Sequence record: MW735835.1
Reading direction: 5' to 3' (one strand)
DNA: 64,000 nucleotides
A program made the translations under genes and the position numbers. The notes under the pieces are model-generated. The model was not told the origin of the DNA. It saw nothing but the letters and a program-made list of their open reading frames with translations, and searched no databases. This document shows, piece by piece, positions 1 to 64,000 of the stretch. The first letter of the stretch is position 1; each line of letters begins with the position of its first letter.

Positions 1-1329
1 GGTCAACAAGCGGCAGGCGCGGTCATCGACCAAGCTAAGCAGACCATCGCCGATAGCATCAAGAACGGCAAGGAAACCGATTTGGTTCGCTTCACACAAT
101 CTGCGCGTGTGGAGCCCATCCTGCTGATGGACAAGCGTGCGGTCCAGATCCCGTTCATTCAGGACGTGGTCCACACCGTGTTCAACATGTTCACCGGCTA
201 CTGGTTGCTGGCCGTTTCCCTCGACACCAAGATCAACGGCGTCTCCGTTGGTAAGCGTCTCGACAAGTTCGCCACCGACCGCGACCTGAACGATGCCACC
301 CTGACCATGCTCAGTGACGACTTCGGCATTCGTCCGTCCACCGAGTCCCTGGCCTTCGGCCTGCCGTTCATCGACGACATCATTGCTGAACAGGACGCTA
401 CTGCTTCCATGGAAGCCGACAGCGACATCAGCGCTGAAGAGCTGGCCGCCCTGATCGGCAAAGCGCTCGACGAGCGTGAGCAGAAGGACGACAGCGAAGC
501 TCAAAAGACCCTGAACAAGATCACCGACGAGCGTCTGCGTGACAAGCTCAAGCGTGAAATGGACAAGGTCCAGAAAGGTACCGCCAAAGACGCCACCGAG
601 TTGGCCAAGAAAGCCCTCGATGAGTGGAAGCAGGAAAACGCCAAGAACGGCGGCACTGGCGTGACCAACGCTGCCAAGTACGTCGAGAAGATCACCAACC
701 TCGCCGTGGGTAACGTCATTGACGTGACCATCAGCGAAGACGGCAAAGAAGCCGTGGTTCCGGTGACCATCCGTATGCGTGTGGCTGGTATGCCTTCTGA
801 CACCATGGTCCAGACTCTGGCCGTGGGTGGTACTGATGTGACTTTCCGCAGCCGCTGGAGAGCTTGGCGTGCTGGCGAGATCGGTTTCTGGTCTGACTTC
901 GTACTTCAGATGGACCGTGTCGACGCACACCGCGCCGCCATGATGAAGGACGAGACCGGCTACTACAAGACCGTCTACGCCCGTGCCAACCGCAACTCCA
1001 TGGCGCAGAACCTTGCCGGTGGTCCTTCGCTGGCCACTGCTTCGGCTATCCTCGTGCTGGACGCTACCACTGCGACCAACCTGGAACGCCGTATCGGCGG
1101 CAAGCTGGACAACTTCAAGACCCGCCAGGGCATCTTCGGCCACACCTACTCCATGCTGATGGCAGTGGTGGACCCGGACTGGGAATCGATCACCATCTAC
1201 ACCCGCGGCATCGAGATGCCGACCAAGCTGCGTAAGGACGACATCAAGACTGCCGGCAAGTCCGACAGTAAAGAAGTGATGGAAATCCTGAAGTCCTATC
1301 AGCTGGGTCGCGCTCCGGGCCGTATCTGA
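1..1329 (+). CDS. phiKZ-like virion head protein (gp89-like), 5' truncated by window edge
   Basis: Frame open from base 1 (GQQAAGAV...) into ORF 82..1329; strong codon bias; PSTES/ASMEA S-x-E motifs; lies upstream of inner-body paralogs. gp number is inference from synteny. Confidence 0.7.
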   Translation, partial: GQQAAGAVIDQAKQTIADSIKNGKETDLVRFTQSARVEPILLMDKRAVQIPFIQDVVHTVFNMFTGYWLLAVSLDTKINGVSVGKRLDKFATDRDLNDATLTMLSDDFGIRPSTESLAFGLPFIDDIIAEQDATASMEADSDISAEELAALIGKALDEREQKDDSEAQKTLNKITDERLRDKLKREMDKVQKGTAKDATELAKKALDEWKQENAKNGGTGVTNAAKYVEKITNLAVGNVIDVTISEDGKEAVVPVTIRMRVAGMPSDTMVQTLAVGGTDVTFRSRWRAWRAGEIGFWSDFVLQMDRVDAHRAAMMKDETGYYKTVYARANRNSMAQNLAGGPSLATASAILVLDATTATNLERRIGGKLDNFKTRQGIFGHTYSMLMAVVDPDWESITIYTRGIEMPTKLRKDDIKTAGKSDSKEVMEILKSYQLGRAPGRI

Positions 1330-1355
1330 TCACCCCACCCTCAAGGAACCTTGAA

Positions 1356-2240
1356 ATGATCCTCGACTTCCTGCGCCGTCTGGCGGCATCCTTCACCAAG
1401 GATGAGTTGAAAGAAAAGCTTCGTGTGCTGGCGCAAGCCGGCCAGAAGGCCATCGAAACCTACATGAACGCCGAAACCGTGCTGACCTCCTTCAAGTCGA
1501 AGGCCGGTAAGGAGTTCGAGAACGAGATGGGCAAGGCCGTGCGCCTGCCCCCTCGCATGACCCTGGTGGCATACATCCGCCAGGTGCTGACCAACATGTC
1601 GGTGACCCTGGAGCTGCTGGGTGCCATTGCCGAGAAGTCCTACGGCAAAGACATCGTGGTGGAAGGCATCACCTACAAGCGGGCAGAGCTGCTGCGCACC
1701 ATCGGGTACATGGACTTCGTTGTCGCGTATTCGATGCAGCTGCTGCACTACCTGACTGTGGCTGAAGCCTCCGTGGTCTCGAAGGAACATGCTGACGGCC
1801 AAGAGCGTCCGCGCCCTGAGCTTCAGTACCTGAAGATGAACCAGAAAGCCTTCTTCACGCTGCTGCAAACCTTCAGCAAGCCGTCGCGTGAATTGGCAGC
1901 CCTGATCGAGTCCATTCCTGACATCACCGTCGGCGCCGACGATGAGAAGGTGATCGTTCCGCAGGTCGGCTACTCCAAGCTCGACCCGCTGAAGAACAAC
2001 TTCATCCCGGGCGTGTCCTCGACCGCGCTGGCCATCGGCATCTGGTGGGCCACCCTGCAAACGGCGAAGTACGAGCGCCTGAAAGAAGACGCTCGTTCGA
2101 TCCAGCTGCGTCTGGAGCAACTCCGTCTGCAAGCCCAGGGTAAGAGCGACGCTCAACTGGAACGCACCATCGCGACCTACGAGCGTTACCTGAACGACAC
2201 GGCGGAGAAGATCGCCAAGATGGAGGCGAAGTACGCATGA
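1356..2240 (+). CDS. virion head/inner-body protein (gp90-like)
   Basis: 294 aa, AAGGA RBS, C-terminal coiled coil; assignment from synteny. Confidence 0.6.
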   Translation: MILDFLRRLAASFTKDELKEKLRVLAQAGQKAIETYMNAETVLTSFKSKAGKEFENEMGKAVRLPPRMTLVAYIRQVLTNMSVTLELLGAIAEKSYGKDIVVEGITYKRAELLRTIGYMDFVVAYSMQLLHYLTVAEASVVSKEHADGQERPRPELQYLKMNQKAFFTLLQTFSKPSRELAALIESIPDITVGADDEKVIVPQVGYSKLDPLKNNFIPGVSSTALAIGIWWATLQTAKYERLKEDARSIQLRLEQLRLQAQGKSDAQLERTIATYERYLNDTAEKIAKMEAKYA

Positions 2241-2764
2241 GTCAGATCAAAACTCATCGCGGCTTCACTCTGTCCACTGACCCGAACGCTGCTCGTGGTT
2301 ATATTGACCTCCCTCTGGTGGATACGCTGTACCATCATATGGAGACCAAGACCAACTTCGAGCACGACTACGGTTATGTGCAAGATGTGCTGAAAGCCGC
2401 ACGTCAGATCCTCTTCACCGCCGATGGCCGGTTCATTCTGGCCAACCAAGTGAAGGTCCCGTGCTCCCACTGGGTTCTGCACTACACCCTGTCTACTCTG
2501 GCTTTCATCGCCGGGAAAGACCGCCAGCTCTCGCTCGAGAACTACCGTGACCTGCTCGTGTTCCATCCCAAGGACATCGTAGCGGCTGACCACGGTAAGC
2601 TCATCCGTGAACTCGACCTCGGTTGGTTCTTCGGCGCATCGGCTGGCGATATCCTTTCCTGCTGGTTGGCCCGTGAAGATGGCCTCACCGATCTGGTGCA
2701 ATCCCTGCATTTGATCGGCGGCAGCCTGCCTCCTGGCTGGCACGAACACACCGATGCGGCCTAG
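2237..2764 (+). CDS. hypothetical protein
   Basis: 175 aa, ATGA overlap with upstream gene. Confidence 0.75.
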   Translation: MSQIKTHRGFTLSTDPNAARGYIDLPLVDTLYHHMETKTNFEHDYGYVQDVLKAARQILFTADGRFILANQVKVPCSHWVLHYTLSTLAFIAGKDRQLSLENYRDLLVFHPKDIVAADHGKLIRELDLGWFFGASAGDILSCWLAREDGLTDLVQSLHLIGGSLPPGWHEHTDAA

Positions 2765-2874
2765 TGCCGCGTCGTTGTCAAAAGGCACCTATTGTGTGCA
2801 GGGATGTGGAACTGTCCTAGGTTCAGCCTGCATCCCGTTCCTTCTGTTTGCAAACACAACGGAGTTTTACACTC

Positions 2875-4104
2875 ATGCGTAGCTCGATTCTCTCTCAAGC
2901 TCTGAACGTCTCCATGGAGAACGATGACATCGTCGTCGAGAACCAGGAGATCAACCCGGTGACCGAAGAAACCACCGTTCAGGTGGACGAAGTCCTGGAA
3001 GAAGTGCGTGACGCCGGCGCCGTTGCCGACGAGCACGAAGAAGTGGTCGAAGAGCTGGACCAGGCTGCTGACAGCCTCGAGAGCCTGATCACCTCCCTGG
3101 AAAGCGCCATCGCCGACGGCGGCATGAGCCCGCAAGCCGCTGACGTCCACAGCCGCGCCCTGGCCATCGCCACCCGTCGCCTGCCGATCAACGCCAGCGA
3201 CTACACCGTTTCCACCGAATCCTTCGGCGGTACCGGCGACAAGCTGCAAGCCTCCATGGAAGCCCTCGAAGGCGCCAAGGAACTGCTGTCCAAGATCTGG
3301 AACGGCATCAAAACCGCCGTGCAGAACGCCTGGAAAGCAGTCGTCAACTTCGTCAGCACCATCGGCAAGTCGAGCGAAGCCCTGCGCCGCGCTGGCAAGC
3401 TGCTGATCGCCCAGGCCAACGGTGCCAAGGGCAACGCTGCTGGCAAGAAAGTCGACGGCACTGCCGTTGCCAAGCTGCTGCACAAGAACGGCGAAATGCC
3501 GTCCGGTTCGAGCGTCGGCGGCCTGCTGGCCACCATCGTTTCCAACGGCGGTGCCGTGGTTACCTCCGCCAAGGTTGCTCAGACCGAGCTGACCAAGCTG
3601 TCCGGCGCCATCGCCGCTGGCCGCACCACCACCGAAGAGCAGCAGGCTGGCTACGACGCCATCATCAACGCTCTGCCGAAGGGTGAGCTGCCTGGTGGCC
3701 GCGTGATCGAAGTCCAGGACTCCGGCATGCCGAAGCTGGTCCAGAAGGTCAACCTGAAGTCCGACAGCGTCGAGCTGGACGTTCCGTCCGTGAACGACAT
3801 CAAGTCGATCGGCCAAGGCATCATCAAGATCGCCGACTTCATCGCCGACTACGACAAGAAGTACTTCAAGGGCCTGGAGAAGTCCATCAACGACTTCGTC
3901 TCCAAGCAGGATCAGCTGATCAAGCGCATGGAGCTGGAAAAGGCCGAGACCAAGAAAGTCCGCGGCGAACTGGCCGGCTTCAAGAAGATCTCCTCGATCG
4001 CTCGCGCCGTCGGCCCGGACTACCTGTCCTACGCCGCCAACGCTGCCAAGGCCTCCTTCAACTTCGGTAAGAAGAGCCTGGCCCAGTACGCTGCTGCCAA
4101 GTGA
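2875..4104 (+). CDS. phiKZ internal head (inner body) protein family, paralog 1
   Basis: Start moved to ATG 2875 (GGAG at 2861). Acidic propeptide with VSMEN, VSTES, ASMEA motifs, then LKELLSKIWNGIK-type helix. Confidence 0.8.
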   Translation: MRSSILSQALNVSMENDDIVVENQEINPVTEETTVQVDEVLEEVRDAGAVADEHEEVVEELDQAADSLESLITSLESAIADGGMSPQAADVHSRALAIATRRLPINASDYTVSTESFGGTGDKLQASMEALEGAKELLSKIWNGIKTAVQNAWKAVVNFVSTIGKSSEALRRAGKLLIAQANGAKGNAAGKKVDGTAVAKLLHKNGEMPSGSSVGGLLATIVSNGGAVVTSAKVAQTELTKLSGAIAAGRTTTEEQQAGYDAIINALPKGELPGGRVIEVQDSGMPKLVQKVNLKSDSVELDVPSVNDIKSIGQGIIKIADFIADYDKKYFKGLEKSINDFVSKQDQLIKRMELEKAETKKVRGELAGFKKISSIARAVGPDYLSYAANAAKASFNFGKKSLAQYAAAK

Positions 4105-4138
4105 TCAACTGATCGCTGAGCGTCAAGCGTGCTGACCG

Positions 4139-4177
4139 GATACCCGCCTGGCTTCGGCTGGGCGGGTGTCTTTTATT
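4139..4177 (+). terminator. intrinsic terminator
   Basis: 14-bp stem with G-U pairs, TTCG loop, TTTTATT tail. Confidence 0.85.
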
Positions 4178-4233
4178 CCGTTTGAACGAATTCTATGGTG
4201 AATTGTCCACTCCATCTCTGAAGAGCATCTGTC

Positions 4234-5499
4234 ATGTCTGATGAAGCCCTGCCTGAAATCCCAGGCAATGAGAGCGAGGGGTTCGTTGAAGTCCTGGAAG
4301 CTGAGCGCGAGCTGTCCAATGCCAAAGTACAACTCGAATCGCTGCTCAACGCCACTGACGCACTGGAGTCCTTGATCTCGCATCTGGACACCAATGACGT
4401 CGTCTCTGATGGTCACCGCGCCGCGGTCACTGTCAGCTTCGAGAACCTGCTCGGCAATACCGGTCTGGGTGTCAACGATATCCTGCCTGCGTTGCAAGCC
4501 CATGAGTACGGCACCGTCTCCACTGAATCGCTCAAGGATCGCCTGAAGGAGATCTGGAAGCGCTTGGTGGCGGGCATCCTGTCCGTGCTGCGTTTCCTGA
4601 AGACCTTCTGGAAATCCATCGCTACCTATCGTGGTCGTCTGCGTATCACGGCTAACCAGCTGGCTAAGCTCGGCACTGTGGCCCGTTACGCCACTGTCAA
4701 GCAGCCGCAGGTCGATCTGGGTATCGAGATCAAATCCCTCGTGCTGGGCGGTAGCGTCGTCTCCGATCCAGACGCCCTGATCCGTTCCATCTCCAACGCC
4801 CTGGACCAATACCGTGTCGTCACTGACATGTACACCTCCGGCATGTTGGAAGTCGGCAAGCAGTTCGAACGTGCGCTGACTGACGGCGGTTCGGGTTCCG
4901 ATAAGCTGGCGCAGGTCTGCGGTATCTTCACCCAGATGCCTGTCGATGCCATTGCGTCCAAGTTGTCGGCCATGGTGTACCGTGATCCGCGCTTCGGTCG
5001 TCGTCTTACCCTGACTGCTCCACCGATCATCGGTGGCTGGTCCCTGTTCTTCCTGACCCTGGAACAAGAGCAACGCAACGCTGGCGCCACTGACCTGCTC
5101 GGTTACGCCCAAGCCATCCGTACCACGGGTGTGCGCTTCGCTCTGACCAACGTCAACGTGAGTAACATCACGTCGGGCGCGGTCAAGACCGCCAATGGCC
5201 AGCAAGTCTCGGTCATGGCCAAGCGGGTCATCGAGATCCTCGACTGCATCGATGCCCAAGAACGTGCTGTCGGTGTCAACCGCATTGAAGCCCAGATCAA
5301 GAACGTCCTCCGGGCAGGCGAGCGCTATCAGGCGAACGCCATCTCCAATGACGGTTCTGGTGCTGACGAAAGTGTCCTGCGCTTCGTGCGCAACTACGCC
5401 AGCTGGGCAATCGGTCCGGTGGATCAAATGACCACCAACCTGCTCACGGTATCCCGCAACCTGTTGGTCTACGGTCGCAAATCTCTGAACGCCCGTTAA
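4234..5499 (+). CDS. internal head protein family, paralog 2
   Basis: VSFEN and VSTES motifs followed by LKDRLKEIWKRL helix; N-region alignable to paralog 1. Confidence 0.75.
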   Translation: MSDEALPEIPGNESEGFVEVLEAERELSNAKVQLESLLNATDALESLISHLDTNDVVSDGHRAAVTVSFENLLGNTGLGVNDILPALQAHEYGTVSTESLKDRLKEIWKRLVAGILSVLRFLKTFWKSIATYRGRLRITANQLAKLGTVARYATVKQPQVDLGIEIKSLVLGGSVVSDPDALIRSISNALDQYRVVTDMYTSGMLEVGKQFERALTDGGSGSDKLAQVCGIFTQMPVDAIASKLSAMVYRDPRFGRRLTLTAPPIIGGWSLFFLTLEQEQRNAGATDLLGYAQAIRTTGVRFALTNVNVSNITSGAVKTANGQQVSVMAKRVIEILDCIDAQERAVGVNRIEAQIKNVLRAGERYQANAISNDGSGADESVLRFVRNYASWAIGPVDQMTTNLLTVSRNLLVYGRKSLNAR

Positions 5500-5510
5500 A
5501 GGATGGTTCC

Positions 5511-6941
5511 ATGAAACCCAGTCTCGAATCCCTGCTCGCCGATTCCCTCGGTGAGGTACAAGCCATTGCTGCCAAGACCGCTGGTACTGGCAACGCTGGC
5601 GATCTCGAACAACCCGGCCCCACCGAAAGCCTGGACCTGATCACTGCCGATCAGATTCAAGCCGAAGTCACCGAGCACCTGAAGGACGAGCGCTACAACG
5701 ATGGTGACATCCTGCGTGACGTCGAAAACGAGTTCTTCCTCGCCAACGAAGAAGAGCACGCTGCGATGCGTAAAGAGATCGCAGAAGTCCGTGAGATGGT
5801 CGGTGCTGTGTCGTCTTCGATGGAAATGCTCAGCGTCATCGCGTCGATGGAAAACGTCGACAGCACCGCGGTGATCACGGCGAACACCGCCATGGCCAAC
5901 ATCGCCAGTCAGTACGGCGAAGAGATGCCTCCGGTCCTCGTGGCCGAAGACGGTGCGTTCACCACGGCGTCGATGGAAGGCATGGTCGACTTCGTCAAGA
6001 ACATCCTGGTCAAGATGAAGAAATGGATCAAGGAGAAGTTCGAGAACATGGCGGTCAACTCCCGCCGTACCAACTTCTACCGCGGCACTCTGGTCAAGCG
6101 TGTGCAAGCCCTGCAAGCCCGTCTCGACGGCCTGCCGGAAGACTACGGTATCCCTGCCAAGCCCGTGCGCTACGACCCGCGTTACCTGGTGCAGATGTAC
6201 AAGGACGGTCAGGCGATTCCGTTCACTGCGGCTGCCTTGGGCGCCGTCTGCGGCGAGATCATCTCCCTCATGGAGAAGGCCGTCAAAGACGTCCACGTCG
6301 ACGCCTGCAAGCGTTCTGACGCCATTGGTGAAGTCATCGCTGCTATCCTCGTCACCCGCGACGAGATCGCTGCGGAAGAGCAGATGAAGAAGCTGTTCAA
6401 GGACATCACTGGTCCGTGGCCGACCCTGGGCATGGTCAAGCCTGGCAGCGAGCTGATGGGTATCACCTGGGGAACGCCGGGTGAAGGCTATCGCAGCCGT
6501 TACCGTGATGCCGAATGGATCATGGAACTGGTCGAGATGATCGAGATCAACCAGCTGCCGGTCAAGGTACGCCGTTCGGGCTCCTACCAGGTCAACATGC
6601 TCGACATCAACGCCATGCGTGAGATCCTCGACGTGGTTGTCAACATGATGGAAAACCCCGTCACCGAAGATCACAGCTACTACGAGGAACTGTCTGGTTC
6701 CTGGATGGAAGCCAACAAGGTGTGGGAACGTCTGTGGACCATGGTCACCACCATGGAGTTCAACCAGATGAACAATGAGTTGTGGCGCGCCTTCGACATC
6801 GCGACCACCGCCATGTTCAACCTGCTGGACAAGGCGTACTACCAGATCGAAGATCTGCGTAACCCGTACTTCCGCATGCTGTCCGGTTCGCTGTATATCA
6901 TGGAAGAACAGGCCAAGGCCTACGTGGCGGTCAACCGCTGA
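5511..6941 (+). CDS. internal head protein family, paralog 3
   Basis: SSMEM, ASMEN, ASMEG motifs followed by MVDFVKNILVKMKKWIKE helix. Confidence 0.75.
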   Translation: MKPSLESLLADSLGEVQAIAAKTAGTGNAGDLEQPGPTESLDLITADQIQAEVTEHLKDERYNDGDILRDVENEFFLANEEEHAAMRKEIAEVREMVGAVSSSMEMLSVIASMENVDSTAVITANTAMANIASQYGEEMPPVLVAEDGAFTTASMEGMVDFVKNILVKMKKWIKEKFENMAVNSRRTNFYRGTLVKRVQALQARLDGLPEDYGIPAKPVRYDPRYLVQMYKDGQAIPFTAAALGAVCGEIISLMEKAVKDVHVDACKRSDAIGEVIAAILVTRDEIAAEEQMKKLFKDITGPWPTLGMVKPGSELMGITWGTPGEGYRSRYRDAEWIMELVEMIEINQLPVKVRRSGSYQVNMLDINAMREILDVVVNMMENPVTEDHSYYEELSGSWMEANKVWERLWTMVTTMEFNQMNNELWRAFDIATTAMFNLLDKAYYQIEDLRNPYFRMLSGSLYIMEEQAKAYVAVNR

Positions 6942-6947
6942 TCCAAA

Positions 6948-6980
6948 CATAGAGGAGGGGTTCGCCCCTCCTCTATGCCG
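6948..6980 (+). terminator. hairpin with TATGCCG tail
   Basis: Perfect 13-bp stem CATAGAGGAGGGG/CCCCTCCTCTATG, TTCG loop, no U-tract. Confidence 0.7.
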
Positions 6981-7025
6981 AATCGACTGATTTTATGACA
7001 AAGATCATCCACCCGGGGAATCCCC

Positions 7026-8684
7026 ATGCCTAACCTTCTTATCCCTCTGCCGAACACGCACGACACGGTCACACGCCGTGTAGCGAAGAGCGTGATCGAC
7101 AACGTGATCCGTATTGCACGGATGGACGTAGAACGCGTTGAGATCCGTGGAGAGAGCCAACAGGCTGCCCAGCCCGGTACTGAACTGGGCGACACCAAAC
7201 TCTTCAACCGGTTCCAACATGATGGACGTGTGATTGTCACCTTGCGTGAGACCTACGTGGAATCCGAGGTGATCAACGCTGAAGTCCGTCATCCGTACGC
7301 ACAACCTATTTTTGCCGACCCCATGCTCGGTATCCACATCAAGCCCATCTACAGCAACACCGAGATGGAGCTGAACTTCACCTACCGGGCGAAGTCCAAG
7401 TCGGAAGCCAACGTCTGGCGTGACGACATCAAAGTGCGCATGGCAGACAACCGTCAGTCGCACCTGCATGAAGCCGACTACTTTTTTGCCGTCCCGAACT
7501 TCTGCTCGGAACTGCTGATCCACATGCACGAGCTGCGCGAGAAACAAGCCGGCTATGGTGAATCCCTGGGCGAGTACCTCCAGCGCTATTACACCAAACG
7601 TGCTCGTGTGCTGACCAACCAATCGGGTAACGACAAAGTCTCCCTGCTGACCATCGCAGAGAAACAGCTCGGCATCCAAGGCTGGTTCGACTTCGATACG
7701 CCCATCGAGGAAGAGAAGCAGGAAGACGGCCCCAGCTACCTCATTCAGTTCAACTACAAGTTTAGCTACTTGAAGCCTGTGGAACTGAACGTGCTCTACC
7801 CGCAAGTGGTGCACAACCAGCTGATCAGTCCTGATTACCTGGTGGTCAAGCCAAAAGAAGAAGACCCGATGCGTCTGCCGACGTACAAGAGTGATTACCG
7901 CTTTGCATTGGATCACTTCGACTACTTGGCCCGCATTCCGAGAAAGCCCATTGGAGGCATTCACATCCCGGATTACGACGAGTGGATTCCCAAAGGCGTC
8001 ACGCCTTACACCACGTCGCTGATCAACTGGATGGTGGTCTTTGAGGCCAAGGACATGAACCTCTGCTTCAACCAAGAGGACGTCCTGAACACCGGCTTCT
8101 TGCCAGAGTTCATCGAGTGGATGCGCGGTGAAGGCAACAAGATGGTGAAGCAGGGCCAGAGTCCTATTCACTTCTGCCTGTACCGTGATGACCAGTACAT
8201 CGTCGACGGTGATCTGGAAATCGTGGTCACTGATCAAGCCTTCGAGATCCGGACCAAGACCCCGTGTGACCTGCGCCAGCGGTACCACCTGCGCATGGGC
8301 TTCTGCACGGAGTTGGGCAAGTACACCGAAGAGGCCCTGATGGCCATGCACGTGAACGGCATGAACACCCTGCGACTGTTCCAATCGGTGTTGAACCGCC
8401 TGGACGTCGAGGATGCTCAGGCTAACCACATGACGCCAGACGGCAAGCTGTCCATCTCGTACATCAAGCGCTTCTTCGGCTTCCTCCGTGATCAACGCAT
8501 CGGCTCCGAGAACATCACGCAGCCTGATGGCAACAACCAGAACAACCGGTACCCCAGCGACAGCTGGTTCGAAAACGACGACAACTTCGGTTTCCGCATG
8601 GATGTTCCGTACGTCATGCAATTGACGATCCTCGCCGGCAACCGTAACAGGGTGAACGCAGATGCCAGTTCCACAGCTTCCTAA
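7026..8684 (+). CDS. virion structural protein (phiKZ-like)
   Basis: 552 aa downstream of TATG at 6994; structural-module context. Confidence 0.65.
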   Translation: MPNLLIPLPNTHDTVTRRVAKSVIDNVIRIARMDVERVEIRGESQQAAQPGTELGDTKLFNRFQHDGRVIVTLRETYVESEVINAEVRHPYAQPIFADPMLGIHIKPIYSNTEMELNFTYRAKSKSEANVWRDDIKVRMADNRQSHLHEADYFFAVPNFCSELLIHMHELREKQAGYGESLGEYLQRYYTKRARVLTNQSGNDKVSLLTIAEKQLGIQGWFDFDTPIEEEKQEDGPSYLIQFNYKFSYLKPVELNVLYPQVVHNQLISPDYLVVKPKEEDPMRLPTYKSDYRFALDHFDYLARIPRKPIGGIHIPDYDEWIPKGVTPYTTSLINWMVVFEAKDMNLCFNQEDVLNTGFLPEFIEWMRGEGNKMVKQGQSPIHFCLYRDDQYIVDGDLEIVVTDQAFEIRTKTPCDLRQRYHLRMGFCTELGKYTEEALMAMHVNGMNTLRLFQSVLNRLDVEDAQANHMTPDGKLSISYIKRFFGFLRDQRIGSENITQPDGNNQNNRYPSDSWFENDDNFGFRMDVPYVMQLTILAGNRNRVNADASSTAS

Positions 8685-10065
8685 TATCGACACGGTGCAA
8701 CAGAAGCCAGTCGTCGAACCGGTCAAAGTGCAGCCCAAGGAATACCAGGGTGCCACTGTTGATACCCACGAGGTCAAGTTCGACCAACTGCTGACCTACA
8801 TCGCCGGTCAAGCCTGGCACGTCAACTACCTCCCGATCGTTCGTGGTCGGGACGACGATGTCCGTCCTCTGGAGCCGGGTGTTCACCCGGTATTCCAACA
8901 GTACAAGCTCATCAAGGGCATGGAACTGAAAGTCACCAGTCCGCTGCAACCTTCGCAGATCGGTGACACCAAGGACATGACGCTGAAGGGCTCTGCGAAC
9001 GTCTACGGCGTCGTTATCCCCAACGTCGGTGACATTATCGTGGGTGACGTCGGCGACGGCCGTGAGGGGCTCTTTGGGGTCACCTCGTCGAACCGACTGA
9101 CGCACTACACCGCCACCGTGCATGAGATCGAGTACAGCCTCATCCGTCTGATGGATCAGGCCCTGGCCGATCAACTGTACGGGCAGAATGTGGTCGAGAC
9201 CCTGGTCTTCCACAAGGACTTCCTCGACACCGGGAACGATCCGCTGATCTCCGAAGAGGAGACCCTGCTGGTCAACAACCTCAAGGAACACTACGAGCGC
9301 CTGATCGCCTTGTACTTCCATGACTTTTATTCCCGGGACCGCAAATCTCTATTGGTACCCAACCAGCCGCGAGTGACGTACGATCCCTTCCTCGTGCGTT
9401 ACATCAAGACCATCCTGACCACGGATGATCACCCGCTCATGCGTCATATCACCGAGTTCAACGTACAAGGTGACCAGACGATGTACGAGTTCACCTTCTG
9501 GAACTGCCTGGAGACCATGGATCACGCAATGCTGACCATGAGTGTCCACCAAGCTGGCATCGTCGATGTCAAGCAGTTCTGGAACGGACGACCCACCATG
9601 AACAGTATCTACTATTCGGGTGTGGAAGCCGTGGTCTATCCCGACCTGTCCCCCACCAATGTGGACGCCGGTTATAACAACTGCCATTTTGATCCGGTCC
9701 TGACCGATCTGGTGCGCGGCGCAGCCCGCTTCCGTGAGCTGAACCGGTTGTTCCGTGACGACCTGGACCTCGATCCGACGCTGGAGATCTACGAAGCCGT
9801 CTCTCCGGAGCGTGCTGCACAGATCAAGCGGGTCACGGTGGACGATTACTACGTGCTGAGCAAGGACTTCTACCTCCACAAGCCCGACGTCAAGTTGAGC
9901 AAGCTGGAAGCGCTGACGATGGCTGCCATGAAAGGCGAAGCCATTGACATCCGCACCCTGGACTTCCTCTGCACCAATGCGATCAAATGGGATAACGTCG
10001 AGCGGTTCTACTACTTCCCAATTCTGTTCACGCTGCTCCGCGTGTACAAAAGGAGAATCAAGTGA
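8662..10065 (+). CDS. virion structural protein (phiKZ-like)
   Basis: 467 aa, overlaps upstream gene by 23 nt; codon bias. Confidence 0.65.
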   Translation: MPVPQLPNIDTVQQKPVVEPVKVQPKEYQGATVDTHEVKFDQLLTYIAGQAWHVNYLPIVRGRDDDVRPLEPGVHPVFQQYKLIKGMELKVTSPLQPSQIGDTKDMTLKGSANVYGVVIPNVGDIIVGDVGDGREGLFGVTSSNRLTHYTATVHEIEYSLIRLMDQALADQLYGQNVVETLVFHKDFLDTGNDPLISEEETLLVNNLKEHYERLIALYFHDFYSRDRKSLLVPNQPRVTYDPFLVRYIKTILTTDDHPLMRHITEFNVQGDQTMYEFTFWNCLETMDHAMLTMSVHQAGIVDVKQFWNGRPTMNSIYYSGVEAVVYPDLSPTNVDAGYNNCHFDPVLTDLVRGAARFRELNRLFRDDLDLDPTLEIYEAVSPERAAQIKRVTVDDYYVLSKDFYLHKPDVKLSKLEALTMAAMKGEAIDIRTLDFLCTNAIKWDNVERFYYFPILFTLLRVYKRRIK

Positions 10066-10661
10066 GTAATCCCCGCTACCCCAACCTGGACTTGAAGAGC
10101 ATCGACTCTGTTCGAGAGCACATCTTCAAGGACACTTACACCTACGCCATTCCCGGCTATTTCCGGTACTCGAAAGAGTACAACCAGATCGTCGGGCACT
10201 TGAGCACGGGGTCGAAGCAGGGCGACGCCAACGCGATGGCCGAATACGTCAACATCGGTGGCACCATCGCCGACATCCTGAAGCTGTACGAGAAGGGATG
10301 TGACGTCAAGTTCGAGCACCGTGAAGATATCGTGACGGTTTACGAGGCATTGCTGGCCCACATCAACAACTGGGCCAACTACATCCGTCGTGACCCGAAC
10401 GTCAAGGATGCCCCGCTGAACTCCCTGTACTTGATGAGCGATTTCTGCACCACCATCAAGGCCCAGGTGATGGGCTTCAAGCCCAACGTGGAAGATGTCC
10501 CGCACCTCAAGCGGGTTTCCAGCCTGTTCGGCGGTGTCGTGGGCGCGGAAGAGCTGTTCAACGTCTCCGGTGTGGGCACCACGGTCGAAGAAACTGCTCC
10601 GACCATGAACCGTATCGAGAAAATGCTGGCAGAGCGTAAGAAAGACCAGCAAAAGCGGTAA
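10062..10661 (+). CDS. hypothetical protein
   Basis: 199 aa, GTGA overlap. Confidence 0.75.
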   Translation: MSNPRYPNLDLKSIDSVREHIFKDTYTYAIPGYFRYSKEYNQIVGHLSTGSKQGDANAMAEYVNIGGTIADILKLYEKGCDVKFEHREDIVTVYEALLAHINNWANYIRRDPNVKDAPLNSLYLMSDFCTTIKAQVMGFKPNVEDVPHLKRVSSLFGGVVGAEELFNVSGVGTTVEETAPTMNRIEKMLAERKKDQQKR

Positions 10662-10680
10662 ATTCGACTGAGGGCGTCAC

Positions 10681-12066
10681 ATGGAATTCTCCCAAACGCC
10701 CCTTGGAGCCGAATACGAGCTGATCATGCGTGAAGGCAAAGGCGTCTACTACATGTACGACGCCACTTTCGCGACTGAACGTGAGAATATTGACGCCTTG
10801 CAGGTGGTCAGTATGGATTTCATCCGGGATTACCGTAACTCGGCCTCGGATGAAATCCTCATCAAGCTCGTTGTGCCCTGGGGCCAGTACCTGAACCGGG
10901 TTCTGCCGTTCAAAGAGAACCTGAAGGTGACCATCACTCGCAGTGAAGTTGATACCGTGAGTGGTGAGATCGTCGGGACTCGGGTGGAACAGACGTTTAT
11001 CGCGTTTCTGCCGCCTGAGACCGAAACCGGCATGCTCGATAATAGCCCTGAGACGGCCACGGAGTTCTCCGCGGACATCTCAGGTCTCAAGATCGTGCAA
11101 GTCCAGTTGCAAGAAGAGGCATTCAGCCGTGCCCGTTCGGAAATGGTGGGTGGGGTTTTCCGGGATTCGTCACCTTACGAGGTTCTGATCAGCCTGCTGC
11201 ACAACTCCATCCGACAAATGGACTTGGAGATCGCTGAAAGGATCGTTGGGGTGCACGCAACTCCTCCGAACAACACGGCGAAGCGCGGCACTACCCTGAT
11301 TCCCCACGGCACGCCGCTTGTAGCGCTTGCTGACAAGCTGCAAACCCAGTTGGGCGGTATCTACACTGCCGGAATCGGCTGCTACTTGCAGAAGGGTTAC
11401 TGGCACGTCTGGCCGCTGTACAACTACAAGCTCTATGACTCGGCTGAACGTACGGCCTTGTTCATCCTGGCGCCGTCTGGACGGTATCGGGGTGTGGAGC
11501 GCACCTACCGCATGGTGGACAAACACCTGACGGTATTCATCACTGGTGAAGTCTTGCGGCAAGACCCCTCCGAGATCCTTCTGCTCAACGAAGGTAACGG
11601 GGTCCGGTTTGCCAACGCAGACGCGATGATGGAAGGCTTCTTCGAGGTCTCCGGAAACAAAGCCGTGGCAAAAAGAACAAACAACGCCAATGAGTACGAG
11701 GCAATCAATCGTAAAGGCGTTTCCATGTCCCGAATCACCGAGGATATGGCAACCACGAACAACTTTAACGAAGCCTCCAAAGTTGCTGCCCGTAACGGGG
11801 CGTTCATCACCATGAACTGGGAAAACAGTAACCCAGACCTCATCATTCCTGGATTGCAGTGTGAGATCGGTTTCCTTGTTGAAGGCGACGTCTGCTTCAT
11901 CAACGGGGTCGTAGTGCACGCGCACGGGTATTCGGCATTGTCGGGTACTGGCCTGCACCAACGGATGCACCAGATCACCACGGAAGTGGTGTGTATGGTC
12001 GACCGTCAGTCGCCTGTGTATGCGAAGTTCCTCTCCAGTCAACAAAGCAATTCAACACAAACGTAG
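10681..12066 (+). CDS. virion structural protein, possibly baseplate hub-like
   Basis: 461 aa, beta-rich, GAGGG RBS; hub call is recollection only. Confidence 0.5.
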   Translation: MEFSQTPLGAEYELIMREGKGVYYMYDATFATERENIDALQVVSMDFIRDYRNSASDEILIKLVVPWGQYLNRVLPFKENLKVTITRSEVDTVSGEIVGTRVEQTFIAFLPPETETGMLDNSPETATEFSADISGLKIVQVQLQEEAFSRARSEMVGGVFRDSSPYEVLISLLHNSIRQMDLEIAERIVGVHATPPNNTAKRGTTLIPHGTPLVALADKLQTQLGGIYTAGIGCYLQKGYWHVWPLYNYKLYDSAERTALFILAPSGRYRGVERTYRMVDKHLTVFITGEVLRQDPSEILLLNEGNGVRFANADAMMEGFFEVSGNKAVAKRTNNANEYEAINRKGVSMSRITEDMATTNNFNEASKVAARNGAFITMNWENSNPDLIIPGLQCEIGFLVEGDVCFINGVVVHAHGYSALSGTGLHQRMHQITTEVVCMVDRQSPVYAKFLSSQQSNSTQT

Positions 12067-12069
12067 CAC

Positions 12070-12076
12070 TACATTA
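12070..12076 (+). promoter_or_regulatory. TACATTA candidate early promoter core
   Basis: Intergenic copies at 12070, 16707, 33622, 45621 and 53670. Confidence 0.5.
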
Positions 12077-12111
12077 TCGTGGTGCAGTAACTCAACCTGA
12101 GGTCCACAGCT

Positions 12112-12834
12112 ATGTCTGAAAATCATACGCTGGGGATGGTAACCGTCAGGGCGGGAGAGATACTTACCTTCACATTCGACGAATCCACCCCTGAGAAGCG
12201 TCGGCACCTCACAGTCGTGGCCATCCAAGACATTGATCTAAGTCGTGAGATGGCCTTGTTCTGTCAGGCGACCAACAGAGCTGGTAAGGATATCTACACG
12301 GAGAACGCGCTGCCTGCGTTTATTCAGCATCTGGCAGAGAAGCGGCTCCTGCACGTCGGCAGGGAAGTAAGTGTGCACTTTGGCGACCGTGGTCGTCCTG
12401 CTGCACGACTTATGAATGAGTACAGGTTCAGGATCAACCCCGAATCTTACTGGGAGGACAAGCTGGTCAATCGATACACGACCAGCTCGTTCACGCTATT
12501 CAACCATCAACAGCACAGCCTCATGGTGATGATGGGCGTCGATGCCCCGTTTTACATCCTGGCTGATTTGCTGGACATGCAAGGAGAACCGCTCGGTGTA
12601 CTAAGGCTTTCAATTATACCCGATCAACGGCACACCTTCATCAGTCCCGACGACGTCGAGAGAATCCGGTTGGCCCTGCAAGCCGACATCGCAATGAATG
12701 TAGAAGAGATCAGTGTCATGGTGGAACGAGTCCGTGTGGCATCCAACCCTGACTTTGGTCAAAGCGTCTTCAAGCGTCACCTTCCACCCATCGAACATCC
12801 CCCTAAAGTTGAACCCGAGACATCCACTTCATAA
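12112..12834 (+). CDS. hypothetical protein
   Basis: 240 aa, GAGGT RBS. Confidence 0.75.
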   Translation: MSENHTLGMVTVRAGEILTFTFDESTPEKRRHLTVVAIQDIDLSREMALFCQATNRAGKDIYTENALPAFIQHLAEKRLLHVGREVSVHFGDRGRPAARLMNEYRFRINPESYWEDKLVNRYTTSSFTLFNHQQHSLMVMMGVDAPFYILADLLDMQGEPLGVLRLSIIPDQRHTFISPDDVERIRLALQADIAMNVEEISVMVERVRVASNPDFGQSVFKRHLPPIEHPPKVEPETSTS

Positions 12835-12845
12835 AGGAACAGTGC

Positions 12846-13190
12846 ATGACCACCCCCAACACGTCTTGGAAGAAACCCCGCCCGCAAGGTAACCGCGACG
12901 ATCGTCGTCCGGATCAGCGCCCGCAGCGTTCCAACAGCTTCGGCAGCCTGTCCAGCCTGCGGGAACTCTCCGAACGCCAACCGGTGCGTAAACCGCAAGT
13001 CCAGCCGGAACCCCTGAAGTTCGAGGGTCCGCTGAACCACTGGTATGAAACCGAGCGCAACGGCCGGAAGTCTAAAGTCTTCCTGGTCGAAGTGAAGAAG
13101 GACGTCGTGACTTACAAGGACAAGGTCGAGGACAAGCATTCCCAGACCATGTCCCTGGCGAAGTTCATGAAGTTCTACAAGCCGGAGTAA
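12846..13190 (+). CDS. hypothetical protein with basic disordered N-terminus
   Basis: 114 aa, AAGGA RBS. Confidence 0.75.
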   Translation: MTTPNTSWKKPRPQGNRDDRRPDQRPQRSNSFGSLSSLRELSERQPVRKPQVQPEPLKFEGPLNHWYETERNGRKSKVFLVEVKKDVVTYKDKVEDKHSQTMSLAKFMKFYKPE

Positions 13191-13200
13191 GACGTGGCTT

Positions 13201-13229
13201 GAGGGGGCCTTCGGGCCCTCTCTATGCCC
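13201..13229 (+). terminator. hairpin with TATGCC tail
   Basis: GAGGGGGCC-TTCG-GGCCCTCTC then TATGCCC. Confidence 0.7.
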
Positions 13230-13254
13230 TCTCGCCCAAACCACTGAGGTTGCT

Positions 13255-13536
13255 ATGAAAGCACAGTACGTAGTACTGCCGAGTGCGAAAGTGCCGGTAC
13301 GAGCTGGTCAGTTCTTTTCTTTGTCCAGCAAGTTGGACCCAAGCACCAAGGACAACTTCAAAGCCCTCGTGGACTTCGACATGGTCGAAGAGGCACTGAA
13401 GGCTGGTGTTGATCTGCACAAACCCGGCACCCCGACTGACAATGCTCGGGCCAACATGTCCATCGCTGCTCACCTCGTTCATTCGGGCTTGGCAGAAATT
13501 GTTGACAAGCCGAGTAAAAACAAACAAACACACTGA
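13255..13536 (+). CDS. hypothetical protein
   Basis: 93 aa, GAGGT RBS. Confidence 0.7.
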   Translation: MKAQYVVLPSAKVPVRAGQFFSLSSKLDPSTKDNFKALVDFDMVEEALKAGVDLHKPGTPTDNARANMSIAAHLVHSGLAEIVDKPSKNKQTH

Positions 13537-13561
13537 ATGGTGTGTATCAAAGGAGTTATCC

Positions 13562-13726
13562 ATGAAACCAGCCGATAAGGAGTTCGAGTCACGCGACGAG
13601 CTGGAAAAGGCTTACAGCGCCGGGTCTCTGAAGACCGGTGAGCGTTACTACGTTCGCAACATCAACGTCACCTATCGCCTTGACGTTACACGTAAAGGCT
13701 TTGTAGAAATCCCGAATAACCAGTGA
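13562..13726 (+). CDS. small hypothetical protein
   Basis: Start moved to ATG 13562 after AAGGAG. Confidence 0.65.
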   Translation: MKPADKEFESRDELEKAYSAGSLKTGERYYVRNINVTYRLDVTRKGFVEIPNNQ

Positions 13727-13733
13727 GGCTGTA

Positions 13734-14084
13734 ATGGACCACGTGTATATCTGGTGGCTGGACAAATGGCTGCTGATGGCAACTCACATGTTGCTGGAAG
13801 AAGCTGACCGCGGCAATCATTCGATCAACATCCTCCCGGGCCACATCAAGATAGCGTTGGATCAGGCTTGCGGCAAGCACTACGGTGGTCAGCTGTACCC
13901 ACCGATCACCCTGGCCGGGAGTGTCAACCCCGACCACCTGGACGTCCTGCAACAAGAGCGCCAACTGGCGGCCATCCTGTCCAATGGCTGGTTCGGCGTT
14001 CCGTTCGAAGAAGTGCACCTGCCCACCATCAAGCAGTACCCGGGCATCATCACTACCTTTAGCCTTCAGGCGGTGCGGAAATGA
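13734..14084 (+). CDS. hypothetical protein
   Basis: 116 aa, GAGG RBS. Confidence 0.7.
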   Translation: MDHVYIWWLDKWLLMATHMLLEEADRGNHSINILPGHIKIALDQACGKHYGGQLYPPITLAGSVNPDHLDVLQQERQLAAILSNGWFGVPFEEVHLPTIKQYPGIITTFSLQAVRK

Positions 14085-14695
14085 TCAGTGCAATCGATTT
14101 CTTGGTCAAAGGCGGCGGGCAGTTCGAGATCATCAAGGCTGACCATTGCGAAGTAGGCCTGGTCAACCTGTTCCTCGACGTTTCCTCGGCCACCACCGTC
14201 AAGGATCGTTACGATCTGATCTTCACCCCGGGTAACAGCTTCGGTCACATGACCGGCGGTTTCGACCTGGGTGTGGTGGAAGTCTTCGGGCGTGAGATCC
14301 AGATGAAGGTCCTGGAGATGATCAAGCAGAAGTACAGCGGTATGATGCCGGTGGGCTCTGCTGAAGTCGTCCAGATTGGTAACCATGCCGTGGTCTATGT
14401 TCCGACCATGATGGTGCCGACTCGTAACACAGGCCTGATCGATCCGTACATGCTCATGTGGCAAGGTCTGCGTGCAGTTGATCAATTCACCAAAGATACC
14501 GGAATCCATTTCCGCCATGCCCTCTGTCCGTTGTTCTGTGCGGGCACTGGTGGGTCGGCTCCTGACGTGGCCCTCCATCAGCAGAACATGGCGGTCTACG
14601 AGCATCGTCTCTCTCGTTCCGGTGCTCACCTGGGCTGCACTGACCTGTTCAGTGATGGCATGATCCGTTACAACTCCTTGTTCCAAGGTAAGTGA
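14081..14695 (+). CDS. Macro domain (ADP-ribose binding/processing) protein
   Basis: DLIFTPGNSFGHMTGGFDLG matches the SPANSFGxMxGGxD signature; CAGTGG second loop. Confidence 0.8.
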   Translation: MISAIDFLVKGGGQFEIIKADHCEVGLVNLFLDVSSATTVKDRYDLIFTPGNSFGHMTGGFDLGVVEVFGREIQMKVLEMIKQKYSGMMPVGSAEVVQIGNHAVVYVPTMMVPTRNTGLIDPYMLMWQGLRAVDQFTKDTGIHFRHALCPLFCAGTGGSAPDVALHQQNMAVYEHRLSRSGAHLGCTDLFSDGMIRYNSLFQGK

Positions 14696-15345
14696 TGGAC
14701 TTCTGGAAGGCGATGGGATGGGAGTGGAGCTTCACCTGGTGTGGGGTCGGCTCCCGTGATGTCCCGGAAGAATTCGAGCCTTTGTTGATTTGGGTAGGTC
14801 ATTGCATGGCGCTGTTGAAGGGTGTGTTGTGTACCGGTGATGCCACTGGTTCCGACTACCTCTTCTGGCAAGGCTATGAGCGCGGTAAGGCAGAGAACAT
14901 GCCACCTGCGCAGATCTACTACACCAAGCTGAAGAACATGCGTAGCCTCTCTCACGACCCATTTAAGGGCCATCATGAGGCTGAACGCTATGACACCCAT
15001 GCCGAGGCCCAAGCGCTCGCATTTCGCGCTCGTGGCTCGTTTGAAGGGCTATTCCCATCAGGCATCGGGCTCCACACCCGCAACGCTTTCCAAGTCTTGT
15101 CGGAAGAGTTGTGCTTCCCGCGTTGGATCACTGTGTTCTGGGCTAAACCTGTCGGTAAGAAAGGTTTGGTTTCCGGTGGTACCAACACGGCAGTACAGCT
15201 GTCCGTCATGAACAACATCAAGAAGGTCAACCTGTACGTTGAGGAGGACCGCATCAAGTTCGTCGAGTGGCTTAAAGGGCAGCTTGTCAAGAAAGGCATC
15301 CCAGTTCCGCCCCTCGACACACCCGAGCTGCCAATGGCAGCGTAG
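14692..15345 (+). CDS. SLOG-superfamily (DprA/YspA-like) protein
   Basis: GVGSRDVP, TGDATGSD, RNAFQVL and GGTNTA motifs. Confidence 0.7.
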   Translation: MMDFWKAMGWEWSFTWCGVGSRDVPEEFEPLLIWVGHCMALLKGVLCTGDATGSDYLFWQGYERGKAENMPPAQIYYTKLKNMRSLSHDPFKGHHEAERYDTHAEAQALAFRARGSFEGLFPSGIGLHTRNAFQVLSEELCFPRWITVFWAKPVGKKGLVSGGTNTAVQLSVMNNIKKVNLYVEEDRIKFVEWLKGQLVKKGIPVPPLDTPELPMAA

Positions 15346-15354
15346 GAGAATCTC

Positions 15355-15630
15355 GTGGATGACCGCATTATTGTAGTGGGTACCGATCATGGCTCTGCGA
15401 TGGAGCAACTCCGTAAGATCGCAGATTGTGAACGACCGTTGCCGGCACCTGCCATTGTGTTGGCTCCTGGCATTGAGCTGAAGCAACACCAGAGCCTCAC
15501 CACTCTGTGCCGCGAAGCCGGCTATAAGGTCACCGACATGATCGGTGGCATGGGTGTCATTCCCGACAAAAAGAAAGAACGGCCAGTGATCAAGGCAATG
15601 AGCCTGGCCGAGTTGTTCAAACTCAAATAA
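15355..15630 (+). CDS. hypothetical protein
   Basis: 91 aa, GTG start after AGGAG. Confidence 0.7.
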   Translation: MDDRIIVVGTDHGSAMEQLRKIADCERPLPAPAIVLAPGIELKQHQSLTTLCREAGYKVTDMIGGMGVIPDKKKERPVIKAMSLAELFKLK

Positions 15631-15642
15631 CCTGGGGGCTGC

Positions 15643-16317
15643 ATGCTTCGTTATCAACCGACACACAAGGGCTTCTTGCTCGCAATCGAAGGACCGGATG
15701 GGGCGGGCAAGTCTACCCTGCGTACCTGGCTGAGCGACTGGTTCCAGTCCCACGGCATTACTGCGGTGATCACCCGTGAACCAGGCGGCACGCCTGAAGC
15801 CGAGATGATCCGTCAGGATATCCTGCGTAAGCGCGAACCCCATGAAGAACCTGTCTGTGCTTTGACCCAAGCGTTGAAGTTCATGGCTGCTCGTGCCCAG
15901 CACATCGACCGTGTGCTGAAACCTAACATCGTTGCGGGCGAGTTGGTCATCACTGACCGCTTCTGCGACAGCACCTTCGCGTACCAGAGCCAGGAGGGTG
16001 TGGACCTTGGCAAGCTGCGTGCTATGCATGACGTGGCGTTTGACGGGTTCAAGCCAGACCTGACCATCTTGCTCGACGGGGACCCCAACATCTTCCGTGA
16101 GCGTATGGCAGGCCGTGGTGAAGGCGCCTTGAACTTCTACGACCTCAAGCCCATGTCGTTCCATGAACAGTCTCGCCGGGTCTACAGCGAGTGTGCTTCG
16201 ATGGATGCCAACCGTTACGCGGTGATCGACGCGACCCAGAACTTCGAACAGGTTCAGGCACAGATCATCCCGTACCTGATGGACATCGACGCCTGGCTGC
16301 GTAAACGCCCAGCATAA
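15643..16317 (+). CDS. tmk: thymidylate kinase
   Basis: IEGPDGAGKST P-loop, TREPGG, TDRFCDSTFAYQ, KPDLTILLD. Confidence 0.95.
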   Translation: MLRYQPTHKGFLLAIEGPDGAGKSTLRTWLSDWFQSHGITAVITREPGGTPEAEMIRQDILRKREPHEEPVCALTQALKFMAARAQHIDRVLKPNIVAGELVITDRFCDSTFAYQSQEGVDLGKLRAMHDVAFDGFKPDLTILLDGDPNIFRERMAGRGEGALNFYDLKPMSFHEQSRRVYSECASMDANRYAVIDATQNFEQVQAQIIPYLMDIDAWLRKRPA

Positions 16318-16324
16318 CCCAGAA

Positions 16325-16357
16325 GAGTGGAGGGATGACCCCTCCACTCCTTTGCCC
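16325..16357 (+). terminator. hairpin terminator
   Basis: 10-bp stem GAGTGGAGGG/CCCTCCACTC, tail CTTTGCCC. Confidence 0.7.
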
Positions 16358-16370
16358 TTAGGAGGGTATT

Positions 16371-16703
16371 ATGTCCATCATCATGACCACCATTTTGGCC
16401 GGTGAAGAAGAGCCCATGCAGCCTGTGGGTATCGATCCACACGGCACTCATCGGTTCCTCGAGAATCGCATCGTTCGTGACCTGCTGGACTTTGCATCTC
16501 CCCGTGGCTTCGACCTGAACCACATTGCAGTCCGTGGTCATGAAGGCCACTACTCTGATTCCGAGCATCGTCAGATGGCGCAGCTGATCGGTTACAGCGT
16601 TTGCGGTTACGGCACGTTGTCGTATGTCAATGATGCTTCGTACGAGGAAGCCTGGCGGCGGAGCCAAGCCCTCGAATCGGAAGACGATCCGAAAGAAGAG
16701 TGA
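16371..16703 (+). CDS. conserved hypothetical protein
   Basis: 110 aa, GGAGG RBS, QMAQLIGYSVCGY motif. Confidence 0.75.
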   Translation: MSIIMTTILAGEEEPMQPVGIDPHGTHRFLENRIVRDLLDFASPRGFDLNHIAVRGHEGHYSDSEHRQMAQLIGYSVCGYGTLSYVNDASYEEAWRRSQALESEDDPKEE

Positions 16704-16743
16704 TCCTACATTACACCAATACAGTCACCTAGGAGAGACAGGA

Positions 16744-17139
16744 ATGTCTAACACCCGCGCTGAAGAGTTGGCTCTCGCCGTATCCTCGATAGAGACCAAC
16801 GTCAACACCATCGAAGCATTGGTCGGTCAAGCGTACGCCAATGCTGATTTCAACTTCGTTACTGATTTCCGTGATTCCCGTGGCGCCAGCCTGGCTGAGT
16901 CCGGCGCCATCATGGGGGTCCTTGTCCGCCGTATGCAGGAGAACCTCAACTCCCTGGCGAACGTGCTTTACATTCGTGAACTGGAATCCCAACGGGAAGC
17001 CGTACCATGGCGTGAAATGGCAAAGGAAAACCGTCGTGTGGAAGCCATCTCGATGCTGCGCAAGTTCGCCAGCAATATCAGTTTCAGTGTCGGAGACGCT
17101 CGTGATGTGGTAGATGCCTACCTCAAACACGGTTTCTGA
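16744..17139 (+). CDS. hypothetical helical protein
   Basis: Start moved to ATG 16744 after AGGAG. Confidence 0.7.
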   Translation: MSNTRAEELALAVSSIETNVNTIEALVGQAYANADFNFVTDFRDSRGASLAESGAIMGVLVRRMQENLNSLANVLYIRELESQREAVPWREMAKENRRVEAISMLRKFASNISFSVGDARDVVDAYLKHGF

Positions 17140-17227
17140 CCACCCGGAATAGGTAGAGCAGACCTAAGGCCATATACTGGTATAAACCGTTTTGGATGCT
17201 CAAACCAACATCAATCGGAGAAACACC

Positions 17228-18265
17228 ATGCATACCACTCAAACCACCCACCATCGTATCTTCGCTACCAATCTCGGCGGGTCTGTGCTCGACGATGTAA
17301 TGGCGGGCATTGGCGCAGACTTCACTGGTGACGCTGGGGTATTTGACCTCGTCATCGCTGAGGGGGACGACTTCTCGCTGGACACCGTCATCCGTGACAT
17401 GTTCCCAGCACGTCTGCTTCCTGACACCGCAGAAACCCCGTGGCACGTCGATCTGGGTGTCCTGGCTGAAAAGCTGGGCGAACTCTGCGAGCAGGAGGGC
17501 TACAAGCCTCAGACTGGCATGTTCACCCGCAAGTACTACGAGGACGGCGTCCAGGCTTCCTGTGACATCTCCTGCATCGAACTGATGGACCTGCTGATGG
17601 CTTTGGCGGGCAACCATTATAAGATCGAAGGTATCTACACCCAGTGGGCGATGCACAGCGACAAAGCGCAGTTTGGTGCTCACGCTGGTGGTACCCGCAT
17701 CACCACCCGCCACTTCTCGGTGCCGTGCTTCACTCCGCCGGATCGGGCAGAGACCGTGATCAAGACTCTGGCCAAGCACAAGCTGTGCGAAGTCGGCGAC
17801 TACTTCGTCAACGAGTTCATCAACCCGATCCTGGATTGTGTCCCGGAAGGTCCGATGCAGGGTGCAGTGGAGCGTGCTGCCATTCGTTTTATGGGTGGCT
17901 ATCGTGCACCGGTGTCCGAAGGCTTCCTGGCCAGTGTGTCTGAGCCTGCGGATAAGTCCGACGTGGCAGGAAACGAGGTGCCGGTGTTCGGTGGGGTCCC
18001 GATGGAGAAAACCGGTAAAGACTGGACCGTTCGTGATCTGGACTACTACCGTAACTGGAACTTCAGGCAGGTTGGCATCCTCTCTGGGATTTCGGTGACT
18101 GAGGAAGACGCCATCTTCTACATCGACTGGTTCGGTCTGAAACTTTCCGACTACCTGCACAATCAGCTGAAACTGCCAGCAGACTACGTGGCTACCGTCA
18201 AGGACATCCGTTCTCGTCTGCTCGCTGGTGAAGAACTCACCATCCCGAATCGCGAAAACAAGTGA
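17228..18265 (+). CDS. hypothetical protein
   Basis: Start ATG 17228 after GGAG; strong codon bias. Confidence 0.75.
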   Translation: MHTTQTTHHRIFATNLGGSVLDDVMAGIGADFTGDAGVFDLVIAEGDDFSLDTVIRDMFPARLLPDTAETPWHVDLGVLAEKLGELCEQEGYKPQTGMFTRKYYEDGVQASCDISCIELMDLLMALAGNHYKIEGIYTQWAMHSDKAQFGAHAGGTRITTRHFSVPCFTPPDRAETVIKTLAKHKLCEVGDYFVNEFINPILDCVPEGPMQGAVERAAIRFMGGYRAPVSEGFLASVSEPADKSDVAGNEVPVFGGVPMEKTGKDWTVRDLDYYRNWNFRQVGILSGISVTEEDAIFYIDWFGLKLSDYLHNQLKLPADYVATVKDIRSRLLAGEELTIPNRENK

Positions 18266-18272
18266 CAAAATA

Positions 18273-18298
18273 GATAGAGGGACTTCGGTCCCTCTATC
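18273..18298 (+). terminator. hairpin terminator
   Basis: 11-bp stem GATAGAGGGAC/GTCCCTCTATC, TTCG loop. Confidence 0.7.
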
Positions 18299-18328
18299 AT
18301 TCACCAATCTTTATCAGGAATCATCATC

Positions 18329-19009
18329 GTGGCAGAAGCAGTTACCGAAATCGAATACGACACCCTTGAGCAGGAGTCCTCCGTACTGGAAATGTTCATG
18401 GCGATCAAGAACCCCAACGCCAAGAAAGTCAAGAAGCTCGCTGCCCGGCTTTATAACGAACTCCCGCTCGAGATCCAGAAGCGTCTGTGCCGTGACATCT
18501 ACCGCGCACATGACCCGGTCCTCTACATGACCACCTGCTACAACAAGATCCACGATTGCGCCATCCTCGTGAAACAGTTCATCGAAGACGGCTGCCACGG
18601 GATGATCTTTACCGGCAAGAACGGTACGGACACCTACCCGATCAAGTTGGACACCCGCACCAACTGGCTGAACGAAGGCAAACGCTGGGACCCCGAGCAG
18701 GAAATGATCATCCAGCATGAAGCCGTGAATTCATGGATGCGTGATCACGACAAGGGTTACTTCTTCGGCAAGGTCGTACTCTTCCCCACCTTCGGTTTCT
18801 CCGGTGAGCCTCGCATCATCGAGATGGCCTGCGGCGACACCGAGGGCATGGTCAAGTACCCGGGCACTGACTTCTACGTGAAGGCTGGTGCTGAACTCGA
18901 TGTGCAGGCAGTAGCTAGGGCTCAGATCGACATGGATCGCCGTCGCAATGAAAAGTCCAAGCTACTCGACCACCAACTGAAGCAGGAGTTTGCCAAGCTT
19001 GCGAAATAA
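18329..19009 (+). CDS. hypothetical protein
   Basis: 226 aa, GTG start. Confidence 0.75.
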   Translation: MAEAVTEIEYDTLEQESSVLEMFMAIKNPNAKKVKKLAARLYNELPLEIQKRLCRDIYRAHDPVLYMTTCYNKIHDCAILVKQFIEDGCHGMIFTGKNGTDTYPIKLDTRTNWLNEGKRWDPEQEMIIQHEAVNSWMRDHDKGYFFGKVVLFPTFGFSGEPRIIEMACGDTEGMVKYPGTDFYVKAGAELDVQAVARAQIDMDRRRNEKSKLLDHQLKQEFAKLAK

Positions 19010-19020
19010 CGAGGTGTAAG

Positions 19021-19701
19021 ATGAGCAGACCTGTCATTGATCTCATCGGGCAGCGTTTCAACATGTGGACGGTTAAAGATCTCCATAAGAACCGCTCTAA
19101 AGATGGGGGTTCTCGATGGGTCTGTGAGTGTGATTGTGGGGCGACCGGGGTGGTCTCTCGGCGCAACCTGGTTACAGGAAAATCCAAGTGTTGCGGCTGT
19201 TATGTCAGTGCGGAAGGGCTAGCCAATATCAGTCAGGCTAATTTCGTGCACGGCATGCGGACATCTCCAGAATACACCGCTTGGGCGGCGATGGTGCAAC
19301 AATGCACTAATCCAAAGCACATCGACTTTTGGAGATACGGCGGGTCTGGAATCGGGATCGTCCCAGAATGGGAGGCGGACTTCGAGAACTTTCTTACCGA
19401 CATGGGCCTACGACCCTCACCGTTGCATCGGCTCGAACGTATCGACGATACGCAGGGGTTCTCCAAGGATAACTGTCAATGGTCCATGACAGCCCACAAG
19501 AAAAGAAAGATCGATTATACTGGAACCCACACAATCCATGGCGAAGACCTCACCCTCCTTGAGATCGCTGAAAAATACAAGGTGCATTATTTTCGATTGC
19601 GGTACCGAGTCGCTAAGAAGGGACAGGCTGCTATCGATGCACTCAATGAATTACTGGAGCTAAAGAAAACATATGTCGCAGAAACTCTACATCGAGAATA
19701 A
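19021..19701 (+). CDS. HNH-type homing endonuclease-like protein, degenerate active site
   Basis: CECDCG...KSKCCGC module, YGGSGI..PEW..FENFLTDMG.RP, ERIDD...NCQW, C-terminal HTH; atypical codon usage. Confidence 0.8.
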   Translation: MSRPVIDLIGQRFNMWTVKDLHKNRSKDGGSRWVCECDCGATGVVSRRNLVTGKSKCCGCYVSAEGLANISQANFVHGMRTSPEYTAWAAMVQQCTNPKHIDFWRYGGSGIGIVPEWEADFENFLTDMGLRPSPLHRLERIDDTQGFSKDNCQWSMTAHKKRKIDYTGTHTIHGEDLTLLEIAEKYKVHYFRLRYRVAKKGQAAIDALNELLELKKTYVAETLHRE

Positions 19702-20278
19702 CCAGGAAGTCCGTGATCTGATCACCAAGTACGGCTTTGCGCAGAATGCACACGGTCGTTACTTCCTGGATGAACCGTTCCTGGATCATGCAGTCGTGGA
19801 TGAAGAGTGCCCCGAGGGTTTCCGTCCGGTGGCATTGCATATCGTACCGTACACCATCGTTGAGGGTGAGATCATCTACTACGCTTTCAACAGCATGGGC
19901 TTGCCGACTATCTACGTCAGCTTCAGCATCACCCCGGACGACTTCGTCAACCACAAGGCCGGGGATGAACTGATGTCGCCTTGCCAGTCGATTGTGGGTA
20001 AGGTCATCCAAACCTTCGATGCGCCACACATCGACCTGAAGGTGGACATCGACAAGTTCAAGTTCCCGGCAGTGGTCGATGGTGAGTTCGTGTGGTCGAT
20101 GGAAGTCCAATCTGCTGACCATCACACTGTGGATGAGCTGGTCGCTCAGTTGGGTTCCATCCTGGGGCGCGTCACCAAAGAGCAAATCATCAATGGTGAC
20201 GTGGAAGTCAACAAATTGTCCAAGGACGTGGTCGCTTACAAGGCGCCTGACGTCGCTCCGGACATCACGGTGGGCTGA
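19673..20278 (+). CDS. hypothetical protein
   Basis: 201 aa; RBS and start lie inside the HNH 3' end. Confidence 0.75.
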   Translation: MSQKLYIENNQEVRDLITKYGFAQNAHGRYFLDEPFLDHAVVDEECPEGFRPVALHIVPYTIVEGEIIYYAFNSMGLPTIYVSFSITPDDFVNHKAGDELMSPCQSIVGKVIQTFDAPHIDLKVDIDKFKFPAVVDGEFVWSMEVQSADHHTVDELVAQLGSILGRVTKEQIINGDVEVNKLSKDVVAYKAPDVAPDITVG

Positions 20279-20279
20279 C

Positions 20280-20507
20280 ATGATCTTCCTCAAGGTTACC
20301 GTCATCGCACTGATCGCGATGCTTGTCCTGGCCTGGTTGGTTTATCGAGTCAGGCCGCGTTACACCAACTGGATCGACCACGACTGTGAGCGAGCCATGA
20401 GTTTCCTGATGTACCTGCGCACGACTTGGAAGGAACGCCTGTTCGCCTTGGTCTGCCTGTGGATCATCGTCTACTACAGCCTCATCAATAACCCCTGGAG
20501 TTCGTAA
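20280..20507 (+). CDS. small membrane protein
   Basis: Start ATG 20280; two hydrophobic segments. Confidence 0.65.
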   Translation: MIFLKVTVIALIAMLVLAWLVYRVRPRYTNWIDHDCERAMSFLMYLRTTWKERLFALVCLWIIVYYSLINNPWSS

Positions 20508-20508
20508 C

Positions 20509-20874
20509 ATGGGAGCCAAGGCGGCTATCCTGATTCACCTCTTTTCTATGGCGATGTTCATCACCTTGCTGGTGGCGTACATCATCCATGGGCTGATCTA
20601 CCCACGGGTATCTGGAACGATCCCGCTGGGCCCTCACACGGTCGACTACAAGGTCGGTCGAGTGCCGTTCTTCTCAGCACGCAAGTTCTTCGTCAAGTTG
20701 TACTACCGTTGGCAGTATGTCCCTGACTTGAACGGCTTCCTGCAAAGCAGTGCGGGTCGTGACTTGAAGTGCGAAGATAAGTCCTATTGGACACATCTCT
20801 TGGACTGCGGTCTTCTGTATCCGGCATTGTATGTTTATGTCTATGCCGGATTAGACTGGCTGCTGTTCGGATGA
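20509..20874 (+). CDS. membrane protein
   Basis: N- and C-terminal hydrophobic segments. Confidence 0.65.
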   Translation: MGAKAAILIHLFSMAMFITLLVAYIIHGLIYPRVSGTIPLGPHTVDYKVGRVPFFSARKFFVKLYYRWQYVPDLNGFLQSSAGRDLKCEDKSYWTHLLDCGLLYPALYVYVYAGLDWLLFG

Positions 20875-20880
20875 TAATAA

Positions 20881-20910
20881 GGTCGGGATAACACCCGACC
20901 CTTTATTTTT
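20881..20910 (+). terminator. intrinsic terminator
   Basis: GGTCGGG/CCCGACC stem, CTTTATTTTT tail. Confidence 0.75.
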
Positions 20911-20923
20911 GAGGGGTCCTGTC

Positions 20924-21100
20924 GTGGAAGTGTCACTCAAAGCAATCCTGTTCTTCGCAACGCTGTTCCTCATCATCTCCTTCTGTACGTTGGAGGTGAA
21001 AAGAAAAGAGTGGGTCGACATGATCCGCATCATGCAGTGTGTCTTCTTCGGGGCCATCATCTGCATGTCCTTGACCGGGCTAGACATAGCCGGTTTTTAA
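20924..21100 (+). CDS. small 2-TM membrane protein
   Basis: GTG after GAGGGG; two hydrophobic helices. Confidence 0.55.
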   Translation: MEVSLKAILFFATLFLIISFCTLEVKRKEWVDMIRIMQCVFFGAIICMSLTGLDIAGF

Positions 21101-21177
21101 GTACCTTGTGTGCATCATCTATGACAAACACTCGGGCTGAGGACACATCCTCAGCCCACTATTCCGAGGTACCGGTA

Positions 21178-21585
21178 ATGAATGCTTTTGGTATCAAGCA
21201 AGCCACTCTTCCTAAAGCTCCTGTCACCTGTGGCCGGATCATCGTCACGATGCCCACTCTGGAGCACGTGAAGGCTCTCCAGTTTCTGCTGAAGGACAAT
21301 GGCATCAGTCAGGAAGAGCCCATCCGTTACGAGGATTTCATCGCCAAGCCGAGTGATTACCCGGACAAGACCCGGTTGATCTGGCTGTTCCTCGAGAACC
21401 CGATGCAAATCTACTCAGTGATGGACCCGTTGACCATGTTCATGTGCGACGAGATCTTCGCTCTGGTTGGCAGGGCGGTCATTGTAACGCGCGACCAGTC
21501 TGGCAAACGCTGGGGCGTCAATGATGGTCCGTCGACGGAACACCTCGGTCAGTTCTGGGATGCGTTCGCTTACGTGAACCGTTAA
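21178..21585 (+). CDS. hypothetical protein
   Basis: Start ATG 21178 after GAGGT; TATG at 21120. Confidence 0.7.
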   Translation: MNAFGIKQATLPKAPVTCGRIIVTMPTLEHVKALQFLLKDNGISQEEPIRYEDFIAKPSDYPDKTRLIWLFLENPMQIYSVMDPLTMFMCDEIFALVGRAVIVTRDQSGKRWGVNDGPSTEHLGQFWDAFAYVNR

Positions 21586-21634
21586 TAAAACCATCTGTCT
21601 GATCATCTATAGACAATAATAGCAAGGGGCCACC

Positions 21635-22360
21635 ATGTACAAACGTAAAGACACGATCGCCTTGGAGGCGGTGTTGTTGGAGAAGGGCTTGGATCTAAAC
21701 ACCGAGCTGGAGATCCTGGATGCCTGCAAACCTACGGCGAAAGATCTGTACGCTTCCCTGGCTTGTGCTCGCCGCCTGTTAGGCTATGGCATTGCTGTGC
21801 CGAACGTAACCATCGAACCCCGCAACACTTTGGTCGTGATGCAAGATATCGCGCTCAAGGGCGCTGACGGGGTCCACCTGGTCGTACGGACACAGTTCGA
21901 TGAGAACCTGCACCTAGACCGCTGTGACGTCATTATCAAAGGCGTTGTGCTCAAGGATCAAGGCCCTCGGGGCGGTGAACACACCGGCTACCTGTACTCC
22001 AAAGTGGAGATCACGACACTGGTTACGGTAACGCAGCTACTCGCTACGTTCGTCACTGACCTGTTCAAGCTGGTCTTCAACAGTGAATACGAAGAGGACC
22101 TGGTCCACATGGTCCTTCTCGAGGGTGTCGAGCTGAAGCGCGATCTGCCGATCCACTTCGCCAATCACTACCATGATGTCATCCTCAAGGACCACCCGTC
22201 CGTTGATGATCCGATTGGGGGTTACCCCGACCTGATCAAAGTGGCAGCGCTGTTGTTCCATCGCAACTGTCCAGACCAGGACAGCGTGATGTTCGTTCTC
22301 GAAAAGGGCGAAGAAGACGGCCATGCGGTCCTTGCCGTTCAGGTAGAGGAAGAGGCTTAA
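21635..22360 (+). CDS. hypothetical protein
   Basis: 241 aa, AAGGGG RBS. Confidence 0.75.
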   Translation: MYKRKDTIALEAVLLEKGLDLNTELEILDACKPTAKDLYASLACARRLLGYGIAVPNVTIEPRNTLVVMQDIALKGADGVHLVVRTQFDENLHLDRCDVIIKGVVLKDQGPRGGEHTGYLYSKVEITTLVTVTQLLATFVTDLFKLVFNSEYEEDLVHMVLLEGVELKRDLPIHFANHYHDVILKDHPSVDDPIGGYPDLIKVAALLFHRNCPDQDSVMFVLEKGEEDGHAVLAVQVEEEA

Positions 22361-22425
22361 CGGCCTTGACCCAGGGGAGGATGATCTTATGACACAATCC
22401 AATAAAGTAACTTCGGGTATTGTCT

Positions 22426-22911
22426 ATGGATCGAACTCCCCTGGCGCTTTGGGCTAAGCACCTCATAAGGGCCGCCATTGACTACTTCAATGAACGCTCG
22501 ACCAAAGCCTGTCTTATCGTTGACAACACCATTCTCAAGGATGGGGTCCTGGCCGCAATGGCTCAGGAGAACAACAGCAGTGACTTCATTGTCTGTGTCG
22601 CACCGGGTTTCACCACCCAGTTAGATTTCGGAGACGCTGATCTGACCATCAGTGTGAAGTTCCACGATGCTGCCCATTCAATGGTCATCCCGTACCACGC
22701 GATTCGTGCAGTGATTGCTGCCGACAGCGGTGGTGTGCTGACCGAGAACGGCCACATTAACATCATCAGCGTCCCGCCGGTTGTGTACCCGCCTGCGTCC
22801 CGCTACCGTAATGAAGAAGAACTGGACAAGATTGCTCAGCAAGTGGTAGAGGAAGAAGTCCATGCCCAGCCCACGCAGTCTGAGCTTCAGCTAGTTGTAC
22901 GGAGATCATGA
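22426..22911 (+). CDS. divergent SspB-fold protein
   Basis: HLIRAAIDY...LIVDNT aligns to SspB YLLRAFYEW...LVVDVT; VCVAP..TQLDFGDADLTISVKF...MVIPYHAIRAVIAADSG aligns to LNIAP..GNLELANDEVRFNARF...VSVPLAAVLAIYARENG. Confidence 0.6.
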   Translation: MDRTPLALWAKHLIRAAIDYFNERSTKACLIVDNTILKDGVLAAMAQENNSSDFIVCVAPGFTTQLDFGDADLTISVKFHDAAHSMVIPYHAIRAVIAADSGGVLTENGHINIISVPPVVYPPASRYRNEEELDKIAQQVVEEEVHAQPTQSELQLVVRRS

Positions 22912-22918
22912 GGAAACA

Positions 22919-23230
22919 ATGGTCGCACAAGTCTGGAATGACACCTTCGGGAAACTTGAGTCCTTTACTCAGGAACTGGAGAGAGTCAAGTCTTACGTAG
23001 CCCTGTCCGAACTCAAGCCGCTGTGGCGGATCATGAAGTCGATTCAGTTGCGCTACCTTCCTGTGCTGGACGAGGATCTTTCTCGTCGGCTTGAGAAGAT
23101 GATTGAGAAGCTGGAGATTCAGGACGTGACGCCCACGGCCTACTCCGAAGATGCTGCTCGCACCATGTTAGGTAACCTCGGGTACTCGTGCTCCATCGAC
23201 CCAGATTCCTTCGATGAGGAAGATCGTTAA
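22919..23230 (+). CDS. hypothetical protein
   Basis: ATG 22919 after GAGG. Confidence 0.7.
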   Translation: MVAQVWNDTFGKLESFTQELERVKSYVALSELKPLWRIMKSIQLRYLPVLDEDLSRRLEKMIEKLEIQDVTPTAYSEDAARTMLGNLGYSCSIDPDSFDEEDR

Positions 23231-23276
23231 GTCCTTGTCGTCCCACCCAAGCCAACACCAGTAGTAAGGGAACACC

Positions 23277-23930
23277 ATGAAGAAAGAGAACATTCCCAAT
23301 CCGCGTACTTTCCTCGGTCACCCGATCGTGTTCGTCGACTCGTACGAGCAAGTCGGCCGGATCGTTGCCACCCAGGGTCACATTGGCGAGTTCTTCGTTA
23401 TCGGAGACAACGTCAAGAAGCCTGGCGCGGCTGTCGAAGCGATTTTCAAAGATCACTTCGTCAAGCAATTCCGCATTCGTTCTTCTGGTTCATGGAATTC
23501 CCTGTTCCGAGCCATGGCTGACGTCGACACTGCACGTGAGGATGGTACTCACTACAGTGAGGCTCGCGACCTGATGTTCGTCTCGTTGCATTCGCCCCAC
23601 GACATCAGCTCGGCACTGAACCGTCATCGCGCACTGAACAACATCACGTGCCGCGAGATGTACTGGCTCGACACCATCCACCTCGGTGAAGAAGCCGACG
23701 ACCTGGTTGACATGGCCCTCAAGACCATGCCCTCGGTCATCACCCCGGTCCGTTACTCTGACCTGACCATTGCTCAGCGTTTCGACCTGACCGCCTTCGA
23801 GTTCGCTCGTTTCATGCGACCGATCCATTGTGTGGATTCGGTGGACAACAGTTACAAGGGTGCTCCGTTCTACCCCGACCTCGTGATCAGTGGCCAGTTC
23901 AAGCTGCCTAACCGCATCACACCTGACTAA
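23277..23930 (+). CDS. hypothetical protein
   Basis: 217 aa, AAGGGA RBS. Confidence 0.75.
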   Translation: MKKENIPNPRTFLGHPIVFVDSYEQVGRIVATQGHIGEFFVIGDNVKKPGAAVEAIFKDHFVKQFRIRSSGSWNSLFRAMADVDTAREDGTHYSEARDLMFVSLHSPHDISSALNRHRALNNITCREMYWLDTIHLGEEADDLVDMALKTMPSVITPVRYSDLTIAQRFDLTAFEFARFMRPIHCVDSVDNSYKGAPFYPDLVISGQFKLPNRITPD

Positions 23931-23933
23931 TGC

Positions 23934-23965
23934 GAGGGGCTTCGGCCCCTCCTTCCTTTTCTTTT
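23934..23965 (+). terminator. intrinsic terminator
   Basis: GAGGGGC-TTCG-GCCCCTC, pyrimidine/T tail. Confidence 0.7.
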
Positions 23966-23977
23966 GAGAACACTGTT

Positions 23978-24256
23978 ATGATGACGCACTACCAACACCA
24001 GGATGATCACATCGTCATTGGTTCTGTCGCCGGTGACGAGGAAGCTCTGGCCAGCCTACTGAACAAGTTCAGTGACGCCGGTATCCAGCCCACGTTGATC
24101 AACCTGATCCATGAGGATGATCTGCACCTGATGATGGTGCACCACAAGGGCTTCGACGAAGCCACCTTGGCCGACCCGCAGAAAGCTCTGGCCAAGGTGA
24201 AAGAGATCCTCAATCCTTTCGCTGACGGCTTCACGGTCGCCCCTGAACAGCCGTAA
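23978..24256 (+). CDS. hypothetical protein
   Basis: Start moved to ATG 23978; the longer track ORF runs through the terminator. Confidence 0.7.
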   Translation: MMTHYQHQDDHIVIGSVAGDEEALASLLNKFSDAGIQPTLINLIHEDDLHLMMVHHKGFDEATLADPQKALAKVKEILNPFADGFTVAPEQP

Positions 24257-24265
24257 GGAGCCATT

Positions 24266-24298
24266 ATGTCATTCCACGAGGGTCACTACACACGCTAG
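24266..24298 (+). CDS. candidate 10-aa leader peptide MSFHEGHYTR
   Basis: TAAGGAG RBS 5 nt before ATG; the G of its TAG is the first base of a hairpin containing the downstream GGAGG. Confidence 0.5.
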   Translation: MSFHEGHYTR

Positions 24299-24330
24299 CC
24301 TCCATCATGTCGATGGAGGCGCGAAAGTGA

Positions 24331-24594
24331 GTGACCAAGATGTCTTACGACAAAGTATCCAAGCGCCTCAAGCGCCATCAGGATGCAGTGGCTGTGAATC
24401 AGCAACTGGCTATCTGCAAGTTTCACGAAGCGGTCGTGACGGAACCTTCTGGAGTCTTCCGTAAACGACATGCGCTGAACTGCGGACGGTCCAAATGCTT
24501 TCTTTGCTCCAATCCGCGGCGGCGGTTTAAAGCCATTACCTTGCCTGAACGTAGGGTAAACGAGGCGATGAAGTACGAACTGTTGTTCATCTAA
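24331..24594 (+). CDS. small basic putative Zn-binding phage protein
   Basis: HALNCGRSKCFLCSNPRR motif. Confidence 0.7.
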   Translation: MTKMSYDKVSKRLKRHQDAVAVNQQLAICKFHEAVVTEPSGVFRKRHALNCGRSKCFLCSNPRRRFKAITLPERRVNEAMKYELLFI

Positions 24595-24595
24595 A

Positions 24596-24628
24596 CATAG
24601 AGGGAGGCTTCGGCCTCCCTCTATGCCG
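24596..24628 (+). terminator. hairpin with TATGCCG tail
   Basis: Perfect 13-bp stem, TTCG loop, no U-tract. Confidence 0.7.
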
Positions 24629-24688
24629 TGACACAAGTGTTTTTGAACAAACCTGACCTATTCGATAGGTAACCAAGAGGATGCCGTC

Positions 24689-24976
24689 ATGGATTATTTT
24701 CACGTCTTTCGACAAGAAGGTCCGGTGTGCGTCTGCTTGACTCAATCACCGAACCACATCTATCAATGGGATAAATCTCGCGACTATGTGGCCAGTCATG
24801 TCATTGAGTTGCATGGTAAATGTTATCACTTGTTCATCTCGGGTGCTGAGAACATGACCATGCTTCGACAAGACAAGCACGCGGCGACTCGATTCGCTCG
24901 AGATTTCATCTGCAAAGGCAACGATGAATTTCTGGATATTGCTCGTATCCTGTTTAACCATCCGAGGAAGTTTTAA
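24689..24976 (+). CDS. hypothetical protein
   Basis: 95 aa, GAGGA RBS. Confidence 0.65.
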   Translation: MDYFHVFRQEGPVCVCLTQSPNHIYQWDKSRDYVASHVIELHGKCYHLFISGAENMTMLRQDKHAATRFARDFICKGNDEFLDIARILFNHPRKF

Positions 24977-25567
24977 GTGGCGACCAAACAACAAAAGAAA
25001 ATGAAGAAGGCGCGCAAGATGCGCGAGAAACAGATCAAAGTCTTCTGGGGTATTGGATTTCTGATCGTGCTGGCAATTGGCCTTGTCTGGGCCAAACCGA
25101 GCCATGCAGCGGTGGTCGTGTCCCGTCCGGTCATAGTGGCCAGGCCAGCGGTCACACCACCGCCACCTCGGGTATCGCCCACTCGTGTGTCCAGCACACC
25201 GACCCCCAAAGCAGCCACTGCCACCGGTGCTCACCCTACGCAACGCTATAGCTCCAGCCTGAGCGGTAGTTCGTCCTCGCCGACGTTCTTGCCGATGTAC
25301 ATCCCGATCTACCTGCCGAGTGCTTCAACTCCTGGTACGGTCGAGAAAGTCGATGTGGCCACTCCCATGTTGACCAAGTGCACGCAGGAGCAGTTCCAGC
25401 AGGCGAAGCTGTGGCAGCAGGACTGCAAGCAGCTGGAAGACATCAGTGACCGTTACTGTCCGATCCTGTCGTACTTCCGTTACTGTAAGGAGGCCCAGCC
25501 TGACGAGATCAAAGAACTCAAGCAGGCAGGTCCGAACTACAAGCACGTCTACCTGATCCCGGAGTGA
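24977..25567 (+). CDS. membrane-anchored or secreted Pro/Ser/Thr-rich protein
   Basis: Basic N-terminus, TM/signal ending SHA, low-complexity linker, four C-terminal Cys. Confidence 0.7.
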   Translation: MATKQQKKMKKARKMREKQIKVFWGIGFLIVLAIGLVWAKPSHAAVVVSRPVIVARPAVTPPPPRVSPTRVSSTPTPKAATATGAHPTQRYSSSLSGSSSSPTFLPMYIPIYLPSASTPGTVEKVDVATPMLTKCTQEQFQQAKLWQQDCKQLEDISDRYCPILSYFRYCKEAQPDEIKELKQAGPNYKHVYLIPE

Positions 25568-25570
25568 CGC

Positions 25571-25942
25571 ATGGACGAGAACGAATACCCACTCAAACAG
25601 TGGAAGTCCAACGAACTGCTCAAGGCTGCCTGCAAGCACCTCCTTGAACAGCCGGAGTACGTGGCTATGGATGTGGCTCAGCGGGACGAGATGGTCCGCT
25701 TTGCTCACGCCTTGCGTCGCAAACTCATGTTGGTCGTGGATAAGCCCGATCAGGCGGATAAAGACTTCCTCCTGCGGGGTTTCTCTAGCCTGTATGACAT
25801 CGAGATCACCACCGACGATCACCTGCGTTACGTCGTGACCATCCATGGCTATACCTTCGTCTTCATCATGGGGATTCCACTCGGTGACAATAAAATCCAT
25901 CCCGCTATGCAGATACTGTTCCCGGAAGGACGTGATAGTTGA
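25571..25942 (+). CDS. hypothetical protein
   Basis: 123 aa, GGAG RBS. Confidence 0.7.
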   Translation: MDENEYPLKQWKSNELLKAACKHLLEQPEYVAMDVAQRDEMVRFAHALRRKLMLVVDKPDQADKDFLLRGFSSLYDIEITTDDHLRYVVTIHGYTFVFIMGIPLGDNKIHPAMQILFPEGRDS

Positions 25943-25999
25943 CGGCTTCTTCCCGTATTGCATTGACTACAACCGCTGTGCCATTCACAAGGACACAAA

Positions 26000-27424
26000 T
26001 TGATGATTCCGCAGAACTTGCTCGCTCTTAACGAGAACTTCATGACCCCGACCGACGACGTGTATCACGGCCTGATCGAGGACGTGCTCACCAACGGCAA
26101 CTACAAGGGTGACCGTACCGGTACCGGCACCTTCGCCGTCGTGGGCCGTATGGCTCGTTACAACCTGATGAACGGCCGTAGCCCTCGACCGACCACCAAG
26201 GCCATGAGCGACAACCCCGAACGCGAACTGTTGTGGTTCCGCAATGGTTCGTCTTCCATCAAAGAGCTACGTGACCAGAAAATCGGCATCTGGAACAGCT
26301 GGTTGATGCCTGGCTCGGCCAAGTACCGCCCGATGACCGTGGAAGAGATGAAACCCGGTATCATCAAGCATTACAAAGAGCAGGGTTACGACGACGTCGA
26401 GTTCGCTCCATATGCTGAAGGCGATGAAGACGTCACCGGTAAGTGGTTCACCGAGACCGGCATCAATCTCAACCCGAATGAAAAGACGCCCAAGGTGCGC
26501 ACGGTAGGTTATGCTGGCACGGCTGATCTGGCTGATTTCTACGCATGGCTATTGAGCATGAAAGCTCAAGTGCTGGTCGATGGTGATATCGGTCCTGGTG
26601 GCTACGGTCCTCAATGGCGCCACTGGCAGGACACTCAGCTCATCGACGAGAGCGAACTGCCAGCATACCAAGCTCAAGGTTACCAGCACGTCATCGACGT
26701 GCGTGACAGCGAAGCCTTCTATGGCAAGGTTGTGGTACACCGTGAGATCGACCAGCTGGCCAATGCGATCAAGCTGCTCCGTGAGGACCCGAACAGTCGG
26801 CGCATCATCGTGACTGCCTGGAACCCGGCACTGACCTGGAAAGCCGCTCTGCCTCCGTGCCACCTGTACTTCCAGTTCATCTCCCACGAGCTGACCTTGG
26901 AGCAGCGTTACATCATCGCCAAGGACCGTATGCTGCTCGAGAAGTACGACATCGCTCGTCATGAACAGCAAACCGGCATGATGGACTGCGCCCTGCGCAC
27001 CTGGAACGAATACGACATCCAGATCGACCGTCGTCACAAGACCGATGAAGAACTGCATGTCGTGATGGATCAGTTGCAGATCCCTCGCCGTGGCCTGTAC
27101 GGCTTCGTTCTGCTGCGTTCCAACGACCTCGGCCTGGGACAGCCGTTCAACGTCGCTCAGTACGCCAGCCTGACTCACATGGTCGCCCAGTGTGTCGGCA
27201 TGGCTCCGCTCGAACTGGTCTGGACTGCCGTGGATGCTCACGTGTATTCCAACCACGTCGAGGCACTGCGCGAACAGCTGGAACTCGAGTCCAAGGAATG
27301 TATCCCGCGGATCGTTCTGACCAAAGGCATCACCGACATCGACGCGTTCACCATCTCCGACATCAAGATCATTGACCACGAGATGCACAAGGCGCTGTCG
27401 GACAAGATGCCAGTCGCCGTCTGA
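26000..27424 (+). CDS. thyA: thymidylate synthase with large insertions
   Basis: DRTGTGT, ELLWF, YGPQWR, SRRIIVTAWNP, LPPCH, RSNDLGLGQPFNVAQY, DAHVYSNH. Confidence 0.95.
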   Translation: MMIPQNLLALNENFMTPTDDVYHGLIEDVLTNGNYKGDRTGTGTFAVVGRMARYNLMNGRSPRPTTKAMSDNPERELLWFRNGSSSIKELRDQKIGIWNSWLMPGSAKYRPMTVEEMKPGIIKHYKEQGYDDVEFAPYAEGDEDVTGKWFTETGINLNPNEKTPKVRTVGYAGTADLADFYAWLLSMKAQVLVDGDIGPGGYGPQWRHWQDTQLIDESELPAYQAQGYQHVIDVRDSEAFYGKVVVHREIDQLANAIKLLREDPNSRRIIVTAWNPALTWKAALPPCHLYFQFISHELTLEQRYIIAKDRMLLEKYDIARHEQQTGMMDCALRTWNEYDIQIDRRHKTDEELHVVMDQLQIPRRGLYGFVLLRSNDLGLGQPFNVAQYASLTHMVAQCVGMAPLELVWTAVDAHVYSNHVEALREQLELESKECIPRIVLTKGITDIDAFTISDIKIIDHEMHKALSDKMPVAV

Positions 27425-27642
27425 TGCTTGAGACGGTAGAAAAGGATGGGGAGTACTTCTCCCCATCCGGTCTGCGCTTCAAAGTGTTGCACCTTGGCAA
27501 ACATGGCCAGGATTGTTCGTGGCCAATGGTCATCTACACCAACCTCGAACCCACCCATGATCGCCCTGCTGGCGAAATCTGGGTGATCGAGGAGACGTTG
27601 TTCATGAAGCAGTTCTCCGATCAAGTACAGGAATCTCCATGA
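27424..27642 (+). CDS. DUF1653-like protein
   Basis: Y....RFKVLHLGKH..D....VIY..L.....G.IWV.....F...F pattern. Confidence 0.55.
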   Translation: MLETVEKDGEYFSPSGLRFKVLHLGKHGQDCSWPMVIYTNLEPTHDRPAGEIWVIEETLFMKQFSDQVQESP

Positions 27643-27839
27643 ATCATACTCGCAACGCTGTCCGATTCTTCATTGTGATCTTCTGGATCATCGTGATCGG
27701 ATTGGGGTACACCGTCATTTCGCATTCCGGCAATGCGTACGCGCTTAGCTGGGCGTCTTGGTTGTTTTACGCTGTTGTAACCATCGTGGTGCTGTATATC
27801 GGCGCCGTACTCTCCTTCAAACTCTGGAACATCAAATGA
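27639..27839 (+). CDS. small 2-TM membrane protein
   Basis: Two hydrophobic helices; overlaps both neighbours. Confidence 0.7.
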   Translation: MNHTRNAVRFFIVIFWIIVIGLGYTVISHSGNAYALSWASWLFYAVVTIVVLYIGAVLSFKLWNIK

Positions 27840-28537
27840 AGAACATCTTCGCTGCTGTACTCATCATGCTCGCCATCGTTGGTTGCAGCCGTACCCCGTC
27901 GAACGTCCACGTGATCTCGACGACCAACTGCGGCGCATCGTGGGAGAAGCTCTCCGTCGGCTCCACTGTTCCCAAGCACACTGGCAACCCGTGCGGCTAC
28001 ACCGTGGCTCTGCCGAACTGGCCGATGGCCGGCGACACTCAGTTCAAGACCCAATTCTCCAAGAAGGTCCTGAGCAACGCGAAGATGTCGTACACCTACA
28101 CCATCACCGATCCGCTTCTGTTCATCAACGAAGCACGCTACCTCGGCAAGATGGGCGGCTCCCTCGAACTCTCTGCTGACAGCGTCGGCAGCCGTTACGA
28201 GATGGCTGAGAACATCATCATCGACAAGATGCTGCGTGAGGTGACGACTGAGCTGACTCGTGATCTGGACGTCGTCGATGCCAACCCGGCTGAGATCGAA
28301 GATGCGATCCTGAAGACCGCCAAGGACACCCTGGAGAAGAAAGGCATCGTCCTGAGCGATCTCGCCCTGGTCATCGAGAACGATGATCTGACTCGTCTGG
28401 CTATCGACGCCGCTACGGCGATCCGTGTGTACGAAGCTGCTGGCATCCGTTCGGTCGGCGAAAGCGTCATGACTGCTCGTGCCGGAGCTACCAAGATCCA
28501 GGTCATCACTGCCGCCGACGGCAACCCGGAACAGTAA
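27836..28537 (+). CDS. lipoprotein, SPFH/band-7-like
   Basis: Start ATG 27836; lipobox LAIVG-C; LEKKGIVLSDLAL...LAID resembles the SPFH C-region. Confidence 0.6.
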   Translation: MKNIFAAVLIMLAIVGCSRTPSNVHVISTTNCGASWEKLSVGSTVPKHTGNPCGYTVALPNWPMAGDTQFKTQFSKKVLSNAKMSYTYTITDPLLFINEARYLGKMGGSLELSADSVGSRYEMAENIIIDKMLREVTTELTRDLDVVDANPAEIEDAILKTAKDTLEKKGIVLSDLALVIENDDLTRLAIDAATAIRVYEAAGIRSVGESVMTARAGATKIQVITAADGNPEQ

Positions 28538-28568
28538 CGCTATGGTCGTGACAGGAAGACGGCCCAAC

Positions 28569-28808
28569 ATGACCCATGTCTCGGGTGCGTTCTATCTTGT
28601 TCGCACCCAGGCTGGCCTGAAGAAAGCCATCAAGCATTACTTCGACGAAGACGATGCCAAGATGGATGTGCACGGCTATCCGAAGAAGTACCCGGCGTTG
28701 ATTAGTCTCAATACCGGGTATCAGGGCTACTGGTACATCGTCGTCAAGCAAGTACATCTGAACGATCTGAAGAAGGTCCTACTGGACCAAGGTGAAATCA
28801 AGGAGTAG
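28569..28808 (+). CDS. hypothetical protein
   Basis: ATG 28569; codon bias. Confidence 0.65.
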   Translation: MTHVSGAFYLVRTQAGLKKAIKHYFDEDDAKMDVHGYPKKYPALISLNTGYQGYWYIVVKQVHLNDLKKVLLDQGEIKE

Positions 28809-28810
28809 TT

Positions 28811-28993
28811 GTGGACAAACGTACTTTCATGCTTCAGTTCATCCTGAATGCACGTCGTTCTGGCCGTGATCGGGATATCCATAGCGAACGCGATCGTAGT
28901 GAAATTGTGGATGCAGCTGAAGATCTGTGGAACAAGGTAAACGAGAAGTGTGGCCCGGTAGCTAATCCGCACACCCCTGTGCCGAGACCCTGA
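28811..28993 (+). CDS. small hypothetical protein
   Basis: GTG after AAGGAG. Confidence 0.6.
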   Translation: MDKRTFMLQFILNARRSGRDRDIHSERDRSEIVDAAEDLWNKVNEKCGPVANPHTPVPRP

Positions 28994-29009
28994 CGATAAG
29001 GAGAAAACA

Positions 29010-30047
29010 ATGGGTGGTAATGCACTGGCTCCGTTTGGAGCGCGTCGCGTAGACGCAAAGACTGCAAAAGCAGTGACCAGAAAGATGTTCGACGTGATGT
29101 CTGCTATCGCGGTCAAGCACGGCCTGGTTCTGAACATGCACCTGATTCCGGCTTATCGCACCAAGCCGGACTTCGGTGACCTGGACTTCGTCGTTGACAG
29201 TCGCTTCATGCAGGGGATCGACCGTACCACCCTCCTTGCCGAGTTGAAAGAACACTTCAACGCGGACATTCCGTTCAACAATGGTGGAACGGTGCTAAGT
29301 GTTGGCGTTCCGTTGGAAGAAGGTGGGTGTCTACAAGTCGATCTCATCTGGACTGCCGAAGAGAACATCAACACTTCGTTGGCGTACTTTGCCTGGAACG
29401 ATCTCGGTAACCTGATGGGTCGGATCGCGCACAAGTTCGGTTTGAAGTATGGCCATGATGGTTTGTGGATCGTCCTCCGTGACGGCACCTATGAGTTCGG
29501 CAAGATCCTCATCACGCGGGACACTGCCGAAGCTCTGACCTTCATGGGCTACGATCCCGTACGTTGGCTAGAAGGGTTCGAAACCCGTGACGATATCTAC
29601 CGTTTCACGGCATCGACTCGTTTCTTCAACAAAGCGATCTTCGAACTGGACAACCGGAACCACACGGCACGGGTACGTGAGAAGAAACGTCCTGTGTACA
29701 TGGAGTTCCTGGAGTGGGTGAAGAACCCGCCGTTCGAGTTGGCTGAGTACGAGTTCCCTGCGGACAAGTCGCTGAACCTCCCTCGTCTGTTTGAAGTGTT
29801 CCCACATGTCAAGCCGATCTACGAGAAAGAGTGGGCGAAGCTGGAAGAGCAGAAGTACCTCAAGACCCGGTTCAACGCAAGCCTTGTGAAAGAAATCACA
29901 GGGCGTGAAGATCGGGCGCTGGGTGATTACATGAAGCACTTCAAAGCAAACCACTGGAGTGCACTGGCGGACATCCGGAATATGTCGGACGACCAAGTCC
30001 GTGACCTGATCGTCCGTGTCGAGAAGGAATTGACTGAGATGGCGTAA
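29010..30047 (+). CDS. Pol-beta/PolX-like nucleotidyltransferase
   Basis: FGDLDFVV (G-D-x-D), third Asp in QVDLI, thumb-like YFAWNDLGNLMGRIAHKFGLKYGHDGL. Confidence 0.7.
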   Translation: MGGNALAPFGARRVDAKTAKAVTRKMFDVMSAIAVKHGLVLNMHLIPAYRTKPDFGDLDFVVDSRFMQGIDRTTLLAELKEHFNADIPFNNGGTVLSVGVPLEEGGCLQVDLIWTAEENINTSLAYFAWNDLGNLMGRIAHKFGLKYGHDGLWIVLRDGTYEFGKILITRDTAEALTFMGYDPVRWLEGFETRDDIYRFTASTRFFNKAIFELDNRNHTARVREKKRPVYMEFLEWVKNPPFELAEYEFPADKSLNLPRLFEVFPHVKPIYEKEWAKLEEQKYLKTRFNASLVKEITGREDRALGDYMKHFKANHWSALADIRNMSDDQVRDLIVRVEKELTEMA

Positions 30048-30067
30048 GCTACTCATAAGGAGTCTAA

Positions 30068-31378
30068 ATGGAAGTATTTCTGGTAGGTGGGTTTGTCCGG
30101 GATACACTTCTCGGACTCTCGCCGAACGATCGCGACTATGTCGTGGTTGGAGAAAGCCCAGAAAGCATGCTGGCGAAGGGGTTCACCCAAGTGGGTGGCC
30201 ACTTCCCGGTATTCTTGCATCCCGAAACCCAAGAAGAATATGCCCTGGCCCGGCAAGAGGTGAGCACCGGTGACGGTTACGGTGACTTCACCTATAACTG
30301 GGACGGGGTGTCGCTCGAGATGGACTTGAGCCGTCGTGATTTGACGATCAATGCCATGGCGATTGACACCAACGGTGAAGTGGTAGACCTGTTTGGAGGG
30401 GTAGCTGACCTCAACGCACGACTACTGCGGCACGTAGGTCCTGCATTCGTTGAAGACCCGTTACGGATCATGCGTGTGGCTCGTCTGTCTGCGGTATTGG
30501 GCTTCGACATCGCGTACGAAACCATGGCCCTCATGAAAGAAATGGTGGCCAAGGGCATGCTTCAGGCGTTACCGGGCGAACGCGTGTGGAAAGAGACTGA
30601 GAAGGCTCTGCTCAGCAAAGAACCGAGTCGGTATTTCAAGGTGCTGAAGGAATGCGGTGCTCTCCATGTCTGGTTCCCTGAACTGGACTTGATGGATCGT
30701 GTCCCGCAGCGTCCTGATTACCACGCTGAAGGCGATGTCTGGGTGCACACCCTGATGGTGCTGGATGAATCGGTGCCGCTGACCATGCATTTGGATCGTG
30801 AGCGTTGCTTGCGAGTGCGTTACGCCACGTTGACGCATGACTTCGGTAAGCTGGGCACACCGCAGAAGCTCTTGTGGGCAGATGACGGTGAGTTGCTGGG
30901 CAAACACCATGGTCATGAGGACCCAGATCGCTTTGGTCCGTTCCTGATGGCCTTCTCCAACCGGATTAAGGTGCCTACTCGCCTGCGTAAGTTCGCTCAT
31001 GTCGTGTCGGTCATTCATCAGAATGTCCACTCGATCAAGAAGATGTCTCCTAAGGGCCTGGTGTCGTTGTTCGACAAGGTCGGCGGTAACCGTTCCATTC
31101 GCGATGATGAATACTACCTGGAAGATCTCTCGATCGCCTGCTTGGCTGATAGCCTCGGTAGGCTGATAACCAAAGAAGATGGGTCGCTGGCTCAGATTCC
31201 CGGGTATCCTCAAGGCCAGTACTTCATCGACACCATGACACTCATCAACAACGTCGATGCTGGCGAGATCATGCAGAAAGAACTGGCCAAACGATGGCCG
31301 GTGAAGAAAGCACTGGAGAGCGTCCGGTCTGCTCGCAGTAAGGCAGTCGCTCCCTACGTCCGATCCCATAAATCTTAG
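30068..31378 (+). CDS. cca: multifunctional CCA tRNA nucleotidyltransferase with HD domain
   Basis: VGGFVRD..DRDYVVVG, EYALAR, DLSRRDLTINAMA, EDPLRIMR, YHAEGDVWVH, THDFGK. Confidence 0.95.
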   Translation: MEVFLVGGFVRDTLLGLSPNDRDYVVVGESPESMLAKGFTQVGGHFPVFLHPETQEEYALARQEVSTGDGYGDFTYNWDGVSLEMDLSRRDLTINAMAIDTNGEVVDLFGGVADLNARLLRHVGPAFVEDPLRIMRVARLSAVLGFDIAYETMALMKEMVAKGMLQALPGERVWKETEKALLSKEPSRYFKVLKECGALHVWFPELDLMDRVPQRPDYHAEGDVWVHTLMVLDESVPLTMHLDRERCLRVRYATLTHDFGKLGTPQKLLWADDGELLGKHHGHEDPDRFGPFLMAFSNRIKVPTRLRKFAHVVSVIHQNVHSIKKMSPKGLVSLFDKVGGNRSIRDDEYYLEDLSIACLADSLGRLITKEDGSLAQIPGYPQGQYFIDTMTLINNVDAGEIMQKELAKRWPVKKALESVRSARSKAVAPYVRSHKS

Positions 31379-31386
31379 GAGTCCGT

Positions 31387-31884
31387 ATGGACCGTGAGTT
31401 TCTTGCTGAAATCGATCCTATCATCGCACAGATCAAGTCCGATGATGCAGGCAACTACGTCTTCCACCCGACCGAGAAGTCGTACGCCCTGATCCTGATC
31501 GACCGTACCATCGACATCTACGCTCGCATCCAGCACACCGGCCTGCAAGAGGCCATGAAGGACATGTGCGGCGTATTCGACCTCGTGTACGAGCCGCCGC
31601 AGGGCTGGAAGCTGAACGGGGTGTCATCGTTCTCGATCACTCTGATCGGCCAACGTGTCGACGTGTCGCTCGAGTTCTCCCGACACAACCCTGAAGACTC
31701 GAGCGTCATCGAGAAGGACCGGAAGGACTACGTGATCGAGCTGGCGAACTTCGCCGAGCGTGTCTACCTGTGTCGTATCCTCAGTGGCATCAATGTCAAC
31801 ATGCCTGTACACCGTAACCGTCAGCTGGACTTCGTGTTCACGTACGACGGTAAGGAACTGGCTATCAGTAAGCCGGGGGAGTGA
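31387..31884 (+). CDS. hypothetical protein
   Basis: 165 aa, AGGAG RBS. Confidence 0.75.
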   Translation: MDREFLAEIDPIIAQIKSDDAGNYVFHPTEKSYALILIDRTIDIYARIQHTGLQEAMKDMCGVFDLVYEPPQGWKLNGVSSFSITLIGQRVDVSLEFSRHNPEDSSVIEKDRKDYVIELANFAERVYLCRILSGINVNMPVHRNRQLDFVFTYDGKELAISKPGE

Positions 31885-32525
31885 TGAACCACTTTCTTAC
31901 TCGTCTGGAAGGTAAGCTGCTGGTAGTCCTTGAGACGAATCCCAGTGCTAACCTTCCATACCACAACAACGAACACATGAAACAGATGTGGGCGCTGGCC
32001 AGGACCATCTGGGAACGTGAGGAGGAAGATGTCGGTCTGGGCGATTCCACTTGGAACTACGTGGTGCTGATGTTCGCCTGCCTGTTCCATGATTGGGATC
32101 ATTCCGGTGGCCACGACTCCGATCACTACAACGTGCTCCGGGCTCGTGAGTTCGTCGAAGAGCTGATCGCCAAGAATGGTTACACCCTCCCGGGGCGTGT
32201 CATCAAGGCGATTGACGATGCGATCGCCGTGACCGAGTTCCCCTTCGTTATCCAGCCGAAGAATCGACTGGAAGCAGTGATTCGCGATGCGGACTCACTG
32301 TATGCCACTCATCGTCGCGACCCTACCGTCATCATTGACGGCTTGCGTCAAGAGATGGAAGTCAAGTTTGGCAATGCGATCTCTGACCAGCAGATGCTGG
32401 ACGGTCATATCGACTTCATGGCCAAGACCACCATGTTCACCAAAACCGCCCACGATATCTGGGCTGCCAACGCGCAGCCGTTCGTGGAAGACCTGAAACG
32501 CTACGTTAAAGAACGAGGTAATTGA
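31881..32525 (+). CDS. HD-domain phosphohydrolase
   Basis: LPYHNNEH, ACLFHDWDHSG, IRDAD. Confidence 0.85.
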   Translation: MMNHFLTRLEGKLLVVLETNPSANLPYHNNEHMKQMWALARTIWEREEEDVGLGDSTWNYVVLMFACLFHDWDHSGGHDSDHYNVLRAREFVEELIAKNGYTLPGRVIKAIDDAIAVTEFPFVIQPKNRLEAVIRDADSLYATHRRDPTVIIDGLRQEMEVKFGNAISDQQMLDGHIDFMAKTTMFTKTAHDIWAANAQPFVEDLKRYVKERGN

Positions 32526-32830
32526 TGTCTACTCACCAGGTACGCAGCTACACCCTGAGCGGTGCTGCCATGGACGTGTTCACCAAGCTGTATCACAAAG
32601 GTCCGCAGGAAGACGGCGATCTGCCGAGCAAAGCCGGCATGACCGAATTGATCGATCTCGGCCTGGCCAAGAAAGACACCCGTCAAGACGGCATCAACAA
32701 GCTGACCAAACTCGGTGAGCATGAAGCGGGCGTGTACTTCACCCAAGTGGCCGTCAACAAGCAGCAAGAAGAAGCTGCTGCACGTGAAGCCGAGGAAGAG
32801 GATACCACCGATGAAGCAGAGCAGGCGTAA
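32522..32830 (+). CDS. hypothetical protein with acidic tail
   Basis: 102 aa; overlap-coupled. Confidence 0.7.
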   Translation: MMSTHQVRSYTLSGAAMDVFTKLYHKGPQEDGDLPSKAGMTELIDLGLAKKDTRQDGINKLTKLGEHEAGVYFTQVAVNKQQEEAAAREAEEEDTTDEAEQA

Positions 32831-33107
32831 TTTCCTGCGGATGATCGGTGTAGGTGCAGGAGCGGCAATTGCCGCTCCTGTGTTTGCACTGGTCCCTGAA
32901 CCGCAGGTCGACTTGGCCGCCCTCGAAGCTGAGTATCATCAGAAGGTCCTTGACGATCTGCTGACCCGCATCCGTGAAGGCGTCTACGAACAGGTCCAGA
33001 ATAGCAACTACGAAACTGCCCTCGAAGCTGCTCGTGGTGACGCGTTTGCCAACATGCTCTTTCAGAACCGGGTGGTAACGCCCGATGAAGTTGGACTCTT
33101 CGTATAA
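32811..33107 (+). CDS. putative Tat-exported protein
   Basis: ATG 32811 after GAGGA; MKQSRRNFLR, hydrophobic core, VFA. Confidence 0.65.
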   Translation: MKQSRRNFLRMIGVGAGAAIAAPVFALVPEPQVDLAALEAEYHQKVLDDLLTRIREGVYEQVQNSNYETALEAARGDAFANMLFQNRVVTPDEVGLFV

Positions 33108-33137
33108 ACGCTCTAAGAGCACAACAAGGACTAAGAA

Positions 33138-33560
33138 ATGAAGAAGTACAGCCTGTTTCTCGCCGTCGCTTTCGCTTCCCTGACCCACATCGCCCCGACT
33201 CAAGCAGCCGAGATCATCGGCGAGGTAACGGCGGTCGTCGAGAAGGCAACCTGCACGCTCGTAGCGAAGGAAGACACCACCGGGAAGACCGTGGTAGGTG
33301 GTGGCGCTGGCGCGGTCGGTGGGGCCGTTGTAGGCCGTCTGATAGGGGGTAAGAAAGGTACCGGGTGGGGTGCACTGATTGGTGCCGGTGCTGGTGCCCT
33401 GATCGGTAACAACATGGGCGACGAGACCTACTCGTGCAACCTGATCATTACTGCTGATGGCAAGCGCCAGATGGTCGATGCGACCACCGAGAAGAAGCTC
33501 AAGCAGGGTGACCAGATCACCCTGATCAAGACCGACGACGGGAAACTGTCTGTCATGTGA
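33138..33560 (+). CDS. glycine-zipper 2TM (YcfJ/SlyB-like) exported protein
   Basis: Signal peptide; GGGAGAVGGAVVG...GALIGAGAGALIG. Confidence 0.75.
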   Translation: MKKYSLFLAVAFASLTHIAPTQAAEIIGEVTAVVEKATCTLVAKEDTTGKTVVGGGAGAVGGAVVGRLIGGKKGTGWGALIGAGAGALIGNNMGDETYSCNLIITADGKRQMVDATTEKKLKQGDQITLIKTDDGKLSVM

Positions 33561-33567
33561 TCCAAGC

Positions 33568-33600
33568 GTCCGAGGGGTAACTCCCTCGGACTGTATACCG
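33568..33600 (+). terminator. hairpin with TATACCG tail
   Basis: GTCCGAGGG/CCCTCGGAC 9-bp stem. Confidence 0.6.
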
Positions 33601-33659
33601 CATTGGATTTTTCTTTGGTCCTACATTATCCAGCAGCACTAAGCTAAGGGGGTAACACC

Positions 33660-33938
33660 ATGAGCGAGTCACCAGAAGAGTTTGGGCCACTGACGCCTGA
33701 ACAAGAACAAGAGATGCTCCGTCATCCGTTGAACGGACAGTACATCCACGAGCTGGAAGAGGATGTCAAGTACTACAGCCGTGTGCTCAAGGACACTTCG
33801 GAAGGCGATCCAGTACATCGCCGCTTTACCGCCCAGCTGGAATCCACGCAGCGTTACATTAACCTTCGCCGTCGGTTTGACCAATACGGCGTCGCTACCA
33901 TCTTCGACCTGGACAAAGTCCACGACACCCGCCGTTAA
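33660..33938 (+). CDS. hypothetical protein
   Basis: 92 aa downstream of TACATTA 33622. Confidence 0.7.
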   Translation: MSESPEEFGPLTPEQEQEMLRHPLNGQYIHELEEDVKYYSRVLKDTSEGDPVHRRFTAQLESTQRYINLRRRFDQYGVATIFDLDKVHDTRR

Positions 33939-33967
33939 TTCACCCAGCAATCATCAGGAGATACCCC

Positions 33968-34306
33968 ATGAACAAAGCACTCGACGAACTGATGTGGGCT
34001 GCTCACCGCGCGGAAGGTGAAGCCGCTCATGCAATCGACAACACCGAAGGGATGTTCATCGACATCCGTGACGAGCAACAACTGCCCGTTGAAGGTGACA
34101 TCGAAGGTATCCATACCTTTAACCTGGGCGTGTCCATGGGTATCAAAACCTTCCTGGATCATTTGTCCACGGCAGGCTACAGCATCGTTACTCCTGACGG
34201 TGACGTCATTGCGCCTCATAGCGAAGGCTGCAAGACCGAACCGCTGGGTGAGACCTGGCAACACTGGCTGCTCTCGGGTGGCAAGAACCTGCGGGTGGCG
34301 GAATGA
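33968..34306 (+). CDS. hypothetical protein
   Basis: 112 aa, AGGAG RBS. Confidence 0.7.
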   Translation: MNKALDELMWAAHRAEGEAAHAIDNTEGMFIDIRDEQQLPVEGDIEGIHTFNLGVSMGIKTFLDHLSTAGYSIVTPDGDVIAPHSEGCKTEPLGETWQHWLLSGGKNLRVAE

Positions 34307-34659
34307 AAACGGCAGTAGATCTCCACGTGCGTGTGAAAAGTGTCTACCTTGCTTCCACGCACCATTATAAACGCCTGAAGGGAGGCAAACAACTCAGTCG
34401 TATTCGCCGTTGTGTGAAGGACGTTACAACCGAAGTCAGACCCAAGCAGGACGCTGTTAATGGCATCAACCTGATCATCGAAGTCCGTGATCGTCAATTC
34501 ACGGGTCGTCTGGAAGGTGTCCTGTGCAAGAAGACCGGTACCATCAGCTTCGCGGTTGTCGATTCCCAGATGTCCAGTTACCTGAAGAAGAAACGCTTCA
34601 ATGTAATTGGTTATGAACTCGAAGCCCGCCAAACCAACCTCAATCGCCGTAAAACGTAA
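34303..34659 (+). CDS. basic hypothetical protein
   Basis: 118 aa, ATGA overlap. Confidence 0.65.
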   Translation: MKTAVDLHVRVKSVYLASTHHYKRLKGGKQLSRIRRCVKDVTTEVRPKQDAVNGINLIIEVRDRQFTGRLEGVLCKKTGTISFAVVDSQMSSYLKKKRFNVIGYELEARQTNLNRRKT

Positions 34660-34670
34660 GAGAGATAACC

Positions 34671-34904
34671 ATGAGTGAGAACAAAAGCGCTGTAGATTTC
34701 ATCCTGGATCAGGCTGACCAGTTTGATCCGACCACCGTGCCCGGCTTTGAAGAGCGGGACAAGGCCGGTGAGTTCAAGAACAAGACCCCGTCCGAGATCC
34801 GCGAGATCCTCCTGAACGAAGCCGAGATGGAGGATTACAACCGCGAAGAGGCCGACGCCATGGAAGAAGAAGACCGTCGTAATGAGGAGCGCGATGATGG
34901 CTGA
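34671..34904 (+). CDS. acidic hypothetical protein
   Basis: 77 aa, E/D-rich. Confidence 0.7.
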   Translation: MSENKSAVDFILDQADQFDPTTVPGFEERDKAGEFKNKTPSEIREILLNEAEMEDYNREEADAMEEEDRRNEERDDG

Positions 34905-35205
34905 GAAAGACGATCAGCTGGCTGAAGACCTGCGCGTACCTGTCGGCGGTTTCTCGGTCAGCACTCAGCTGAAAGCGCAGCTGTCCGGCGTCAAGAAGCT
35001 CCTGGAAACCGACTACTCCAAGTTCAAGGAGAAGAAGGCCTACAGGCTGAAGAAGATCCCGGACGCCGCCTACTTCATCAACTACATCGCCGTGTGCCCG
35101 AACAGCGGTCTGCCAATGGCCCTGGGCTTCACGGTGACCACCACTGGCTACGCTCCTCAGGCAATGCTGCTGAAGGACCTCAAACCGGAAGAAGTGTTCT
35201 TCTAA
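34894..35205 (+). CDS. hypothetical protein, paralog A
   Basis: Alignable with the next gene. Confidence 0.7.
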   Translation: MMAEKDDQLAEDLRVPVGGFSVSTQLKAQLSGVKKLLETDYSKFKEKKAYRLKKIPDAAYFINYIAVCPNSGLPMALGFTVTTTGYAPQAMLLKDLKPEEVFF

Positions 35206-35214
35206 GGAGTTGTC

Positions 35215-35538
35215 ATGTCGCTGAAAGAAGACGATCCCTGGGCAGGGACGATCGACCTCACTCAGGCCAGTTTCGGGCGAGGGCGCGAGATCAAGGTCCA
35301 GTTGATGGTGGCGCACCAGTTGGCCACCATGGATTTCAGTGGTTTCAAGGCCAAGCACTGCTACCGGGTGCGTGGTCAAGAAGATGCTGTCTTCTACATC
35401 AACGAGATCCAGAAGCACCACGAATCGGCCATGCCGGAAGCCTGCGGGTTCTTGTGCATTCCCGGCTCCCTGAAACCTGCCCGTGTCATGCTCACTGAGT
35501 TGGGCGGGGAGGTGTTCATTGGTCCTTCCGTACTCTAA
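35215..35538 (+). CDS. hypothetical protein, paralog B
   Basis: DFSGFKAKHCYR vs DYSKFKEKKAYR. Confidence 0.7.
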   Translation: MSLKEDDPWAGTIDLTQASFGRGREIKVQLMVAHQLATMDFSGFKAKHCYRVRGQEDAVFYINEIQKHHESAMPEACGFLCIPGSLKPARVMLTELGGEVFIGPSVL

Positions 35539-35569
35539 GCAGAAGCCATCTGTTGGTGGTCTGGCGCTG

Positions 35570-35782
35570 ATGGTTCCGGCCAACGACAACAAGCCAGACT
35601 TCGTCATCATTGGCGACCATACCAGGCTCTCCGTCAAGGCGTCTCTCTGGTTCAAGGTACGGGCAACCGTTCAGCACCAGTGGGCCTACGATCAACTCAA
35701 GAAGTTCGCTGAAGCGAATGAAATGAGTGAGCCGATCTTGGTCATCATCGATTACGACCACCAAGTCATCAAGCCGAAATAG
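35570..35782 (+). CDS. small hypothetical protein
   Basis: MVPANDNKPDF...; start uncertain. Confidence 0.55.
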   Translation: MVPANDNKPDFVIIGDHTRLSVKASLWFKVRATVQHQWAYDQLKKFAEANEMSEPILVIIDYDHQVIKPK

Positions 35783-35810
35783 AGGAGAGGCCTTCGGGCC
35801 TCTCCTTTTC
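35783..35810 (+). terminator. intrinsic terminator
   Basis: AGGAGAGGCC-TTCG-GGCCTCTCCT then TTT. Confidence 0.75.
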
Positions 35811-35829
35811 ACCATCGTGAGGGAACGAC

Positions 35830-36639
35830 ATGTACACTGCCAAGTCTTCAGGGATCGTGCAATACAACGCAAACGACAGTCGCGTTGAGATCCTGCGGCC
35901 GGTCAACGCATCGGAACGTGCAAACCCCGAATCCTTTTATCAGCTTGAGGAATTCCTCACTGGTACCGTGATCCAGATGGTCGCTACCAAGGACCTCAAT
36001 CACTTCCGCCAGCATGAGAACCTGCATGTCTGGGGTAAAGAACTCTACACCATGGAGATGTACGTCAACCTGCTACGAGATGTGCACCGCATGGTGATCG
36101 TTCATGGACCTAATACCGAAGTCTTCGGTCCACAACCAGATCAGGGCTTCATCATGAAGTCCATCGGCAACAAGATGCACGTCGGGATGCAAGTGACCAA
36201 CCAAGCGGTGTTAATGGCCTTGGACACGCACATCGCCGGTATCATGGCAGATGGCACTATCCTGCGTGAAGGGACGGTGTCTTCGTTTGACAGTTTCGTC
36301 GCAATGGCTCAGCAACGTGTCGATAACGCGTTATCAATCATCACCACGGAGGCTTCTGGCTGCTTGCGTCGACAATGGGACCAAGCTGCTGGGTTGGAGA
36401 TCCATGAGATCCAGCACTTCTACGTTCGCAACACGTCGACAGACTGGAAGGACTACCTCGACCTGCAACGGGTCATGGACATCCTCAACGTCTCGCACAC
36501 CACCATCAATCGTTACCGAGCTGGGCAAGTCCCTGCGGGTTGCGATCCCTTCCCCAAACCTGACCGCTTTCGTGGTCGGTCCCCGTACTGGCATAAGAAC
36601 ACCATCGATGGCTGGATCGTCCGCCGGGTAATGGAGTGA
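35830..36639 (+). CDS. protein with C-terminal AlpA/excisionase-like HTH
   Basis: YLDLQRVMDILNVSHTTINRY...FPKP...GRSPYW....IDGW. Confidence 0.75.
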   Translation: MYTAKSSGIVQYNANDSRVEILRPVNASERANPESFYQLEEFLTGTVIQMVATKDLNHFRQHENLHVWGKELYTMEMYVNLLRDVHRMVIVHGPNTEVFGPQPDQGFIMKSIGNKMHVGMQVTNQAVLMALDTHIAGIMADGTILREGTVSSFDSFVAMAQQRVDNALSIITTEASGCLRRQWDQAAGLEIHEIQHFYVRNTSTDWKDYLDLQRVMDILNVSHTTINRYRAGQVPAGCDPFPKPDRFRGRSPYWHKNTIDGWIVRRVME

Positions 36640-36641
36640 TC

Positions 36642-36671
36642 GAGGGAGCCTTCGGGCTCCCTCTTATGCCG
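36642..36671 (+). terminator. hairpin with TTATGCCG tail
   Basis: GAGGGAGCC-TTCG-GGCTCCCTC. Confidence 0.7.
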
Positions 36672-36756
36672 CCTCGCCTATTTATTTTTTCCAAGATATC
36701 CCTATGTACCGCTTTCTTTAATAAGCCTGTTAAGGCTCCCAAACAGGTAGTAAATC

Positions 36757-37674
36757 ATGCCGCCCAGCTTTGAAACACTCAAGACGAAGTTCATGGCGCT
36801 GTTGGTAGCGATCTCTGAGCACCTGGACACCAAGCTGGACAAAACCAGTGCCGCTGTCAGCGCAGATAAGCTTACCAATCCGTTCAGCCTGACTCTCAGT
36901 GGTGATCTTTCTGGTAACGTCTTCATCCAAGGCAATACCAGCATCAACTGGAATGTCACTCTCGTGAATTCCGGCGTTACCGCCGGGGTCTACCCAAAAG
37001 TCACTGTCGATGCCAAAGGCCGTGTGACTGGTGGCGAACTACTTATCGCGGCAGACATCCCTTCCCTAGATGCGGCCAAGATCGGTTCGGGTACCTTTGC
37101 CGTTGCTCGCATTCCGACACTCGATGCATCGAAGGTGGGTACGGGTGTGTTTGACCCTCAGCGTATCCCACTGCCCACTAAACTGGCCGCATCCCGTTCC
37201 TTCACCATGACAGGCGATGGTGATTGGTCGGTCAGTGGTGACCTCAGTGGTAACCTGACCGGCGTCCTGACCCTGGCCAACTCCGGTGTCGTTGCGGGTA
37301 CGTACGGTGGGGCTACTCAGATCCCCCAAGTGACTGTGGATGCCAAAGGCCGTATCACGGGTGTCACGCTGGTGAACATCAAGGCCCAAACGGCCATCCC
37401 GGTGAACGAATACGTGACTGTGGCAGCAGGTGGCGTGAAGCAGTACGACCTGCAAACCCTGCTCGGCGCAGGTCATGCCAGCTTCGACAAGAAGACTGCT
37501 GAGATCTGCGTCCGTGCCAAAGACACCAACAGCGCTTCGCCGATGTACCAGGCGTACGCCAACGCAGAAGCACTGGTCAGTGCGGGCATCAAGGACGAAC
37601 GCTACGTAATCATCGCCAACCAGTCCACTTCCGCGCTGGACCTGTTCGTCAAGGTCCTTGTACATCCTCTTTAA
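36757..37674 (+). CDS. tail fibre protein
   Basis: Two SGVxAGxY...VTVDAKGR(V/I)TG repeats and two KxGxGxF..xRIP repeats. Confidence 0.8.
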   Translation: MPPSFETLKTKFMALLVAISEHLDTKLDKTSAAVSADKLTNPFSLTLSGDLSGNVFIQGNTSINWNVTLVNSGVTAGVYPKVTVDAKGRVTGGELLIAADIPSLDAAKIGSGTFAVARIPTLDASKVGTGVFDPQRIPLPTKLAASRSFTMTGDGDWSVSGDLSGNLTGVLTLANSGVVAGTYGGATQIPQVTVDAKGRITGVTLVNIKAQTAIPVNEYVTVAAGGVKQYDLQTLLGAGHASFDKKTAEICVRAKDTNSASPMYQAYANAEALVSAGIKDERYVIIANQSTSALDLFVKVLVHPL

Positions 37675-37684
37675 GGACTGAGCC

Positions 37685-40375
37685 ATGGCTGATATTTCCT
37701 TTGATGTGGCAGAAGGGTACTATCTAGCGCCCTTCACTGCCAACATGCTCTTGAGCGCCAATGTTCAGAGCTTGCAGTTCAGTGTCAACGGGGCACCGCC
37801 TGCCATTTCTAAGTACATCGCGTACGACACCCTCACTCCTCCGAACCCGTTCATCGCGGTGACCCAGGACGGTACGGGTAACGTGGTGTACGACGGTGGT
37901 TTCCCGAAGTTCTACAACAGTGTGGCTCCTGTGGCGGGGATCAATGCCTCGATCACCATGGAGTTCAAAGCCACTCGCACTGCTGGCGCCACCGGTAACA
38001 CGTACTACTACGATGCGTTCACCAACAAGAACGTCACCATTGCTATCGGTGACAAGTTGGTGTACGACATGTTCCAGGATAACATCGACGCCCGGGTCGG
38101 TATCGATGCTATCACTGCGGCTAACCCACAGACCGATCCTGCGACGTATTCCCTGCGTGATTGGGGATGGCCCACCTCTGGTTCCATTAAGGACCAGAAC
38201 GGTTTGGCAGCGCACCCTAGCACCGCCCTGGGCACCCTGCCCGTCGGACAATGGTACCACCGTGAGTTCGACCTGTCGCAGTGTGCCGGTCACACCTTCA
38301 TCAAATGGTCGCTGGCCTACGAAGGTGAAGTGGCAGGTACGTTTGCCACCCGTTTCCGTGACATCTACATCCTGGACCGTGATGGCAACATCAAGGCCAC
38401 CTTGTTCAAGGATGTCATTGACCTGCCCAACAGCTCGTCTGCTGAAGCAGGGGCTTCGGGTTACACCAACCTGAGCAAGACCCTGTACGACCCACGGTCT
38501 CAGTTGTCTGCATCATTCAAGTACCTGTACAACGCCATCAACTGGGTAGCCAACCCCAAGAAGGTGGCAGCGGGTAACCGTAAGATCCTGATTTTGGGTG
38601 ATGCCATCTCCACGGGCTCTTATCCAGTCAAGGGGACGACAGCAAGCGGGTTCAACACCAGCTTTACTCGCTTGTGCGCAGCGGCTGGTTTCACGCCGAC
38701 GTTTAAGGACATCTCTGATTACGCCGGTAGTCGACTTGACCCGACTGCTGCTGAACTGAGTCAGTACACCTGCGTACTGCTGATGTCTTCGCAATCCGGT
38801 AACATCGCTTACATCACCGATGCTGCGGTGCAGAACTTGCTGGCATTCCGAGAAGCAGGTAACGGCTTGATCGTGGTGACCGACCACGGTCCTGTCATCA
38901 GCGATATCGCTCAAGCCAACAACACCGCACTAGGCTCGGCCTTCTTCTGGACAGCAAACAAGCTGATCAGTCAATTTGGCGCGTACTTCAGTGGTGACTA
39001 CAACCGTACGCCTGTGAACGTGGGGTTCCTTCGTTCAACGTACGGCGATCATCCTCTGTATGCCGGCATGACCAACGCTGAGAACATCAGTGCAGGTGGC
39101 TCCGAGAGCCGGGTGCAGGTGGCGATCTATCCATCGCTCACGCCTGGTCAAGTGGCTCCGTTCAACATCGGCAACGGTAAGACGGTGATCCAAGTCACCG
39201 CCACGTTGAACAGCGGTGATATCGTCAGCTACAAGATCACCTACAACGTCGTGACGTTCAAGATCTCCTTCTCGGATGGGACTCAGATCCGGGATAACGG
39301 CCAGACCATGGACGTGGGAGCGAAGAACCAATCCCTCATCAACGCGGTCTTGGTGGGTTCTCTCGACCAGGCGGTTAACGGCATCGTCTACAAGAACGGT
39401 GTTCGTGTAGGGGCTGTCACGTACACTGTTGCCGGTGGTCTAGTACAGACCTGGGACGATTCAAGCGCAGGTGGGGTGAAGGTACAGAACTCCGACAAGT
39501 TCACTGTGATCATGGGCGCTCCCCTGAACATGACCAGTGAGATCACCATCAAGCGATTCCAACCTATCACGGTTCGTGGTAAGAAGGACCTCGCCGACAT
39601 CATGAACACCCTGCGGACGTTCAAGCCTGAGTTGACTGACATCAAGCGGGTTGGAGCAATCATTGCCGACATCGCTGCTGGTGCCCCTGGGCTTGGGATT
39701 ACCCACTCGGTTAACATCCCGCTCAACCTGAAACTGTTGGGCGACCACTTCAACAACGAAGGCCGCACATCCGCTGACCACATTTGGAAACTGGAAGCCG
39801 ACCTTGCAGACCTCATGGGAACCAAAGCAGCAGTTGCAACCGGAGCAATGAACTACGTCACCTTCGGTGGCAAGAACGCATTGAAGTTTACGCCGGGCAG
39901 CAACGCATGGGTGACCATCAACAACCTGAAATTCGGTACCGGTCCGTGGTCGGTGAACCTCTGGTACAACCCAGTCAACTTCACTGATTACCACCACCTC
40001 CTCTCGACACCGGACAACGCGACACTCATCTTCAAGATAGGCAAGAACACTGACCCAATCGCAGCGGCCAAGCCTTATGTAGTCGCGAGTTCGTTCAACG
40101 TCGCCGGAGGTAAGGTTGGAGCTGATTTGGTTACAGCGGGGGCTTGGTCGATGTTCACGTTCACGTTTACCGGGTCTTCTTTGAAGATCTACGTGAACGG
40201 CGTACTGAAAGGTGACTTCGCCGTCACCATGAACGTACCTCTGTCCAATTTCAAGATTGGACATTACACGAACGGGACGACCACCGAGCAATCCAACGGC
40301 TATCAGCGTGACCTGTCCATCTACAGTCATGCCTTGACGACCAATGAAATACTCGAACTGTACGCTTCTGGATAA
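37685..40375 (+). CDS. multidomain tail fibre/adhesin with C-terminal LamG/ConA-like domain
   Basis: 896 aa; C-terminal WSVNLWY..., AWSMFTFTF.GSSLKIYVNG, RDLSIYSHALT..EI..LY. Confidence 0.75.
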   Translation: MADISFDVAEGYYLAPFTANMLLSANVQSLQFSVNGAPPAISKYIAYDTLTPPNPFIAVTQDGTGNVVYDGGFPKFYNSVAPVAGINASITMEFKATRTAGATGNTYYYDAFTNKNVTIAIGDKLVYDMFQDNIDARVGIDAITAANPQTDPATYSLRDWGWPTSGSIKDQNGLAAHPSTALGTLPVGQWYHREFDLSQCAGHTFIKWSLAYEGEVAGTFATRFRDIYILDRDGNIKATLFKDVIDLPNSSSAEAGASGYTNLSKTLYDPRSQLSASFKYLYNAINWVANPKKVAAGNRKILILGDAISTGSYPVKGTTASGFNTSFTRLCAAAGFTPTFKDISDYAGSRLDPTAAELSQYTCVLLMSSQSGNIAYITDAAVQNLLAFREAGNGLIVVTDHGPVISDIAQANNTALGSAFFWTANKLISQFGAYFSGDYNRTPVNVGFLRSTYGDHPLYAGMTNAENISAGGSESRVQVAIYPSLTPGQVAPFNIGNGKTVIQVTATLNSGDIVSYKITYNVVTFKISFSDGTQIRDNGQTMDVGAKNQSLINAVLVGSLDQAVNGIVYKNGVRVGAVTYTVAGGLVQTWDDSSAGGVKVQNSDKFTVIMGAPLNMTSEITIKRFQPITVRGKKDLADIMNTLRTFKPELTDIKRVGAIIADIAAGAPGLGITHSVNIPLNLKLLGDHFNNEGRTSADHIWKLEADLADLMGTKAAVATGAMNYVTFGGKNALKFTPGSNAWVTINNLKFGTGPWSVNLWYNPVNFTDYHHLLSTPDNATLIFKIGKNTDPIAAAKPYVVASSFNVAGGKVGADLVTAGAWSMFTFTFTGSSLKIYVNGVLKGDFAVTMNVPLSNFKIGHYTNGTTTEQSNGYQRDLSIYSHALTTNEILELYASG

Positions 40376-40386
40376 CGGAGAATAAC

Positions 40387-40836
40387 ATGAGCGTCGCTCT
40401 TCCCAAGTTCACTGAACCGCTCGAGGAGATCCACTACCTCAAAGCGTTCTCAAACTTCGACACGCGTCAAATCGGCAAGCGTCAGTACATGATGCTTGAA
40501 GAGTTCTCGTTCGACGACGAAGTCTTCGGCAAGATCACTGTACCGAAAGGCTTCGTTACCAACTACGCCTCCCTGGATGCATTGCGCAACATCGTCCTCT
40601 TCCCGGTCTACGCTCTGCTGGCCGATTACGGGGACATGTCCGCGACCATTCACGACTACCTGTACAGCAAAGGCAGCCGAATCACCGTCAACGGTGAGTT
40701 GGTGCGCCCGACCAAAGAACAGGCAGACGAGATCTTCTACCGCGCCCTGCGCAGTGAAGGCATCGCTCGGTGGCGTGCAGGTATGTTCTTCTACGGCGTG
40801 CATCTGTTTGCAGAAGACGCTTACGAAGAAGACTGA
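40387..40836 (+). CDS. DUF1353 family protein
   Basis: ITVPKGFVTNYAS, ATIHDYLY, ADEIFYRAL...G..RWR. Confidence 0.85.
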   Translation: MSVALPKFTEPLEEIHYLKAFSNFDTRQIGKRQYMMLEEFSFDDEVFGKITVPKGFVTNYASLDALRNIVLFPVYALLADYGDMSATIHDYLYSKGSRITVNGELVRPTKEQADEIFYRALRSEGIARWRAGMFFYGVHLFAEDAYEED

Positions 40837-40847
40837 AGGATCTCATT

Positions 40848-41537
40848 ATGCGCATCCTGTTGATGGCCGCGGCAAACAGCAAGAATGGTTACCCGACCGA
40901 TGTCCTCGCTGACATCATCAGCCAGTTCACGTTCAAGAACAACTCGATCGTGGATGAGAAATCTAAACGCAACCTCACCTTCACAGGCGGTGCGTCGGTG
41001 GTTGATGGTCAGGCCGTGGTCCCACATGGGACTGGTAAATACACCCAAGTGGCGATTGACTACTTTGGTGCGGGAGACTTCACCTACGAAATCCACTTCA
41101 CCAGGACTAATCCCGTTTCGGGTGAGGGCATGGTATTGCCTTGTCATTGGGCAAACGGTGGACTTACCAGCGACGATAACCGCTTCAGTGTGTTGGTTGC
41201 TCCAGATGGTTCGATTGGGGTCTGTTTCGCCACCTCGGGCGCAGCAGGCGCTTATACGTGGCGCGCTAGTGCGGCGAATGTCGTGGGTGTTCTCAACAGG
41301 GAATACCATGTGGTCGTCGAGCGGTATAACGGGATCATCAAGGTCTTTGTTGACCGTGTCGAAGTGTTGTCGTGGAGTCAGCCTGCTCCGCTCTGGGCCA
41401 CGACCGGCAACTACCTCAGAGACACCTATAGTGGCACAGGTAACGCAGGGCACAAATGGCGTAACCTCCGGGTTGCTAAGCGTGCGCTCTACAAACACGT
41501 CATTCCGGCATTCGTGCCGTTCCCAGCGATTCCGTGA
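40848..41537 (+). CDS. LamG/ConA-like tail-associated protein
   Basis: ATG 40848 after AAGGA; GDFTYE, YHVVVER.NG.IKVFVD, LRVAKRALY. Confidence 0.65.
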   Translation: MRILLMAAANSKNGYPTDVLADIISQFTFKNNSIVDEKSKRNLTFTGGASVVDGQAVVPHGTGKYTQVAIDYFGAGDFTYEIHFTRTNPVSGEGMVLPCHWANGGLTSDDNRFSVLVAPDGSIGVCFATSGAAGAYTWRASAANVVGVLNREYHVVVERYNGIIKVFVDRVEVLSWSQPAPLWATTGNYLRDTYSGTGNAGHKWRNLRVAKRALYKHVIPAFVPFPAIP

Positions 41538-41545
41538 CAGGCATA

Positions 41546-41574
41546 GAGGAGGGCTTCGGCCCTCCTCATTTATT
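41546..41574 (+). terminator. hairpin terminator, possibly bidirectional
   Basis: GAGGAGGGC-TTCG-GCCCTCCTC then ATTTATT; preceded by GGCATA (TATGCC on the minus strand). Confidence 0.7.
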
Positions 41575-41588
41575 CGATTCGAAATATT

Positions 41589-41612
41589 TTCAACGATACA
41601 TAGTAGCAGTGA
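41589..41612 (+). promoter_or_regulatory. TTCAnnGATACAT-N5-CAGTGA motif, copy 1
   Basis: Same spacing at 45078-45101 and 58811-58834; all intergenic. Confidence 0.6.
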
Positions 41613-41665
41613 GTAGGAAGAATAATCTACCTATCTCACTTACCCAACTCTCTGGAGAGACTACT

Positions 41666-41875
41666 ATGTACACTGTTAAACACAACCGCATCATCGACAA
41701 CTACATCGAGCTGCTGAAAGCTGGTCTGGAAAAAGCCATGGCTACCTTCATCGCTCGTGCTCTGTCGGCCAAAGTGATCCTGGACGTCGCTGTTAGCGAT
41801 ACCGGTATCCACCTGAACATCTGGGACAACGAAACCACCAGCGAGAAAGCTGTGGTCTTCGCGTTCAAAGCGTAA
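41666..41875 (+). CDS. small hypothetical protein
   Basis: ATG 41666 after GGAGAG; strong codon bias. Confidence 0.75.
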   Translation: MYTVKHNRIIDNYIELLKAGLEKAMATFIARALSAKVILDVAVSDTGIHLNIWDNETTSEKAVVFAFKA

Positions 41876-41877
41876 GG

Positions 41878-41916
41878 AGAAAAGGGGATGTACTTCCCTT
41901 TTCTTTTTTCTTTTTT
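41878..41916 (+). terminator. intrinsic terminator
   Basis: AGAAAAGGGGA/TTCCCTTTTCT stem with long T-run. Confidence 0.8.
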
Positions 41917-41975
41917 GCCTGGGTTTAACAGCCAAATCCCTATGACATAAACCAATCGGCATCAAAGGAACGACC

Positions 41976-42638
41976 ATGCTCGATTTCAGTCCGCTTACGC
42001 TTGCGATCCAACGCTTTACCGACAACATCAAGACCCTCCTGTCGTCTGCTCCCGTTGTGTACGTGGGCGAATACAAAGGCTGGGCTCCGAGCACCATTCC
42101 GACTGGCTGGCTGCTGTGCGACGGCAGTGCAGTGAGCCGTACCGAGTACGCTGACCTCTTCGCTGAGATCGGCGTTGCGTTCGGAGCAGGAGATGGTAGC
42201 ACAACCTTTAACCTGCCTGACTTCCGTGGTCGAGTGCCTCGTGGTTTGACCGATCTCGAAGCCATGGGTTCAACTGGCGGTAGTGACGACGTTGTTCTCG
42301 TGGAGGGCAACCTGCCGGCGCACGCACACGCCCTTGGTGCAGAAGCCCAAGCCGATACCGTCATGAAATTGGCGACTACCGAGATCAGTCCTGTCAATGT
42401 CCCGACGAGCACGAAGAACGTCTTCGGACCTGCCTTCAGTGGTAGAACTCCAGTCACTACCTATACCGAACCCTCATCTCTTGCCAGTGGTGAGGCCAAT
42501 TATGGTTCTATCACTACGGATCTGTCGGGTGATACCAGCACTGTCGGTTCTGGTGATCCGGTCGACATCACGCCTTCGTATATCGGTCTCCGCTGGATCA
42601 TCGCCGCTGTCGGTGTACGGGCTACTGCTGTAGCCTAA
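41976..42638 (+). CDS. phage tail collar domain protein
   Basis: IPTGWLLCDGSAVSRTEYADLFAEIG..FGAGDGSTTFNLPDFRGR. Confidence 0.9.
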   Translation: MLDFSPLTLAIQRFTDNIKTLLSSAPVVYVGEYKGWAPSTIPTGWLLCDGSAVSRTEYADLFAEIGVAFGAGDGSTTFNLPDFRGRVPRGLTDLEAMGSTGGSDDVVLVEGNLPAHAHALGAEAQADTVMKLATTEISPVNVPTSTKNVFGPAFSGRTPVTTYTEPSSLASGEANYGSITTDLSGDTSTVGSGDPVDITPSYIGLRWIIAAVGVRATAVA

Positions 42639-42653
42639 ACAGCAATAAGGATA

Positions 42654-42688
42654 GGGGATAGGGGCATTGCCCCTATCCCCATTTATTT
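42654..42688 (+). terminator. intrinsic terminator
   Basis: 12-bp stem GGGGATAGGGGC/GCCCCTATCCCC, ATTTATTT tail. Confidence 0.8.
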
Positions 42689-42772
42689 AATGGATTTTCT
42701 GATTATTCACAGGATACAAAACACCTGTCTTTGAAAACGTATGGAAAATACCCTATTTAGAAAGGTCTCGAC

Positions 42773-43315
42773 ATGACCACCTATTTAACCGAAATAGCCA
42801 GGTACGCTGCCAACCTCAAGACGCTACTGAACAACACAGCAGCCTTGATGAAAACTATCAGGGACTCGAACAGCTATCGCGCTCAAGATGTGTTCAGGAC
42901 GTTTATCATTGGTACTGGAGGTCCTTCAGGCACTGGCGGTACTGGCGACATGACTGTCGACAACCTGGGTCAGACAAACAACGTCTACCTCCACTTAAAA
43001 CTCCCCATCACCAACGCACAAGACAAGGTCTCCTTCCTGATGCGGATGGAAGGGTACAACTACGGTGCTAGCAAGATAATCAACGTAGCTTGGAGTGGTG
43101 GCATGAATGGTGGGAGTCTCCTCAAAGCCACGTCAGGGACCCATCCTGTTGATGTCTACGTCGACGCCAATGGCAACCTCGTGTGCTCGATCTTCTTCAC
43201 CAGTATCTACTACACGACTGTCAACATCGAGACCATGTGTCAAGACGACAGTAAACGAATCATCAGGGGTCAGCTTCAAGGTAAGGTTTCCCTAGCTTCT
43301 CAGATCAATTTCTAG
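42773..43315 (+). CDS. short tail-fibre-like protein, paralog A
   Basis: N-terminal amphipathic helix plus YLHLKLP...EGYNYG domain. Confidence 0.65.
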   Translation: MTTYLTEIARYAANLKTLLNNTAALMKTIRDSNSYRAQDVFRTFIIGTGGPSGTGGTGDMTVDNLGQTNNVYLHLKLPITNAQDKVSFLMRMEGYNYGASKIINVAWSGGMNGGSLLKATSGTHPVDVYVDANGNLVCSIFFTSIYYTTVNIETMCQDDSKRIIRGQLQGKVSLASQINF

Positions 43316-43324
43316 GTGAGTGCC

Positions 43325-43888
43325 ATGACTCTAACCGCCTCGATACTCAACTACACGAGTAAAGTAAAAGCCAAGATAGACAAGATCATTGCAGACAAGG
43401 ACATCATCGGCACTGACAACGTCCGTGGTAGCATCTACCGCAATATCTTCAAGGGTTTCATCCGTACGGTCAGCACGCAGGAAGGTGGACCGAGTGTATC
43501 GGGCGATTTTCCTGCTGTCGGTACTCCGTTTGCAGATAACCTGAACATTTACCTACACTTCCGGATACCCTACAACATCAACGTGGATTCCAAGATGTTC
43601 TGGTTGAACATCCGAGGTTACTGCTTCGGGGGTTCCCAGATCATCGGCACGACTGCGGTCGGGTACAGCTACGCTCCTACCAAGCAACTCTTGAACACGC
43701 AAGTGTCCTCGGTTCAAACAGCTGAGCTGTACGCGGATACCAACGGAAACGTCGTACTGTCTATTCTGTTCCCCAGCATCTACTACGTCACGCTTGAGAT
43801 TGACTCCATGATGGTAGGGAACGGAACCCCGATCAAACGCGACATGTTGCAGGTGAAATACTCGAAGTCGAATCGCGTGGTGTTCTAA
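43325..43888 (+). CDS. short tail-fibre-like protein, paralog B
   Basis: YLHFRIP...RGYCFG and YADTNGNVV...SIYY match paralog A. Confidence 0.65.
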   Translation: MTLTASILNYTSKVKAKIDKIIADKDIIGTDNVRGSIYRNIFKGFIRTVSTQEGGPSVSGDFPAVGTPFADNLNIYLHFRIPYNINVDSKMFWLNIRGYCFGGSQIIGTTAVGYSYAPTKQLLNTQVSSVQTAELYADTNGNVVLSILFPSIYYVTLEIDSMMVGNGTPIKRDMLQVKYSKSNRVVF

Positions 43889-43900
43889 ACCCTATTGTAT

Positions 43901-44052
43901 GTACAGGCAGTTGATACTGTCTAGTGAGGGGGTGATCCAGCACGAGTTTTGACCCGGAACGGTTTAGCCTCGACGGGAGTCAGTTGCATACGTTCCAACG
44001 GCGCCTGTACGACGACCCACGTGGCGGCGGTCACGTGGGTCATTTTGCCGCC
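43901..44052 (+). ncRNA. candidate structured RNA or 5' leader
   Basis: Starts at the G of TATG; 8-bp terminal stem 43901-08/44003-10; 10-bp hairpin 44014-41 whose loop is complementary to 44047-52. Confidence 0.45.
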
Positions 44053-44071
44053 TCTATCCCAGGGTATTGAA

Positions 44072-44446
44072 ATGAGCGCATCCGCTAGCTTGAATGCTCT
44101 GGCACAGAGCAGCAGTCGGTATCTCGCCCTACTGCGAGACATCATCCTTAAAGGCATTCCGCAAGTCTTCACTCCGTCTGGAAGACTCACCACCGGTCCA
44201 TTGAAAGAGTGGTATGGAACGGTAACGTCCGTCAACGGAGTGTGGACGGCCAACGTGCAGAACGCAGGGTTTGTTCAGATCCTTCACGTTGATCCTCAGG
44301 CTGTTTACAATGATACCGCGTACAACCAGCAAGTCACAGCGTCCATCAACTCTGTCTCCCTGACTTCGATCTCCGGTCGTGTCATCCGGGATGGCGGTAA
44401 AGCGGGCCCGAACTGTTCTGTCATGGTTAAAGTTACGGGAAGGTAA
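44072..44446 (+). CDS. short tail-fibre-like protein
   Basis: Start moved to ATG 44072; N-terminal helix plus beta-rich tip. Confidence 0.6.
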   Translation: MSASASLNALAQSSSRYLALLRDIILKGIPQVFTPSGRLTTGPLKEWYGTVTSVNGVWTANVQNAGFVQILHVDPQAVYNDTAYNQQVTASINSVSLTSISGRVIRDGGKAGPNCSVMVKVTGR

Positions 44447-44452
44447 TGTCCT

Positions 44453-45070
44453 ATGTACTACTTCTACCCCGCCGAAAAGGCATTCAACCATGGCGCCTCC
44501 ATTTGGCCTACGTCTGTCGAAGTCACTGATGCGGTTTATGCTCAGTTGATGATCGATCTGGACAACGGCTATGTGTTGGAGGTCGATGAGAACGGTCATC
44601 CGTATAGCGTGGCTCCTTCCGAACCTTCGGTGAAGCCAATCGCTGATCTGTTCCAAGAACGCTTGGCCAGATTGAACAACGACTACGAGGCAGCAGTCTT
44701 GTACCTCAAGTCGACGTACCCGCCATCGGAAGTCATCACGTGGCCCGTGCAGATCATTGAGGCACGCGCTATTTTCTCGTGGCTGGATGCGAACCCCACC
44801 CTGACCATCGCTGATATGCCTGAAAGCATAGCGCCGTTCCTGGTGGCGCTGAGTGCCTCACGTGTAGCATTGGGTTATCCCAGTGACTTGCAACACTTGG
44901 CGCAACGCGTGATCGAGAACGATGCATTGTTCACCCCTGCTTTGGCGAATGTCACCGCGGTGCGTCACATGACCGAGAAAGAGATGTTGGCTGCGGTGAA
45001 TGCGAACGATAGCATCCTGCTGATGGCCATCACTTGGACGTTCCCCTATCCGCCTGTCGTGATCGAATGA
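44453..45070 (+). CDS. tail fibre assembly/chaperone-like protein
   Basis: YYFYPAEKAF...VEVTDAVY..LM...G.VL.VDENGHP and YP..E..TWP.Q..EAR patterns. Confidence 0.65.
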   Translation: MYYFYPAEKAFNHGASIWPTSVEVTDAVYAQLMIDLDNGYVLEVDENGHPYSVAPSEPSVKPIADLFQERLARLNNDYEAAVLYLKSTYPPSEVITWPVQIIEARAIFSWLDANPTLTIADMPESIAPFLVALSASRVALGYPSDLQHLAQRVIENDALFTPALANVTAVRHMTEKEMLAAVNANDSILLMAITWTFPYPPVVIE

Positions 45071-45077
45071 AATAAAA

Positions 45078-45101
45078 TTCAACGATACATGATAGCAGTG
45101 A
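45078..45101 (+). promoter_or_regulatory. TTCAnnGATACAT-N5-CAGTGA motif, copy 2
   Basis: TTCAACGATACATGATAGCAGTGA. Confidence 0.6.
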
Positions 45102-45135
45102 TCATACTAACCATGTCCCTTTGGGAGATCTCAAG

Positions 45136-45549
45136 ATGCGTGACAGACACGGCATTAGCATCATCATGGCCGACTCCGGTGACGAAGTCGACAGTATCAT
45201 TCATCTGCTAGGCATTACCGAAGCATTTCCGCTCCGTTCTTTGGAGCAGATGTTTCAGCTCGACCCTGACGCGGTCTACTTCGTGGTCATGCGGACCAAG
45301 GAAGAGATGACCAAGTTCGCTGAGTACTTCACTGTCAAACGTGGAGTGATGTCAGTGGGCGGACATCGTAGCAGTCTGGGCTTCAACGTGGATTGGATGT
45401 CGAAGATCCTCCTGAAGCCTCGGACTCAACCATCTCCCAGTGTGGCAGCGGTGGTGGAGAAAGCCTTACCCAAGGCGTTCACTGCAATCGAGATCCCGCC
45501 GCACATCGAGAAGGACGATCCGTACGCCGATTTGGGTTACAGGCGCTAA
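45136..45549 (+). CDS. hypothetical protein
   Basis: ATG 45136 after GGGAG. Confidence 0.7.
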   Translation: MRDRHGISIIMADSGDEVDSIIHLLGITEAFPLRSLEQMFQLDPDAVYFVVMRTKEEMTKFAEYFTVKRGVMSVGGHRSSLGFNVDWMSKILLKPRTQPSPSVAAVVEKALPKAFTAIEIPPHIEKDDPYADLGYRR

Positions 45550-45556
45550 TAAGCAT

Positions 45557-45591
45557 GGGCGGGGTAATCCCCGCCCTTATGCCCTTTTTTC
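45557..45591 (+). terminator. hairpin with TTATGCCC and T-run
   Basis: GGGCGGGG/CCCCGCCC stem. Confidence 0.75.
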
Positions 45592-45668
45592 TTTGGTTGT
45601 AATTAAAAATTATAGAGCAATACATTATAACCATGGAAGCACAACCATAAATCCATTAAGGGGATATC

Positions 45669-46508
45669 ATGAAAGAAGCACTCGCCAACGAAACTGAACG
45701 CAACCAACAAGCCGCTGGGAAGGCTGAAGGGGACGTTCGGATCAGCGATCTGCCAGTCATGGGAGAAGGGGTTGAGGATCTCTCGCTGAGCGACAACAAT
45801 CCGCATGTCGGTATGGAGGCTATCATGGGCAAGGCACTCGATGAGCCTGAGCATGAGGTTGTCAATGACGAACAAGGTCGTCCGATCAAGATTTACGGAT
45901 ACAGCGGCAACAGCTCTGCTGGTTCGGTAGCCCACACTGATCGCGGCGACATGTCCATCAGTGATATCATCGATCTGCGCAATGGTGTACCTCGCGGTAC
46001 TACCAGCCGTGACCTCGCCATCGATCCCGGCATCCGCGCCCGTACTCGTCTCGAGACCCGCGGTCAAAAGATCAAGCGTGCTGCGGTGCGTACCTACCTG
46101 ATCCTTCTCACGTTGATCCTGGCAGCTGTAGGTAGCCTCGGTTACTACATTTACCATCAGACCTTCGAAGTGCCCGGCAAACGCCTGACCGACTATCGTC
46201 CCTGCTCCTACGTCGACGAGAAGCTCGGCCTGGAGATCACGGGTCGTCGTGAATTCTCCTACCTGGAGCGTTCGCTGTTCGGCGTTCACTACCGGCTGGA
46301 GAAGGACATCAGTGAGCGCACTCAGATCGACATCCGTGGCGAGGCCATCACTGCCGTCGGCTTGACTGGCGACAAAGCCAAGCCATTCTGGGCGAAATTC
46401 GCTGACATGGGTGAACGAGGTATTATGATACTCGACCCCGCGAATCAGTATGTCTTCACCACCAAGAAGAAGGCAGTCGTGATCGACTACGATCAATTCT
46501 GCCGCTAA
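45669..46508 (+). CDS. single-pass membrane protein
   Basis: Acidic N-region; TM YLILLTLILAAVGSLGYYIY. Confidence 0.75.
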   Translation: MKEALANETERNQQAAGKAEGDVRISDLPVMGEGVEDLSLSDNNPHVGMEAIMGKALDEPEHEVVNDEQGRPIKIYGYSGNSSAGSVAHTDRGDMSISDIIDLRNGVPRGTTSRDLAIDPGIRARTRLETRGQKIKRAAVRTYLILLTLILAAVGSLGYYIYHQTFEVPGKRLTDYRPCSYVDEKLGLEITGRREFSYLERSLFGVHYRLEKDISERTQIDIRGEAITAVGLTGDKAKPFWAKFADMGERGIMILDPANQYVFTTKKKAVVIDYDQFCR

Positions 46509-46525
46509 GTAACGACATCAAGACA

Positions 46526-46543
46526 GGGAGGCTACGGCCTCCC
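46526..46543 (+). terminator. hairpin
   Basis: GGGAGGC-TACG-GCCTCCC. Confidence 0.55.
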
Positions 46544-46576
46544 GCATTATCCATCTGCACGCAACCAAGGAACATC

Positions 46577-46786
46577 ATGGCAGACATCGACGCATCGGTA
46601 AAGAACATCCAGCAATCCATCGCCGCACTGCTGGAGCGCGTCAATAAAGGGGAAGTTCTGTCCAAGGAAGAAGCTCAGGCACTCCTCGAGTGTCGAAAGC
46701 AGTTCGACCAGCTCAAGCAGGTCGACACTTACAAGGAAATTCTGCGTGGCACCAAACTGAAAGAACTCACTGACAAGTGGGCTTAG
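46577..46786 (+). CDS. small coiled-coil protein
   Basis: 69 aa, AAGGA RBS. Confidence 0.7.
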   Translation: MADIDASVKNIQQSIAALLERVNKGEVLSKEEAQALLECRKQFDQLKQVDTYKEILRGTKLKELTDKWA

Positions 46787-46794
46787 GGGGCATC

Positions 46795-47154
46795 ATGAGT
46801 AATCGCAATCTGGCAGCGTGTTACGACACGGTCATCTATTTCCAGGACAAGGGCAAGCCGCGTCAGTACATCAAGGCGATCGGCAAAGACCTCCTCGAGT
46901 TCATTTACTTCACGGAGAATCTGGACGAAGCCAAACTGTTCCGCCCCCATGTAGGCTGGGCAGGTGAAGGCATCGACTACGACTCTTACCACAACGCGTT
47001 CAACATCTTGGTCCAGCGCTTGCGCAAGGATGACAAGTATCGTGTGGCGTTGGGGAATGAGATCTTCGACGAAACCAATAACCAGACGGTCGTCGCAGCC
47101 ATGCGCATCGAGCACACCGACCGTCTGACCACCGTACTGATGCCGCAGGAGTAA
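46795..47154 (+). CDS. hypothetical protein
   Basis: ATG 46795 after AGGGGG. Confidence 0.7.
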   Translation: MSNRNLAACYDTVIYFQDKGKPRQYIKAIGKDLLEFIYFTENLDEAKLFRPHVGWAGEGIDYDSYHNAFNILVQRLRKDDKYRVALGNEIFDETNNQTVVAAMRIEHTDRLTTVLMPQE

Positions 47155-47156
47155 CC

Positions 47157-47513
47157 GTGAGCAAATCTGAGGAACCGATTGTCGTCATCAAATGGCTACA
47201 CTCGTCCTCGGGCCGCAGTAAACGCAGCGAGATCGTCAACCAAGGATGCTTCGTGCTCGAGCACGAAGCTACCGGGCGCTTCTATCTGGGCCAGAGCGAC
47301 AACGTCAGCAAAGACGTCGATAAACAACTTTCCCAACTGGCAAACGGCAAGCACCCGAACAAGATCCTGAACGTCCTCTACGAGAAGGACAACGAGATCC
47401 GGGTGTTCGAATATCCACAGAAGGCAAAGAAGAAACGCGTAACCCTCATGCGTGAGCTGATTGAGAAGGCCGGCTACCTTTGCCTAAATCCAAGAGATGT
47501 CCGCAATGTATAA
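47157..47513 (+). CDS. degenerate GIY-YIG-like protein
   Basis: GCFVLEH..TGRFYLGQS.NV...L..GKHPNK.L..LY; lacks the first Tyr and the Arg. Confidence 0.6.
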   Translation: MSKSEEPIVVIKWLHSSSGRSKRSEIVNQGCFVLEHEATGRFYLGQSDNVSKDVDKQLSQLANGKHPNKILNVLYEKDNEIRVFEYPQKAKKKRVTLMRELIEKAGYLCLNPRDVRNV

Positions 47514-48012
47514 AGACCTGAAGCTTCCCAAGCTGGTGCAGCAGATTCTCCTGGTCACCCGTGACCACATTCTTTCTTCGTCCGCCAAGTGCCACATGTT
47601 GGTGCTGGCGACTCCCAAGTTCCTCAAGGACAATCCGCACCTGAAGCCGAGCGCGTTCGAACACGCGATCTTCGGCCCGGTCGTGGTCCTGAACATCACC
47701 CCGCAAGCGATCGGCCCGATCACCTTGGGTGATGACTTCATCAGCTTCGAAGCCCGCTACAGTGGTGCCCTGCTGACCAACTTCGTGACCATGGGTGACA
47801 TCGTTGGCTTGTATTCGCCAGAAGAAGGCTCGGTCATGATCGACGTCGGTGTGGTCAACCTCATCGGTGATACCGGCATGGGTGACGGCAGTGTCGGCAT
47901 GATTGCTGCCCGTCCGCTGAACAGCTACGAGCCGGCAGAATCCGAAGCCCAGGTCCAAACCCAACCCGTTCAACCGCCGCGTGAGCGCCCTAGCCTGAAG
48001 GTAGTCAAATGA
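47497..48012 (+). CDS. sspB: SspB-like ClpXP adaptor with intact ClpX-binding tail
   Basis: VVLNITPQAIGPITLGDDFISFEARYSG...IVGLYSPEEG; C-terminus PPRERPSLKVVK. Confidence 0.85.
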   Translation: MSAMYKDLKLPKLVQQILLVTRDHILSSSAKCHMLVLATPKFLKDNPHLKPSAFEHAIFGPVVVLNITPQAIGPITLGDDFISFEARYSGALLTNFVTMGDIVGLYSPEEGSVMIDVGVVNLIGDTGMGDGSVGMIAARPLNSYEPAESEAQVQTQPVQPPRERPSLKVVK

Positions 48013-48431
48013 GTCAGATAGCTCTGTTCGATGACGGCCGTAAAGAACCTGTCGAGTACGCTTTCGGCGTCCCGGTGCAGGTCTTAATCCCGGACTCCCA
48101 TGGCCTGACCCAGGCTGAGGTCGATGACCTGATGCCGTCGGCTGCCCTGCCGATCTTCACCACCTATCCGAAGCGCAACCTGCGTCCGGGTCTGGCGGAT
48201 TTCTATGCCAAGCTCAAGCCGGCTAAGATCGGCTACCTGCGGGCCTCAGGCTTCGTAAAAGGAAATGAAGGCTGGGTATTACATGGGAGAATCGAGTATG
48301 GGGACAATGTGCGCAGTGAACTGCTCACCGATCCCCGCCTGGTGGTTCTCAGTGTCGACATCGAACGTGGCGATCCTTCTAAGGGGCGAAAGGCTATTGG
48401 CCTGGACCGGATGATGGTAAGCCCGAAGTAA
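48009..48431 (+). CDS. hypothetical protein
   Basis: 140 aa, ATGA overlap. Confidence 0.7.
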   Translation: MSQIALFDDGRKEPVEYAFGVPVQVLIPDSHGLTQAEVDDLMPSAALPIFTTYPKRNLRPGLADFYAKLKPAKIGYLRASGFVKGNEGWVLHGRIEYGDNVRSELLTDPRLVVLSVDIERGDPSKGRKAIGLDRMMVSPK

Positions 48432-48440
48432 GGAGCCTCC

Positions 48441-50435
48441 ATGGACAACCGCATCGAAGCCCTGCGGGCAGAGATCAGTCGTCTGAACGATCTCTACTAC
48501 AACGAAGGGGATTCCGGCGTCGAAGATGCCGTGTACGATTCCCTGAAGAAGGAACTGCGGGAACTCGAAGGTGAAACCGACGACCCGCTGTCCCCTCTGA
48601 ACATCATCGGGGCTCCCGTCGCCGGGGGCTTCGATAAAGTCAAGCACCTGACCCCCATGCAGAGCCTGGGCAACGTGTATAACGAGACTGAACTCACCGA
48701 CTGGTGTGACAATCTCGAGTATCCGGCCTGCGCTCAGATGGAACTCAAGCATGACGGCCTGGCCATTGACCTGCTGTACGACAAGACTCACCTGAAGTAT
48801 GCCGCTACCCGCGGCGACGGTGAAGTCGGTGATGATATCACCGATAACGCCATTTACTTCGAGGGTGTGCCAGAGCAGCTGCGTGGTTTCAGCGGTAAAG
48901 TTGAAATCCGTGGTGAAGCTGTCATCCCGCACAAGCACTTCAAGCGTGTTTGTGAACTGCGTGAGTCGCTGGGCAAGAAAGTCTACGCCAACCCCCGCAA
49001 CATGGTGGCTGGACTGGCTCGCAAAAAGGAAGGAGCGGAGCTGCAAGGCATGGGCATCCGCTTCATCGCCTACGATGCAGTCATTCACACCGACGAAGGC
49101 CCGCTTTCGGTGCCGATGTCGTACTTCCAGCAGGATCTTCAGAGCCAGTTCTACATCTCTCTGCCGGTCTGGGAGGGTTTGACCAGCGATATCGTCAACA
49201 TCGTCGAAACAATCGACGACGTAGCCGAGACTCGTGAGACCCTAGGGCATGACATTGACGGCTTGGTACTGAAATTGATCAAGCCTGAAGACCGCAAAGC
49301 CCTCGGCAGCCGTTCTACCAGCCCGCGATGGGCCGTGGCGTACAAGTTCGAAGCCCAGACCACGACCTCAGTGCTGCAAAGCGTCGAATTGCAGGTCGGT
49401 CGTACCGGGGCCATCACCCCAGTGGCCAAGATCAAGCCCGTCAAGCTCTGCGGTGTGACCATCAGCAGCGTGACGCTTCACAATTTCGAAGAAATCGAGC
49501 GGTTGGACCTCCGTCTGCTCGACACGGTTGTCGTTTCCCGTCGTGGCGACGTCATCCCGAAGATCGAAAGCGTGATCACGGCTCTGCGTACTGACGAACA
49601 CGGCATCATCCCCATTCCCACGGAGTGTCCGTGCTGTGGGGCGCCGTTGAGCAAGAAGGAAGTGGGCAAAGAAGAAGGTGTGAAGCTGTACTGCACCAAC
49701 TCCGTCACCTGTCCTGCTCAGGTCATCAACAAAATGGCCTACTTTGTCAGCCGCGATGGCATCGACGTGAAGAACCTCGGCCCAGCCGCCGTCGAATCCT
49801 TGATTGTGTCGGGTTCGTTGGGGTCGTTCAGCTCGTTGTTCCACCTGACCGAGTCGGATTTCTACAACGCTGGCATCGGGGAAGCCATGACCGACAAGAT
49901 CATGGCCAGTATCGAACGCTGCAAGAAGCTGCCGTTCAAGAAAGTCCTGCGTGCTGTCGGTATCCCGGAAGTCGGCGACTCCACTGCTCGTGATTTGGCG
50001 TTGTTCTACTCGTCGTTCAAGGAGTTGTTCGAAGCCAAGGCTGAAGACATTGAACGAATCCCGGACATCGGCCCTGCGGTCTCTGCAAGCCTCGCTAAGG
50101 CGTTCGAATCCAATGGCGCCGATTACCTGGCCTTGGATAAGATCCTCACCTACGAGGCTGATACGGTCCTTAAAGCCGAGATTCAGGACCTCGCCGGCAA
50201 AACTGTGGTGGTGAGTGGCAGTGACTTCGATGGTAAGTCGCGCAAGGAGATGGAAGCCGACGTGATTTCGCGTGGTGCTAAGCTCTCCAAGTCCGTCAGC
50301 AAGAAAACCGACATCCTCTTCGCAGGTATTGGTGCTGGCCCAGACAAAGTCAAGACCGCCAAAGAGCTGGGGTTCGTCGTTGATGGCATCATGATGACCA
50401 ATCCCAATTCCCTCACTCGCATTCTTCCTCTGTAA
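48441..50435 (+). CDS. ligA: NAD+-dependent DNA ligase
   Basis: ELKHDG, ATRGDGEVGDDIT, EIRGE, NPRN, WAVAYKF, QVGRTG, CPCCG Zn finger, HhH, BRCT. Confidence 0.97.
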   Translation: MDNRIEALRAEISRLNDLYYNEGDSGVEDAVYDSLKKELRELEGETDDPLSPLNIIGAPVAGGFDKVKHLTPMQSLGNVYNETELTDWCDNLEYPACAQMELKHDGLAIDLLYDKTHLKYAATRGDGEVGDDITDNAIYFEGVPEQLRGFSGKVEIRGEAVIPHKHFKRVCELRESLGKKVYANPRNMVAGLARKKEGAELQGMGIRFIAYDAVIHTDEGPLSVPMSYFQQDLQSQFYISLPVWEGLTSDIVNIVETIDDVAETRETLGHDIDGLVLKLIKPEDRKALGSRSTSPRWAVAYKFEAQTTTSVLQSVELQVGRTGAITPVAKIKPVKLCGVTISSVTLHNFEEIERLDLRLLDTVVVSRRGDVIPKIESVITALRTDEHGIIPIPTECPCCGAPLSKKEVGKEEGVKLYCTNSVTCPAQVINKMAYFVSRDGIDVKNLGPAAVESLIVSGSLGSFSSLFHLTESDFYNAGIGEAMTDKIMASIERCKKLPFKKVLRAVGIPEVGDSTARDLALFYSSFKELFEAKAEDIERIPDIGPAVSASLAKAFESNGADYLALDKILTYEADTVLKAEIQDLAGKTVVVSGSDFDGKSRKEMEADVISRGAKLSKSVSKKTDILFAGIGAGPDKVKTAKELGFVVDGIMMTNPNSLTRILPL

Positions 50436-50448
50436 ACAGGAGTACTCA

Positions 50449-50913
50449 ATGAGCACCCAACAACTGATCATGTTCGACAAGCCGCTGACCATCGAGGAGG
50501 CCGTGCAAGCGGCCCCTGACCAAGCTCTGGCGCTTCCCTGGGGTGTCCAGTCCATGGTGGCCGACACGGTGCGTCACATGGTCCTGCTGGCGTCGTCCAT
50601 CAGCGAACACTACCGCTATGCCCTCGGCCTGTCCGGAGGCATCGCCCAGTACCTTTACGACCAACCGGCCGGTGCCATCACCAACCCGGATCTCTTCCTG
50701 CGCACCGCTCAGGTTGGTAGCCTGATCGGTCACTTCGATGGCTTGGAAACCCATGCCATCCAGGCCGAGATCCCCGAAGACGAACAGTGCATGATGCTGC
50801 TCGTCATCAACGACGACAAGCTGGTAGTCGGCTACCTGCTCACCAAGCTGCGCGAGTACGGCGACCACATCAACGTGAACAACGTCCTTCCTAAGACCAA
50901 GGCGGCTCAATAA
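50449..50913 (+). CDS. hypothetical protein
   Basis: 154 aa, AGGAG RBS. Confidence 0.75.
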   Translation: MSTQQLIMFDKPLTIEEAVQAAPDQALALPWGVQSMVADTVRHMVLLASSISEHYRYALGLSGGIAQYLYDQPAGAITNPDLFLRTAQVGSLIGHFDGLETHAIQAEIPEDEQCMMLLVINDDKLVVGYLLTKLREYGDHINVNNVLPKTKAAQ

Positions 50914-51474
50914 ATGGAAATCTTCAACAAGCTGGTCGACGCCCTGCGTGCTGCGCAGAATGACGACATTCAACTGACCCTGACCGGTAAAGCCGGCCAA
51001 GGCAACCTGACTGCGCGAGTGCACTACAAGCGCGACAACCTGCTGACCAAGATCCTGTACCGCCACGACCTGTCGCGCCTGGGCCCGAACAGCGAAGAGT
51101 TGGCCATGTATTGCGCCGGTCTCGAACGTCCGCAGCAGCACATGTGGACCAAGATCCCCGGCCGTCAAATGGTCGAGTTGGCACGTGTCACCGGTAGCCT
51201 GGGTGTGAACCCGGACATGTACCTGCCGGCCTGCTGCGACATCGGCGGCCTGGTGCTGAAGGGCTACGACGAGTTCCCGCACACCAGCGCGTACCTGCGC
51301 CAGTGGTCTGCCAAGGGCAAGGGCATCGGCCTCGAGCTGATCGTCCTGTACCGCAGCGAAGCCGAAGTCCACGTCTTCGAGTCGTCGATCAACTACTACA
51401 TCCAGCCGGACATGGACAAGTTGGTCGCCAGCCTGAAGAAGATCCACGAAGCCGGCGCTCTCAAGGTCGGCTAA
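50914..51474 (+). CDS. hypothetical protein
   Basis: 186 aa abutting the upstream stop. Confidence 0.75.
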   Translation: MEIFNKLVDALRAAQNDDIQLTLTGKAGQGNLTARVHYKRDNLLTKILYRHDLSRLGPNSEELAMYCAGLERPQQHMWTKIPGRQMVELARVTGSLGVNPDMYLPACCDIGGLVLKGYDEFPHTSAYLRQWSAKGKGIGLELIVLYRSEAEVHVFESSINYYIQPDMDKLVASLKKIHEAGALKVG

Positions 51475-51990
51475 ATGGTCAAGGTCTCGCTGATCTACGC
51501 CCAGAACGAGGACGGTGCCATCGGTTTGAAGGGTTCTCACCCGATGCCGTGGCACTTCCCGGAGGACATGCAGCGTTTCGCAGCCCTTACCAAAGGTAAG
51601 GCGATGGTCATGGGGTCGAGTACCTTCGACTCCCTGCCTCGTATCCTTCCGGGTCGCTTCCATTACGTGATGACCCGTAGCCAGGGTCTCCCGCGTCTGG
51701 GGCGCCTCGATCAAGTACAGTTTCTGAACAGCCTCGAGCAGGTGTTCGAGAAAGCCACCCTACACGCTGAAGAACTCTTCGTGATCGGCGGTGGTGACAT
51801 CTTGAACCAAGCCATGCATTGGGCTGACACCATTTATCGCACAGTCGTGCTCAACACTCCGCTTCGGGGTCGTGAGCTGGCCAAGGTCAAGAAGCCGGGT
51901 GAAGACCCGATCTGGAAACGCTTCAAGCTGACCGACACCCAGCGCATCGATGATCGTCTGATCTTCGAGACCTACGAACGCATCATCTAA
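51475..51990 (+). CDS. folA: dihydrofolate reductase
   Basis: LIYAQNEDGAIG, MPWHFPEDMQRF, VMGSSTFDSLP, LPGR, FVIGGG. Confidence 0.93.
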   Translation: MVKVSLIYAQNEDGAIGLKGSHPMPWHFPEDMQRFAALTKGKAMVMGSSTFDSLPRILPGRFHYVMTRSQGLPRLGRLDQVQFLNSLEQVFEKATLHAEELFVIGGGDILNQAMHWADTIYRTVVLNTPLRGRELAKVKKPGEDPIWKRFKLTDTQRIDDRLIFETYERII

Positions 51991-52000
51991 GGATTGCATC

Positions 52001-52345
52001 ATGAAGAAATGGCTTTTGGTTATGTTGTCTCTGTTGTGTACTTCTGCATTCGCTGAAGAGCAGCGCTTTGTAATGGAACCCGCTCATTGCAAGGTCCTGA
52101 GGCTTCATGCCCTAAAGGCCATCACGGGTAAGCAAACTGGGGTTGTGTACCCTCAGTATGTCCGTGAACGGGTGGAGGACTCCCAGTCACTCGTGGCAGG
52201 GGAACGGTTGATCTACATGGACATCCTTCCGTACTCGCTGGAAATGGCGTACGAGTACTACCACAACGACTTCAACGACAGCACCCCTTACGAGGAAGTG
52301 ATCTACGACAACTGCATGAAACGCGTCGGCGACGTCGCGCAATAA
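52001..52345 (+). CDS. secreted protein
   Basis: Signal peptide MKKWLLVMLSLLCTSAFA. Confidence 0.7.
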   Translation: MKKWLLVMLSLLCTSAFAEEQRFVMEPAHCKVLRLHALKAITGKQTGVVYPQYVRERVEDSQSLVAGERLIYMDILPYSLEMAYEYYHNDFNDSTPYEEVIYDNCMKRVGDVAQ

Positions 52346-52349
52346 TACC

Positions 52350-52380
52350 GGGAGGGCCTAGGCCCTCCCTTTTTATTTTG
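52350..52380 (+). terminator. intrinsic terminator
   Basis: GGGAGGGC/GCCCTCCC stem with T-run. Confidence 0.8.
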
Positions 52381-52429
52381 TCATCTTATGACTCTGTGTC
52401 GTTCATTTTTCTTTTAGGGAATAAATAAG

Positions 52430-53590
52430 ATGGCCTCTTCAAGTCAGTTGTCTGCAAAGTTTGCAGCGCTGTTGGTTGCCATTGCGGGTAAGATCAATGG
52501 AAAGCTGGATGCCGGAGCCAAGGCTGCGGACTCTGCACTCCTTGACGGTAAGAACATCACGCAGGTAGGGGCCGCAGCCATTGCAGCCAACCTGGGCGGT
52601 GTGAACGGCCGTAAAGGCGAGCTTCCATTCTTCACCCAAGATGGCGTCCCCATGGCTCTTGGCAGTGCTGAACTTTTGACGCAACTGCGAATGGCCAATG
52701 ATGACACCACCATCGCCAACCTCAAGAGCGCTTCGGTCTCGTTCTCCGAGATCTTCAACAAATGGAAGCGCATCAGCCACGGAAGCAACCTGGTGTTCCC
52801 GAACATCCCGGCTGAACTGGATGGCTGGTCTTACGACAGCGGCACCGATCGAATCTCCTCGACCATCAATAGCGTCAGCTTGATCGGTATCATCAGTACC
52901 GATCGGTTCGACAGCTACGAGTTCGAGACCATCATGAAGTCCACTGCGGCGGACGACGATGGTGTGGGCATGTGCCTGGCGTTCAAGACCATAGGCTCTC
53001 GCGAGTACACCCTTTCGGTGATGATCTCCGCAGGTGGGATCAGTCCAGCTGGTGGAGTGGTGAACGGGCAGTTGCCTCTCGTGATGGTGGCCGTCAACTA
53101 CGGACAAGGTGCGGCGAACGGTCAGGAAATCCTGGCAGTGCAGAACCTGGGTGTCCCTGCTCAGATGTGGAACAACGGTGCGGACTTCGCTGCTGGTGTA
53201 AGGGTTGTGGCAAAGCGCACAATCACCAACCAGCTCGAGATCACTTGTACCCGTGCCGACGGTTCGCCGTGGCCGACCCCGTTCTACTGGACCGGCGCAT
53301 TGCCGACCATCTTCCAGACCAAATGTCCGATCGGTTACCTGGCTATTTCTCAGCCAGGGGCGACTTGGCAGAACGTCAAGCTCCCCACCTCGAAAGCCGA
53401 TATCATCGACATGCGCGATCTGACCGTGTGGCGGTACTTGAACAACAACTGGGTGAACGCAGGTAAGGCGAACAACGCCGGCGTGCTGACTCCAGGGCGG
53501 CTGTACAAGAACAACATCGGAACGATGGGCTCGTACTACCTGGACTTCGAGGGTAACTTCATTACCCTCGGCGTACCGAACGTGCTGTAA
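52430..53590 (+). CDS. stand-alone tail fibre/lectin-like virion protein
   Basis: N-terminus KFAALLVAI..KLD shared with 36757; ConA/TSP-C-like STAADDDGVGMC; TATG at 52387. Confidence 0.65.
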   Translation: MASSSQLSAKFAALLVAIAGKINGKLDAGAKAADSALLDGKNITQVGAAAIAANLGGVNGRKGELPFFTQDGVPMALGSAELLTQLRMANDDTTIANLKSASVSFSEIFNKWKRISHGSNLVFPNIPAELDGWSYDSGTDRISSTINSVSLIGIISTDRFDSYEFETIMKSTAADDDGVGMCLAFKTIGSREYTLSVMISAGGISPAGGVVNGQLPLVMVAVNYGQGAANGQEILAVQNLGVPAQMWNNGADFAAGVRVVAKRTITNQLEITCTRADGSPWPTPFYWTGALPTIFQTKCPIGYLAISQPGATWQNVKLPTSKADIIDMRDLTVWRYLNNNWVNAGKANNAGVLTPGRLYKNNIGTMGSYYLDFEGNFITLGVPNVL

Positions 53591-53594
53591 TAGA

Positions 53595-53624
53595 GGGAGG
53601 GCTTCGGCCCTCCCCTTTTATGCG
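53595..53624 (+). terminator. hairpin with CTTTTATGCG tail
   Basis: GGGAGGGC-TTCG-GCCCTCCC. Confidence 0.75.
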
Positions 53625-53753
53625 CCAAATCGTATGAATCGGGCTTTTGACTCGATTGTTTCATGGCACTACATTATTCACACGGACAAGGTTATGCCAA
53701 CACCCTACCCAGTGAAAGAGAGCCGCAGTTGAGACCGTAAAGGAAAGACTCTC

Positions 53754-54236
53754 ATGTCGAAAGGCAAATACGTAATTCCGGTGATTTTGGGGCAACCGGG
53801 CAGCGAGCTTTATCTCGTGAAAGGGGACTTGCCTCCGCGACAAGGTATGGCACTCGTTCGTTTGACTGGTGAACGCCAGCTGAACGCCAAGGACGAGAAA
53901 GAACTGGACAAACTCATCGAGCGGATGGGGCCGCCGAAGAATCGTCCAGCACGTCTGACGGAACTCACCTTCCTGAACGACACTGTCATCACCCTCGTTG
54001 ACCAGCATGAGGCCACTCTCGTGCAAGGTTACATCAACAATACTCTGCCAGGTGCGTTCCGGGCTCCGGAATTGAACAACTGGTACATCTTCGAGCGCCA
54101 GGGTGATCTCACCCCGCTGAAGCTTGCTCGCTTCGCCATCAACCTGCTTGAGCGAAGTCAGCGCATGGAGCTTCTCGGAAACCTGTCGGGTAAGAGCGTG
54201 TCCTTCACGCACTACAAGTACGACAACTTCCGTTGA
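53754..54236 (+). CDS. hypothetical protein
   Basis: 160 aa, AAGGA RBS. Confidence 0.75.
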   Translation: MSKGKYVIPVILGQPGSELYLVKGDLPPRQGMALVRLTGERQLNAKDEKELDKLIERMGPPKNRPARLTELTFLNDTVITLVDQHEATLVQGYINNTLPGAFRAPELNNWYIFERQGDLTPLKLARFAINLLERSQRMELLGNLSGKSVSFTHYKYDNFR

Positions 54237-54242
54237 TCCTCA

Positions 54243-54273
54243 CGGCACTCCTTCGGGGGTGCCGTTTATGCCG
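54243..54273 (+). terminator. hairpin with TTTATGCCG tail
   Basis: CGGCACTCC-TTCG-GGGGTGCCG. Confidence 0.7.
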
Positions 54274-54328
54274 CATGTCAAAGAAAACGAACCCATCATC
54301 AAGTATGTCACCAAGAGAGTACTCATCA

Positions 54329-55429
54329 ATGTCGCAGCAAACTGAGCGGTACAACATCTTCTACCCGGCCATCTCGGTCGGTGATGTGCAAGCATCTTTC
54401 GGTGAAGGTCGCCGGATCGGTATCACCATGCAGGATGTGGCTGAGATCGTGAAAGTCACCGAGAACCTCAGTCAGGTCCCGGATGTGAGCGAGCTGCGCA
54501 TCGTTCAGCGCAACAACAAGCCCTGCGTCAAACTGGGCAAGGTCCTCGTCGGCGTTCTGATGTGGCCGCCGGTCGAAGAGCTGGCGAACTGGGAGCAGTG
54601 GGAAAACTCCTTCGTCATCGAAGCGCCGGCCTGGTTGAAAGAAATGGCCATGGCGCAGAAGATCGCCGAGAAAGGTGTGGTCACCGAAACGATGGCCTCG
54701 ATCTGGATCAAGGAGATGCGAGAGAAACTGGTAGCATTGAATCCCGATGATTCGACGCTCATCTATTTCGACTCCTTGAGCGAAATCGTACCCAACATCG
54801 ACAAGGTGGGTGATACCCACGTCGTTGTGCCGAACGCCGAGAACATGACTGAGGACATGATCGACGCGTCGCGTTCCCTGCTGCTTTATACCGACACCTT
54901 CAGCACTGCGAACATCCAGAGCATCCGTCGCAAGATTTCGTTGCGTCCCTGGACTGCCCGTCACCTGCCGAAGTGGTTCCTCGAGACCGACTGCCACCTG
55001 ACCAAGGCTGGTCGCGCTATGTTGGCGTACCACCTGACTCTAGCAGCCGCCATCGATCCGCCCGTGGAGGAAGAGAAATACTTCCACACCAAGGAACCCA
55101 AGCAGTTGACCGCCTACGGCGTAGAGCTGGTGCTGGATGCCAACGGTCGTCAGCTGGCTCTGACTCAGGCCTTCGAGTCCCTGTGGCTCAAGGTGGAAGA
55201 CGGTCAGATGTTCGATCTGCAAGTCAACCGTCATCAGCTGCCTGACGAGTGGAAGGGTTTCTTCCGCAAGCAGGCCGTTGAGATCAGCGGCGTCATCCGT
55301 AAAGGTGAAGGCGGCGTCATCGAACTGAAGAACCCCATAGTGCGTCTGGGTCTGAAGAACGAGTTCGCCGACATTGTCACCTACTCCATCAATCCTTCCG
55401 CGGACATCCCGCGTAACAAGAAGGTGTAA
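54329..55429 (+). CDS. conserved phiKZ-like hypothetical protein
   Basis: Start moved to ATG 54329; the track ORF runs through the hairpin. Confidence 0.75.
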   Translation: MSQQTERYNIFYPAISVGDVQASFGEGRRIGITMQDVAEIVKVTENLSQVPDVSELRIVQRNNKPCVKLGKVLVGVLMWPPVEELANWEQWENSFVIEAPAWLKEMAMAQKIAEKGVVTETMASIWIKEMREKLVALNPDDSTLIYFDSLSEIVPNIDKVGDTHVVVPNAENMTEDMIDASRSLLLYTDTFSTANIQSIRRKISLRPWTARHLPKWFLETDCHLTKAGRAMLAYHLTLAAAIDPPVEEEKYFHTKEPKQLTAYGVELVLDANGRQLALTQAFESLWLKVEDGQMFDLQVNRHQLPDEWKGFFRKQAVEISGVIRKGEGGVIELKNPIVRLGLKNEFADIVTYSINPSADIPRNKKV

Positions 55430-55431
55430 CC

Positions 55432-55890
55432 ATGGCTATCCACATGATGCTCGTGGCGTTCGGCACTAACGACCCTAGCACCGACAACGCTGCTCTGCTC
55501 AAGCACTGCGGTTGGAACCCGGAGACTGAAGGCCGGACTATCGACGGTGCTGTTCAACAGTACCAAGTCGATACCGAAGTGCCTGGCGTGAAGATCCGCA
55601 TCGTCTCGATCATGGACAGGCAGATCGCTGCTGAGAACGTGACGGTGGTCTTCGAGAACGCGTTCCCTGAGGAACTCTCTCACGAAGAGTACATGACCCG
55701 GATCGATAAGATCGAGGCCATCCTTCAGGAGTTCTATAAGCGCATCTCGCTGCCCGAGGACTTCAACACCACGTACTACAACCTCAATGGCGACACTGCT
55801 GTTGTTCTGCCAGGCATGGCCGGCAACCTGACTGCTGCACTCGCCTCCAGCCGTAAAGAAGATATCAAGGCCCAAAATGAAACTGAATGA
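55432..55890 (+). CDS. hypothetical protein
   Basis: 152 aa, AAGGT RBS. Confidence 0.75.
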   Translation: MAIHMMLVAFGTNDPSTDNAALLKHCGWNPETEGRTIDGAVQQYQVDTEVPGVKIRIVSIMDRQIAAENVTVVFENAFPEELSHEEYMTRIDKIEAILQEFYKRISLPEDFNTTYYNLNGDTAVVLPGMAGNLTAALASSRKEDIKAQNETE

Positions 55891-56140
55891 AGTCTTCATC
55901 GTCACCGCCATCGTTGGGATCATTGCCACCAGTGTGGGTTGGGCTGATCCCGATGGCGCCAAGCAATTGTTGGAATCCGAAGGGTTCACTGGCGTGCAGA
56001 TCAAAGGACGTACCTTCTTTGGCTGCGGCAAGACGGATATCTGGAGAACCGAGTTCAGTGCCAAGAACCCTCGCGAGATCCCGGTTCATGGGGTCATCTG
56101 CAAGAGCGTGACTGGCGAGGCCTACATCAGAAGGAAGTAA
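55877..56140 (+). CDS. small membrane-anchored phage protein
   Basis: TM then GFTGVQIKG..FFGCG..D...T.F...G.IC. Confidence 0.7.
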   Translation: MKLNEVFIVTAIVGIIATSVGWADPDGAKQLLESEGFTGVQIKGRTFFGCGKTDIWRTEFSAKNPREIPVHGVICKSVTGEAYIRRK

Positions 56141-56143
56141 GGC

Positions 56144-56572
56144 ATGCAACAGGTACGTGTAGGGGTCGGCGTTATCATCATGCGTGATAACAAGATCCTG
56201 ATGGGTAAGCGCAAGGGCAGTCATGGTGCGGGTTGCTATTCTGTCCCGGGCGGTCATCTGGAGTTCGGCGAGAACATCGGTGCCTGTGCCAAGCGTGAAG
56301 TTCTGGAAGAAACGGGGATCGTGCTTCTCGATCCCCTGGTCCAAGGTGGCTACACCAACGACATCTTCAGTGAAGAAGGCAAGCACTACGCCACGCTCTT
56401 TGTGGTGTCGCGCTTCAACGAGGGCGAAGCTCAGAACCTCGAGCCAGAGAAGTGTGATGGTTGGGCCTGGTACGACATGGCCGACCTTCCCCAGCCCTTG
56501 TTCTTGCCGTTCCAGAACTACATGGACAAGGTGCACGAGCATCTGTTCGGCCGTGAGAAACTGACCGCCTAA
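56144..56572 (+). CDS. Nudix hydrolase (MutT/NUDT15-like)
   Basis: GGHLEFGENIGACAKREVLEETG Nudix box. Confidence 0.92.
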   Translation: MQQVRVGVGVIIMRDNKILMGKRKGSHGAGCYSVPGGHLEFGENIGACAKREVLEETGIVLLDPLVQGGYTNDIFSEEGKHYATLFVVSRFNEGEAQNLEPEKCDGWAWYDMADLPQPLFLPFQNYMDKVHEHLFGREKLTA

Positions 56573-56581
56573 GGAGCCGTC

Positions 56582-56854
56582 ATGTGCAAGCGTCTCGGTA
56601 AGAAGCACTTCCAGTACGTCGGCACCGATGGCCTGGATAAGTTGAAACAGGACAAGTCCCATTGGAACCCCAAGCGCCGGCTATGGGACACCTATCGGGT
56701 ACAGATCCTGCTTGCCCACACCAACTTGCGGGATGTCTATTGGAATCCCCAGCATAAAACCCCTGCCGGGATCGAGAAGAAGCTCACCCGCGCTAAAGCA
56801 GCTTACTACGCCAAACTCGAGAAGTACTACGAGCGCACTGGCAACGGCAAGTAA
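56582..56854 (+). CDS. basic hypothetical protein
   Basis: 90 aa, AAGGAG RBS. Confidence 0.7.
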   Translation: MCKRLGKKHFQYVGTDGLDKLKQDKSHWNPKRRLWDTYRVQILLAHTNLRDVYWNPQHKTPAGIEKKLTRAKAAYYAKLEKYYERTGNGK

Positions 56855-56893
56855 CTCATCAAGTATTTTCAGCAAAGAAGAAGGAAGAACGAC

Positions 56894-58765
56894 GTGACTG
56901 AAGCAATCCAATACCACGAAGCCCTGGACGAACTGCGCGCAGCCTCCGAGGCTCTCCTGAAAGATGGCGCCGGTGTCATCTTCACCACCCAGTGCCGTAA
57001 GAAGCTGGGCGAACAATATCTGCGCGCGATGGCCAACGCGGCCAAAGAGCTGAACATGGACGTCAACGAGGTGGTCACTCACTTCCGTTGCTCCACCTGC
57101 TCCCGCTTCATGGCCCGTGTGGGTCACCTGGTGATCTCCAACCCGGAAAACCCCTTCGCCGTTCGTTCTGTGTTCTGGAACCCGGCAGTCGTCACCGACC
57201 CGCTGATGAAACTGGTCGTGGCCGAGATGAAGCGTTACGTCGAGAGCGCTCGTATCCAGAACGTCTACAACGTGGACGGCCCGTACAAGCAGTACACCGA
57301 GGTGACCAACCTGGGCGGTAAAGAGTTCCGCCACTACTTCATCCCGCAGGCCGTGCTGACCCACCGCGTCCCGGTGCTGAACAACCCGATCAGCATCGCC
57401 GACTTCTCCAAGAAGTTCGACCAGGTCGCAGCCCTGATCCGTTTCACCGGTGAAGTGTCGCTGGACACCGTGATGTACGTCGACGGCCTGTTCCAGGCGC
57501 GCATGATCGAACACGTCGGCGCGTCCGAGAAGACCATGGGTGATCTGAAGGCCCTGTTGGCCAGCCTGCAAGTGGCCAAGTCCACCTCGGACTACGGCCT
57601 GGCTCAGGGTGACTACAACAAGGAAACCATTCTGGTCAACACCATCTGGATGGCAGCCCTGCGCAACATGAACATGCTGTCGATCCGTGGTTCGATCCTC
57701 GGCAAGCTGCTGGCCTTCACCCACGATGCCCTGGCCAAGGGCGCTCGTGAAGCGCAACTGGACGGCATCAAGAAGTTCTGGGCCACCCAGACCGACGGCC
57801 TGCACTACCAGCGCACCACCCGTGAGGCTAGCGAGTCGCAGCTCTCCAAGACCGCTCGTTTCCTGGAAGAAGGCGGCTGGAACGAGTCGCTGAAGCAGGT
57901 CGAAGCGGCCGAACTGGACCTGCCGGTACTCTGGCAAGCCAAGGAAGCCTGGACGTTCGAAGAAGGCCACAAAGCCATCTCCAACGACTTCGCTGCCTTC
58001 GCGGCCAAGAAGGGCGTCGAGCTGAACGATCCGACTCAACCGAAACCCATCGACCTCGGCTACTTCATCAACGAAGTCCTGCCGTTTGTCGAATCCATGG
58101 GCTTCGTGGCTACCGGCCTGACCTTCATGCCGATCCTGGTGAACCGTATGGCCAACCTGGAAGCCAAGCCGATCTTCGTCTACGACACCCTCGAGAACCG
58201 CGCTCCGTTCATCCCGTGGCGTTACGACCGTAACTACTCGGTGCGTGAGCTGAACCCGCTGGCCAGCCTGACCAAGAACGGCGAGACCGTCCTGCCGGTG
58301 CTGTCGATCACCTCGGATTCCACCATTGGTTACAAGGGCCGTCGTCCTCAGGACAACGACATCTTCTTCCAGTTCGGTGGCATCTCGATGCCGCAAGCGC
58401 CGCGCCCGGCACTCTTCGCCGAGTCCATGGACAAGCAGTTCTACGAGCACCGTCGTGCGATCGAGGACTACTGCCGCAACACCATCGTACCGCGTTCGGA
58501 AACCCAGCAGTCGATCTCGATGGTCTTCGGCCCGCGTCATCCGCAGGACCACTCGAATGTGTTCGTGCTCCTGCACGTGCGTTTCGGTGAAGAAGGCAAG
58601 GCCCGTTTCGGTGCGACCAATGTGACCTACCGCTTCGATGCGCGCGGTTACACCGTCCAGCCGGACCTCAGCAAGTTCGAAGTGATTCGTGACCGGACCA
58701 AGGTCGCCGTCACCGAGCCGACTGAAGCGCCGAAAGTGCCCACGGCAGAAGTCCGCGCACTGTAA
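56894..58765 (+). CDS. large conserved hypothetical protein with CxxC
   Basis: 623 aa; HFRCSTCSRF; ALFAE...RRAIEDY; strong codon bias. Confidence 0.8.
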   Translation: MTEAIQYHEALDELRAASEALLKDGAGVIFTTQCRKKLGEQYLRAMANAAKELNMDVNEVVTHFRCSTCSRFMARVGHLVISNPENPFAVRSVFWNPAVVTDPLMKLVVAEMKRYVESARIQNVYNVDGPYKQYTEVTNLGGKEFRHYFIPQAVLTHRVPVLNNPISIADFSKKFDQVAALIRFTGEVSLDTVMYVDGLFQARMIEHVGASEKTMGDLKALLASLQVAKSTSDYGLAQGDYNKETILVNTIWMAALRNMNMLSIRGSILGKLLAFTHDALAKGAREAQLDGIKKFWATQTDGLHYQRTTREASESQLSKTARFLEEGGWNESLKQVEAAELDLPVLWQAKEAWTFEEGHKAISNDFAAFAAKKGVELNDPTQPKPIDLGYFINEVLPFVESMGFVATGLTFMPILVNRMANLEAKPIFVYDTLENRAPFIPWRYDRNYSVRELNPLASLTKNGETVLPVLSITSDSTIGYKGRRPQDNDIFFQFGGISMPQAPRPALFAESMDKQFYEHRRAIEDYCRNTIVPRSETQQSISMVFGPRHPQDHSNVFVLLHVRFGEEGKARFGATNVTYRFDARGYTVQPDLSKFEVIRDRTKVAVTEPTEAPKVPTAEVRAL

Positions 58766-58772
58766 GTCCCTT

Positions 58773-58796
58773 GGGGGTGGACCTTCCACCCCCTTT
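58773..58796 (+). terminator. hairpin terminator
   Basis: GGGGGTGG/CCACCCCC stem then TTT. Confidence 0.7.
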
Positions 58797-58810
58797 CCAT
58801 TCAAGATTCA

Positions 58811-58834
58811 TTCACTGATACATCATGTCAGTGA
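58811..58834 (+). promoter_or_regulatory. TTCAnnGATACAT-N5-CAGTGA motif, copy 3
   Basis: TTCACTGATACATCATGTCAGTGA, also self-complementary. Confidence 0.55.
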
Positions 58835-58856
58835 ACATCCACTAGGAGTAACACCT

Positions 58857-59984
58857 GTGCTCAAGCCCACCCCGCTCGTACGTACCAAGCGCGATGAAAT
58901 GACCTTCGGCATCCTGCCGGAATACGTTCCCCAGGACCTGGTCGGCAACATGAAAGGCGATGCTCGTCTGTACAGCTCCGACGAGATCTACAACCTGATG
59001 ATGAAGATGGACGAAGGCTTCGTCGGCATGCGTCGTTCGGTCATCGACAAGACCGAAGCTGTACGTCAGCTGATCCTCTACGCCCTGGCCACCAAGCTGA
59101 TCGGCGGCGTGCTGCACTACGCTGTGTACCAGCGTGCTGCTGGCGCTGAAGCCCAGCTGAAAGACGGCTTCTCCATCGGCTTCGGCGGTCACGTCGAGAA
59201 GAAGGACCTGTGCAGCCACGTCTCGCTGGACGAACACGGCAACGAAGTGGAAGTGGAAGAAGTCCCGTCCTCCTTCTACTCCACCATGCGCTCCGGCATC
59301 CGTGAGCTGCAAGAAGAAGTGCTCTTCTACCACCCGAGCGACGTTGAGCGTCCGTTCACCCAGGAAGAGATCCTCAACCACATCGGCGCTGGCTTCGGCT
59401 ACCGTCAGTTCGCGCTGGTGGAAGTGGAGAAGCTCTCCGAAGAACAGCAAGTCGCTTCCAAGTACAACCACGCCCACTTCGCCGTCATCGACGCCGATAT
59501 CCCGGGTGCTGGCGCTCTAGTCGTCGAGAAGGACGTGTTCTTCGCCGGTGACGCATTCCGCGAACTGTTCCAGCAAGAACCGATCCGTCGTGTGCAGGGC
59601 GCCCAACTGGGCAGCAACGTCGTACCGTTCGCCTTCATCAGCGACCGTGACGTCGAAGGCAAGCCGGGCTTCGTCGGTAACACCCACCTGGGTCTGGCAG
59701 CCATCCTGCGCGTTGAAGGCGACATCTCCTTCAAGGTGCTGGAAGAGAAGTACACCACCATTGGTTGGAAGACCAAGGAAGAACTCCTCGAACTGCGCTC
59801 GCGCTGCGAACCGTGGACCCAGTACCTGCTGGAGCACATCGACGCCATCGAACTGATCGCGCGCAACGAGTGCTTCACCCAGCCGCCGCAAATGCAGGCT
59901 GCGCCGACCGTGGAAGAGCTGGCTGCCAAGCAAGCTGAAATCCCGGCCGAAGAAGGCCTGGTGGGCGACGAAACCGTCCACTAA
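58857..59984 (+). CDS. Nudix-family phosphoesterase-like protein with insertion
   Basis: GTG 58857 after AGGAG; SIGFGGHVEKKD...GIRELQEEV; GNTHLG. Confidence 0.7.
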   Translation: MLKPTPLVRTKRDEMTFGILPEYVPQDLVGNMKGDARLYSSDEIYNLMMKMDEGFVGMRRSVIDKTEAVRQLILYALATKLIGGVLHYAVYQRAAGAEAQLKDGFSIGFGGHVEKKDLCSHVSLDEHGNEVEVEEVPSSFYSTMRSGIRELQEEVLFYHPSDVERPFTQEEILNHIGAGFGYRQFALVEVEKLSEEQQVASKYNHAHFAVIDADIPGAGALVVEKDVFFAGDAFRELFQQEPIRRVQGAQLGSNVVPFAFISDRDVEGKPGFVGNTHLGLAAILRVEGDISFKVLEEKYTTIGWKTKEELLELRSRCEPWTQYLLEHIDAIELIARNECFTQPPQMQAAPTVEELAAKQAEIPAEEGLVGDETVH

Positions 59985-59994
59985 GCAGTAACAA

Positions 59995-60027
59995 AGAGGT
60001 GAGGGGTCCGCCCTCACCTCTCTGCCG
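59995..60027 (+). terminator. hairpin with CTGCCG tail
   Basis: 11-bp stem AGAGGTGAGGG/CCCTCACCTCT. Confidence 0.65.
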
Positions 60028-60062
60028 TCTCGCACATTCACCTGATCTATCAAGGAATCATC

Positions 60063-60992
60063 ATGTCTGACAAGAAACCCGCTACTGTTTTCATTGTTCA
60101 TCGCAACGACGCAGTCCTCCCTGACGAGGTGCGTAAGAATTACAACATCTTTGAGATGTCTGAGAAGTGGAGCCTTTCTGCGCTGACGCCGGAGAACTTC
60201 GCGCTCATCAATCCCGAAGACAAGGTCGTTGGTGTCGGTTACACCAAAGACGCCGAAGATGCATTCGGGTTCATCGACCCCGATTACGAGAAACTGTCGA
60301 TGGACGCTGCCAAGCGTTTCTACGCTCGGCCCACTGTTGCCCATTTCTTGGGTCTGCTTCTGGGTTGGTCGATGGTCAACGAAGAGCTGGAGTCTTACGA
60401 CGACGGTGATGGTGCCTCCTGGACCCGTGTCGATGACGAATGCTGGTACGGCGATATCGACTCTGTGATCCTGAACCTCGTCATGCCGAAGGATGGCGGC
60501 GGTGCCTGTGGCTGCGGTAGCAACTACGCCGCTGTGTTGTCGCTGGACAAGTTCCTGCGCACCCAGATGAACCACCCGTTCATCTCCAAGGATGAAGATG
60601 ACATCCGCAAGGGTCATCTCGAAGACACCGTTTATCGTGAAGACCTGCTCGGCCACGCCTTCTGGTTCATTGCCTACGTCATGGACGCGGCGGGGATGAC
60701 CGAACACGGCTCCGGCATTCGTCATGGCTGGCTGCAACTCAAAGGCGTCCTGTTGGCGCTGTTGATCGGCGAATCTATCCGGATGAGCACCTCTCAGGAT
60801 GAGGAAGAGCCGGTCGACCAAGAAGTGCATGACGAATTCAACCCGACTAAAGAAAAGGCCATGGAAGCTGCCATCCATCTGGATAAAGACCTTCAGATGT
60901 TGATGGCTGGAACCTGGGTACCCGATCGCCATTCCTGCGAAGCAGCACTGGATAACGTCGGGGTCGTCCGTCGGTTCATCGAATCCAAGTAA
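60063..60992 (+). CDS. hypothetical protein
   Basis: 309 aa, AAGGA RBS. Confidence 0.75.
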   Translation: MSDKKPATVFIVHRNDAVLPDEVRKNYNIFEMSEKWSLSALTPENFALINPEDKVVGVGYTKDAEDAFGFIDPDYEKLSMDAAKRFYARPTVAHFLGLLLGWSMVNEELESYDDGDGASWTRVDDECWYGDIDSVILNLVMPKDGGGACGCGSNYAAVLSLDKFLRTQMNHPFISKDEDDIRKGHLEDTVYREDLLGHAFWFIAYVMDAAGMTEHGSGIRHGWLQLKGVLLALLIGESIRMSTSQDEEEPVDQEVHDEFNPTKEKAMEAAIHLDKDLQMLMAGTWVPDRHSCEAALDNVGVVRRFIESK

Positions 60993-61033
60993 CTCGCACA
61001 TCCACCTCCGAACATTCATCAAGGAATTTCACC

Positions 61034-62263
61034 ATGCCTGCACAAGTCAACATCAACAACTACGACAACCACCTCGTGATCACCGCCACCGACCAGAGCA
61101 ATCTGGTGGATCATGTCCCGGCGATGGTCTACAAGGCAGTGTTGCGTCCGTACGGCATCGTGCTGATCAAGGACCGTCCGACCTTCACCCTTCCGCAACT
61201 GCGCTTCGGTCGCCATAAGCGTTTCTTCACCCAGATCAGTAACAGCTATGACCGCGATGGCCGTGGCACTGGCGTGCTGTTGGCTGGTGAAAAGGGCACC
61301 GGTAAGTCGCTGATGGCGGAAGAACTGGGCGCCTGGATGATCAAGCAGGACCTGCCGGTGATCATGGTCAGCGAACCCATGTCGGCTGAAGACCTGTCGG
61401 TCGTCATTAAGGCTGTCGGGCCGTGCATGGTGCTCTTCGACGAGTTCGGTAAGGTGTATCACGATGTCCACGAGCGTGAACGCCTGCTGACCCTGTTCTC
61501 GGACACCTCGTTCGTCGGTGTGATGTTCGTCATCACGGGCAACGCTGCCAGTGAGTTCTCCGAGTTCCTGGTTCACCGCCCTCAGCGGTTCCTCTACTGC
61601 ATCAACTACCACAGTGGTGTGGACGAGGAGACCATGGAAGACATCCTTACCACCATGCAGGTCAAGCCGGAGATGCATGAGCTGTTCCGCGAGTACCGGG
61701 TCGATAGCCGTACCCTGAACATCGACTCGCTCATGTGCGTCGTGCGTCAGTCGGCGGACTGCAAGACCCCGGAGGAGCTTGTAGAGCGTTGCGAGATCCT
61801 CAACGTACCGGAACTTCCTAAGAAGCGCTGGTACATCAAGGATGTCGTTCAGCTCAGCACGGACACCGAGGAAGTCAAGCCGTTTGGCTGGGACTTCAAC
61901 GCGAACCGTGTAGGCTTCATCGGCCTGATCGAAGGACGTGTGATGGAAGCCCGCCATATTCGCGATCCAGAGGGCCGTCGTACGTCTGTCGAGTACCAAG
62001 TCTCTGCTGACAACAGCGACGTCAAGATCGTCGTAGAAGGCATGCGCACTTTCGAGGTAACCCTCACTTACGGTTACATGCGCCCATGCTTTGATGCTGT
62101 GAAGCATGGTGAGCCGCACCCTGAGGCGGTTCTTACCAGAGAAAACAACCTCATGGTCCCTTCACGGGCAGGTGGTTTTGGTACGTTCCATTCCGAGGCC
62201 ACCGTGGATAGCGGCTCGCCGCGTGAACCGTGGCGAGCCGTTCAACCGGCAGGCCGTCATTAA
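61034..62263 (+). CDS. AAA+ ATPase
   Basis: Walker A GEKGTGKS, Walker B MVLFDEF, sensor-1 ITGN, Arg-finger HRPQRF. Confidence 0.9.
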   Translation: MPAQVNINNYDNHLVITATDQSNLVDHVPAMVYKAVLRPYGIVLIKDRPTFTLPQLRFGRHKRFFTQISNSYDRDGRGTGVLLAGEKGTGKSLMAEELGAWMIKQDLPVIMVSEPMSAEDLSVVIKAVGPCMVLFDEFGKVYHDVHERERLLTLFSDTSFVGVMFVITGNAASEFSEFLVHRPQRFLYCINYHSGVDEETMEDILTTMQVKPEMHELFREYRVDSRTLNIDSLMCVVRQSADCKTPEELVERCEILNVPELPKKRWYIKDVVQLSTDTEEVKPFGWDFNANRVGFIGLIEGRVMEARHIRDPEGRRTSVEYQVSADNSDVKIVVEGMRTFEVTLTYGYMRPCFDAVKHGEPHPEAVLTRENNLMVPSRAGGFGTFHSEATVDSGSPREPWRAVQPAGRH

Positions 62264-62302
62264 TCCCTGTTCCACCCAACCCAAGGACTAAGGAGTCCAG
62301 CA

Positions 62303-62620
62303 ATGCAAGTGAAAAACCTGAGCAACATCGCTGAAGCCCTGAAAGCCGTCTCCAAAGAAGGCAAGGTCACGTTGGTCATCGACACCCTGAAGAAGCGCGA
62401 CAGCGCAGCTGTGGGCAAGGTCGGTGACGTGTACTTCCAGCTGTCCTTCGACTCGTTGGCTGACGGTATCAAAGCTGGTCGTTCCGTGGAACTGAACGTG
62501 GAAACCGGCGAGGCTGTACTGCTCGACGTTCCTGTCCAGCCAGTGACCAAGGCCGTAGAGCCTACTTCTCGTCCTGGCCGCTCCTGCTCCTCCCGCATCA
62601 GCAACAAGGACATGATGTAA
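62303..62620 (+). CDS. hypothetical protein
   Basis: 105 aa, AAGGAG RBS. Confidence 0.7.
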   Translation: MQVKNLSNIAEALKAVSKEGKVTLVIDTLKKRDSAAVGKVGDVYFQLSFDSLADGIKAGRSVELNVETGEAVLLDVPVQPVTKAVEPTSRPGRSCSSRISNKDMM

Positions 62621-62631
62621 CCACCCCGTTC

Positions 62632-62664
62632 AGAGAGGAGGGCTTCGGCCCTCTTTCTCTTTTG
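62632..62664 (+). terminator. hairpin terminator
   Basis: AGAGAGGAGGGC-TTCG-GCCCTCTTTCTCT then TTT. Confidence 0.7.
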
Positions 62665-62678
62665 TTTGCGAGGAAAGC

Positions 62679-63209
62679 ATGACCACGATCGTTTATCATC
62701 AAGGCGCCATCTACGCGGATCAGGTCCACGTACGTGCTGGCACACCCTGCACCAGCCATCTGGCTGTTAAAATCTTCACCTCTGCCGATAAGCAGTTCGC
62801 CTACGGCGTGAGCGGTCGAGCCATTGCCCCGAAGGAGCGCGAATCTCTCGAACAGATTCTTCGCAAGGGCCTAGAGAAGCTTCTTGTAGCGAACATGGGC
62901 GATTCTATCATGACTCCCATGATCTTCTCTGAAGAGGAAATAGAACGTCTCAGCGATTTCGGTGGTTGGGTCATCATGACCAAGACCAGGGCATTCATTT
63001 GGCTGTCGCGGATGATCCGCGAGGCCACAGGAGCAACCATGGGCGCCGGTACCGGTTGCTGGCTGGTGTGCGGAATGATTTACGGCGGCATGAAGCCGGA
63101 GAAAGCCATTCTTAACACAGGTGACTTGGATTGCTGCACTGGTGGCGGTGTGAACAAGATCAGTGCTAAATCCCTGAAACCCTTCGTCATCAAAGGAGAG
63201 TCCAAATGA
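62679..63209 (+). CDS. Ntn-hydrolase (HslV/proteasome beta-like) peptidase
   Basis: M-TTIVY..GAIYADQ, KIF, GAGTG, D..TGG. Confidence 0.65.
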   Translation: MTTIVYHQGAIYADQVHVRAGTPCTSHLAVKIFTSADKQFAYGVSGRAIAPKERESLEQILRKGLEKLLVANMGDSIMTPMIFSEEEIERLSDFGGWVIMTKTRAFIWLSRMIREATGATMGAGTGCWLVCGMIYGGMKPEKAILNTGDLDCCTGGGVNKISAKSLKPFVIKGESK

Positions 63210-63787
63210 CCCTCGCAGTCTGGCTCGACGACGAAGTCGGCCTTCAAGCCCAGGCCAACCCGATGGAAGGTGTGTACTTCCGCCTACCGGAAGACAACTT
63301 CGATCGTTGCTTCTCCAAGTATGGTTTCGTCTACTCCCTCAAGGAGTTCGAGATCAACTACCCGGCCGTGGTGGAAAATCGCCTCCCGCCAATCCCACGC
63401 CACATCAACAATGCGTCCAGTCAGCTGGTCTACATGCTGATCGATCATTATGGAGAAGTCTGGCAGATCGACTATTGGTCTGATCGCGAAGGCCGCGTCA
63501 ATGCTCCTCAAATGTCCATCTTCTCCATGCCGGCCGGAAAGGTGAAGACCCTGGTAGCGTGCACGGATGAAGGCGATTTGGAGTTGCTCACTGGTTTCGT
63601 CATGGCCAACCGAAACAAAGACGAAATCAACCAGTTCATCTTCGATAAGAAGCTCGGTCACGGCAAACGCCTTACGTGGCTGAGCAAAAAGGACATCGTC
63701 GAACGTCTCAATAAGGAGTTCCCGCTTGAGAAAGATCCCGGTGAAAGTAATCCCTTCGCCCAAGCCATCGCCACCCCCTCGCCCTAA
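63206..63787 (+). CDS. hypothetical protein, possible divergent Ntn partner
   Basis: ATGA overlap; begins M-TLAVW. Confidence 0.65.
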   Translation: MTLAVWLDDEVGLQAQANPMEGVYFRLPEDNFDRCFSKYGFVYSLKEFEINYPAVVENRLPPIPRHINNASSQLVYMLIDHYGEVWQIDYWSDREGRVNAPQMSIFSMPAGKVKTLVACTDEGDLELLTGFVMANRNKDEINQFIFDKKLGHGKRLTWLSKKDIVERLNKEFPLEKDPGESNPFAQAIATPSP

Positions 63788-63925
63788 CGCGGTGGTAACC
63801 TTCTCTCCAGAAGGCAAGATCGTGCTCGGACCTGGGCCTATTGGTGGCCCGGGTAAATAAATACGATCCGACCAAAGATCTATGTAGTAGCACTGTGACA
63901 TCATCCCAAGATCACAAGGAACCCA

Positions 63926-64000
63926 ATGCTGCTGAGCCCGGTCATTGGTCTCCTGTGCCGCCCTAACGTCCTATCCTTCGCCTGGAAGGCGCTGATCAAG
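63926..64000 (+). CDS. 5' fragment of a CDS running off the window
   Basis: ATG after AAGGA; open to the edge. Confidence 0.5.
   Translation, partial: MLLSPVIGLLCRPNVLSFAWKALIK

Follow-up and report, generated by a model that had tools for sequence, protein, structure and literature searches.

Gene PA10_00227 of Pseudomonas phage pPa_SNUABM_DT01 (MW735835.1), whose product (QTH80425.1) is labeled "hypothetical protein" in GenBank, encodes a protein that truly belongs to the SspB family of adaptors, though it has diverged strongly, and that a single clade of jumbo phages related to phiKZ has retained. The role that we rank as most likely, with a probability of about 0.5, is that of an adaptor or competitor directed at the ClpXP protease of the host and equipped with a cargo of its own. 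DT01 has a genome of 265.5 kb and P. aeruginosa as its host; it is described as a jumbo phage that has multisubunit RNA polymerases of both the virion and the non-virion kind and falls into one cluster with Noxifer and phiKZ (PMC8541153). Our analysis covers a stretch of 64,000 nucleotides of this genome (the window), of which positions 21000–25000 match the DT01 record at 100% identity. A second SspB-like gene, PA10_00271, lies in the same window; we refer to that gene and its orthologs as type 1, and to PA10_00227 and its homologs as type 2.

The open reading frame of PA10_00227 begins with an ATG at 22426 and ends with a stop codon at 22909–22911 (plus strand, 161 residues). Its homologs begin with the same Met-Asp, so this ATG, and not the TTG at 22420, is taken as the start. 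Homologous clusters number 21 in a word-indexed search and 41 in a search with a profile; homolog lengths are 126–172 residues (155–172 in all but one), and identity to the DT01 protein ranges from 35% to 86% in a 40-sequence alignment. Many of these homologs are carried by contigs of 160–277 kb, and the gene is found in 11 jumbo-phage genomes of IMG/VR, ten of them 250–277 kb in size and one a partial contig of 164 kb. The gene is under purifying selection (dN/dS of 0.07–0.12 by the Nei-Gojobori method, unsaturated pairs). Among isolated phages other than DT01, a tblastn search of 50,697 phage records revealed no detectable relative of either type.

Searches with the single sequence give weak but consistent evidence for a relation to SspB, and the evidence at family level is strong. 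The Pfam SspB family (PF04386) matches residues 63–100 with an E-value of 0.0025 and 18.3 bits, short of the gathering cut-off of 27 bits; the same family is matched at E<0.1 by 13 of 21 type-2 members (best 9e-6), and a precomputed PF04386 match is present in two type-2 relatives. PHROG 8945 ("SspB-like") matches residues 11–98 with an E-value of 0.0079 and 17 bits, compared with 5.1e-9 over the full length of type 1. In a phmmer search of the PDB with PA10_00227, SspB chains take the top five places and nine of the 14 listed, with collinear alignments over residues 2–103, and a profile built from 21 type-2 sequences finds SspB chains only (best E-value 7e-4). Comparison by hhalign of the 40-sequence type-2 alignment with E. 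coli SspB gives 96.2% (E = 2.8e-9, 104 columns), and comparison with a bacterial SspB profile, made from 29 diverse gammaproteobacterial sequences taken from genomes, gives 97.2% (E = 4.4e-11, residues 8–110). An earlier note on this DNA, made from the letters alone, had claimed an SspB-fold protein that aligns across the whole SspB domain and had proposed a profile search against the SspB family; the Pfam score is below threshold, but the profile-to-profile match bears the claim out.

Structure prediction agrees. An AlphaFold2 model computed from the alignment of 40 sequences reaches a mean pLDDT of 75, with values of about 70–91 (mostly 84–91) over residues 11–100; a single-sequence AlphaFold model (pLDDT 45) was unusable. 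The top 13 Foldseek matches of the AlphaFold2 model are all SspB (E-values of 1e-6 to 7e-5). An exhaustive VIA-align search gives Z-scores of 11.8 to both 1ou9_A and 8et3_Z (SspB of H. influenzae and E. coli, respectively; rmsd of 2.0 Å over 103 residues for 8et3_Z), followed by alphaproteobacterial SspBs at 7.4–7.7 and then by unrelated small barrels at no more than 4.2. The protein is thus predicted to have the fold of the SspB substrate-binding domain (an N-terminal helix plus a beta domain); a non-SspB fold, which the earlier note had named as the outcome that would count against its claim, is not what the model resembles. A chance likeness to SspB, or an open reading frame without function, could appeal to the Pfam score below the gathering threshold, but about 40 homologous clusters, the dN/dS of 0.07–0.12, conserved synteny and the specificity of the structural match (Z of 11.8, with the next fold at 4.2) refute this explanation, and we give it practically no weight.

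The description of the gene as cryptic, also made in the earlier note, holds for the GenBank record but not elsewhere, since several type-2 homologs from metagenomes already carry an SspB label given by the NCBI and JGI pipelines. In the annotation of PA10_00227, "SspB-like protein" could take the place of "hypothetical protein."

Table 1. Coordinates of the two SspB-like genes, the parts of the type-2 protein and the promoter-like motifs in the window
Feature	Coordinates	Strand	Evidence
Type-2 SspB-like CDS, PA10_00227 (161 aa + stop)	22426..22911	+	ORF; GenBank CDS
SspB-type cargo-binding domain, residues 1–118: N-terminal helix (8–23) + beta domain	22426..22779	+	AF2, Foldseek, VIA-align, hhalign 8–110
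Variable net-acidic linker, residues 119–147, low confidence	22780..22866	+	Conservation, charge count, pLDDT 56–67
Conserved C-terminal peptide QPtQsELQLVVRRS, residues 148–161, candidate docking motif	22867..22908	+	Conservation
Type-1 SspB-like gene, PA10_00271 (171 aa, tail ...RPSLKVVK)	47497..48012 (GenBank start 47506)	+	PHROG 8945, E 5e-9
TATGAC promoter-like motif	22388..22393	+	TATG core 22388–22391; in 65-nt gap before gene
Hairpin + (T)TATGCC modules	6950–6979, 13200–13228, 24597–24627, 36641–36670, 45556–45583, 54240–54272		

SspB proteins are built to a modular plan in which the domain holds the cargo and the tail tethers SspB to the N-domain of ClpX. The layout of type 2 is this plan: the domain is followed by an acidic linker of variable sequence, and the protein ends in a conserved peptide of 10–14 residues. 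Over the 40 sequences, the mean frequency of the top residue per column is 0.61–0.78 in the domain, with the highest value in the N-terminal helix (0.78 for residues 8–25); it is 0.37 in the linker (residues 122–147) and rises to 0.69 at residues 148–157. The acidic linker and the SELQLVVRRS ending had both been described in the earlier note, and they are as described, with seven D/E against three K/R in residues 119–147.

In the sampled bacterial SspBs, 43 positions have a conservation of 75% or more, and 40 of these are aligned in type 2, where 13 are identical and 19 similar. Type 2 keeps the scaffold residues L13, R15, A16, F76, P86 and A89. Several invariant residues of bacterial SspB are swapped for residues that are invariant in type 2 (N54 becomes C57, N24 becomes R24 and W20 becomes Y20), Y12 is replaced by histidine in most members, and P28 is replaced as well. 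Good conservation in SspB is confined to the dimer interface and the ssrA-binding groove (PMC9963277), so the type-2 replacements probably affect one or both of these. With these substitutions, type 2 may bind a cargo different from that of bacterial SspB.

The tail of type 2 has the consensus QPxQxELQLVx(R/K)(R/K). The canonical L-x-phi-phi-K-COOH ending is present in none of the 40 members, in agreement with the earlier note, which had read the DT01 ending as a variant resembling a degenerate L(R/K)VVK, and the (R/K)-P that precedes the docking motif is also absent; by comparison, 25 of 29 sampled gammaproteobacterial SspBs end in canonical (R/K)-P-x-L-(K/R/T)-(V/I/L)-(V/I)-K-COOH. In the alignment of 40 sequences, Q148, P149 and Q151 each reach a conservation of 90% or more; in the set of 21 closer members, L156 does so too, and L154 never varies. 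QPxQ occurs in 32 of the 40 members and the L-x-(L/V)-V spacing followed by R/K in 26. The hydrophobic pair L154/V157, with the i/i+3 spacing of L161/V164 in the E. coli peptide, is likewise followed by basic residues, and two to four extra residues lie between the motif and the C-terminus; in the most divergent members only a loose ending of a hydrophobic pair plus basic residues is left. The tail is conserved and plausibly a docking peptide, yet it is not the known one, and we treat it as a candidate.

If this tail no longer docks on ClpX, type 2 could be a sequestering decoy or anti-adaptor, whose domain binds SspB-type clients. These would be ssrA-tagged proteins or an anti-sigma fragment of the MucA/RseA type, which would be kept from ClpXP or turned over more slowly during infection. 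The loss of the canonical docking ending from all 40 members alongside a well-conserved domain, and the retention of the SspB scaffold residues listed above, speak for such a decoy, and competitive inhibition has been proposed before for the SspB of phage pf16 (PMC5587285). A functionless tail should drift like the linker, however, and the end block is conserved like the domain (0.69 against 0.37 for the linker); the replacement of several polar residues that never vary in bacterial SspB also speaks against an unchanged client specificity. We consider the decoy unlikely, although it stands first among the alternatives.

Another explanation for so conserved a tail is that its dock is not the ClpX N-domain but a different partner, such as another host unfoldase or a factor encoded by the phage; the SspB fold would then have been re-used as the peptide-binding module of another pathway. 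The type-2 motif is longer than the ClpX-docking peptide and unlike it, with QPxQ in most members, and type 2 is better conserved than type 1 (35–86% identity, n = 40, against 19–33% in a smaller set, n = 9). Against this, no candidate partner was identified, the conserved neighboring genes belong to no recognizable family, and the order of hydrophobic and then basic residues still resembles the ClpX-docking peptide; we consider this explanation unlikely as well and place it just behind the decoy. Docking of the type-2 tail on ClpX would find a parallel among the alphaproteobacteria. The SspB of Caulobacter crescentus (PDB 2QAS/2QAZ), a cellular, single-copy adaptor, has diverged but shares the fold of type 2 (Z of 7.4), and its tail is apparently unlike QPxQxELQLV. 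According to what is reported from the Chien and Baker laboratories, the ClpX-docking tail of Caulobacter SspB has different sequence determinants; it would set a precedent for tails that vary in sequence yet keep binding to the ClpX N-domain.

Type 1 carries the GenBank label "putative ClpXP protease specificity-enhancing factor." In the earlier note, PA10_00227 is the second SspB-fold protein of this phage beside the gene at 47497, and this holds. The type-1 product matches the bacterial SspB profile at 98.9% (hhalign, E = 1.3e-17), belongs to the same fold family as type 2 and has a similar length (171 and 161 residues), but its tail, unlike that of type 2, is canonical. L-x-x-V-K-COOH is invariant in all nine type-1 orthologs, and the last eight residues of the DT01 protein are identical to those of two sampled gammaproteobacterial SspBs. 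A GIY-YIG homing-endonuclease gene (47157–47513) overlaps the start of the type-1 open reading frame, which has an in-frame ATG at 47497 in addition to the GenBank start at 47506.

Type 1 and type 2 are 20% identical (BLASTP E = 0.044) and match each other at 87% in a profile–profile comparison (E = 3.9e-6). Each is nearer to bacterial SspB (97–99%) than to the other, so the two are old, separate lineages; the term "paralog" applied to them in the earlier note is loose, and the pair does not stem from a recent duplication. As judged from sequence identity, which is 19–33% among the nine type-1 orthologs compared with 35–86% to the DT01 protein for the 40 type-2 sequences, type 2 is the slower-evolving copy, and type 1 drifts faster.

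SspB forms dimers, and no segment of type 2 is better conserved than the N-terminal helix (0.78). Type 2 might therefore form a dominant-negative heterodimer with type 1 or with host SspB through this helix, leaving one canonical tail per dimer and weakening bivalent tethering to ClpX. The helix sequences of type 1 and type 2, however, have little in common. Type 1 is present in eight of 11 related genomes that carry type 2, and it was not found in three others that are complete by CheckV (G001–G003) in a search with the type-1 profile at E≤1, with positive controls at 1e-55. Type 2 does not need type 1, since these three genomes have type 2 alone; this weakens the case for an obligate heterodimer, or for a decoy that acts on the other copy. 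The earlier note had raised both possibilities, and as the main role of type 2 they are less likely for this reason; we regard the dominant-negative heterodimer as improbable.

Bacterial SspB (E. coli b3228 and H. influenzae; PDB 1OX9, 1OU9, 1YFN and 8ET3), a ClpXP specificity-enhancing adaptor, shares both fold and plan with type 2, but the two are only about 19–22% identical, with the 13 identities among 40 conserved aligned positions noted above, and the bacterial tail, (R/K)PxL(K/R)VVK-COOH, contrasts with QPxQxELQLVx(R/K)(R/K). The bacterial genomes sampled have a single SspB match in 72 of 81 cases (the tally includes one unpublished genome, on which no claim rests and whose sequence was not used), whereas this phage carries two SspB-like genes.

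SspB-like genes are common in jumbo phages; we know of none for which a function has been demonstrated. A tblastn search with E. coli SspB matches 78 phage records, mostly of jumbo phages, at one place each in every record listed. The proteins gp18 of Pseudomonas phage pf16, gp039 of Erwinia phage RAY and gp232 of phiKZ end in L-(T/R)-V-(V/I)-K, which is the canonical motif or close to it, unlike type 2. By hhalign, phiKZ gp232 and RAY gp039 match type 1 at 90.8% and 85%, respectively, and type 2 at 49% and 3.6%; since they group with type 1, it is type 1 that corresponds to the SspB-like gene found widely among jumbo phages, and type 2 is a separate lineage, seen only in the DT01 clade. The gene for phiKZ gp232 (302 residues, 229299–230207) lies three annotated genes (six CDSs) upstream of thymidylate synthase, a neighborhood like that of type 2, yet the protein groups with type 1, so orthology by position and orthology by sequence disagree. 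The SspB-like protein of RAY, gp039, is cytoplasmic (bioRxiv 10.1101/2023.02.24.529968). Phage genes resembling SspB were thus already known from pf16, RAY and phiKZ.

In the mechanism that we favor, PA10_00227 would probably be transcribed from its own TATG-type phage promoter, and its product would be located in the cytoplasm of the infected cell. The domain would bind a peptide signal other than that read by bacterial SspB, as the altered conserved positions suggest, and the non-canonical tail (hydrophobic L-x-L-V and then basic residues) would dock on the N-domain of host ClpX. Type 2 may in this way steer, or compete for, degradation by ClpXP independently of the canonical-tailed type 1. 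Neither a ClpX zinc-finger domain nor ClpP was found in the DT01 phage genome, so any Clp partner of type 2 would be that of the host. SspB tails bind the ClpX N-domain, and free tail peptide inhibits the degradation of N-domain-dependent substrates (PMC3983244); in P. aeruginosa SspB, tail residues 128–135 are required for ClpX binding (PMC13251409).

A ClpXP-directed role draws on the fold and homology, the modular conservation, the spacing of the tail, selection, a conserved genomic position, host ClpXP as the likely partner and the probably changed cargo site; counted against it are the absence of the canonical tail and of (R/K)-P from all 40 members, the loose ending of the divergent members and the sub-threshold Pfam score. 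Weighed together, these leave the role at about even odds.

A bolder reading, which we hold to be quite doubtful, is that type 2 is a phage-invented branch of SspB whose tail is a new docking signal, either gripping the ClpX N-domain in another way or engaging another unfoldase or peptidase, and whose remodeled groove reads a degron chosen by the phage. This clade of jumbo phages would then run its own channel of targeted degradation, or a block on one, beside an adaptor that mimics that of the host. The DT01 clade in any case offers a natural comparison between type 1, which mimics the ClpX-docking tail of the host and drifts fast, and type 2, which has a different and well-conserved tail and is present even without type 1. 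A side-by-side study of both tails and both domains could help to explain the manipulation of host ClpXP by nucleus-forming phages, and could reveal a new docking peptide or degron for use in degradation tools.

The intergenic gap upstream of PA10_00227 contains a TATGAC motif, which the earlier note had read as a late-type promoter at 22388. On the plus strand of the window, 12 of 25 occurrences of TATG[AC]C are intergenic, compared with 2.15 expected (p = 3e-7; intergenic DNA makes up 8.6% of the window), typically 30–90 nt before a start codon, and all seven occurrences of the longer TTATG[AC]C are intergenic. The late promoters of phiKZ have a TATG core in which the G is the start site (PMC4666361). 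This enrichment and the match to the phiKZ core indicate that the motif is real and promoter-like, as had been claimed, and its "late" timing is assigned by analogy. By the same analogy, the G at 22391 would be position +1, 35 nt before the PA10_00227 start codon. A search for CTTATGAC with one mismatch on both strands yielded no enrichment (23 occurrences against 36 expected), but this test was ill-posed and gave way to the plus-strand count above, which respects strand and position. A scan for sigma-70 promoters and terminators near PA10_00227 found nothing above chance. Elsewhere in the window there is a recurrent intergenic module in which (T)TATGCC follows, within a few bases, a GC-rich hairpin that in many cases has a loop of the CTTCGG type (Table 1); its appearance is that of a terminator set immediately before a promoter of the phiKZ TATG type.

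In two distant relatives that were inspected the gene order is kept, with genes for proteins of about 245 residues, type 2, and proteins of about 100 and 215 residues. The block lies downstream of a thymidylate kinase gene, and a thymidylate synthase gene is located further downstream where the flank extends that far. In DT01, PA10_00227 is flanked upstream by a gene for a 241-residue protein (21635–22360) and downstream, 8 nt after its stop codon, by a gene for a 103-residue protein with an acidic C-terminus (22919–23230). These two genes keep their order in the distant relatives and could encode partners or cargo of type 2. Pfam searches with gp225, gp226, gp228 and gp229 gave no match, nor did PHROG searches with these proteins and gp230, and the ESM Atlas offered no lead for gp226 or gp228. 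The most distant relatives have a BCS1_N/AAA ATPase gene (441 residues; positions 1–1617 of their own sequences) a few genes upstream of type 2. The only Pfam-AAA gene of DT01 (61034–62260) was considered as its counterpart and proved unrelated, so there is no conserved linkage between an AAA gene and type 2.

DNA nearly identical (at least 99%) to positions 21000–24400 of the window is present in metagenome runs from soil, estuary and wastewater in several studies, which indicates that close relatives of DT01, a sewage isolate, are environmentally widespread; where such runs are labeled "RNA," the material is probably DNA. JPTI55, a jumbo phage from compost that resembles DT01, reportedly transduces genomic islands (bioRxiv 10.1101/2024.08.29.610337).

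Follow-up and report, generated by a model that had tools for sequence, protein, structure and literature searches.

The 183-nt gap in the fibre gene cluster of the Pseudomonas jumbo phage pPa_SNUABM_DT01 (DT01 in the following) very probably encodes a conserved, independent structured RNA gene of about 150 nt, which is shared by phiKZ-like Pseudomonas jumbo phages. The family is filed as a new one within a known kind, the phage-encoded small RNAs, and some of its transcripts have probably been observed before without being recognised as a family. On balance, the favoured reading of the whole is that of a stand-alone conserved structured RNA that acts in trans through a core pairing with the tail of the 16S rRNA. 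The mechanism predicted for this action, binding to the 30S subunit, is put forward more tentatively, as a possibility.

The stretch of DNA that was analysed (the window, 64,000 nt) corresponds to bases 186001-250000 of record MW735835.1. DT01 is a jumbo phage of 265.5 kb that carries both the virion and the non-virion RNA polymerase of the phiKZ type (PMC8541153). The upstream gene of the fibre cluster ends with its stop codon at 43888 and the gap extends from 43889 to 44071, which confirms the length of 183 nt given in an initial annotation of this DNA. The sequences quoted in that annotation are likewise all present at their coordinates. The gap had been singled out as an exception in an otherwise compact operon. 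It is indeed the second-largest of 94 gaps, the median being 12.5 nt, but 11 gaps measure at least 100 nt, and four of these are located in the same fibre cluster. Downstream of the gap lies the gene of a 124-aa protein of the fibre cluster. The features in and around the gap are the following (coordinates of the window).

43891..43901, + strand: promoter-like motif ending in TATG (43898-43901), with G43901 as the proposed +1; kept upstream of P1 in all DT01-like members
43901..44049, + strand: whole predicted small RNA of about 149 nt (structured domain, terminator hairpin and tail), from the covariance model, with the 3' end inferred via 201phi2-1
43901-07 with 44004-10, + strand: terminal stem P1; 98.6% of cells paired, 4 of 7 pairs with double changes
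43908-11 with 43916-19, + strand: hairpin P2 with loop 43912-15; 96% of cells paired, 4 of 4 pairs with double changes
43927..43940, + strand: invariant single-stranded 14-nt core in the linker between P2 and P3; identical in all 31 distinct members
43956-61 with 43991-96, + strand: P3; 90.7% of cells paired, 6 of 6 pairs with double changes
43967-74 with 43979-87, + strand: P4, inside P3, with a GNRA-type loop at 43975-78; 87.9% of cells paired, 7 of 7 pairs with double changes
43997-44003, + strand: conserved junction 5' of the 3' strand of P1
44014..44049, + strand: intrinsic terminator, a 12-bp G+C-rich hairpin (44014-25 with 44030-41, loop 44026-29) followed by the tail ATTTTGCC
44061..44074, + strand: ribosome-binding site (AGGG) and ATG 44072 of the next gene, PA10_00264; outside the RNA, with spacing and sequence like those of other starts in the window
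43921..44043, minus strand: GenBank CDS PA10_00263 (40 aa), which overlies the RNA; all other annotated genes of the window are on the + strand

Among the GenBank phages, a nucleotide BLAST search with the gap region returned DT01 itself alone, and no close phage relative came up by tblastn with the proteins on either side. For the 124-aa downstream protein, one distant homologue (46% identity) was detected on a contig from a compost metagenome (L006). This contig is syntenic with DT01 and also contains a gap that carries the same RNA element. The 110-nt RNA core is 91% identical between the two, against 74% and 65% for the DNA of the flanking genes (77% and 46% at the protein level); the terminator hairpin is merely 56% identical. 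When IMG/VR was scanned with the best-conserved stretch of 16 nt, homologous elements appeared on contigs of 250-317 kb, including 201phi2-1, and BLAST with the 201phi2-1 copy in turn retrieved PhiPA3, PA1C, PS119XW, BRkr, Viktualia and others. A covariance model (R1) was made from six DT01-type sequences and the proposed structure, and was then rebuilt from 21 sequences (R2). The model searches gave 25 members among viral and GenBank loci and 16 further ones in metagenomes. The final alignment (A12), with members drawn from IMG/VR, GenBank and metagenomes, comprises 33 sequences, 31 of which are distinct. The DT01 copy is matched by the model at 43900-44011 of the window with 111.6 bits (E = 1e-20).

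The 31 distinct versions stem from phiKZ, PhiPA3, PA1C, 201phi2-1 and many viral or metagenomic contigs of 150-320 kb. In phiKZ (NC_004629.1) the RNA is located on the + strand between PHIKZ203 and PHIKZ204 (gp203/gp204), at about 212,855-213,039, and about 43 Phikzvirus genomes share this copy at 100% identity; in 201phi2-1 (NC_010821.1) it is located between gp304 and gp305, at about 229,02x-229,201 of the + strand. In both phages the predicted RNA measures about 185 nt. The predicted ends of the DT01 copy correspond to record positions 229,901 and 230,049. No GenBank record annotates its copy as an RNA gene. In most of them the copy coincides with no annotated feature, and the records of Viktualia, HHBS36_1 and HPP-Temi have a "hypothetical protein" CDS across the RNA match. 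A scan of bacteria and archaea with one genome per species (185,579 species) produced 98 pattern matches and no convincing model hit, and no cellular homologue was found there. In the genome regions of Noxifer, EL and PhiEaH1 that were searched (parts of each genome), the model gave no hit. Two loci with prophage-like relatives of the upstream protein (L002 and L003) are devoid of the gap, and they are uninformative rather than contrary evidence. Rfam 15 contains no covariance model that matches the gap at E <= 10, or any of eight diverse members, including 201phi2-1, PhiPA3 and PA1C, at E <= 1.

In the proposed fold, P1 closes a junction that holds the short hairpin P2, a single-stranded linker of about 35 nt and the long imperfect P3-P4 hairpin. 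Across P1-P4, 93.1% of the cells in A12 (31 distinct sequences) are paired, compared to 29-39% when the partners are shifted by 1-3 columns, and double changes are observed in 21 of the 24 pairs (4-10 in the shifted controls); these pair counts lean towards the model and are somewhat inflated, because the alignment was built by fitting the sequences to it. The covariation score amounts to 0.629, as opposed to at most 0.104 in the shifted controls, and was reached by none of 500 shuffles.

The pairing of the 5' end of the RNA with a 3' segment had been proposed from the DT01 sequence, where GTACAGGC (43901-08) is perfectly complementary to GCCTGTAC (44003-10). This terminal stem has strong comparative support and corresponds to the conserved P1. 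Its inner two G-C pairs are invariant (31/31), as is the T after the two Cs of the 3' strand, which forms an A-U pair in 29 of the 31 sequences and a G-U pair in the remaining two. Examples of the covariation in P1 are GTACAGG/CCTGTAC, AGCAAGG/CCTTGCT, CCAAGG/CCTTGG and GAGCGAGG/CCTTGTTC. Two internal helices had been considered as well. The pairing of GGAACG (43956-61) with CGTTCC (43991-96) is likewise strongly supported by the comparison and constitutes P3, in which GGAACG/CGTTCC of DT01 is replaced by the compensatory GGGACG/CGTCCC in L006. The alternative helix TGACCC/GGGAGTCA did not hold up: just 60.5% of its cells are paired, and it conflicts with P4. P2 and P4 were absent from the earlier model. 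P2 is thermodynamically weak and is longer in the phiKZ-like clades; the loop of P4 reads GGGA, GAGA or GTGA in most members. Both copies of the CAGTTG(C)ATAC repeat that had been pointed out, CAGTTGATAC (43908) and CAGTTGCATAC (43981), are present in DT01, but the repeat is limited to one subgroup.

Thermodynamics by itself is weak evidence for structure. The folding energy of the whole gap has a z-score of -2.35, mostly owing to the hairpin at 44014-44041, and the minimum-energy fold of the whole gap does not use the terminal stem; for 43901-44010 alone, the z-score is -1.14. Unconstrained minimum-energy folds of the 31 distinct sequences recover P1 in 29, P2 in two, P3 in 12 and P4 in 10. 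A MAFFT alignment of mixed clades, folded with RNAalifold, recovered P1 alone because the subgroups were misaligned, and this approach was replaced by the iterated model that started from one subgroup. Compensatory changes across diverged homologues, by which structured non-coding RNA families are generally recognised, were thus found among 31 distinct sequences. The RNA is also more conserved than the flanking coding DNA and contains no conserved open reading frame (ORF). With its covarying helices, its diverged homologues and no match in Rfam, the novel structured non-coding RNA suspected in this gap was borne out.

The hairpin at 44014-44041 had been described as a perfect stem of 10 bp. 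It is present, but it is not restricted to 10 bp and can form 12 bp with a 4-nt loop. A terminator hairpin occurs in all members, with unrelated sequences, and a T-tract and (A)TGCC come after it. The hairpin begins 0-3 nt after P1 in the DT01-like members and 31-37 nt after P1, past an extra hairpin, in the phiKZ-like clade. The same module (a G+C-rich hairpin right after the stop codon, a T-tract and ATGCC) recurs in many gaps of the window. In DT01 the tail reads TTTTGCC instead of TTTATGCC, a variant that is also found in L221; the terminator was missed by a simple scan because it has four Ts and the scan wanted at least five. In the 201phi2-1 copy, the terminator tail ends exactly at record position 229,201. 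This position is a termination site that was mapped by ONT-cappable-seq, and the terminator was validated in vivo with an efficiency of >99%, among the four strongest tested (PMC11512511). From the recurrent module and the site at 229,201 it follows that the G+C-rich stem-loop and the U-tract at 44014-44049 form an intrinsic terminator, with GCCGCC as its tail. The 3' end of the DT01 RNA would lie near 44049, as judged from the tail of the 201phi2-1 homologue and its published site.

An H-type pseudoknot had also been suggested, in which the hairpin loop GGCGGT pairs with GCCGCC (44047-52). The two are complementary in DT01, but the pairing is not conserved and runs to 2-4 nt in other members. 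In the near-identical L007, moreover, the terminator loop has changed without compensation, counter to a pseudoknot. The loop-tail pairing was rejected, as its GCCGCC partner is the conserved terminator tail, where the transcript most likely ends.

At the other end, the RNA of DT01 is predicted to start at G43901 of a late-type promoter. The consensus of the phiKZ late promoters is (-3)TATG(+1) (PMC7618050). All DT01-like members have this consensus, which is just 4 nt long; in DT01 it occupies 43898-43901. The initial annotation had placed the start at the G of TATG; the sequence agrees with the published consensus, and P1 begins at that very G. With up to three mismatches, the 11-nt motif has 33 matches in the window, 13 of them in the 5.5% of the sequence that is intergenic (an enrichment of about seven-fold). 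The best other match, with one mismatch, is located at 2788, upstream of the gene for an internal head protein. Upstream of the copies of the phiKZ-like clade stands a different motif.

The genes around the RNA are not constant. In the DT01-like clade the region is syntenic and the immediate neighbours differ (families F4, F3 or F13 upstream, F8 or F1 downstream). When the neighbouring genes of DT01, phiKZ and 201phi2-1 were compared, no BLAST similarity between the clades was detected. The gene upstream of the RNA is divergent in phiKZ, and in PA1C both flanking genes are located on the strand opposite to the RNA. ORFs are not conserved on either strand among the 33 members; those on the opposite strand across the RNA are between 0 and 110 aa long, and phiKZ, PhiPA3 and PA1C have none. 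Neighbours that differ or lie on the other strand, together with the unconserved ORFs, mark the RNA as very probably an independent gene. Between the upstream fibre gene of DT01 and the RNA there is no terminator, and the RNA sequence therefore probably also forms the 3' end of the upstream fibre mRNA.

Two other readings take the gap as coding sequence or as a leader. That it is protein-coding, through PA10_00263 on the minus strand or through a longer N-terminus of the downstream gene that begins at TTG 43949, is extremely improbable. GenBank does annotate PA10_00263, and an open frame does run from 43949 into the downstream gene; yet the length and presence of the ORFs are not conserved among the 33 members, the substitutions inside the helices are compensatory, and a protein-family search with PA10_00263 gave no matches. 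Translation from 43949 had been named in advance as an objection to an RNA at this place, and the TTG is not conserved: in L006 it has been replaced and the frame is shifted. P0002, the homologue of PA10_00264 on L006, begins at the ATG equivalent to 44072. PA10_00263 is probably a spurious gene call, which the RNA finding corrects in the DT01 record. A cis-acting leader (riboswitch or attenuator) is quite improbable as well. In this case, the domain would sense a ligand or factor, and the adjacent terminator would gate the read-through into the downstream gene. The order of the elements in DT01 is the one to be expected for this (promoter, conserved junction domain, a terminator 0-3 nt past P1, gene), and long-read publications describe many "5'UTR premature termination" RNAs in phiKZ and 201phi2-1. 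However, the downstream gene varies within the DT01-like clade (F8 or F1) and is unrelated in phiKZ and 201phi2-1, and PA1C has its next gene on the other strand. The distance of 31-37 nt and the extra hairpin before the terminator of the phiKZ-like clade, the efficiency of >99% of the 201phi2-1 terminator and the lack of an Rfam riboswitch match speak against it too. Since the terminator sequences of the members are unrelated to each other, a conserved antiterminator is not possible; neither a constant downstream gene nor mutually exclusive terminator and antiterminator forms were found. The control of fibre stoichiometry by a leader, as initially envisaged, is thereby not supported, with the RNA adjoining unrelated genes in other phages and a strong terminator following it. 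The evidence points to a stand-alone gene rather than a fibre-gene leader.

The most conserved part of this stand-alone RNA is the core in the linker. The alignment has 20 invariant columns, 14 of which are the core bases; the others are the two G-C pairs and the 3'-strand T of P1 and one loop G. This invariance is not just a product of ascertainment. The core is present in all ten jumbo-phage hits that were fetched with an independent anchor (the 3' strand of P1), and likewise in the members found by BLAST. The same core was also found in a second, unrelated conserved element on the small viral contigs L079, L098 and L131, a hint at a possibly wider class of such RNAs.

A site that starts two bases 5' of the core and extends into it (43925-43937) is complementary to the 13-nt 3' tail of the 16S rRNA, as printed for Beta- and Gammaproteobacteria in PMC6288834. 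The duplex with the DT01 core pairs all 13 bases of the tail at -21.2 kcal/mol and is the strongest 16S-tail site on the + strand of the window; this match was noticed post hoc, and a chance site of equal strength (-21.9) is found on the non-coding strand of the window at 3086-3110. In each of the 23 members tested, 12-13 of the 13 tail bases pair, with energies from -20.4 to -21.3 kcal/mol. For comparison, the median over the 94 real ribosome-binding regions of the window is -6.8 kcal/mol, and the strongest of them reaches -17.5 kcal/mol. The complementarity is that of a Shine-Dalgarno-type 30S element. At initiation distance, 5-9 nt past the core, there is no start codon (ATG, GTG or TTG), and same-strand ORFs are absent or variable, so that the features of a translation-initiation region are missing. 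In the unconstrained ensembles the 13-nt site is only about 35-50% unpaired, and a YCC close by offers a possible pairing partner for three of its Gs. Within the window, candidate mRNA partners of the core scored no better than shuffled sequence.

In the proposed mechanism, the RNA would act in trans via the invariant linker core, which would pair with the whole 3' tail of the host 16S rRNA (the anti-Shine-Dalgarno region). Without a start codon after the core, the RNA would dock on the 30S subunit and stay untranslated. The docking could stabilise and localise the RNA, or it could modulate the availability of ribosomes late in infection. The core is invariant across phages whose proteins have diverged beyond recognition, and an invariant partner such as rRNA would explain this. 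The phage mRNAs themselves use ordinary Shine-Dalgarno sequences, and a wholesale block of the anti-Shine-Dalgarno region would therefore harm the phage too. The docking is held tentatively because of this need of the phage, the post hoc nature of the match, the chance site and the partial accessibility of the core. A bolder version, which is less likely than not, is that a structured RNA conserved in nucleus-forming jumbo phages of several genera docks on the anti-Shine-Dalgarno tail of the host 16S rRNA by means of an invariant, start-codon-less "super-SD" of 13-14 nt, and reprogrammes or marks the 30S subunit late in infection.

Two other functions of a stand-alone RNA have to be weighed against 30S docking. 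The RNA could be a protein-binding decoy or scaffold, whose G-rich core and GNRA-capped P4 are recognised, without any binding to 16S rRNA, by an RNA-binding protein of the phage or of the host. Examples would be an RsmA/CsrA-type repressor of translation, ribosomal protein S1, a nuclease that cleaves Shine-Dalgarno sequences or an export factor of the phage nuclear shell. An invariant single-stranded core and a GNRA-type loop are typical of protein or tertiary contacts, the window holds no mRNA partner of the core better than chance, and a 16S-tail complementarity of equal strength can arise by chance. This function is nevertheless rather unlikely: no candidate protein accompanies the RNA from clade to clade, the core matches the 16S tail over its full length, beyond a GGA-type motif, and the P4 loop is not uniformly GGA but GAGA or GTGA in some members. 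Improbable, too, is a small RNA whose core base-pairs with mRNA targets of the host or the phage outside the window, or one that is chiefly a structured 3' UTR and shields the upstream mRNA from 3' exonucleases. Small RNAs that derive from 3' UTRs and also have their own promoters are a known class. The DT01-like contigs would suit it, as they always show a + strand gene, a short spacer and then the RNA, with no terminator between the stop codon at 43888 and the RNA in DT01. However, phiKZ and PA1C do not have a co-oriented upstream gene, the targets in the window score no better than shuffles, and a plain stabiliser does not need an invariant single-stranded core of 14 nt.

The pairing of the core with the 16S tail is kept, tentatively, as the preferred reading of the stand-alone RNA. 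The phiKZ-like group serves as the principal model in work on phage "nuclei", host-independent transcription and jumbo-phage therapy. The RNA is identical in about 43 Phikzvirus genomes and remains recognisable from phiKZ to DT01 despite unrelated neighbours, which implies an important function. For this family there is now a model of the structure, and its copies are placed exactly in phiKZ, PhiPA3, PA1C and 201phi2-1; the hypothesis attached to it, pairing with the 3' tail of the 16S rRNA, is specific. If this hypothesis is true, the RNA would be a phage-encoded, ribosome-targeting non-coding RNA that acts on 30S subunits late in infection.

Small RNAs have been reported before in this phage group. 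By ONT-cappable-seq, 17 "5'UTR-derived" small-RNA candidates were described in phiKZ (PMC10914365) and 11 small RNAs in 201phi2-1 (PMC11512511). They resemble the present family in their phage group, their size (<250 nt) and their layout of a start site followed by a terminator. The main texts of the two papers do not mention the present locus, and they report no family, covariation-supported structure, invariant core or 16S complementarity. Since the 201phi2-1 copy ends at the validated site 229,201, the RNA has probably been seen as a transcript there and may be listed in the supplementary tables. One small RNA described as conserved, sRNA005 of 201phi2-1, lies upstream of the gp277/gp182 tail gene (PMC11512511). 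Together with the small RNA upstream of gp182 in phiKZ, it belongs to a different locus and is set apart from the present family by its location. A review notes non-coding RNA expression of phiKZ in passing and describes no specific RNA (PMC13282480), another does not mention non-coding RNA of the phiKZ group (PMC12908238), and a published Grad-seq study does not mention the locus. The phiKZ-like intrinsic terminators ("motif A", PMC11512511) share the hairpin, the T-tract and the (A)TGCC tail with 44014-44049; they explain merely the 3' third of the gap.

Known regulatory RNAs of other kinds resemble the family in part. Like transcription-terminating riboswitches, it has a conserved junction domain, a GNRA loop and a terminator directly after it. 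It differs from them in having no conserved downstream gene or antiterminator, in one convergent downstream gene and in the lack of an Rfam match. The small RNAs embedded in the 3' UTRs of enterobacterial mRNAs act by short seed pairing with the assistance of Hfq. The DT01 RNA is similar to these in sharing the terminator of the upstream mRNA and in the promoter-like motif right after the stop codon; in this family, however, it is rRNA that the seed-like core matches, and other phages carry the RNA as a free-standing unit. A parallel to the core itself is provided by the STAB-SD or polypurine 5' stabilisers of Bacillus mRNAs, which are Shine-Dalgarno-like, have no start codon following them and are thought to bind the 30S subunit without being translated. 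The STAB-SD elements sit in the 5' UTR of the mRNA that they stabilise, in Gram-positives, whereas the core sits in a terminated stand-alone RNA of Pseudomonas phages, and its complementarity spans the whole 13-nt tail.

The GenBank record places a coding sequence on the strand opposite the structured RNA, and a conserved element carrying the invariant core of the RNA is found in three small viral contigs:

Window 43921-44043, minus strand: PA10_00263, GenBank CDS of 40 aa, wholly inside the RNA
L079:1030-1230, L098:3138-3338 and L131:474-674: another conserved element, non-coding in appearance

PA10_00263 is the sole minus-strand CDS of the window. A family search with it returned no matches, and equivalent ORFs are missing or variable among relatives; it is probably a spurious gene call. 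The element of the viral contigs contains the core (AAGGGGGTGATCCAGTC), followed about 70 nt further on by a G+C-rich hairpin. No match to it was found in Rfam, and by the covariance model it does not belong to the RNA family. A similar case is seen at locus L114 (1101-1196). On the non-coding strand of the window, positions 3086-3110 (minus strand) display chance complementarity (-21.9 kcal/mol) to the 16S rRNA tail that equals the complementarity of the RNA core in strength, a caution against over-reading the hypothesis that the core binds the ribosome.

The two genes located 5' of the RNA (42773-43315 and 43325-43888, plus strand) are paralogues. Relatives with 44-45% identity are present in the prophage-like contigs L002 and L003, and Vibrio phages have more weakly related ones, which suggests that smaller phages share this fibre-associated module.

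Further features belong to the intergenic regions and to the 3' flank of the RNA:

Window 28811-28993, plus strand: unannotated ORF of 60 aa with a GTG start
Window gaps starting at 12067, 33561, 45550 and 53591, plus strand: second recurrent intergenic motif, including TACATTAT, upstream of genes
L040:12972-13012, L038:3115-3150, L039:3123-3160 and L037:3130-3164 (phiKZ-like clade copies): extra segment of 31-37 nt that separates P1 from the terminator
Window gaps starting at 6942, 13191, 24595, 36640, 45550, 53591 and 54237, plus strand: recurrent terminator module

The 60-aa ORF lies within the largest gap of the window (28809-29009, 201 nt), where no obvious hairpin was found, and may be an overlooked small gene. 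The TACATTAT motif may represent a further promoter class of DT01. The extra segment, predicted to fold as a hairpin in phiKZ, is absent from the DT01-like copies. In the terminator module, the stop codon is directly followed by a G+C-rich hairpin and then by a T-tract with ATGCC. Nearly every family member carries this same tail 3' of the RNA; it matches the validated termination site of phage 201phi2-1.

Follow-up and report, generated by a model that had tools for sequence, protein, structure and literature searches.

We analysed a window of 64,000 nucleotides that corresponds to bases 186001-250000 of pPa_SNUABM_DT01 (MW735835.1; hereafter DT01), a 265.5-kb phiKZ-related jumbo phage with P. 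aeruginosa as its host (PMC8541153). The gene under study, PA10_00271, lies within a long co-directional gene array, its 5' end overlapping a GIY-YIG gene and its stop codon overlapping the next open reading frame (ORF):

47157-47513, plus strand: GIY-YIG endonuclease gene (PHROG 13862, E = 3.5e-27), overlapping the start of the adaptor gene
47497..48012, plus strand: SspB-like adaptor gene PA10_00271 (QTH80469.1); the longest ORF encodes 171 aa, or 168 aa when read from 47506
48009..48431, plus strand: downstream ORF of 140 aa, whose start overlaps the adaptor stop (ATGA)

An earlier note on this DNA had described the ORF at 47497-48012 from two peptides; both are present on the plus strand, as the core motif (residues 62-90) and the 12-residue C-terminus. 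The start of PA10_00271 more likely lies at 47506, three codons after 47497. GenBank and the metagenomic gene call P0001 both use this position, its Shine-Dalgarno spacing is the better one (an AAGAG box precedes 47506 by 9 nt and 47497 by 0 nt), and in the alignment the relatives described below start at the equivalent position. P0001 is 168 aa long and 99% identical to the DT01 adaptor, and a near-identical copy of the adaptor with the same synteny was found in three metagenome samples. In the syntenic relative L009, an unrelated 82-aa ORF stands where DT01 has the GIY-YIG endonuclease, suggesting that the latter is a free-standing homing endonuclease inserted in the lineage of DT01. The third codon positions of the adaptor gene are G+C-rich (GC3 = 0.75). 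An opposite-strand ORF of 175 aa (47446-47973, minus strand) inside the adaptor gene was treated as a shadow ORF. Scans for sigma-70 promoters and for terminators stayed at chance level, the sigma-70 model being uninformative for a phage that has its own RNA polymerases, and the 64-kb window contains no tmRNA or tRNA genes.

The DT01 protein is a homologue of the SspB family and not an equivalog, since its Pfam and NCBIfam scores lie under the curated cut-offs. Pfam SspB (PF04386) matched with E = 3.9e-4 and 20.9 bits, under the gathering score of 27 bits. Nine SspB equivalog models of NCBIfam also matched, the best by E value being NF008769 (E = 2e-11), and all nine fell far under their cut-offs (best score 44.1 bits versus a cut-off of 135). 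PHROG 8945 ('stringent starvation protein SspB-like') aligned to residues 10-171 over profile positions 8-149 of 149 (E = 5.1e-9). Sequence matches in the PDB were SspB chains of E. coli and H. influenzae (E = 2e-6 to 9e-5), and the alignment to E. coli chain 8et3_Y (E = 2e-6) includes the C-terminal tail.

Comparison of profiles and structures gave the same answer. Aligned with hhalign, the profile of the diverged subgroup to which DT01 belongs matched the canonical SspB profile with 99.7% probability (E = 1.7e-26), the 136 aligned columns running from the N-terminal helix through to the final residue. The AF2 model has a pLDDT >90 for residues about 10-115, and the best 13 Foldseek matches to it in the PDB were all SspB (probability 1.00, E = 2e-6 to 2e-4, TM(target) 0.52-0.64). 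The E. coli and H. influenzae proteins (PDB 8et3, 1ox9, 1ou8 and 1twb) are the best PDB matches by both structure and sequence, with 22-27% identity and a TM of about 0.6 normalised to the target. Profile-profile comparison, AF2 and Foldseek thus show an SspB fold, and the SspB-like core that had been read from the letters is borne out, by Pfam, PHROG, NCBIfam, PDB and hhalign matches, well beyond chance.

To place the protein among its relatives, we searched 1.84 billion representative proteins exhaustively with HMMER, obtaining only 25 matches at E <= 0.001. Some of these are canonical bacterial SspBs; the others form a diverged subgroup of eleven sequences, with identities to DT01 of 25-44%. 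Less sensitive word-index searches returned one near-identical match with the protein query and four matches with the subgroup profile. Members of the subgroup sit on contigs that reach 182, 226, 236 and 266 kb, in jumbo-phage-like contexts where genes for DHFR, thymidylate synthase and NAD ligase lie close by, and the contig of the relative L009 is syntenic with the window. A tblastn search of 50,697 cultured-phage records with the DT01 protein found no other cultured phage with a subgroup member. The DT01 adaptor belongs to a small, sparse SspB lineage on jumbo-phage-sized genomes whose other known members all come from metagenomic contigs.

Alignments and AF2 models divide the protein into the following segments:

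47524..47580, plus strand: N-terminal helix, residues 10-28 (AF2 pLDDT about 90-95), diverged in sequence
47614..47652, plus strand: subgroup-specific insertion of ~8 residues, found in the alignments and modelled by AF2 as two short helices (residues 40-52)
47656..47847, plus strand: conserved SspB beta-core, residues 54-117 (alignments, AF2, Foldseek)
47854..47910, plus strand: hydrophobic segment, residues 120-138, replacing the acidic linker of bacterial SspBs; predicted beta-hairpin
47911..47985, plus strand: flexible linker, residues 139-163, with low pLDDT and no secondary structure in both AF2 models
47986..48009, plus strand: XB-type C-terminal octapeptide, residues 164-171, predicted to bind ClpX from its sequence identity to Pseudomonas SspB tails

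The C-terminal octapeptide is the segment closest to the host protein. The last eight residues of DT01 are identical to the SspB tail in all 39 Pseudomonas species of a set that comprised species other than P. aeruginosa, and in 8 of 41 other gammaproteobacteria; P. aeruginosa itself was compared via the residue numbers of PMC13251409. The Pseudomonas tail given in the earlier note is therefore correct. In the 135-aa SspB of P. aeruginosa, R128-K135 mediate ClpX binding, and their replacement by alanine raises the Kd from 27 to 179 nM (PMC13251409). The DT01 tail also aligns residue for residue with the C-terminus of E. coli SspB. Within the subgroup, L167, V169, V170 and K171 are among the twelve near-invariant columns, and the tail stands at the exact C-terminus in 10 of the 11 members. 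At the third codon positions of the tail, DT01 and Pseudomonas match at a mean of 2.9 of 8, versus 4.6 of 8 among Pseudomonas genes. Because these synonymous positions differ, the identity is kept at the level of the protein, and we reject the idea that the tail was recently acquired from the DNA of the host. Judged by its sequence, the DT01 protein probably docks on host ClpX through this tail.

The conservation of the tail also bears on whether it might serve another partner, or whether the gene might be a drifting remnant with no ClpX-related role. Such a reading could draw on the scores under the curated family thresholds and on the fact that the literature searched yielded no functional data on any phage SspB-like protein. 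However, the ORF is intact, AF2 predicts its fold with confidence, a near-identical syntenic copy recurs in three metagenome samples, and no element of the subgroup is better conserved than the tail, which stands at the exact C-terminus in all members but one. We regard this explanation as very improbable.

The folded domain, by contrast with the tail, has drifted far. We defined conserved canonical columns as those with one residue in at least 85% of 80 canonical SspBs, which gave 51 columns. DT01 retains 22 of these and loses 29. In the N-helix region 1 of 12 columns survives, whereas the beta-core has kept about half and the terminal peptide all 5 of its 5. The N-terminal helix is thus not recognisably conserved at the sequence level, as the earlier note had stated. 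A helix is nonetheless predicted by AF2 at residues 10-28 and is spanned by the hhalign profile alignment. In canonical SspB, the N-terminal helix is the helix of the dimer interface and groove. Strong conservation in canonical SspB is limited to the dimer interface and the ssrA groove (Ghanbarpour et al., PMC9963277), so that the columns lost by DT01 fall on functional surfaces. On this evidence the helix/groove region of DT01 is remodelled, the groove being assessed by column conservation.

Other segments differ as well. The insertion directly precedes a conserved strand, in the segment that bears the engineered ssrA-crosslink cysteine of H. influenzae SspB (PDB 1twb; position read from the 1twb chain sequence against those of 1zsz and 1ou8). 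Within the beta-core that follows, L65, N66, A71, F84, R87 and G90 are near-invariant across the diverged subgroup. The hydrophobic segment at residues 120-138 is common to most subgroup members. An AF2 model built from the subgroup only placed strands at residues 120-125 and 133-138 (pLDDT about 67-75), whereas a model built from a mixed alignment gave residues 120-138 a pLDDT <50 and no hairpin; an additional beta-hairpin may occupy the site of the acidic linker. The linker itself has a D+E fraction of 0.14 in DT01 versus 0.38 in Pseudomonas SspBs, and a hydrophobic fraction of 0.27 versus 0.13. Overall, DT01 has the SspB fold and a flexible C-terminal region in common with P. aeruginosa SspB, but differs from it in a replaced N-helix sequence, the ~8-residue insertion, a less acidic linker and an additional length of 33-36 residues. 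Its identity to Pseudomonas SspBs is about 31-41%, over partial stretches only.

These differences weigh against an orthodox SspB, which would bind ssrA-tagged proteins and/or MucA and strengthen quality control of the host type while translation is heavy during infection. The deposited annotation implies such a role, and the central canonical motif and the overall architecture are retained. However, 11 of the 12 conserved N-helix columns are changed among the 29 of 51 lost overall, the insertion adjoins the tag-crosslink position, and the scores lie far under the NCBIfam equivalog cut-offs. Moreover, the window has no tmRNA gene, and the host has its own SspB. We therefore consider an orthodox role distinctly unlikely.

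We next consider the neighbouring genes, as the earlier note had placed the adaptor at the centre of a candidate phage system for rewiring proteolysis. This proposal was not supported: we found no conserved partner, no linked protease and no annotated phage Clp gene. The downstream ORF (48009-48431) shares 35% identity with its counterpart in the closest relative, L009 (E = 5e-27). It has no family matches and no similarity to the ORFs that follow the adaptor in two other relatives (L007 and L011). Its conservation in the closest relative only rules out a conserved downstream partner gene. Two further genes with possible proteolytic functions lie about 13-15 kb from the adaptor, with a 105-aa ORF between them:

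61034-62263, plus strand: AAA ATPase (PHROG 2376; matches to generic AAA families only)
62679-63209, plus strand: HslV-family peptidase (PHROG 1040, E = 1e-14)

The peptidase sequence opens with Met-Thr-Thr, which would suit an N-terminal-threonine peptidase. The ATPase shows neither a ClpX nor an HslU signature, has no PDB match and lacks cysteines in its first ~130 residues. In ClpX, the zinc-ribbon domain is the receiver of SspB tails; given the absence of cysteines, the phage ATPase lacks anything like it. No Clp components are annotated in the DT01 genome. On these grounds we reject a phage-encoded tail receptor, leaving host ClpX as the sole plausible receptor for the tail. Erwinia phage RAY also has an HslUV-family protein together with an SspB-like gene.

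SspB profiles matched one other ORF in the window (E = 1e-7 to 1e-6):

22426..22911, plus strand: SspB-fold paralogue PA10_00227, annotated as hypothetical, 161 aa, a weaker SspB profile match

Aligned with canonical SspB by hhalign, PA10_00227 gave a probability of 87% (E = 3.7e-6), the alignment being confined to the folded domain. It has no recognisable docking tail, its C-terminus being at best a degenerate docking peptide, and no relatives were found among cultured phages. A BFVD match of 161 aa, A0A8A6C929, is probably PA10_00227 itself.

The novelty that the earlier note implied was overstated. GenBank already annotates PA10_00271 as a ClpXP specificity-enhancing factor, although the main text of the genome paper (PMC8541153) does not discuss it, and reports of SspB homologues in phages date back to 2017 (PMC5587285; PMC10299810). 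The first to be noted was that of pf16, for which docking led to the suggestion of competitive inhibition of the RseA pathway (PMC5587285). RAY gp039, described as an SspB-like adaptor for ClpXP, was shown to reside in the cytoplasm, and a contribution to overcoming the defences of the host was put forward as speculation (PMC10299810). We found no report of a functional test of any phage SspB-like protein in the literature searched.

A tblastn search with canonical SspB identified 81 phage records with SspB-like genes (50 Pseudomonas, 18 Erwinia, the others Ralstonia and Vibrio), counts that are slightly inflated by ordinary bacterial sspB genes on AGRM01000002.1, a 691-kb Salmonella chromosome contig, and OR851148.1, a 2.7-kb 'Salmonella phage' fragment. 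The 50 Pseudomonas records include phiKZ gp232 and its relatives. A viral structure library adds SspB-like proteins from Noxifer, PhiPA3, 201phi2-1, Phabio, Psa21, PhiEaH1 and Aeromonas phiA8-29.

These proteins (pf16 gp18, RAY gp039, phiKZ gp232, Ralstonia FLC1-1B gp93 and Noxifer SspB; PHROG 8945) are phage-encoded like that of DT01, mostly by jumbo phages, and share with it an SspB domain and a C-terminal peptide of the L-x-V-[VI]-K type. BLASTP similarity to DT01 is weak (E = 3e-10 for pf16 gp18, 1e-6 for phiKZ gp232 and 5e-5 for RAY gp039). Among the five phage tails examined, only that of DT01 is identical to the tail of its host genus; those of pf16 gp18, RAY gp039, FLC1-1B gp93 and phiKZ gp232 are similar to it but non-identical. 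Exact identity is not required for the role of the family, since phiKZ gp232 has a non-identical tail and the same host. The 302-aa gp232 (L012:1486-2394) has an N-terminal SspB domain, ~170 extra residues, a tail-like motif and then four residues more, an architecture unlike that of either the DT01 adaptor or bacterial SspB. Its extra region gives a weak FUR-like Pfam match (E = 0.008). The DT01 adaptor is a new, unusually diverged member of this known and widespread jumbo-phage SspB-like class.

A host-identical tail on a diverged domain could act in more than one way. As a pure decoy, the protein would deliver nothing; its tail, carried on a probable dimer, would saturate the ClpX N-domains and block host SspB and other adaptors that depend on them, for example damping SspB-dependent MucA degradation and AlgU stress signalling. 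The identity of the tail to that of the host genus, the loss of most N-helix/groove columns and the shorter, non-acidic linker all fit such a decoy. Competitive inhibition has already been proposed for pf16 gp18 (PMC5587285), and AlgU-MucA is delivered by host SspB (PMC13251409). Yet any scaffold with a tail would suffice for a decoy, and the fold and L65, N66, A71, F84, R87 and G90 are conserved. The persistence of fold and beta-core motif in a subgroup of 25-44% identity suggests that the folded domain still binds something. We consider a pure decoy unlikely, though a credible contender.

We favour, with modest confidence, a cargo-delivering adaptor with non-standard cargo that also competes with host SspB for ClpX. 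Retention of the beta-core motif across the subgroup argues for a binding domain that is still under selection, as opposed to a mere scaffold, and delivery is preferred over a pure decoy because a decoy would not need the fold and beta-core that are conserved. A non-standard cargo is favoured by the remodelled helix/groove region and by the insertion beside the tag-binding site. Once the protein is expressed in the cytoplasm of the infected cell, its tail would dock on the ClpX N-terminal domain of the host in the manner of the host SspB tail, tethering the cargo of the folded domain to ClpXP; we infer that the protein dimerises. The cargo would most likely not be host-standard, that is, ssrA-tagged proteins or MucA-AlgU, and would more likely be another peptide signal, borne by a protein of the phage or of the host. 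Occupied ClpX N-domains would put the protein in competition with host SspB, and host ClpXP would, overall, shift its adaptor-dependent choice of substrates during infection.

The earlier note's reading of a phage adaptor stands in its structural part, namely SspB family membership (AF2, Foldseek, hhalign), a diverged cargo-binding domain (conserved columns) and a host-identical docking tail (tail counts); the retargeting to new substrates and the competition with host SspB that it proposed are candidate activities of such a protein. A more specific version is a targeted-degradation device, in which an SspB matched to the host in its tail and remodelled for cargo would bring specific host proteins, such as defence or stress-response factors, to host ClpXP. 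This we rate as a long shot; the paralogue PA10_00227 might modulate such a device, for example via mixed dimers.

The present result is an informative but incremental refinement of an annotation. SspB-like genes are common in phiKZ-like and other jumbo phages, a group of interest for phage therapy and for its nucleus-like replication compartment. Among them, DT01 provides a natural and clear-cut case of a docking tail kept identical to its host counterpart on a cargo domain that has drifted far. A constant tail on a drifted cargo domain is the pattern expected if a phage redirects host ClpXP, and a solved structure could reveal what such phage adaptors recognise.

Follow-up and report, generated by a model that had tools for sequence, protein, structure and literature searches.

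The window analyzed here, 64,000 nucleotides of the jumbo phage Pseudomonas phage pPa_SNUABM_DT01 (MW735835; DT01 below), carries near its 3' end four genes and an intergenic stem-loop (Table 1). The deposited annotation of MW735835 at these genes reads 'putative ATPase' and 'putative protease HslV (cd01913)', so the HslV identity of the peptidase is not new. None of the four proteins matched a defence system in PADLOC. Near-identical phage DNA is present in sequencing runs from estuary, soil and wastewater; the RNA-type runs with a near-identical phage gave isolated read-length contigs only and are uninformative on transcripts.

Table 1. Features of the DT01 locus, with their positions in the window.
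Feature	Position	Strand	Basis
AAA ATPase, 409 aa, phrog_2376 family	61034..62263	+	PF00004 and phrog_2376 matches
Small conserved protein, 105 aa, first gene of the triad	62303..62620	+	Homologues at related loci
Intergenic stem-loop with UUCG loop, followed by a T-run	62633..62660	+	Read from sequence
HslV/proteasome-beta-type Ntn peptidase, 176 aa	62679..63209	+	Profile, fold and catalytic residues
Translationally coupled partner, 193 aa	63206..63787	+	ATGA overlap; orthologues at the same place

By profile, predicted fold and catalytic residues, the peptidase is of the HslV/proteasome-beta Thr1 type. Its sequence begins M-T-T and places the nucleophile at T2, which would become exposed through removal of the Met. 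The positions D14, K31, G46, G124-T125-G126 and D151..T154 match Asp17, Lys33, Gly47, Ser129, Asp166 and Ser169 of the Thr1 set. The original prediction had recognized the M-T-T start and the Thr1/Asp17/Lys33 equivalents, and these stand, but its 'D..TGG' motif implied D149 as the counterpart of Asp166 where we find D151. Position 2 is T or S in all 105 aligned members of the family; D14, K31 and G124 are each kept in 105/105, G46 in 100/105, T/S125 in 91/105, T/S154 in 81/105 and D151 in 78/105, and the D-x-x-T/S spacing is maintained. The family profile matches HslV chains in the PDB at E 1e-5, with the D, K and G of HslV aligned to D14, K31 and G46, and the DT01 protein matches phrog_1040 ('peptidase HslV family') at E 1e-14. 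Pfam PF00227 returned no match for the DT01 protein, and one of the 105 family members matches it (E 0.0037).

An AF2 model built on the 105-sequence alignment reached pLDDT 95.9 and pTM 0.91 (an earlier model from 7 sequences, at pLDDT 57, was discarded). It has the alpha-beta-beta-alpha sandwich of Ntn enzymes according to AF2, Foldseek and VIA, with helices H1 at residues 51-70 and H2 at 85-92. Foldseek returned 235 PDB matches at E<=1e-3, and among the matches listed all were proteasome beta, HslV or BPH. The best 12 solved matches in VIA were all HslV (Z 14.6-13.3), and residue 2 was placed on HslV Thr1. The Ntn fold, on which the original prediction had made its case depend, is thus present in the model. 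A role as head-maturation protease was considered and rejected, since KLPPOU148, a complete phage with the peptidase, carries a separate annotated head maturation protease.

Bacterial HslV (ClpQ, of HslUV; MEROPS T1B) shares the fold of the phage peptidase and is of similar size (~175 aa), and the phage enzyme likewise has no propeptide, its nucleophile directly following Met. The two nevertheless share only 13-16% identity, and in the phage protein Thr and Asp stand about 4 residues closer together. HslV systems have no counterpart of the small upstream gene or of the coupled 170-200-aa partner of the phages, and the phage has no hslU-type gene. These comparisons bear on the idea that the phage peptidase hijacks host HslU or another host AAA+, replacing or poisoning host HslV and redirecting host proteolysis. 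The host, Pseudomonas aeruginosa, has HslUV, which counts in favor of the idea, as do the HslV structures being the closest solved ones and the mention, in the jumbo-phage literature, of HslV-like genes without HslU (PMC7823757). Because identity to HslV is so low, however, conservation of the pockets for the HslU tail is doubtful, and HslUV contains nothing that corresponds to the obligate partner or to the small protein. We consider host HslU hijacking quite unlikely.

Phage-borne proteasome homologues have been described by Fuchs et al. 2021 (PMC8665760) with no AAA+ partner and no informative genomic context. Those of group I (PPH, AAH and CPH) are, like the DT01 peptidase, compact, HslV/BPH-like and borne by Caudoviricetes. 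PPH as defined there comprise ~140 aa and lack helix H2; the DT01 peptidase, with 176 aa and H2, is therefore not a PPH. It further differs from the homologues of that survey in having a conserved three-gene context.

The conserved unit at the locus is not ATPase plus peptidase. It consists of the small ~105-aa gene, the hairpin, the peptidase and the ATGA-coupled partner, and HMM and jackhmmer matches in loci L001-L024 place it in at least 10 divergent phage lineages. Gene sizes and order are the same in the complete phages SPLA10 and KLPPOU148, which were the only cultured phages found by tblastn with distant peptidase members. A genome scan gave no further related loci, and a metagenome scan re-found one contig only. 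The peptidase module is real and its gene context has not been reported before.

The start codon of the partner overlaps the peptidase stop codon (ATGA) and is preceded by AAAGGAG, which confirms the coupling noted in the original prediction. The pairing is kept in distant phages, with partner orthologues directly 3' of the peptidase in DT01, the L002-group, L007, L008-10, L012, L015, L019, L021, L022 and L023. Invariant in their alignment are M1, F41, L45, G83, G130, W158, I164 and L168; no conserved polar or catalytic residues were found. An M-T start, pointed out earlier as a likeness to the peptidase, is indeed present in DT01, but orthologues carry T, S, N, I or L in second place and no nucleophile is conserved. 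The partner has no match in Pfam, PDB or PHROG, and its ESM-Atlas model (pLDDT 0.34) is too low in confidence to use. We also tried the partner as a degenerate Ntn paralogue. The hhalign alignment was collinear over the full length, but scored 21 versus 15.8 for a reversed control, and a richer 12-sequence profile gave 19.6 versus 17.4, so this reading is not supported. We take the partner to be a probable structural or regulatory subunit.

Upstream of the peptidase, the small gene has a strong AAGGAG ribosome-binding site and encodes a beta-rich N-terminal domain of ~75 aa followed by a Pro/Ser/basic C-terminal tail. Homologues lie directly 5' of the peptidase in L002/3, L007-10, L011, L012 and L022, with weak matches in L019 and L023, and a gene of matching size and position occupies this place in L015, SPLA10 and KLPPOU148. 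ESM-Atlas models the small protein as a small beta-barrel (pLDDT 0.61), and OB domains of proteasomal ATPases are among the structures closest to it (TM 0.47-0.54); the protein is possibly OB-like, a low-confidence lead. A match of its profile to a segment of the GroEL apical domain (E 0.008, 51 residues) was judged to be local compositional similarity. The hairpin, separated by 18 nt from the start codon of the peptidase, is terminator-like or attenuator-like. Perfect hairpins of 9-16 bp, each with another sequence, fill the same gap in 8 of 13 related loci, the background frequency of such hairpins being 0.32 per kb. The small gene and the hairpin had been entered in the original prediction as a caveat, since they separate the ATPase from the peptidase. 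Both do so, but they are conserved parts of the module rather than a mere caveat.

We consider it the best explanation, and rate it slightly better than even, that the DT01 protein is a predicted active HslV-type threonine peptidase at the core of a three-gene module to which the ATPase is not obligatory. Translational coupling would yield peptidase and partner in near-equal amounts, forming one complex, while the hairpin would lower read-through and leave the small upstream protein in excess. An excess would fit a cofactor, a cap, an assembly factor or a substrate. The complex may need no dedicated unfoldase; it would either cleave peptides or unstructured proteins or recruit a factor from the host, an arrangement already suggested for other orphan proteasome homologues.

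The possibility that the small protein is a substrate can be taken further. The Ntn protein would then be an enzyme for specific processing or ligation, either connectase-like or a maturation peptidase, acting on the small protein or its tail. The small gene always lies directly upstream and is set off by the hairpin, suggesting higher expression, and the disordered Ser/Pro/basic tail of its product has a recurring S-P-x-x-x-C/S element. Proteasome homologues also include a ligase, connectase (PMC8665760). Against such a specialized enzyme, the tail motif is weakly conserved and the catalytic set is the complete one of proteasomes rather than a reduced version, and we regard this reading as very improbable.

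The ATPase has the catalytic equipment attributed to it in the original prediction. Walker A (G85-x2-G88-x-G90-K91-S92), Walker B (D136-E137), sensor-1 (N170) and the arginine motif (R182-P-x-R185-F186) were all located, and across 25 relatives their residues vary little or not at all, with G85, G88, G90, K91, D136, E137, N170, R182, P183 and R185 invariant. By these motifs and by its score against Pfam PF00004 (24.8 bits, cut-off 21.2) the protein is a classic AAA. It matches phrog_2376 at E 3e-50, and its family was found in 381 phage records by tblastn. A conserved N-domain (~1-60) and the AAA core (~80-260) are followed by a poorly conserved C-terminal third. The phrog_2376 ATPases phAPEC8 gp014, Lactococcus phage 949 ORF82 and nACB1_058 have the same N-domain and AAA core and sit in early or replication regions; the DT01 clade adds the variable C-terminal third. 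In phAPEC8, 949 and WH1 the 4-5 kb around the ATPase contain no Ntn peptidase.

The family affiliation and the substrate-handling parts of the ATPase do not point to an HslU. There was no match to the HslU, ClpX or PAN families in Pfam, NCBIfam or PDB, and the protein has no I-domain. Region 93-131 contains no aromatic-hydrophobic-Gly pore loop, either in DT01 or in the family consensus, and the pore-loop-equivalent segment, read directly, is about 5 residues long (S113-S117). The Walker A and B motifs are closely spaced, with 45 residues from K91 to D136. The C-terminus is unconserved and is not of the HbYX type; many ATPases of the clade end in a short M-L-S-S-K-H-like tail motif, which is missing from the DT01 protein itself. 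As far as its sequence can tell, this neighboring ATPase does not look like a protein-threading motor.

Linkage of the ATPase to the module is confined to one clade. Only in the DT01-like jumbo phages (DT01, the L002-group, L007-L010 and L022) is the ATPase found within 4 kb of the module. There the gap to the triad measures 0-3.4 kb and three arrangements occur, with the ATPase directly upstream of the triad, 3.4 kb upstream of it or 1.2 kb downstream. The peptidases of these lineages share just 30-49% identity, and linkage kept through three arrangements at such divergence hints at selection for it. Elsewhere, L015, L023 and SPLA10 have neither a match to the ATPase family nor another AAA-like P-loop ORF of at least 150 aa within 6-8 kb. 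Over the same distance L019 has no ATPase-family match, and its sole AAA-like P-loop ORF of that size is a KTI12-like kinase. A different, BCS1-like AAA lies 0.9 kb downstream of the peptidase-partner pair in L021. Whole-genome searches found no member of the ATPase family in KLPPOU148, which has the peptidase, and no Ntn peptidase in nACB1, whose ATPase adjoins a DNA helicase and a polymerase. The consistent co-occurrence and adjacency of HslUV genes is thus not seen here. The neighborhood conservation proposed as a check holds in one jumbo clade and is lost in other lineages, and the HslUV-like machine of the original prediction is not borne out, given an ATPase without HslU match, I-domain or aromatic pore loop and complete genomes that carry each gene without the other. 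We conclude that the ATPase is a clade-specific neighbor of the module and not a proven part of it. It may cooperate with the module in DT01-like jumbo phages, but not as an obligatory or HslU-like component.

In a stronger form of cooperation, the Ntn peptidase of DT01-like jumbo phages would have the AAA ATPase as its dedicated unfoldase or activator, in an ATP-dependent protease like HslUV or PAN-20S, and the small OB-like protein might form the ring through which substrates enter. The catalytic motifs of the ATPase are intact, its proximity to the module is kept in five lineages through three gene orders, and the SRH-like RPxRF fits the classic AAA clade, to which proteasomal ATPases belong. 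The resemblance of the small-protein model to Rpt4 and Mpa-type OB domains points the same way, and the M-L-S-S-K-H-like tail of many clade ATPases could be a docking peptide. Yet that tail is missing from DT01 and the OB match is of low confidence; the pore loop, the Walker A-B spacing and the lack of HslU, ClpX or PAN matches described above all argue against an unfoldase. The module, moreover, occurs without a nearby AAA in several lineages and one complete genome, the ATPases are a far more widespread family than the peptidases, and the hairpin divides an ATPase-small unit from a peptidase-partner unit. On balance a dedicated unfoldase seems doubtful. Two SspB proteins had been invoked as further support, which proved weak: the ORF at 47506-48012, ~13 kb upstream, scores 21 bits against SspB PF04386, below the cut-off of 27 (E 3.7e-4), and its neighbor at 48009-48431 has no match to this Pfam family. 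SspB is an adaptor of ClpX, not of HslU.

DT01 resembles PAN/Mpa/Rpt-20S systems in having a beta-type Thr peptidase near a PF00004-type AAA with SRH arginines, and the small phage protein is possibly OB-like. DT01 differs in having no alpha subunits, no coiled-coil-OB-AAA fusion and neither the pore-loop aromatic nor the HbYX C-terminus, and linkage between ATPase and peptidase is inconsistent among the phages. A combined reading, which we hold to be unlikely, takes the triad as an undescribed phage-specific proteasome-like complex with non-ATPase cap or regulators, to which the DT01 clade recruited a classic-clade AAA, with an entry ring supplied in trans by the OB-like small protein. If true, it would amount to a split, minimal, virus-encoded PAN-20S-like ATP-dependent protease.

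Phage-borne proteasome homologues have so far been known from sequence surveys only. The conserved three-gene context provides concrete candidates for their missing interactors and thereby a testable complex. Cooperation of the DT01-clade ATPase with the module, if real, would give an orphan proteasome homologue its first AAA partner. Should host or phage proteins be degraded or processed by the module, the proteasome family would include a virus-owned branch, which could bear on host takeover, on counter-defence and on how HslV and proteasomes recruited their ATPases.

The ORF layout at 61034-63787 agrees with the original prediction, and window positions 60000-64000 correspond with 100% identity to 246000-250000 of Pseudomonas phage pPa_SNUABM_DT01 (DT01; MW735835.1, 265.5 kb, P. 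aeruginosa host). The HslV-type identity proposed for the peptidase is correct, yet it was present in the record annotation beforehand (Table); the paper describing the phage does not discuss the ATPase, small, peptidase or partner genes. Metagenome runs from estuary, soil and wastewater contain near-identical sequence to this region (as many as 83% of sampled 31-mers), so DT01 or its very close relatives occur widely in the environment. Further upstream, a 623-aa ORF is directly followed by a strong hairpin resembling a terminator (9 bp, 7 G-C, with T-run), possibly the end of a transcript ahead of a Nudix-like gene.

Table. Features of the DT01 window and of related loci (L prefix).
Feature	Position	Strand	Length	Deposited annotation or remark
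623-aa ORF	56894-58765		623 aa	
Terminator-like hairpin	58773-58793			
First SspB candidate	47506-48012			'ClpXP specificity-enhancing factor'
Second SspB candidate	48009-48431		140 aa	overlaps preceding ORF
ATPase	61034-62263	+	409 aa	PA10_00288, 'putative ATPase'
Small gene	62303-62620	+	105 aa	hypothetical
Part matching GroEL	62303-62455			residues 2-52
Hairpin	62633-62660			
Peptidase	62679-63209	+	176 aa	PA10_00290, 'putative protease HslV (cd01913)'
Partner	63206-63787	+	193 aa	hypothetical
SPLA10 trio	L016:5619-7043		97, 175, 200 aa	small, peptidase, downstream gene
KLPPOU148 trio	L017:4720-5816		94, 156, 112 aa	small, peptidase, downstream gene
NADAR-domain genes	L012:914-1742; L019:1-322			
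BCS1_N and AAA ORFs	L021:1692-3087		234, 235 aa	overlapping
ATPase relatives, C-termini compared	L002:11791-13176; L007:8329-9600; L008:8269-9582; L009:8283-9584			with proteins P0018-P0036

The peptidase starts M-T-T and matches PHROG 1040 ('peptidase HslV family', E 1e-14), with no match in Pfam or by direct sequence search of PDB. An exhaustive profile search gave 119 cluster representatives of the family, nearly all beginning M-T or M-S, and a profile from 105 of them reached HslV chains in PDB (E 1e-5). Across these 105 aligned sequences T/S2, D14, K31 and G124 are invariant, and G46 (100/105), T/S125 (91/105), D151 (78/105) and T/S154 (81/105) are widely kept. Judged from the alignment, these positions represent the full Thr1/Asp17/Lys33/Gly47/Ser129/Asp166/Ser169 set, bearing out the HslV/proteasome-beta arrangement first read from the single sequence. 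Because Met before Thr or Ser is normally removed, no propeptide is needed. The predicted Ntn fold was likewise recovered: the AF2 model built with the 105-sequence alignment (pLDDT 95.9) gave 12 HslV entries as top VIA-align matches (Z 14.6-13.3), with model residue 2 over Thr1. Foldseek returned 235 PDB matches at E<=1e-3, every one among the matches listed being proteasome beta, HslV or the proteasome homologue BPH, and AFDB cluster comparison was consistent with this fold. Profile, predicted fold and catalytic positions agree in making the peptidase a genuine HslV-type Ntn hydrolase.

HMMs for all four proteins were run on contigs carrying peptidase relatives. The partner lies directly 3' of the peptidase, usually overlapping its stop, in ten lineages (DT01, L002 group, L007, L008-10, L012/13, L015, L019/20, L021, L022 and L023/24), in most of which the small protein is directly upstream. 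A similar-sized gene holds the small-gene position in L015 and in two cultured phages with complete genomes, SPLA10 (Salmonella) and KLPPOU148 (Klebsiella). The 50-65 nt gap between small gene and peptidase contains a perfect 9-16-bp hairpin in 8/13 loci, differing in sequence each time; the stem is 9 bp and bulged in DT01 and 7 bp in L011. The background rate of such hairpins across the loci is only 0.32 per kb. In DT01 the stem-loop has a UUCG loop and a T-run and ends 18 nt ahead of the peptidase ATG, while the small gene follows the ATPase after 39 nt bearing a strong AAGGAG. Gene and hairpin had been treated as a caveat separating ATPase from peptidase; both are present, but since they are conserved in position and hairpins are otherwise rare, they belong to the unit.

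An ESM-Atlas model of the small protein (pLDDT 0.61) is a small beta-barrel, with OB domains of Rpt4-/Mpa-type ATPases and also HypC and DUF3006 among its nearest models (TM about 0.5); we treat the modelled OB likeness as a lead only. A borderline match of its family profile to GroEL apical domain residues 225-275 (E 0.008) is probably local compositional similarity. For the partner, the proposed coupling stands, its ATG overlapping the peptidase TGA as ATGA with an AAAGGAG site ahead, but the M-T start is no hint to function, as residue 2 is T, S, N, I or L among orthologues. Pfam, PDB and PHROG gave no match for the partner, whose family has no invariant polar residue; it aligns collinearly with the peptidase family without statistical support, and may be a distant paralogue.

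NADAR-domain genes precede the triad in L012 and L019, two loci unrelated to each other; L012 also has an acyl-carrier-like PP-binding gene. The SPLA10 and KLPPOU148 trios sit beside tail sheath, tape measure and endolysin genes; the latter lies like an inserted cassette between tail sheath and tape measure genes of opposite orientation.

The ATPase motifs are intact as originally described: Walker A (G85-x-x-G88-x-G90-K91-S92), Walker B (D136-E137), sensor-1 (N170) and R182-P183-x-R185-F186, the last resembling the second region of homology in classic AAA proteins, show little or no variation among 25 relatives, and the PF00004 score exceeds the cut-off. There is no HslU, ClpX or PAN family match, and the weak secondary matches point to DnaC, Hda and clamp-loader-like models. 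Protease-associated unfoldases are typified by an aromatic-hydrophobic-Gly pore loop; none lies between K91 and D136, an interval of only 45 residues. In many ATPases of the DT01 clade, a short conserved motif (roughly A/S-M-L-S-S/G-K-H) stands out from an otherwise unconserved tail, some 8-20 residues ahead of the C-terminus; DT01's own ATPase and distant family members lack it, and it might act as a docking peptide or degron.

The ATPase gene adjoins the unit upstream in DT01 and L007-L010, lies 3.4 kb upstream in L022 and, in the L002/L003 group, is found 1.2 kb downstream with 33% identity to DT01's. This proximity is suggestive, but the phages concerned are all related jumbo phages sharing large-scale synteny. 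No ATPase HMM match was found within 6-8 kb in L015, L019, L023 and SPLA10, nor any other AAA-like P-loop ORF there except a KTI12-like kinase in L019, and KLPPOU148 has no family match genome-wide. Near the L021 peptidase-partner pair the AAA is BCS1-like, of another family; downstream of the pair, a BCS1_N ORF and an AAA ORF apparently represent a single gene that is frameshifted or divided in two. Members of phrog_2376, the family of the DT01 ATPase, are present in 381 phage records, standing among small early genes in phAPEC8, Lactococcus phage 949 and Bacillus phage WH1 and beside DNA helicase and polymerase in N4-like nACB1, whose complete genome has no Ntn peptidase. The proposed neighbourhood thus holds in the DT01-like jumbo clade but not in L015, L019, L023, SPLA10 or KLPPOU148. 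Of the HslUV-like machine the peptidase half stands and the HslU-like half does not; a machine using this ATPase in the DT01-like clade is possible, though not proven, and several of the features tested count against it.

Two SspB proteins had been assigned to the same proteolytic control. The first candidate (47506-48012) scores 21 bits on PF04386, short of the cut-off of 27; the other (48009-48431), presumably the second protein meant, has no Pfam match. Both are 13 kb from the ATPase-peptidase region, and SspB serves ClpX, not HslU.

Genome papers on jumbo phages mention HslV-like genes, in one case with no HslU gene found in the phage (PMC7823757), and such genes are listed as an accessory family of nucleus-forming phages. 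Fuchs et al. 2021 (PMC8665760) described the phage-borne proteasome homologues PPH, AAH and CPH and found neither informative genomic context nor co-occurring AAA+ for them. With 176 aa and helix H2 kept, the DT01 peptidase is not a PPH. What is new here is that small gene, hairpin, peptidase and partner form a conserved unit.
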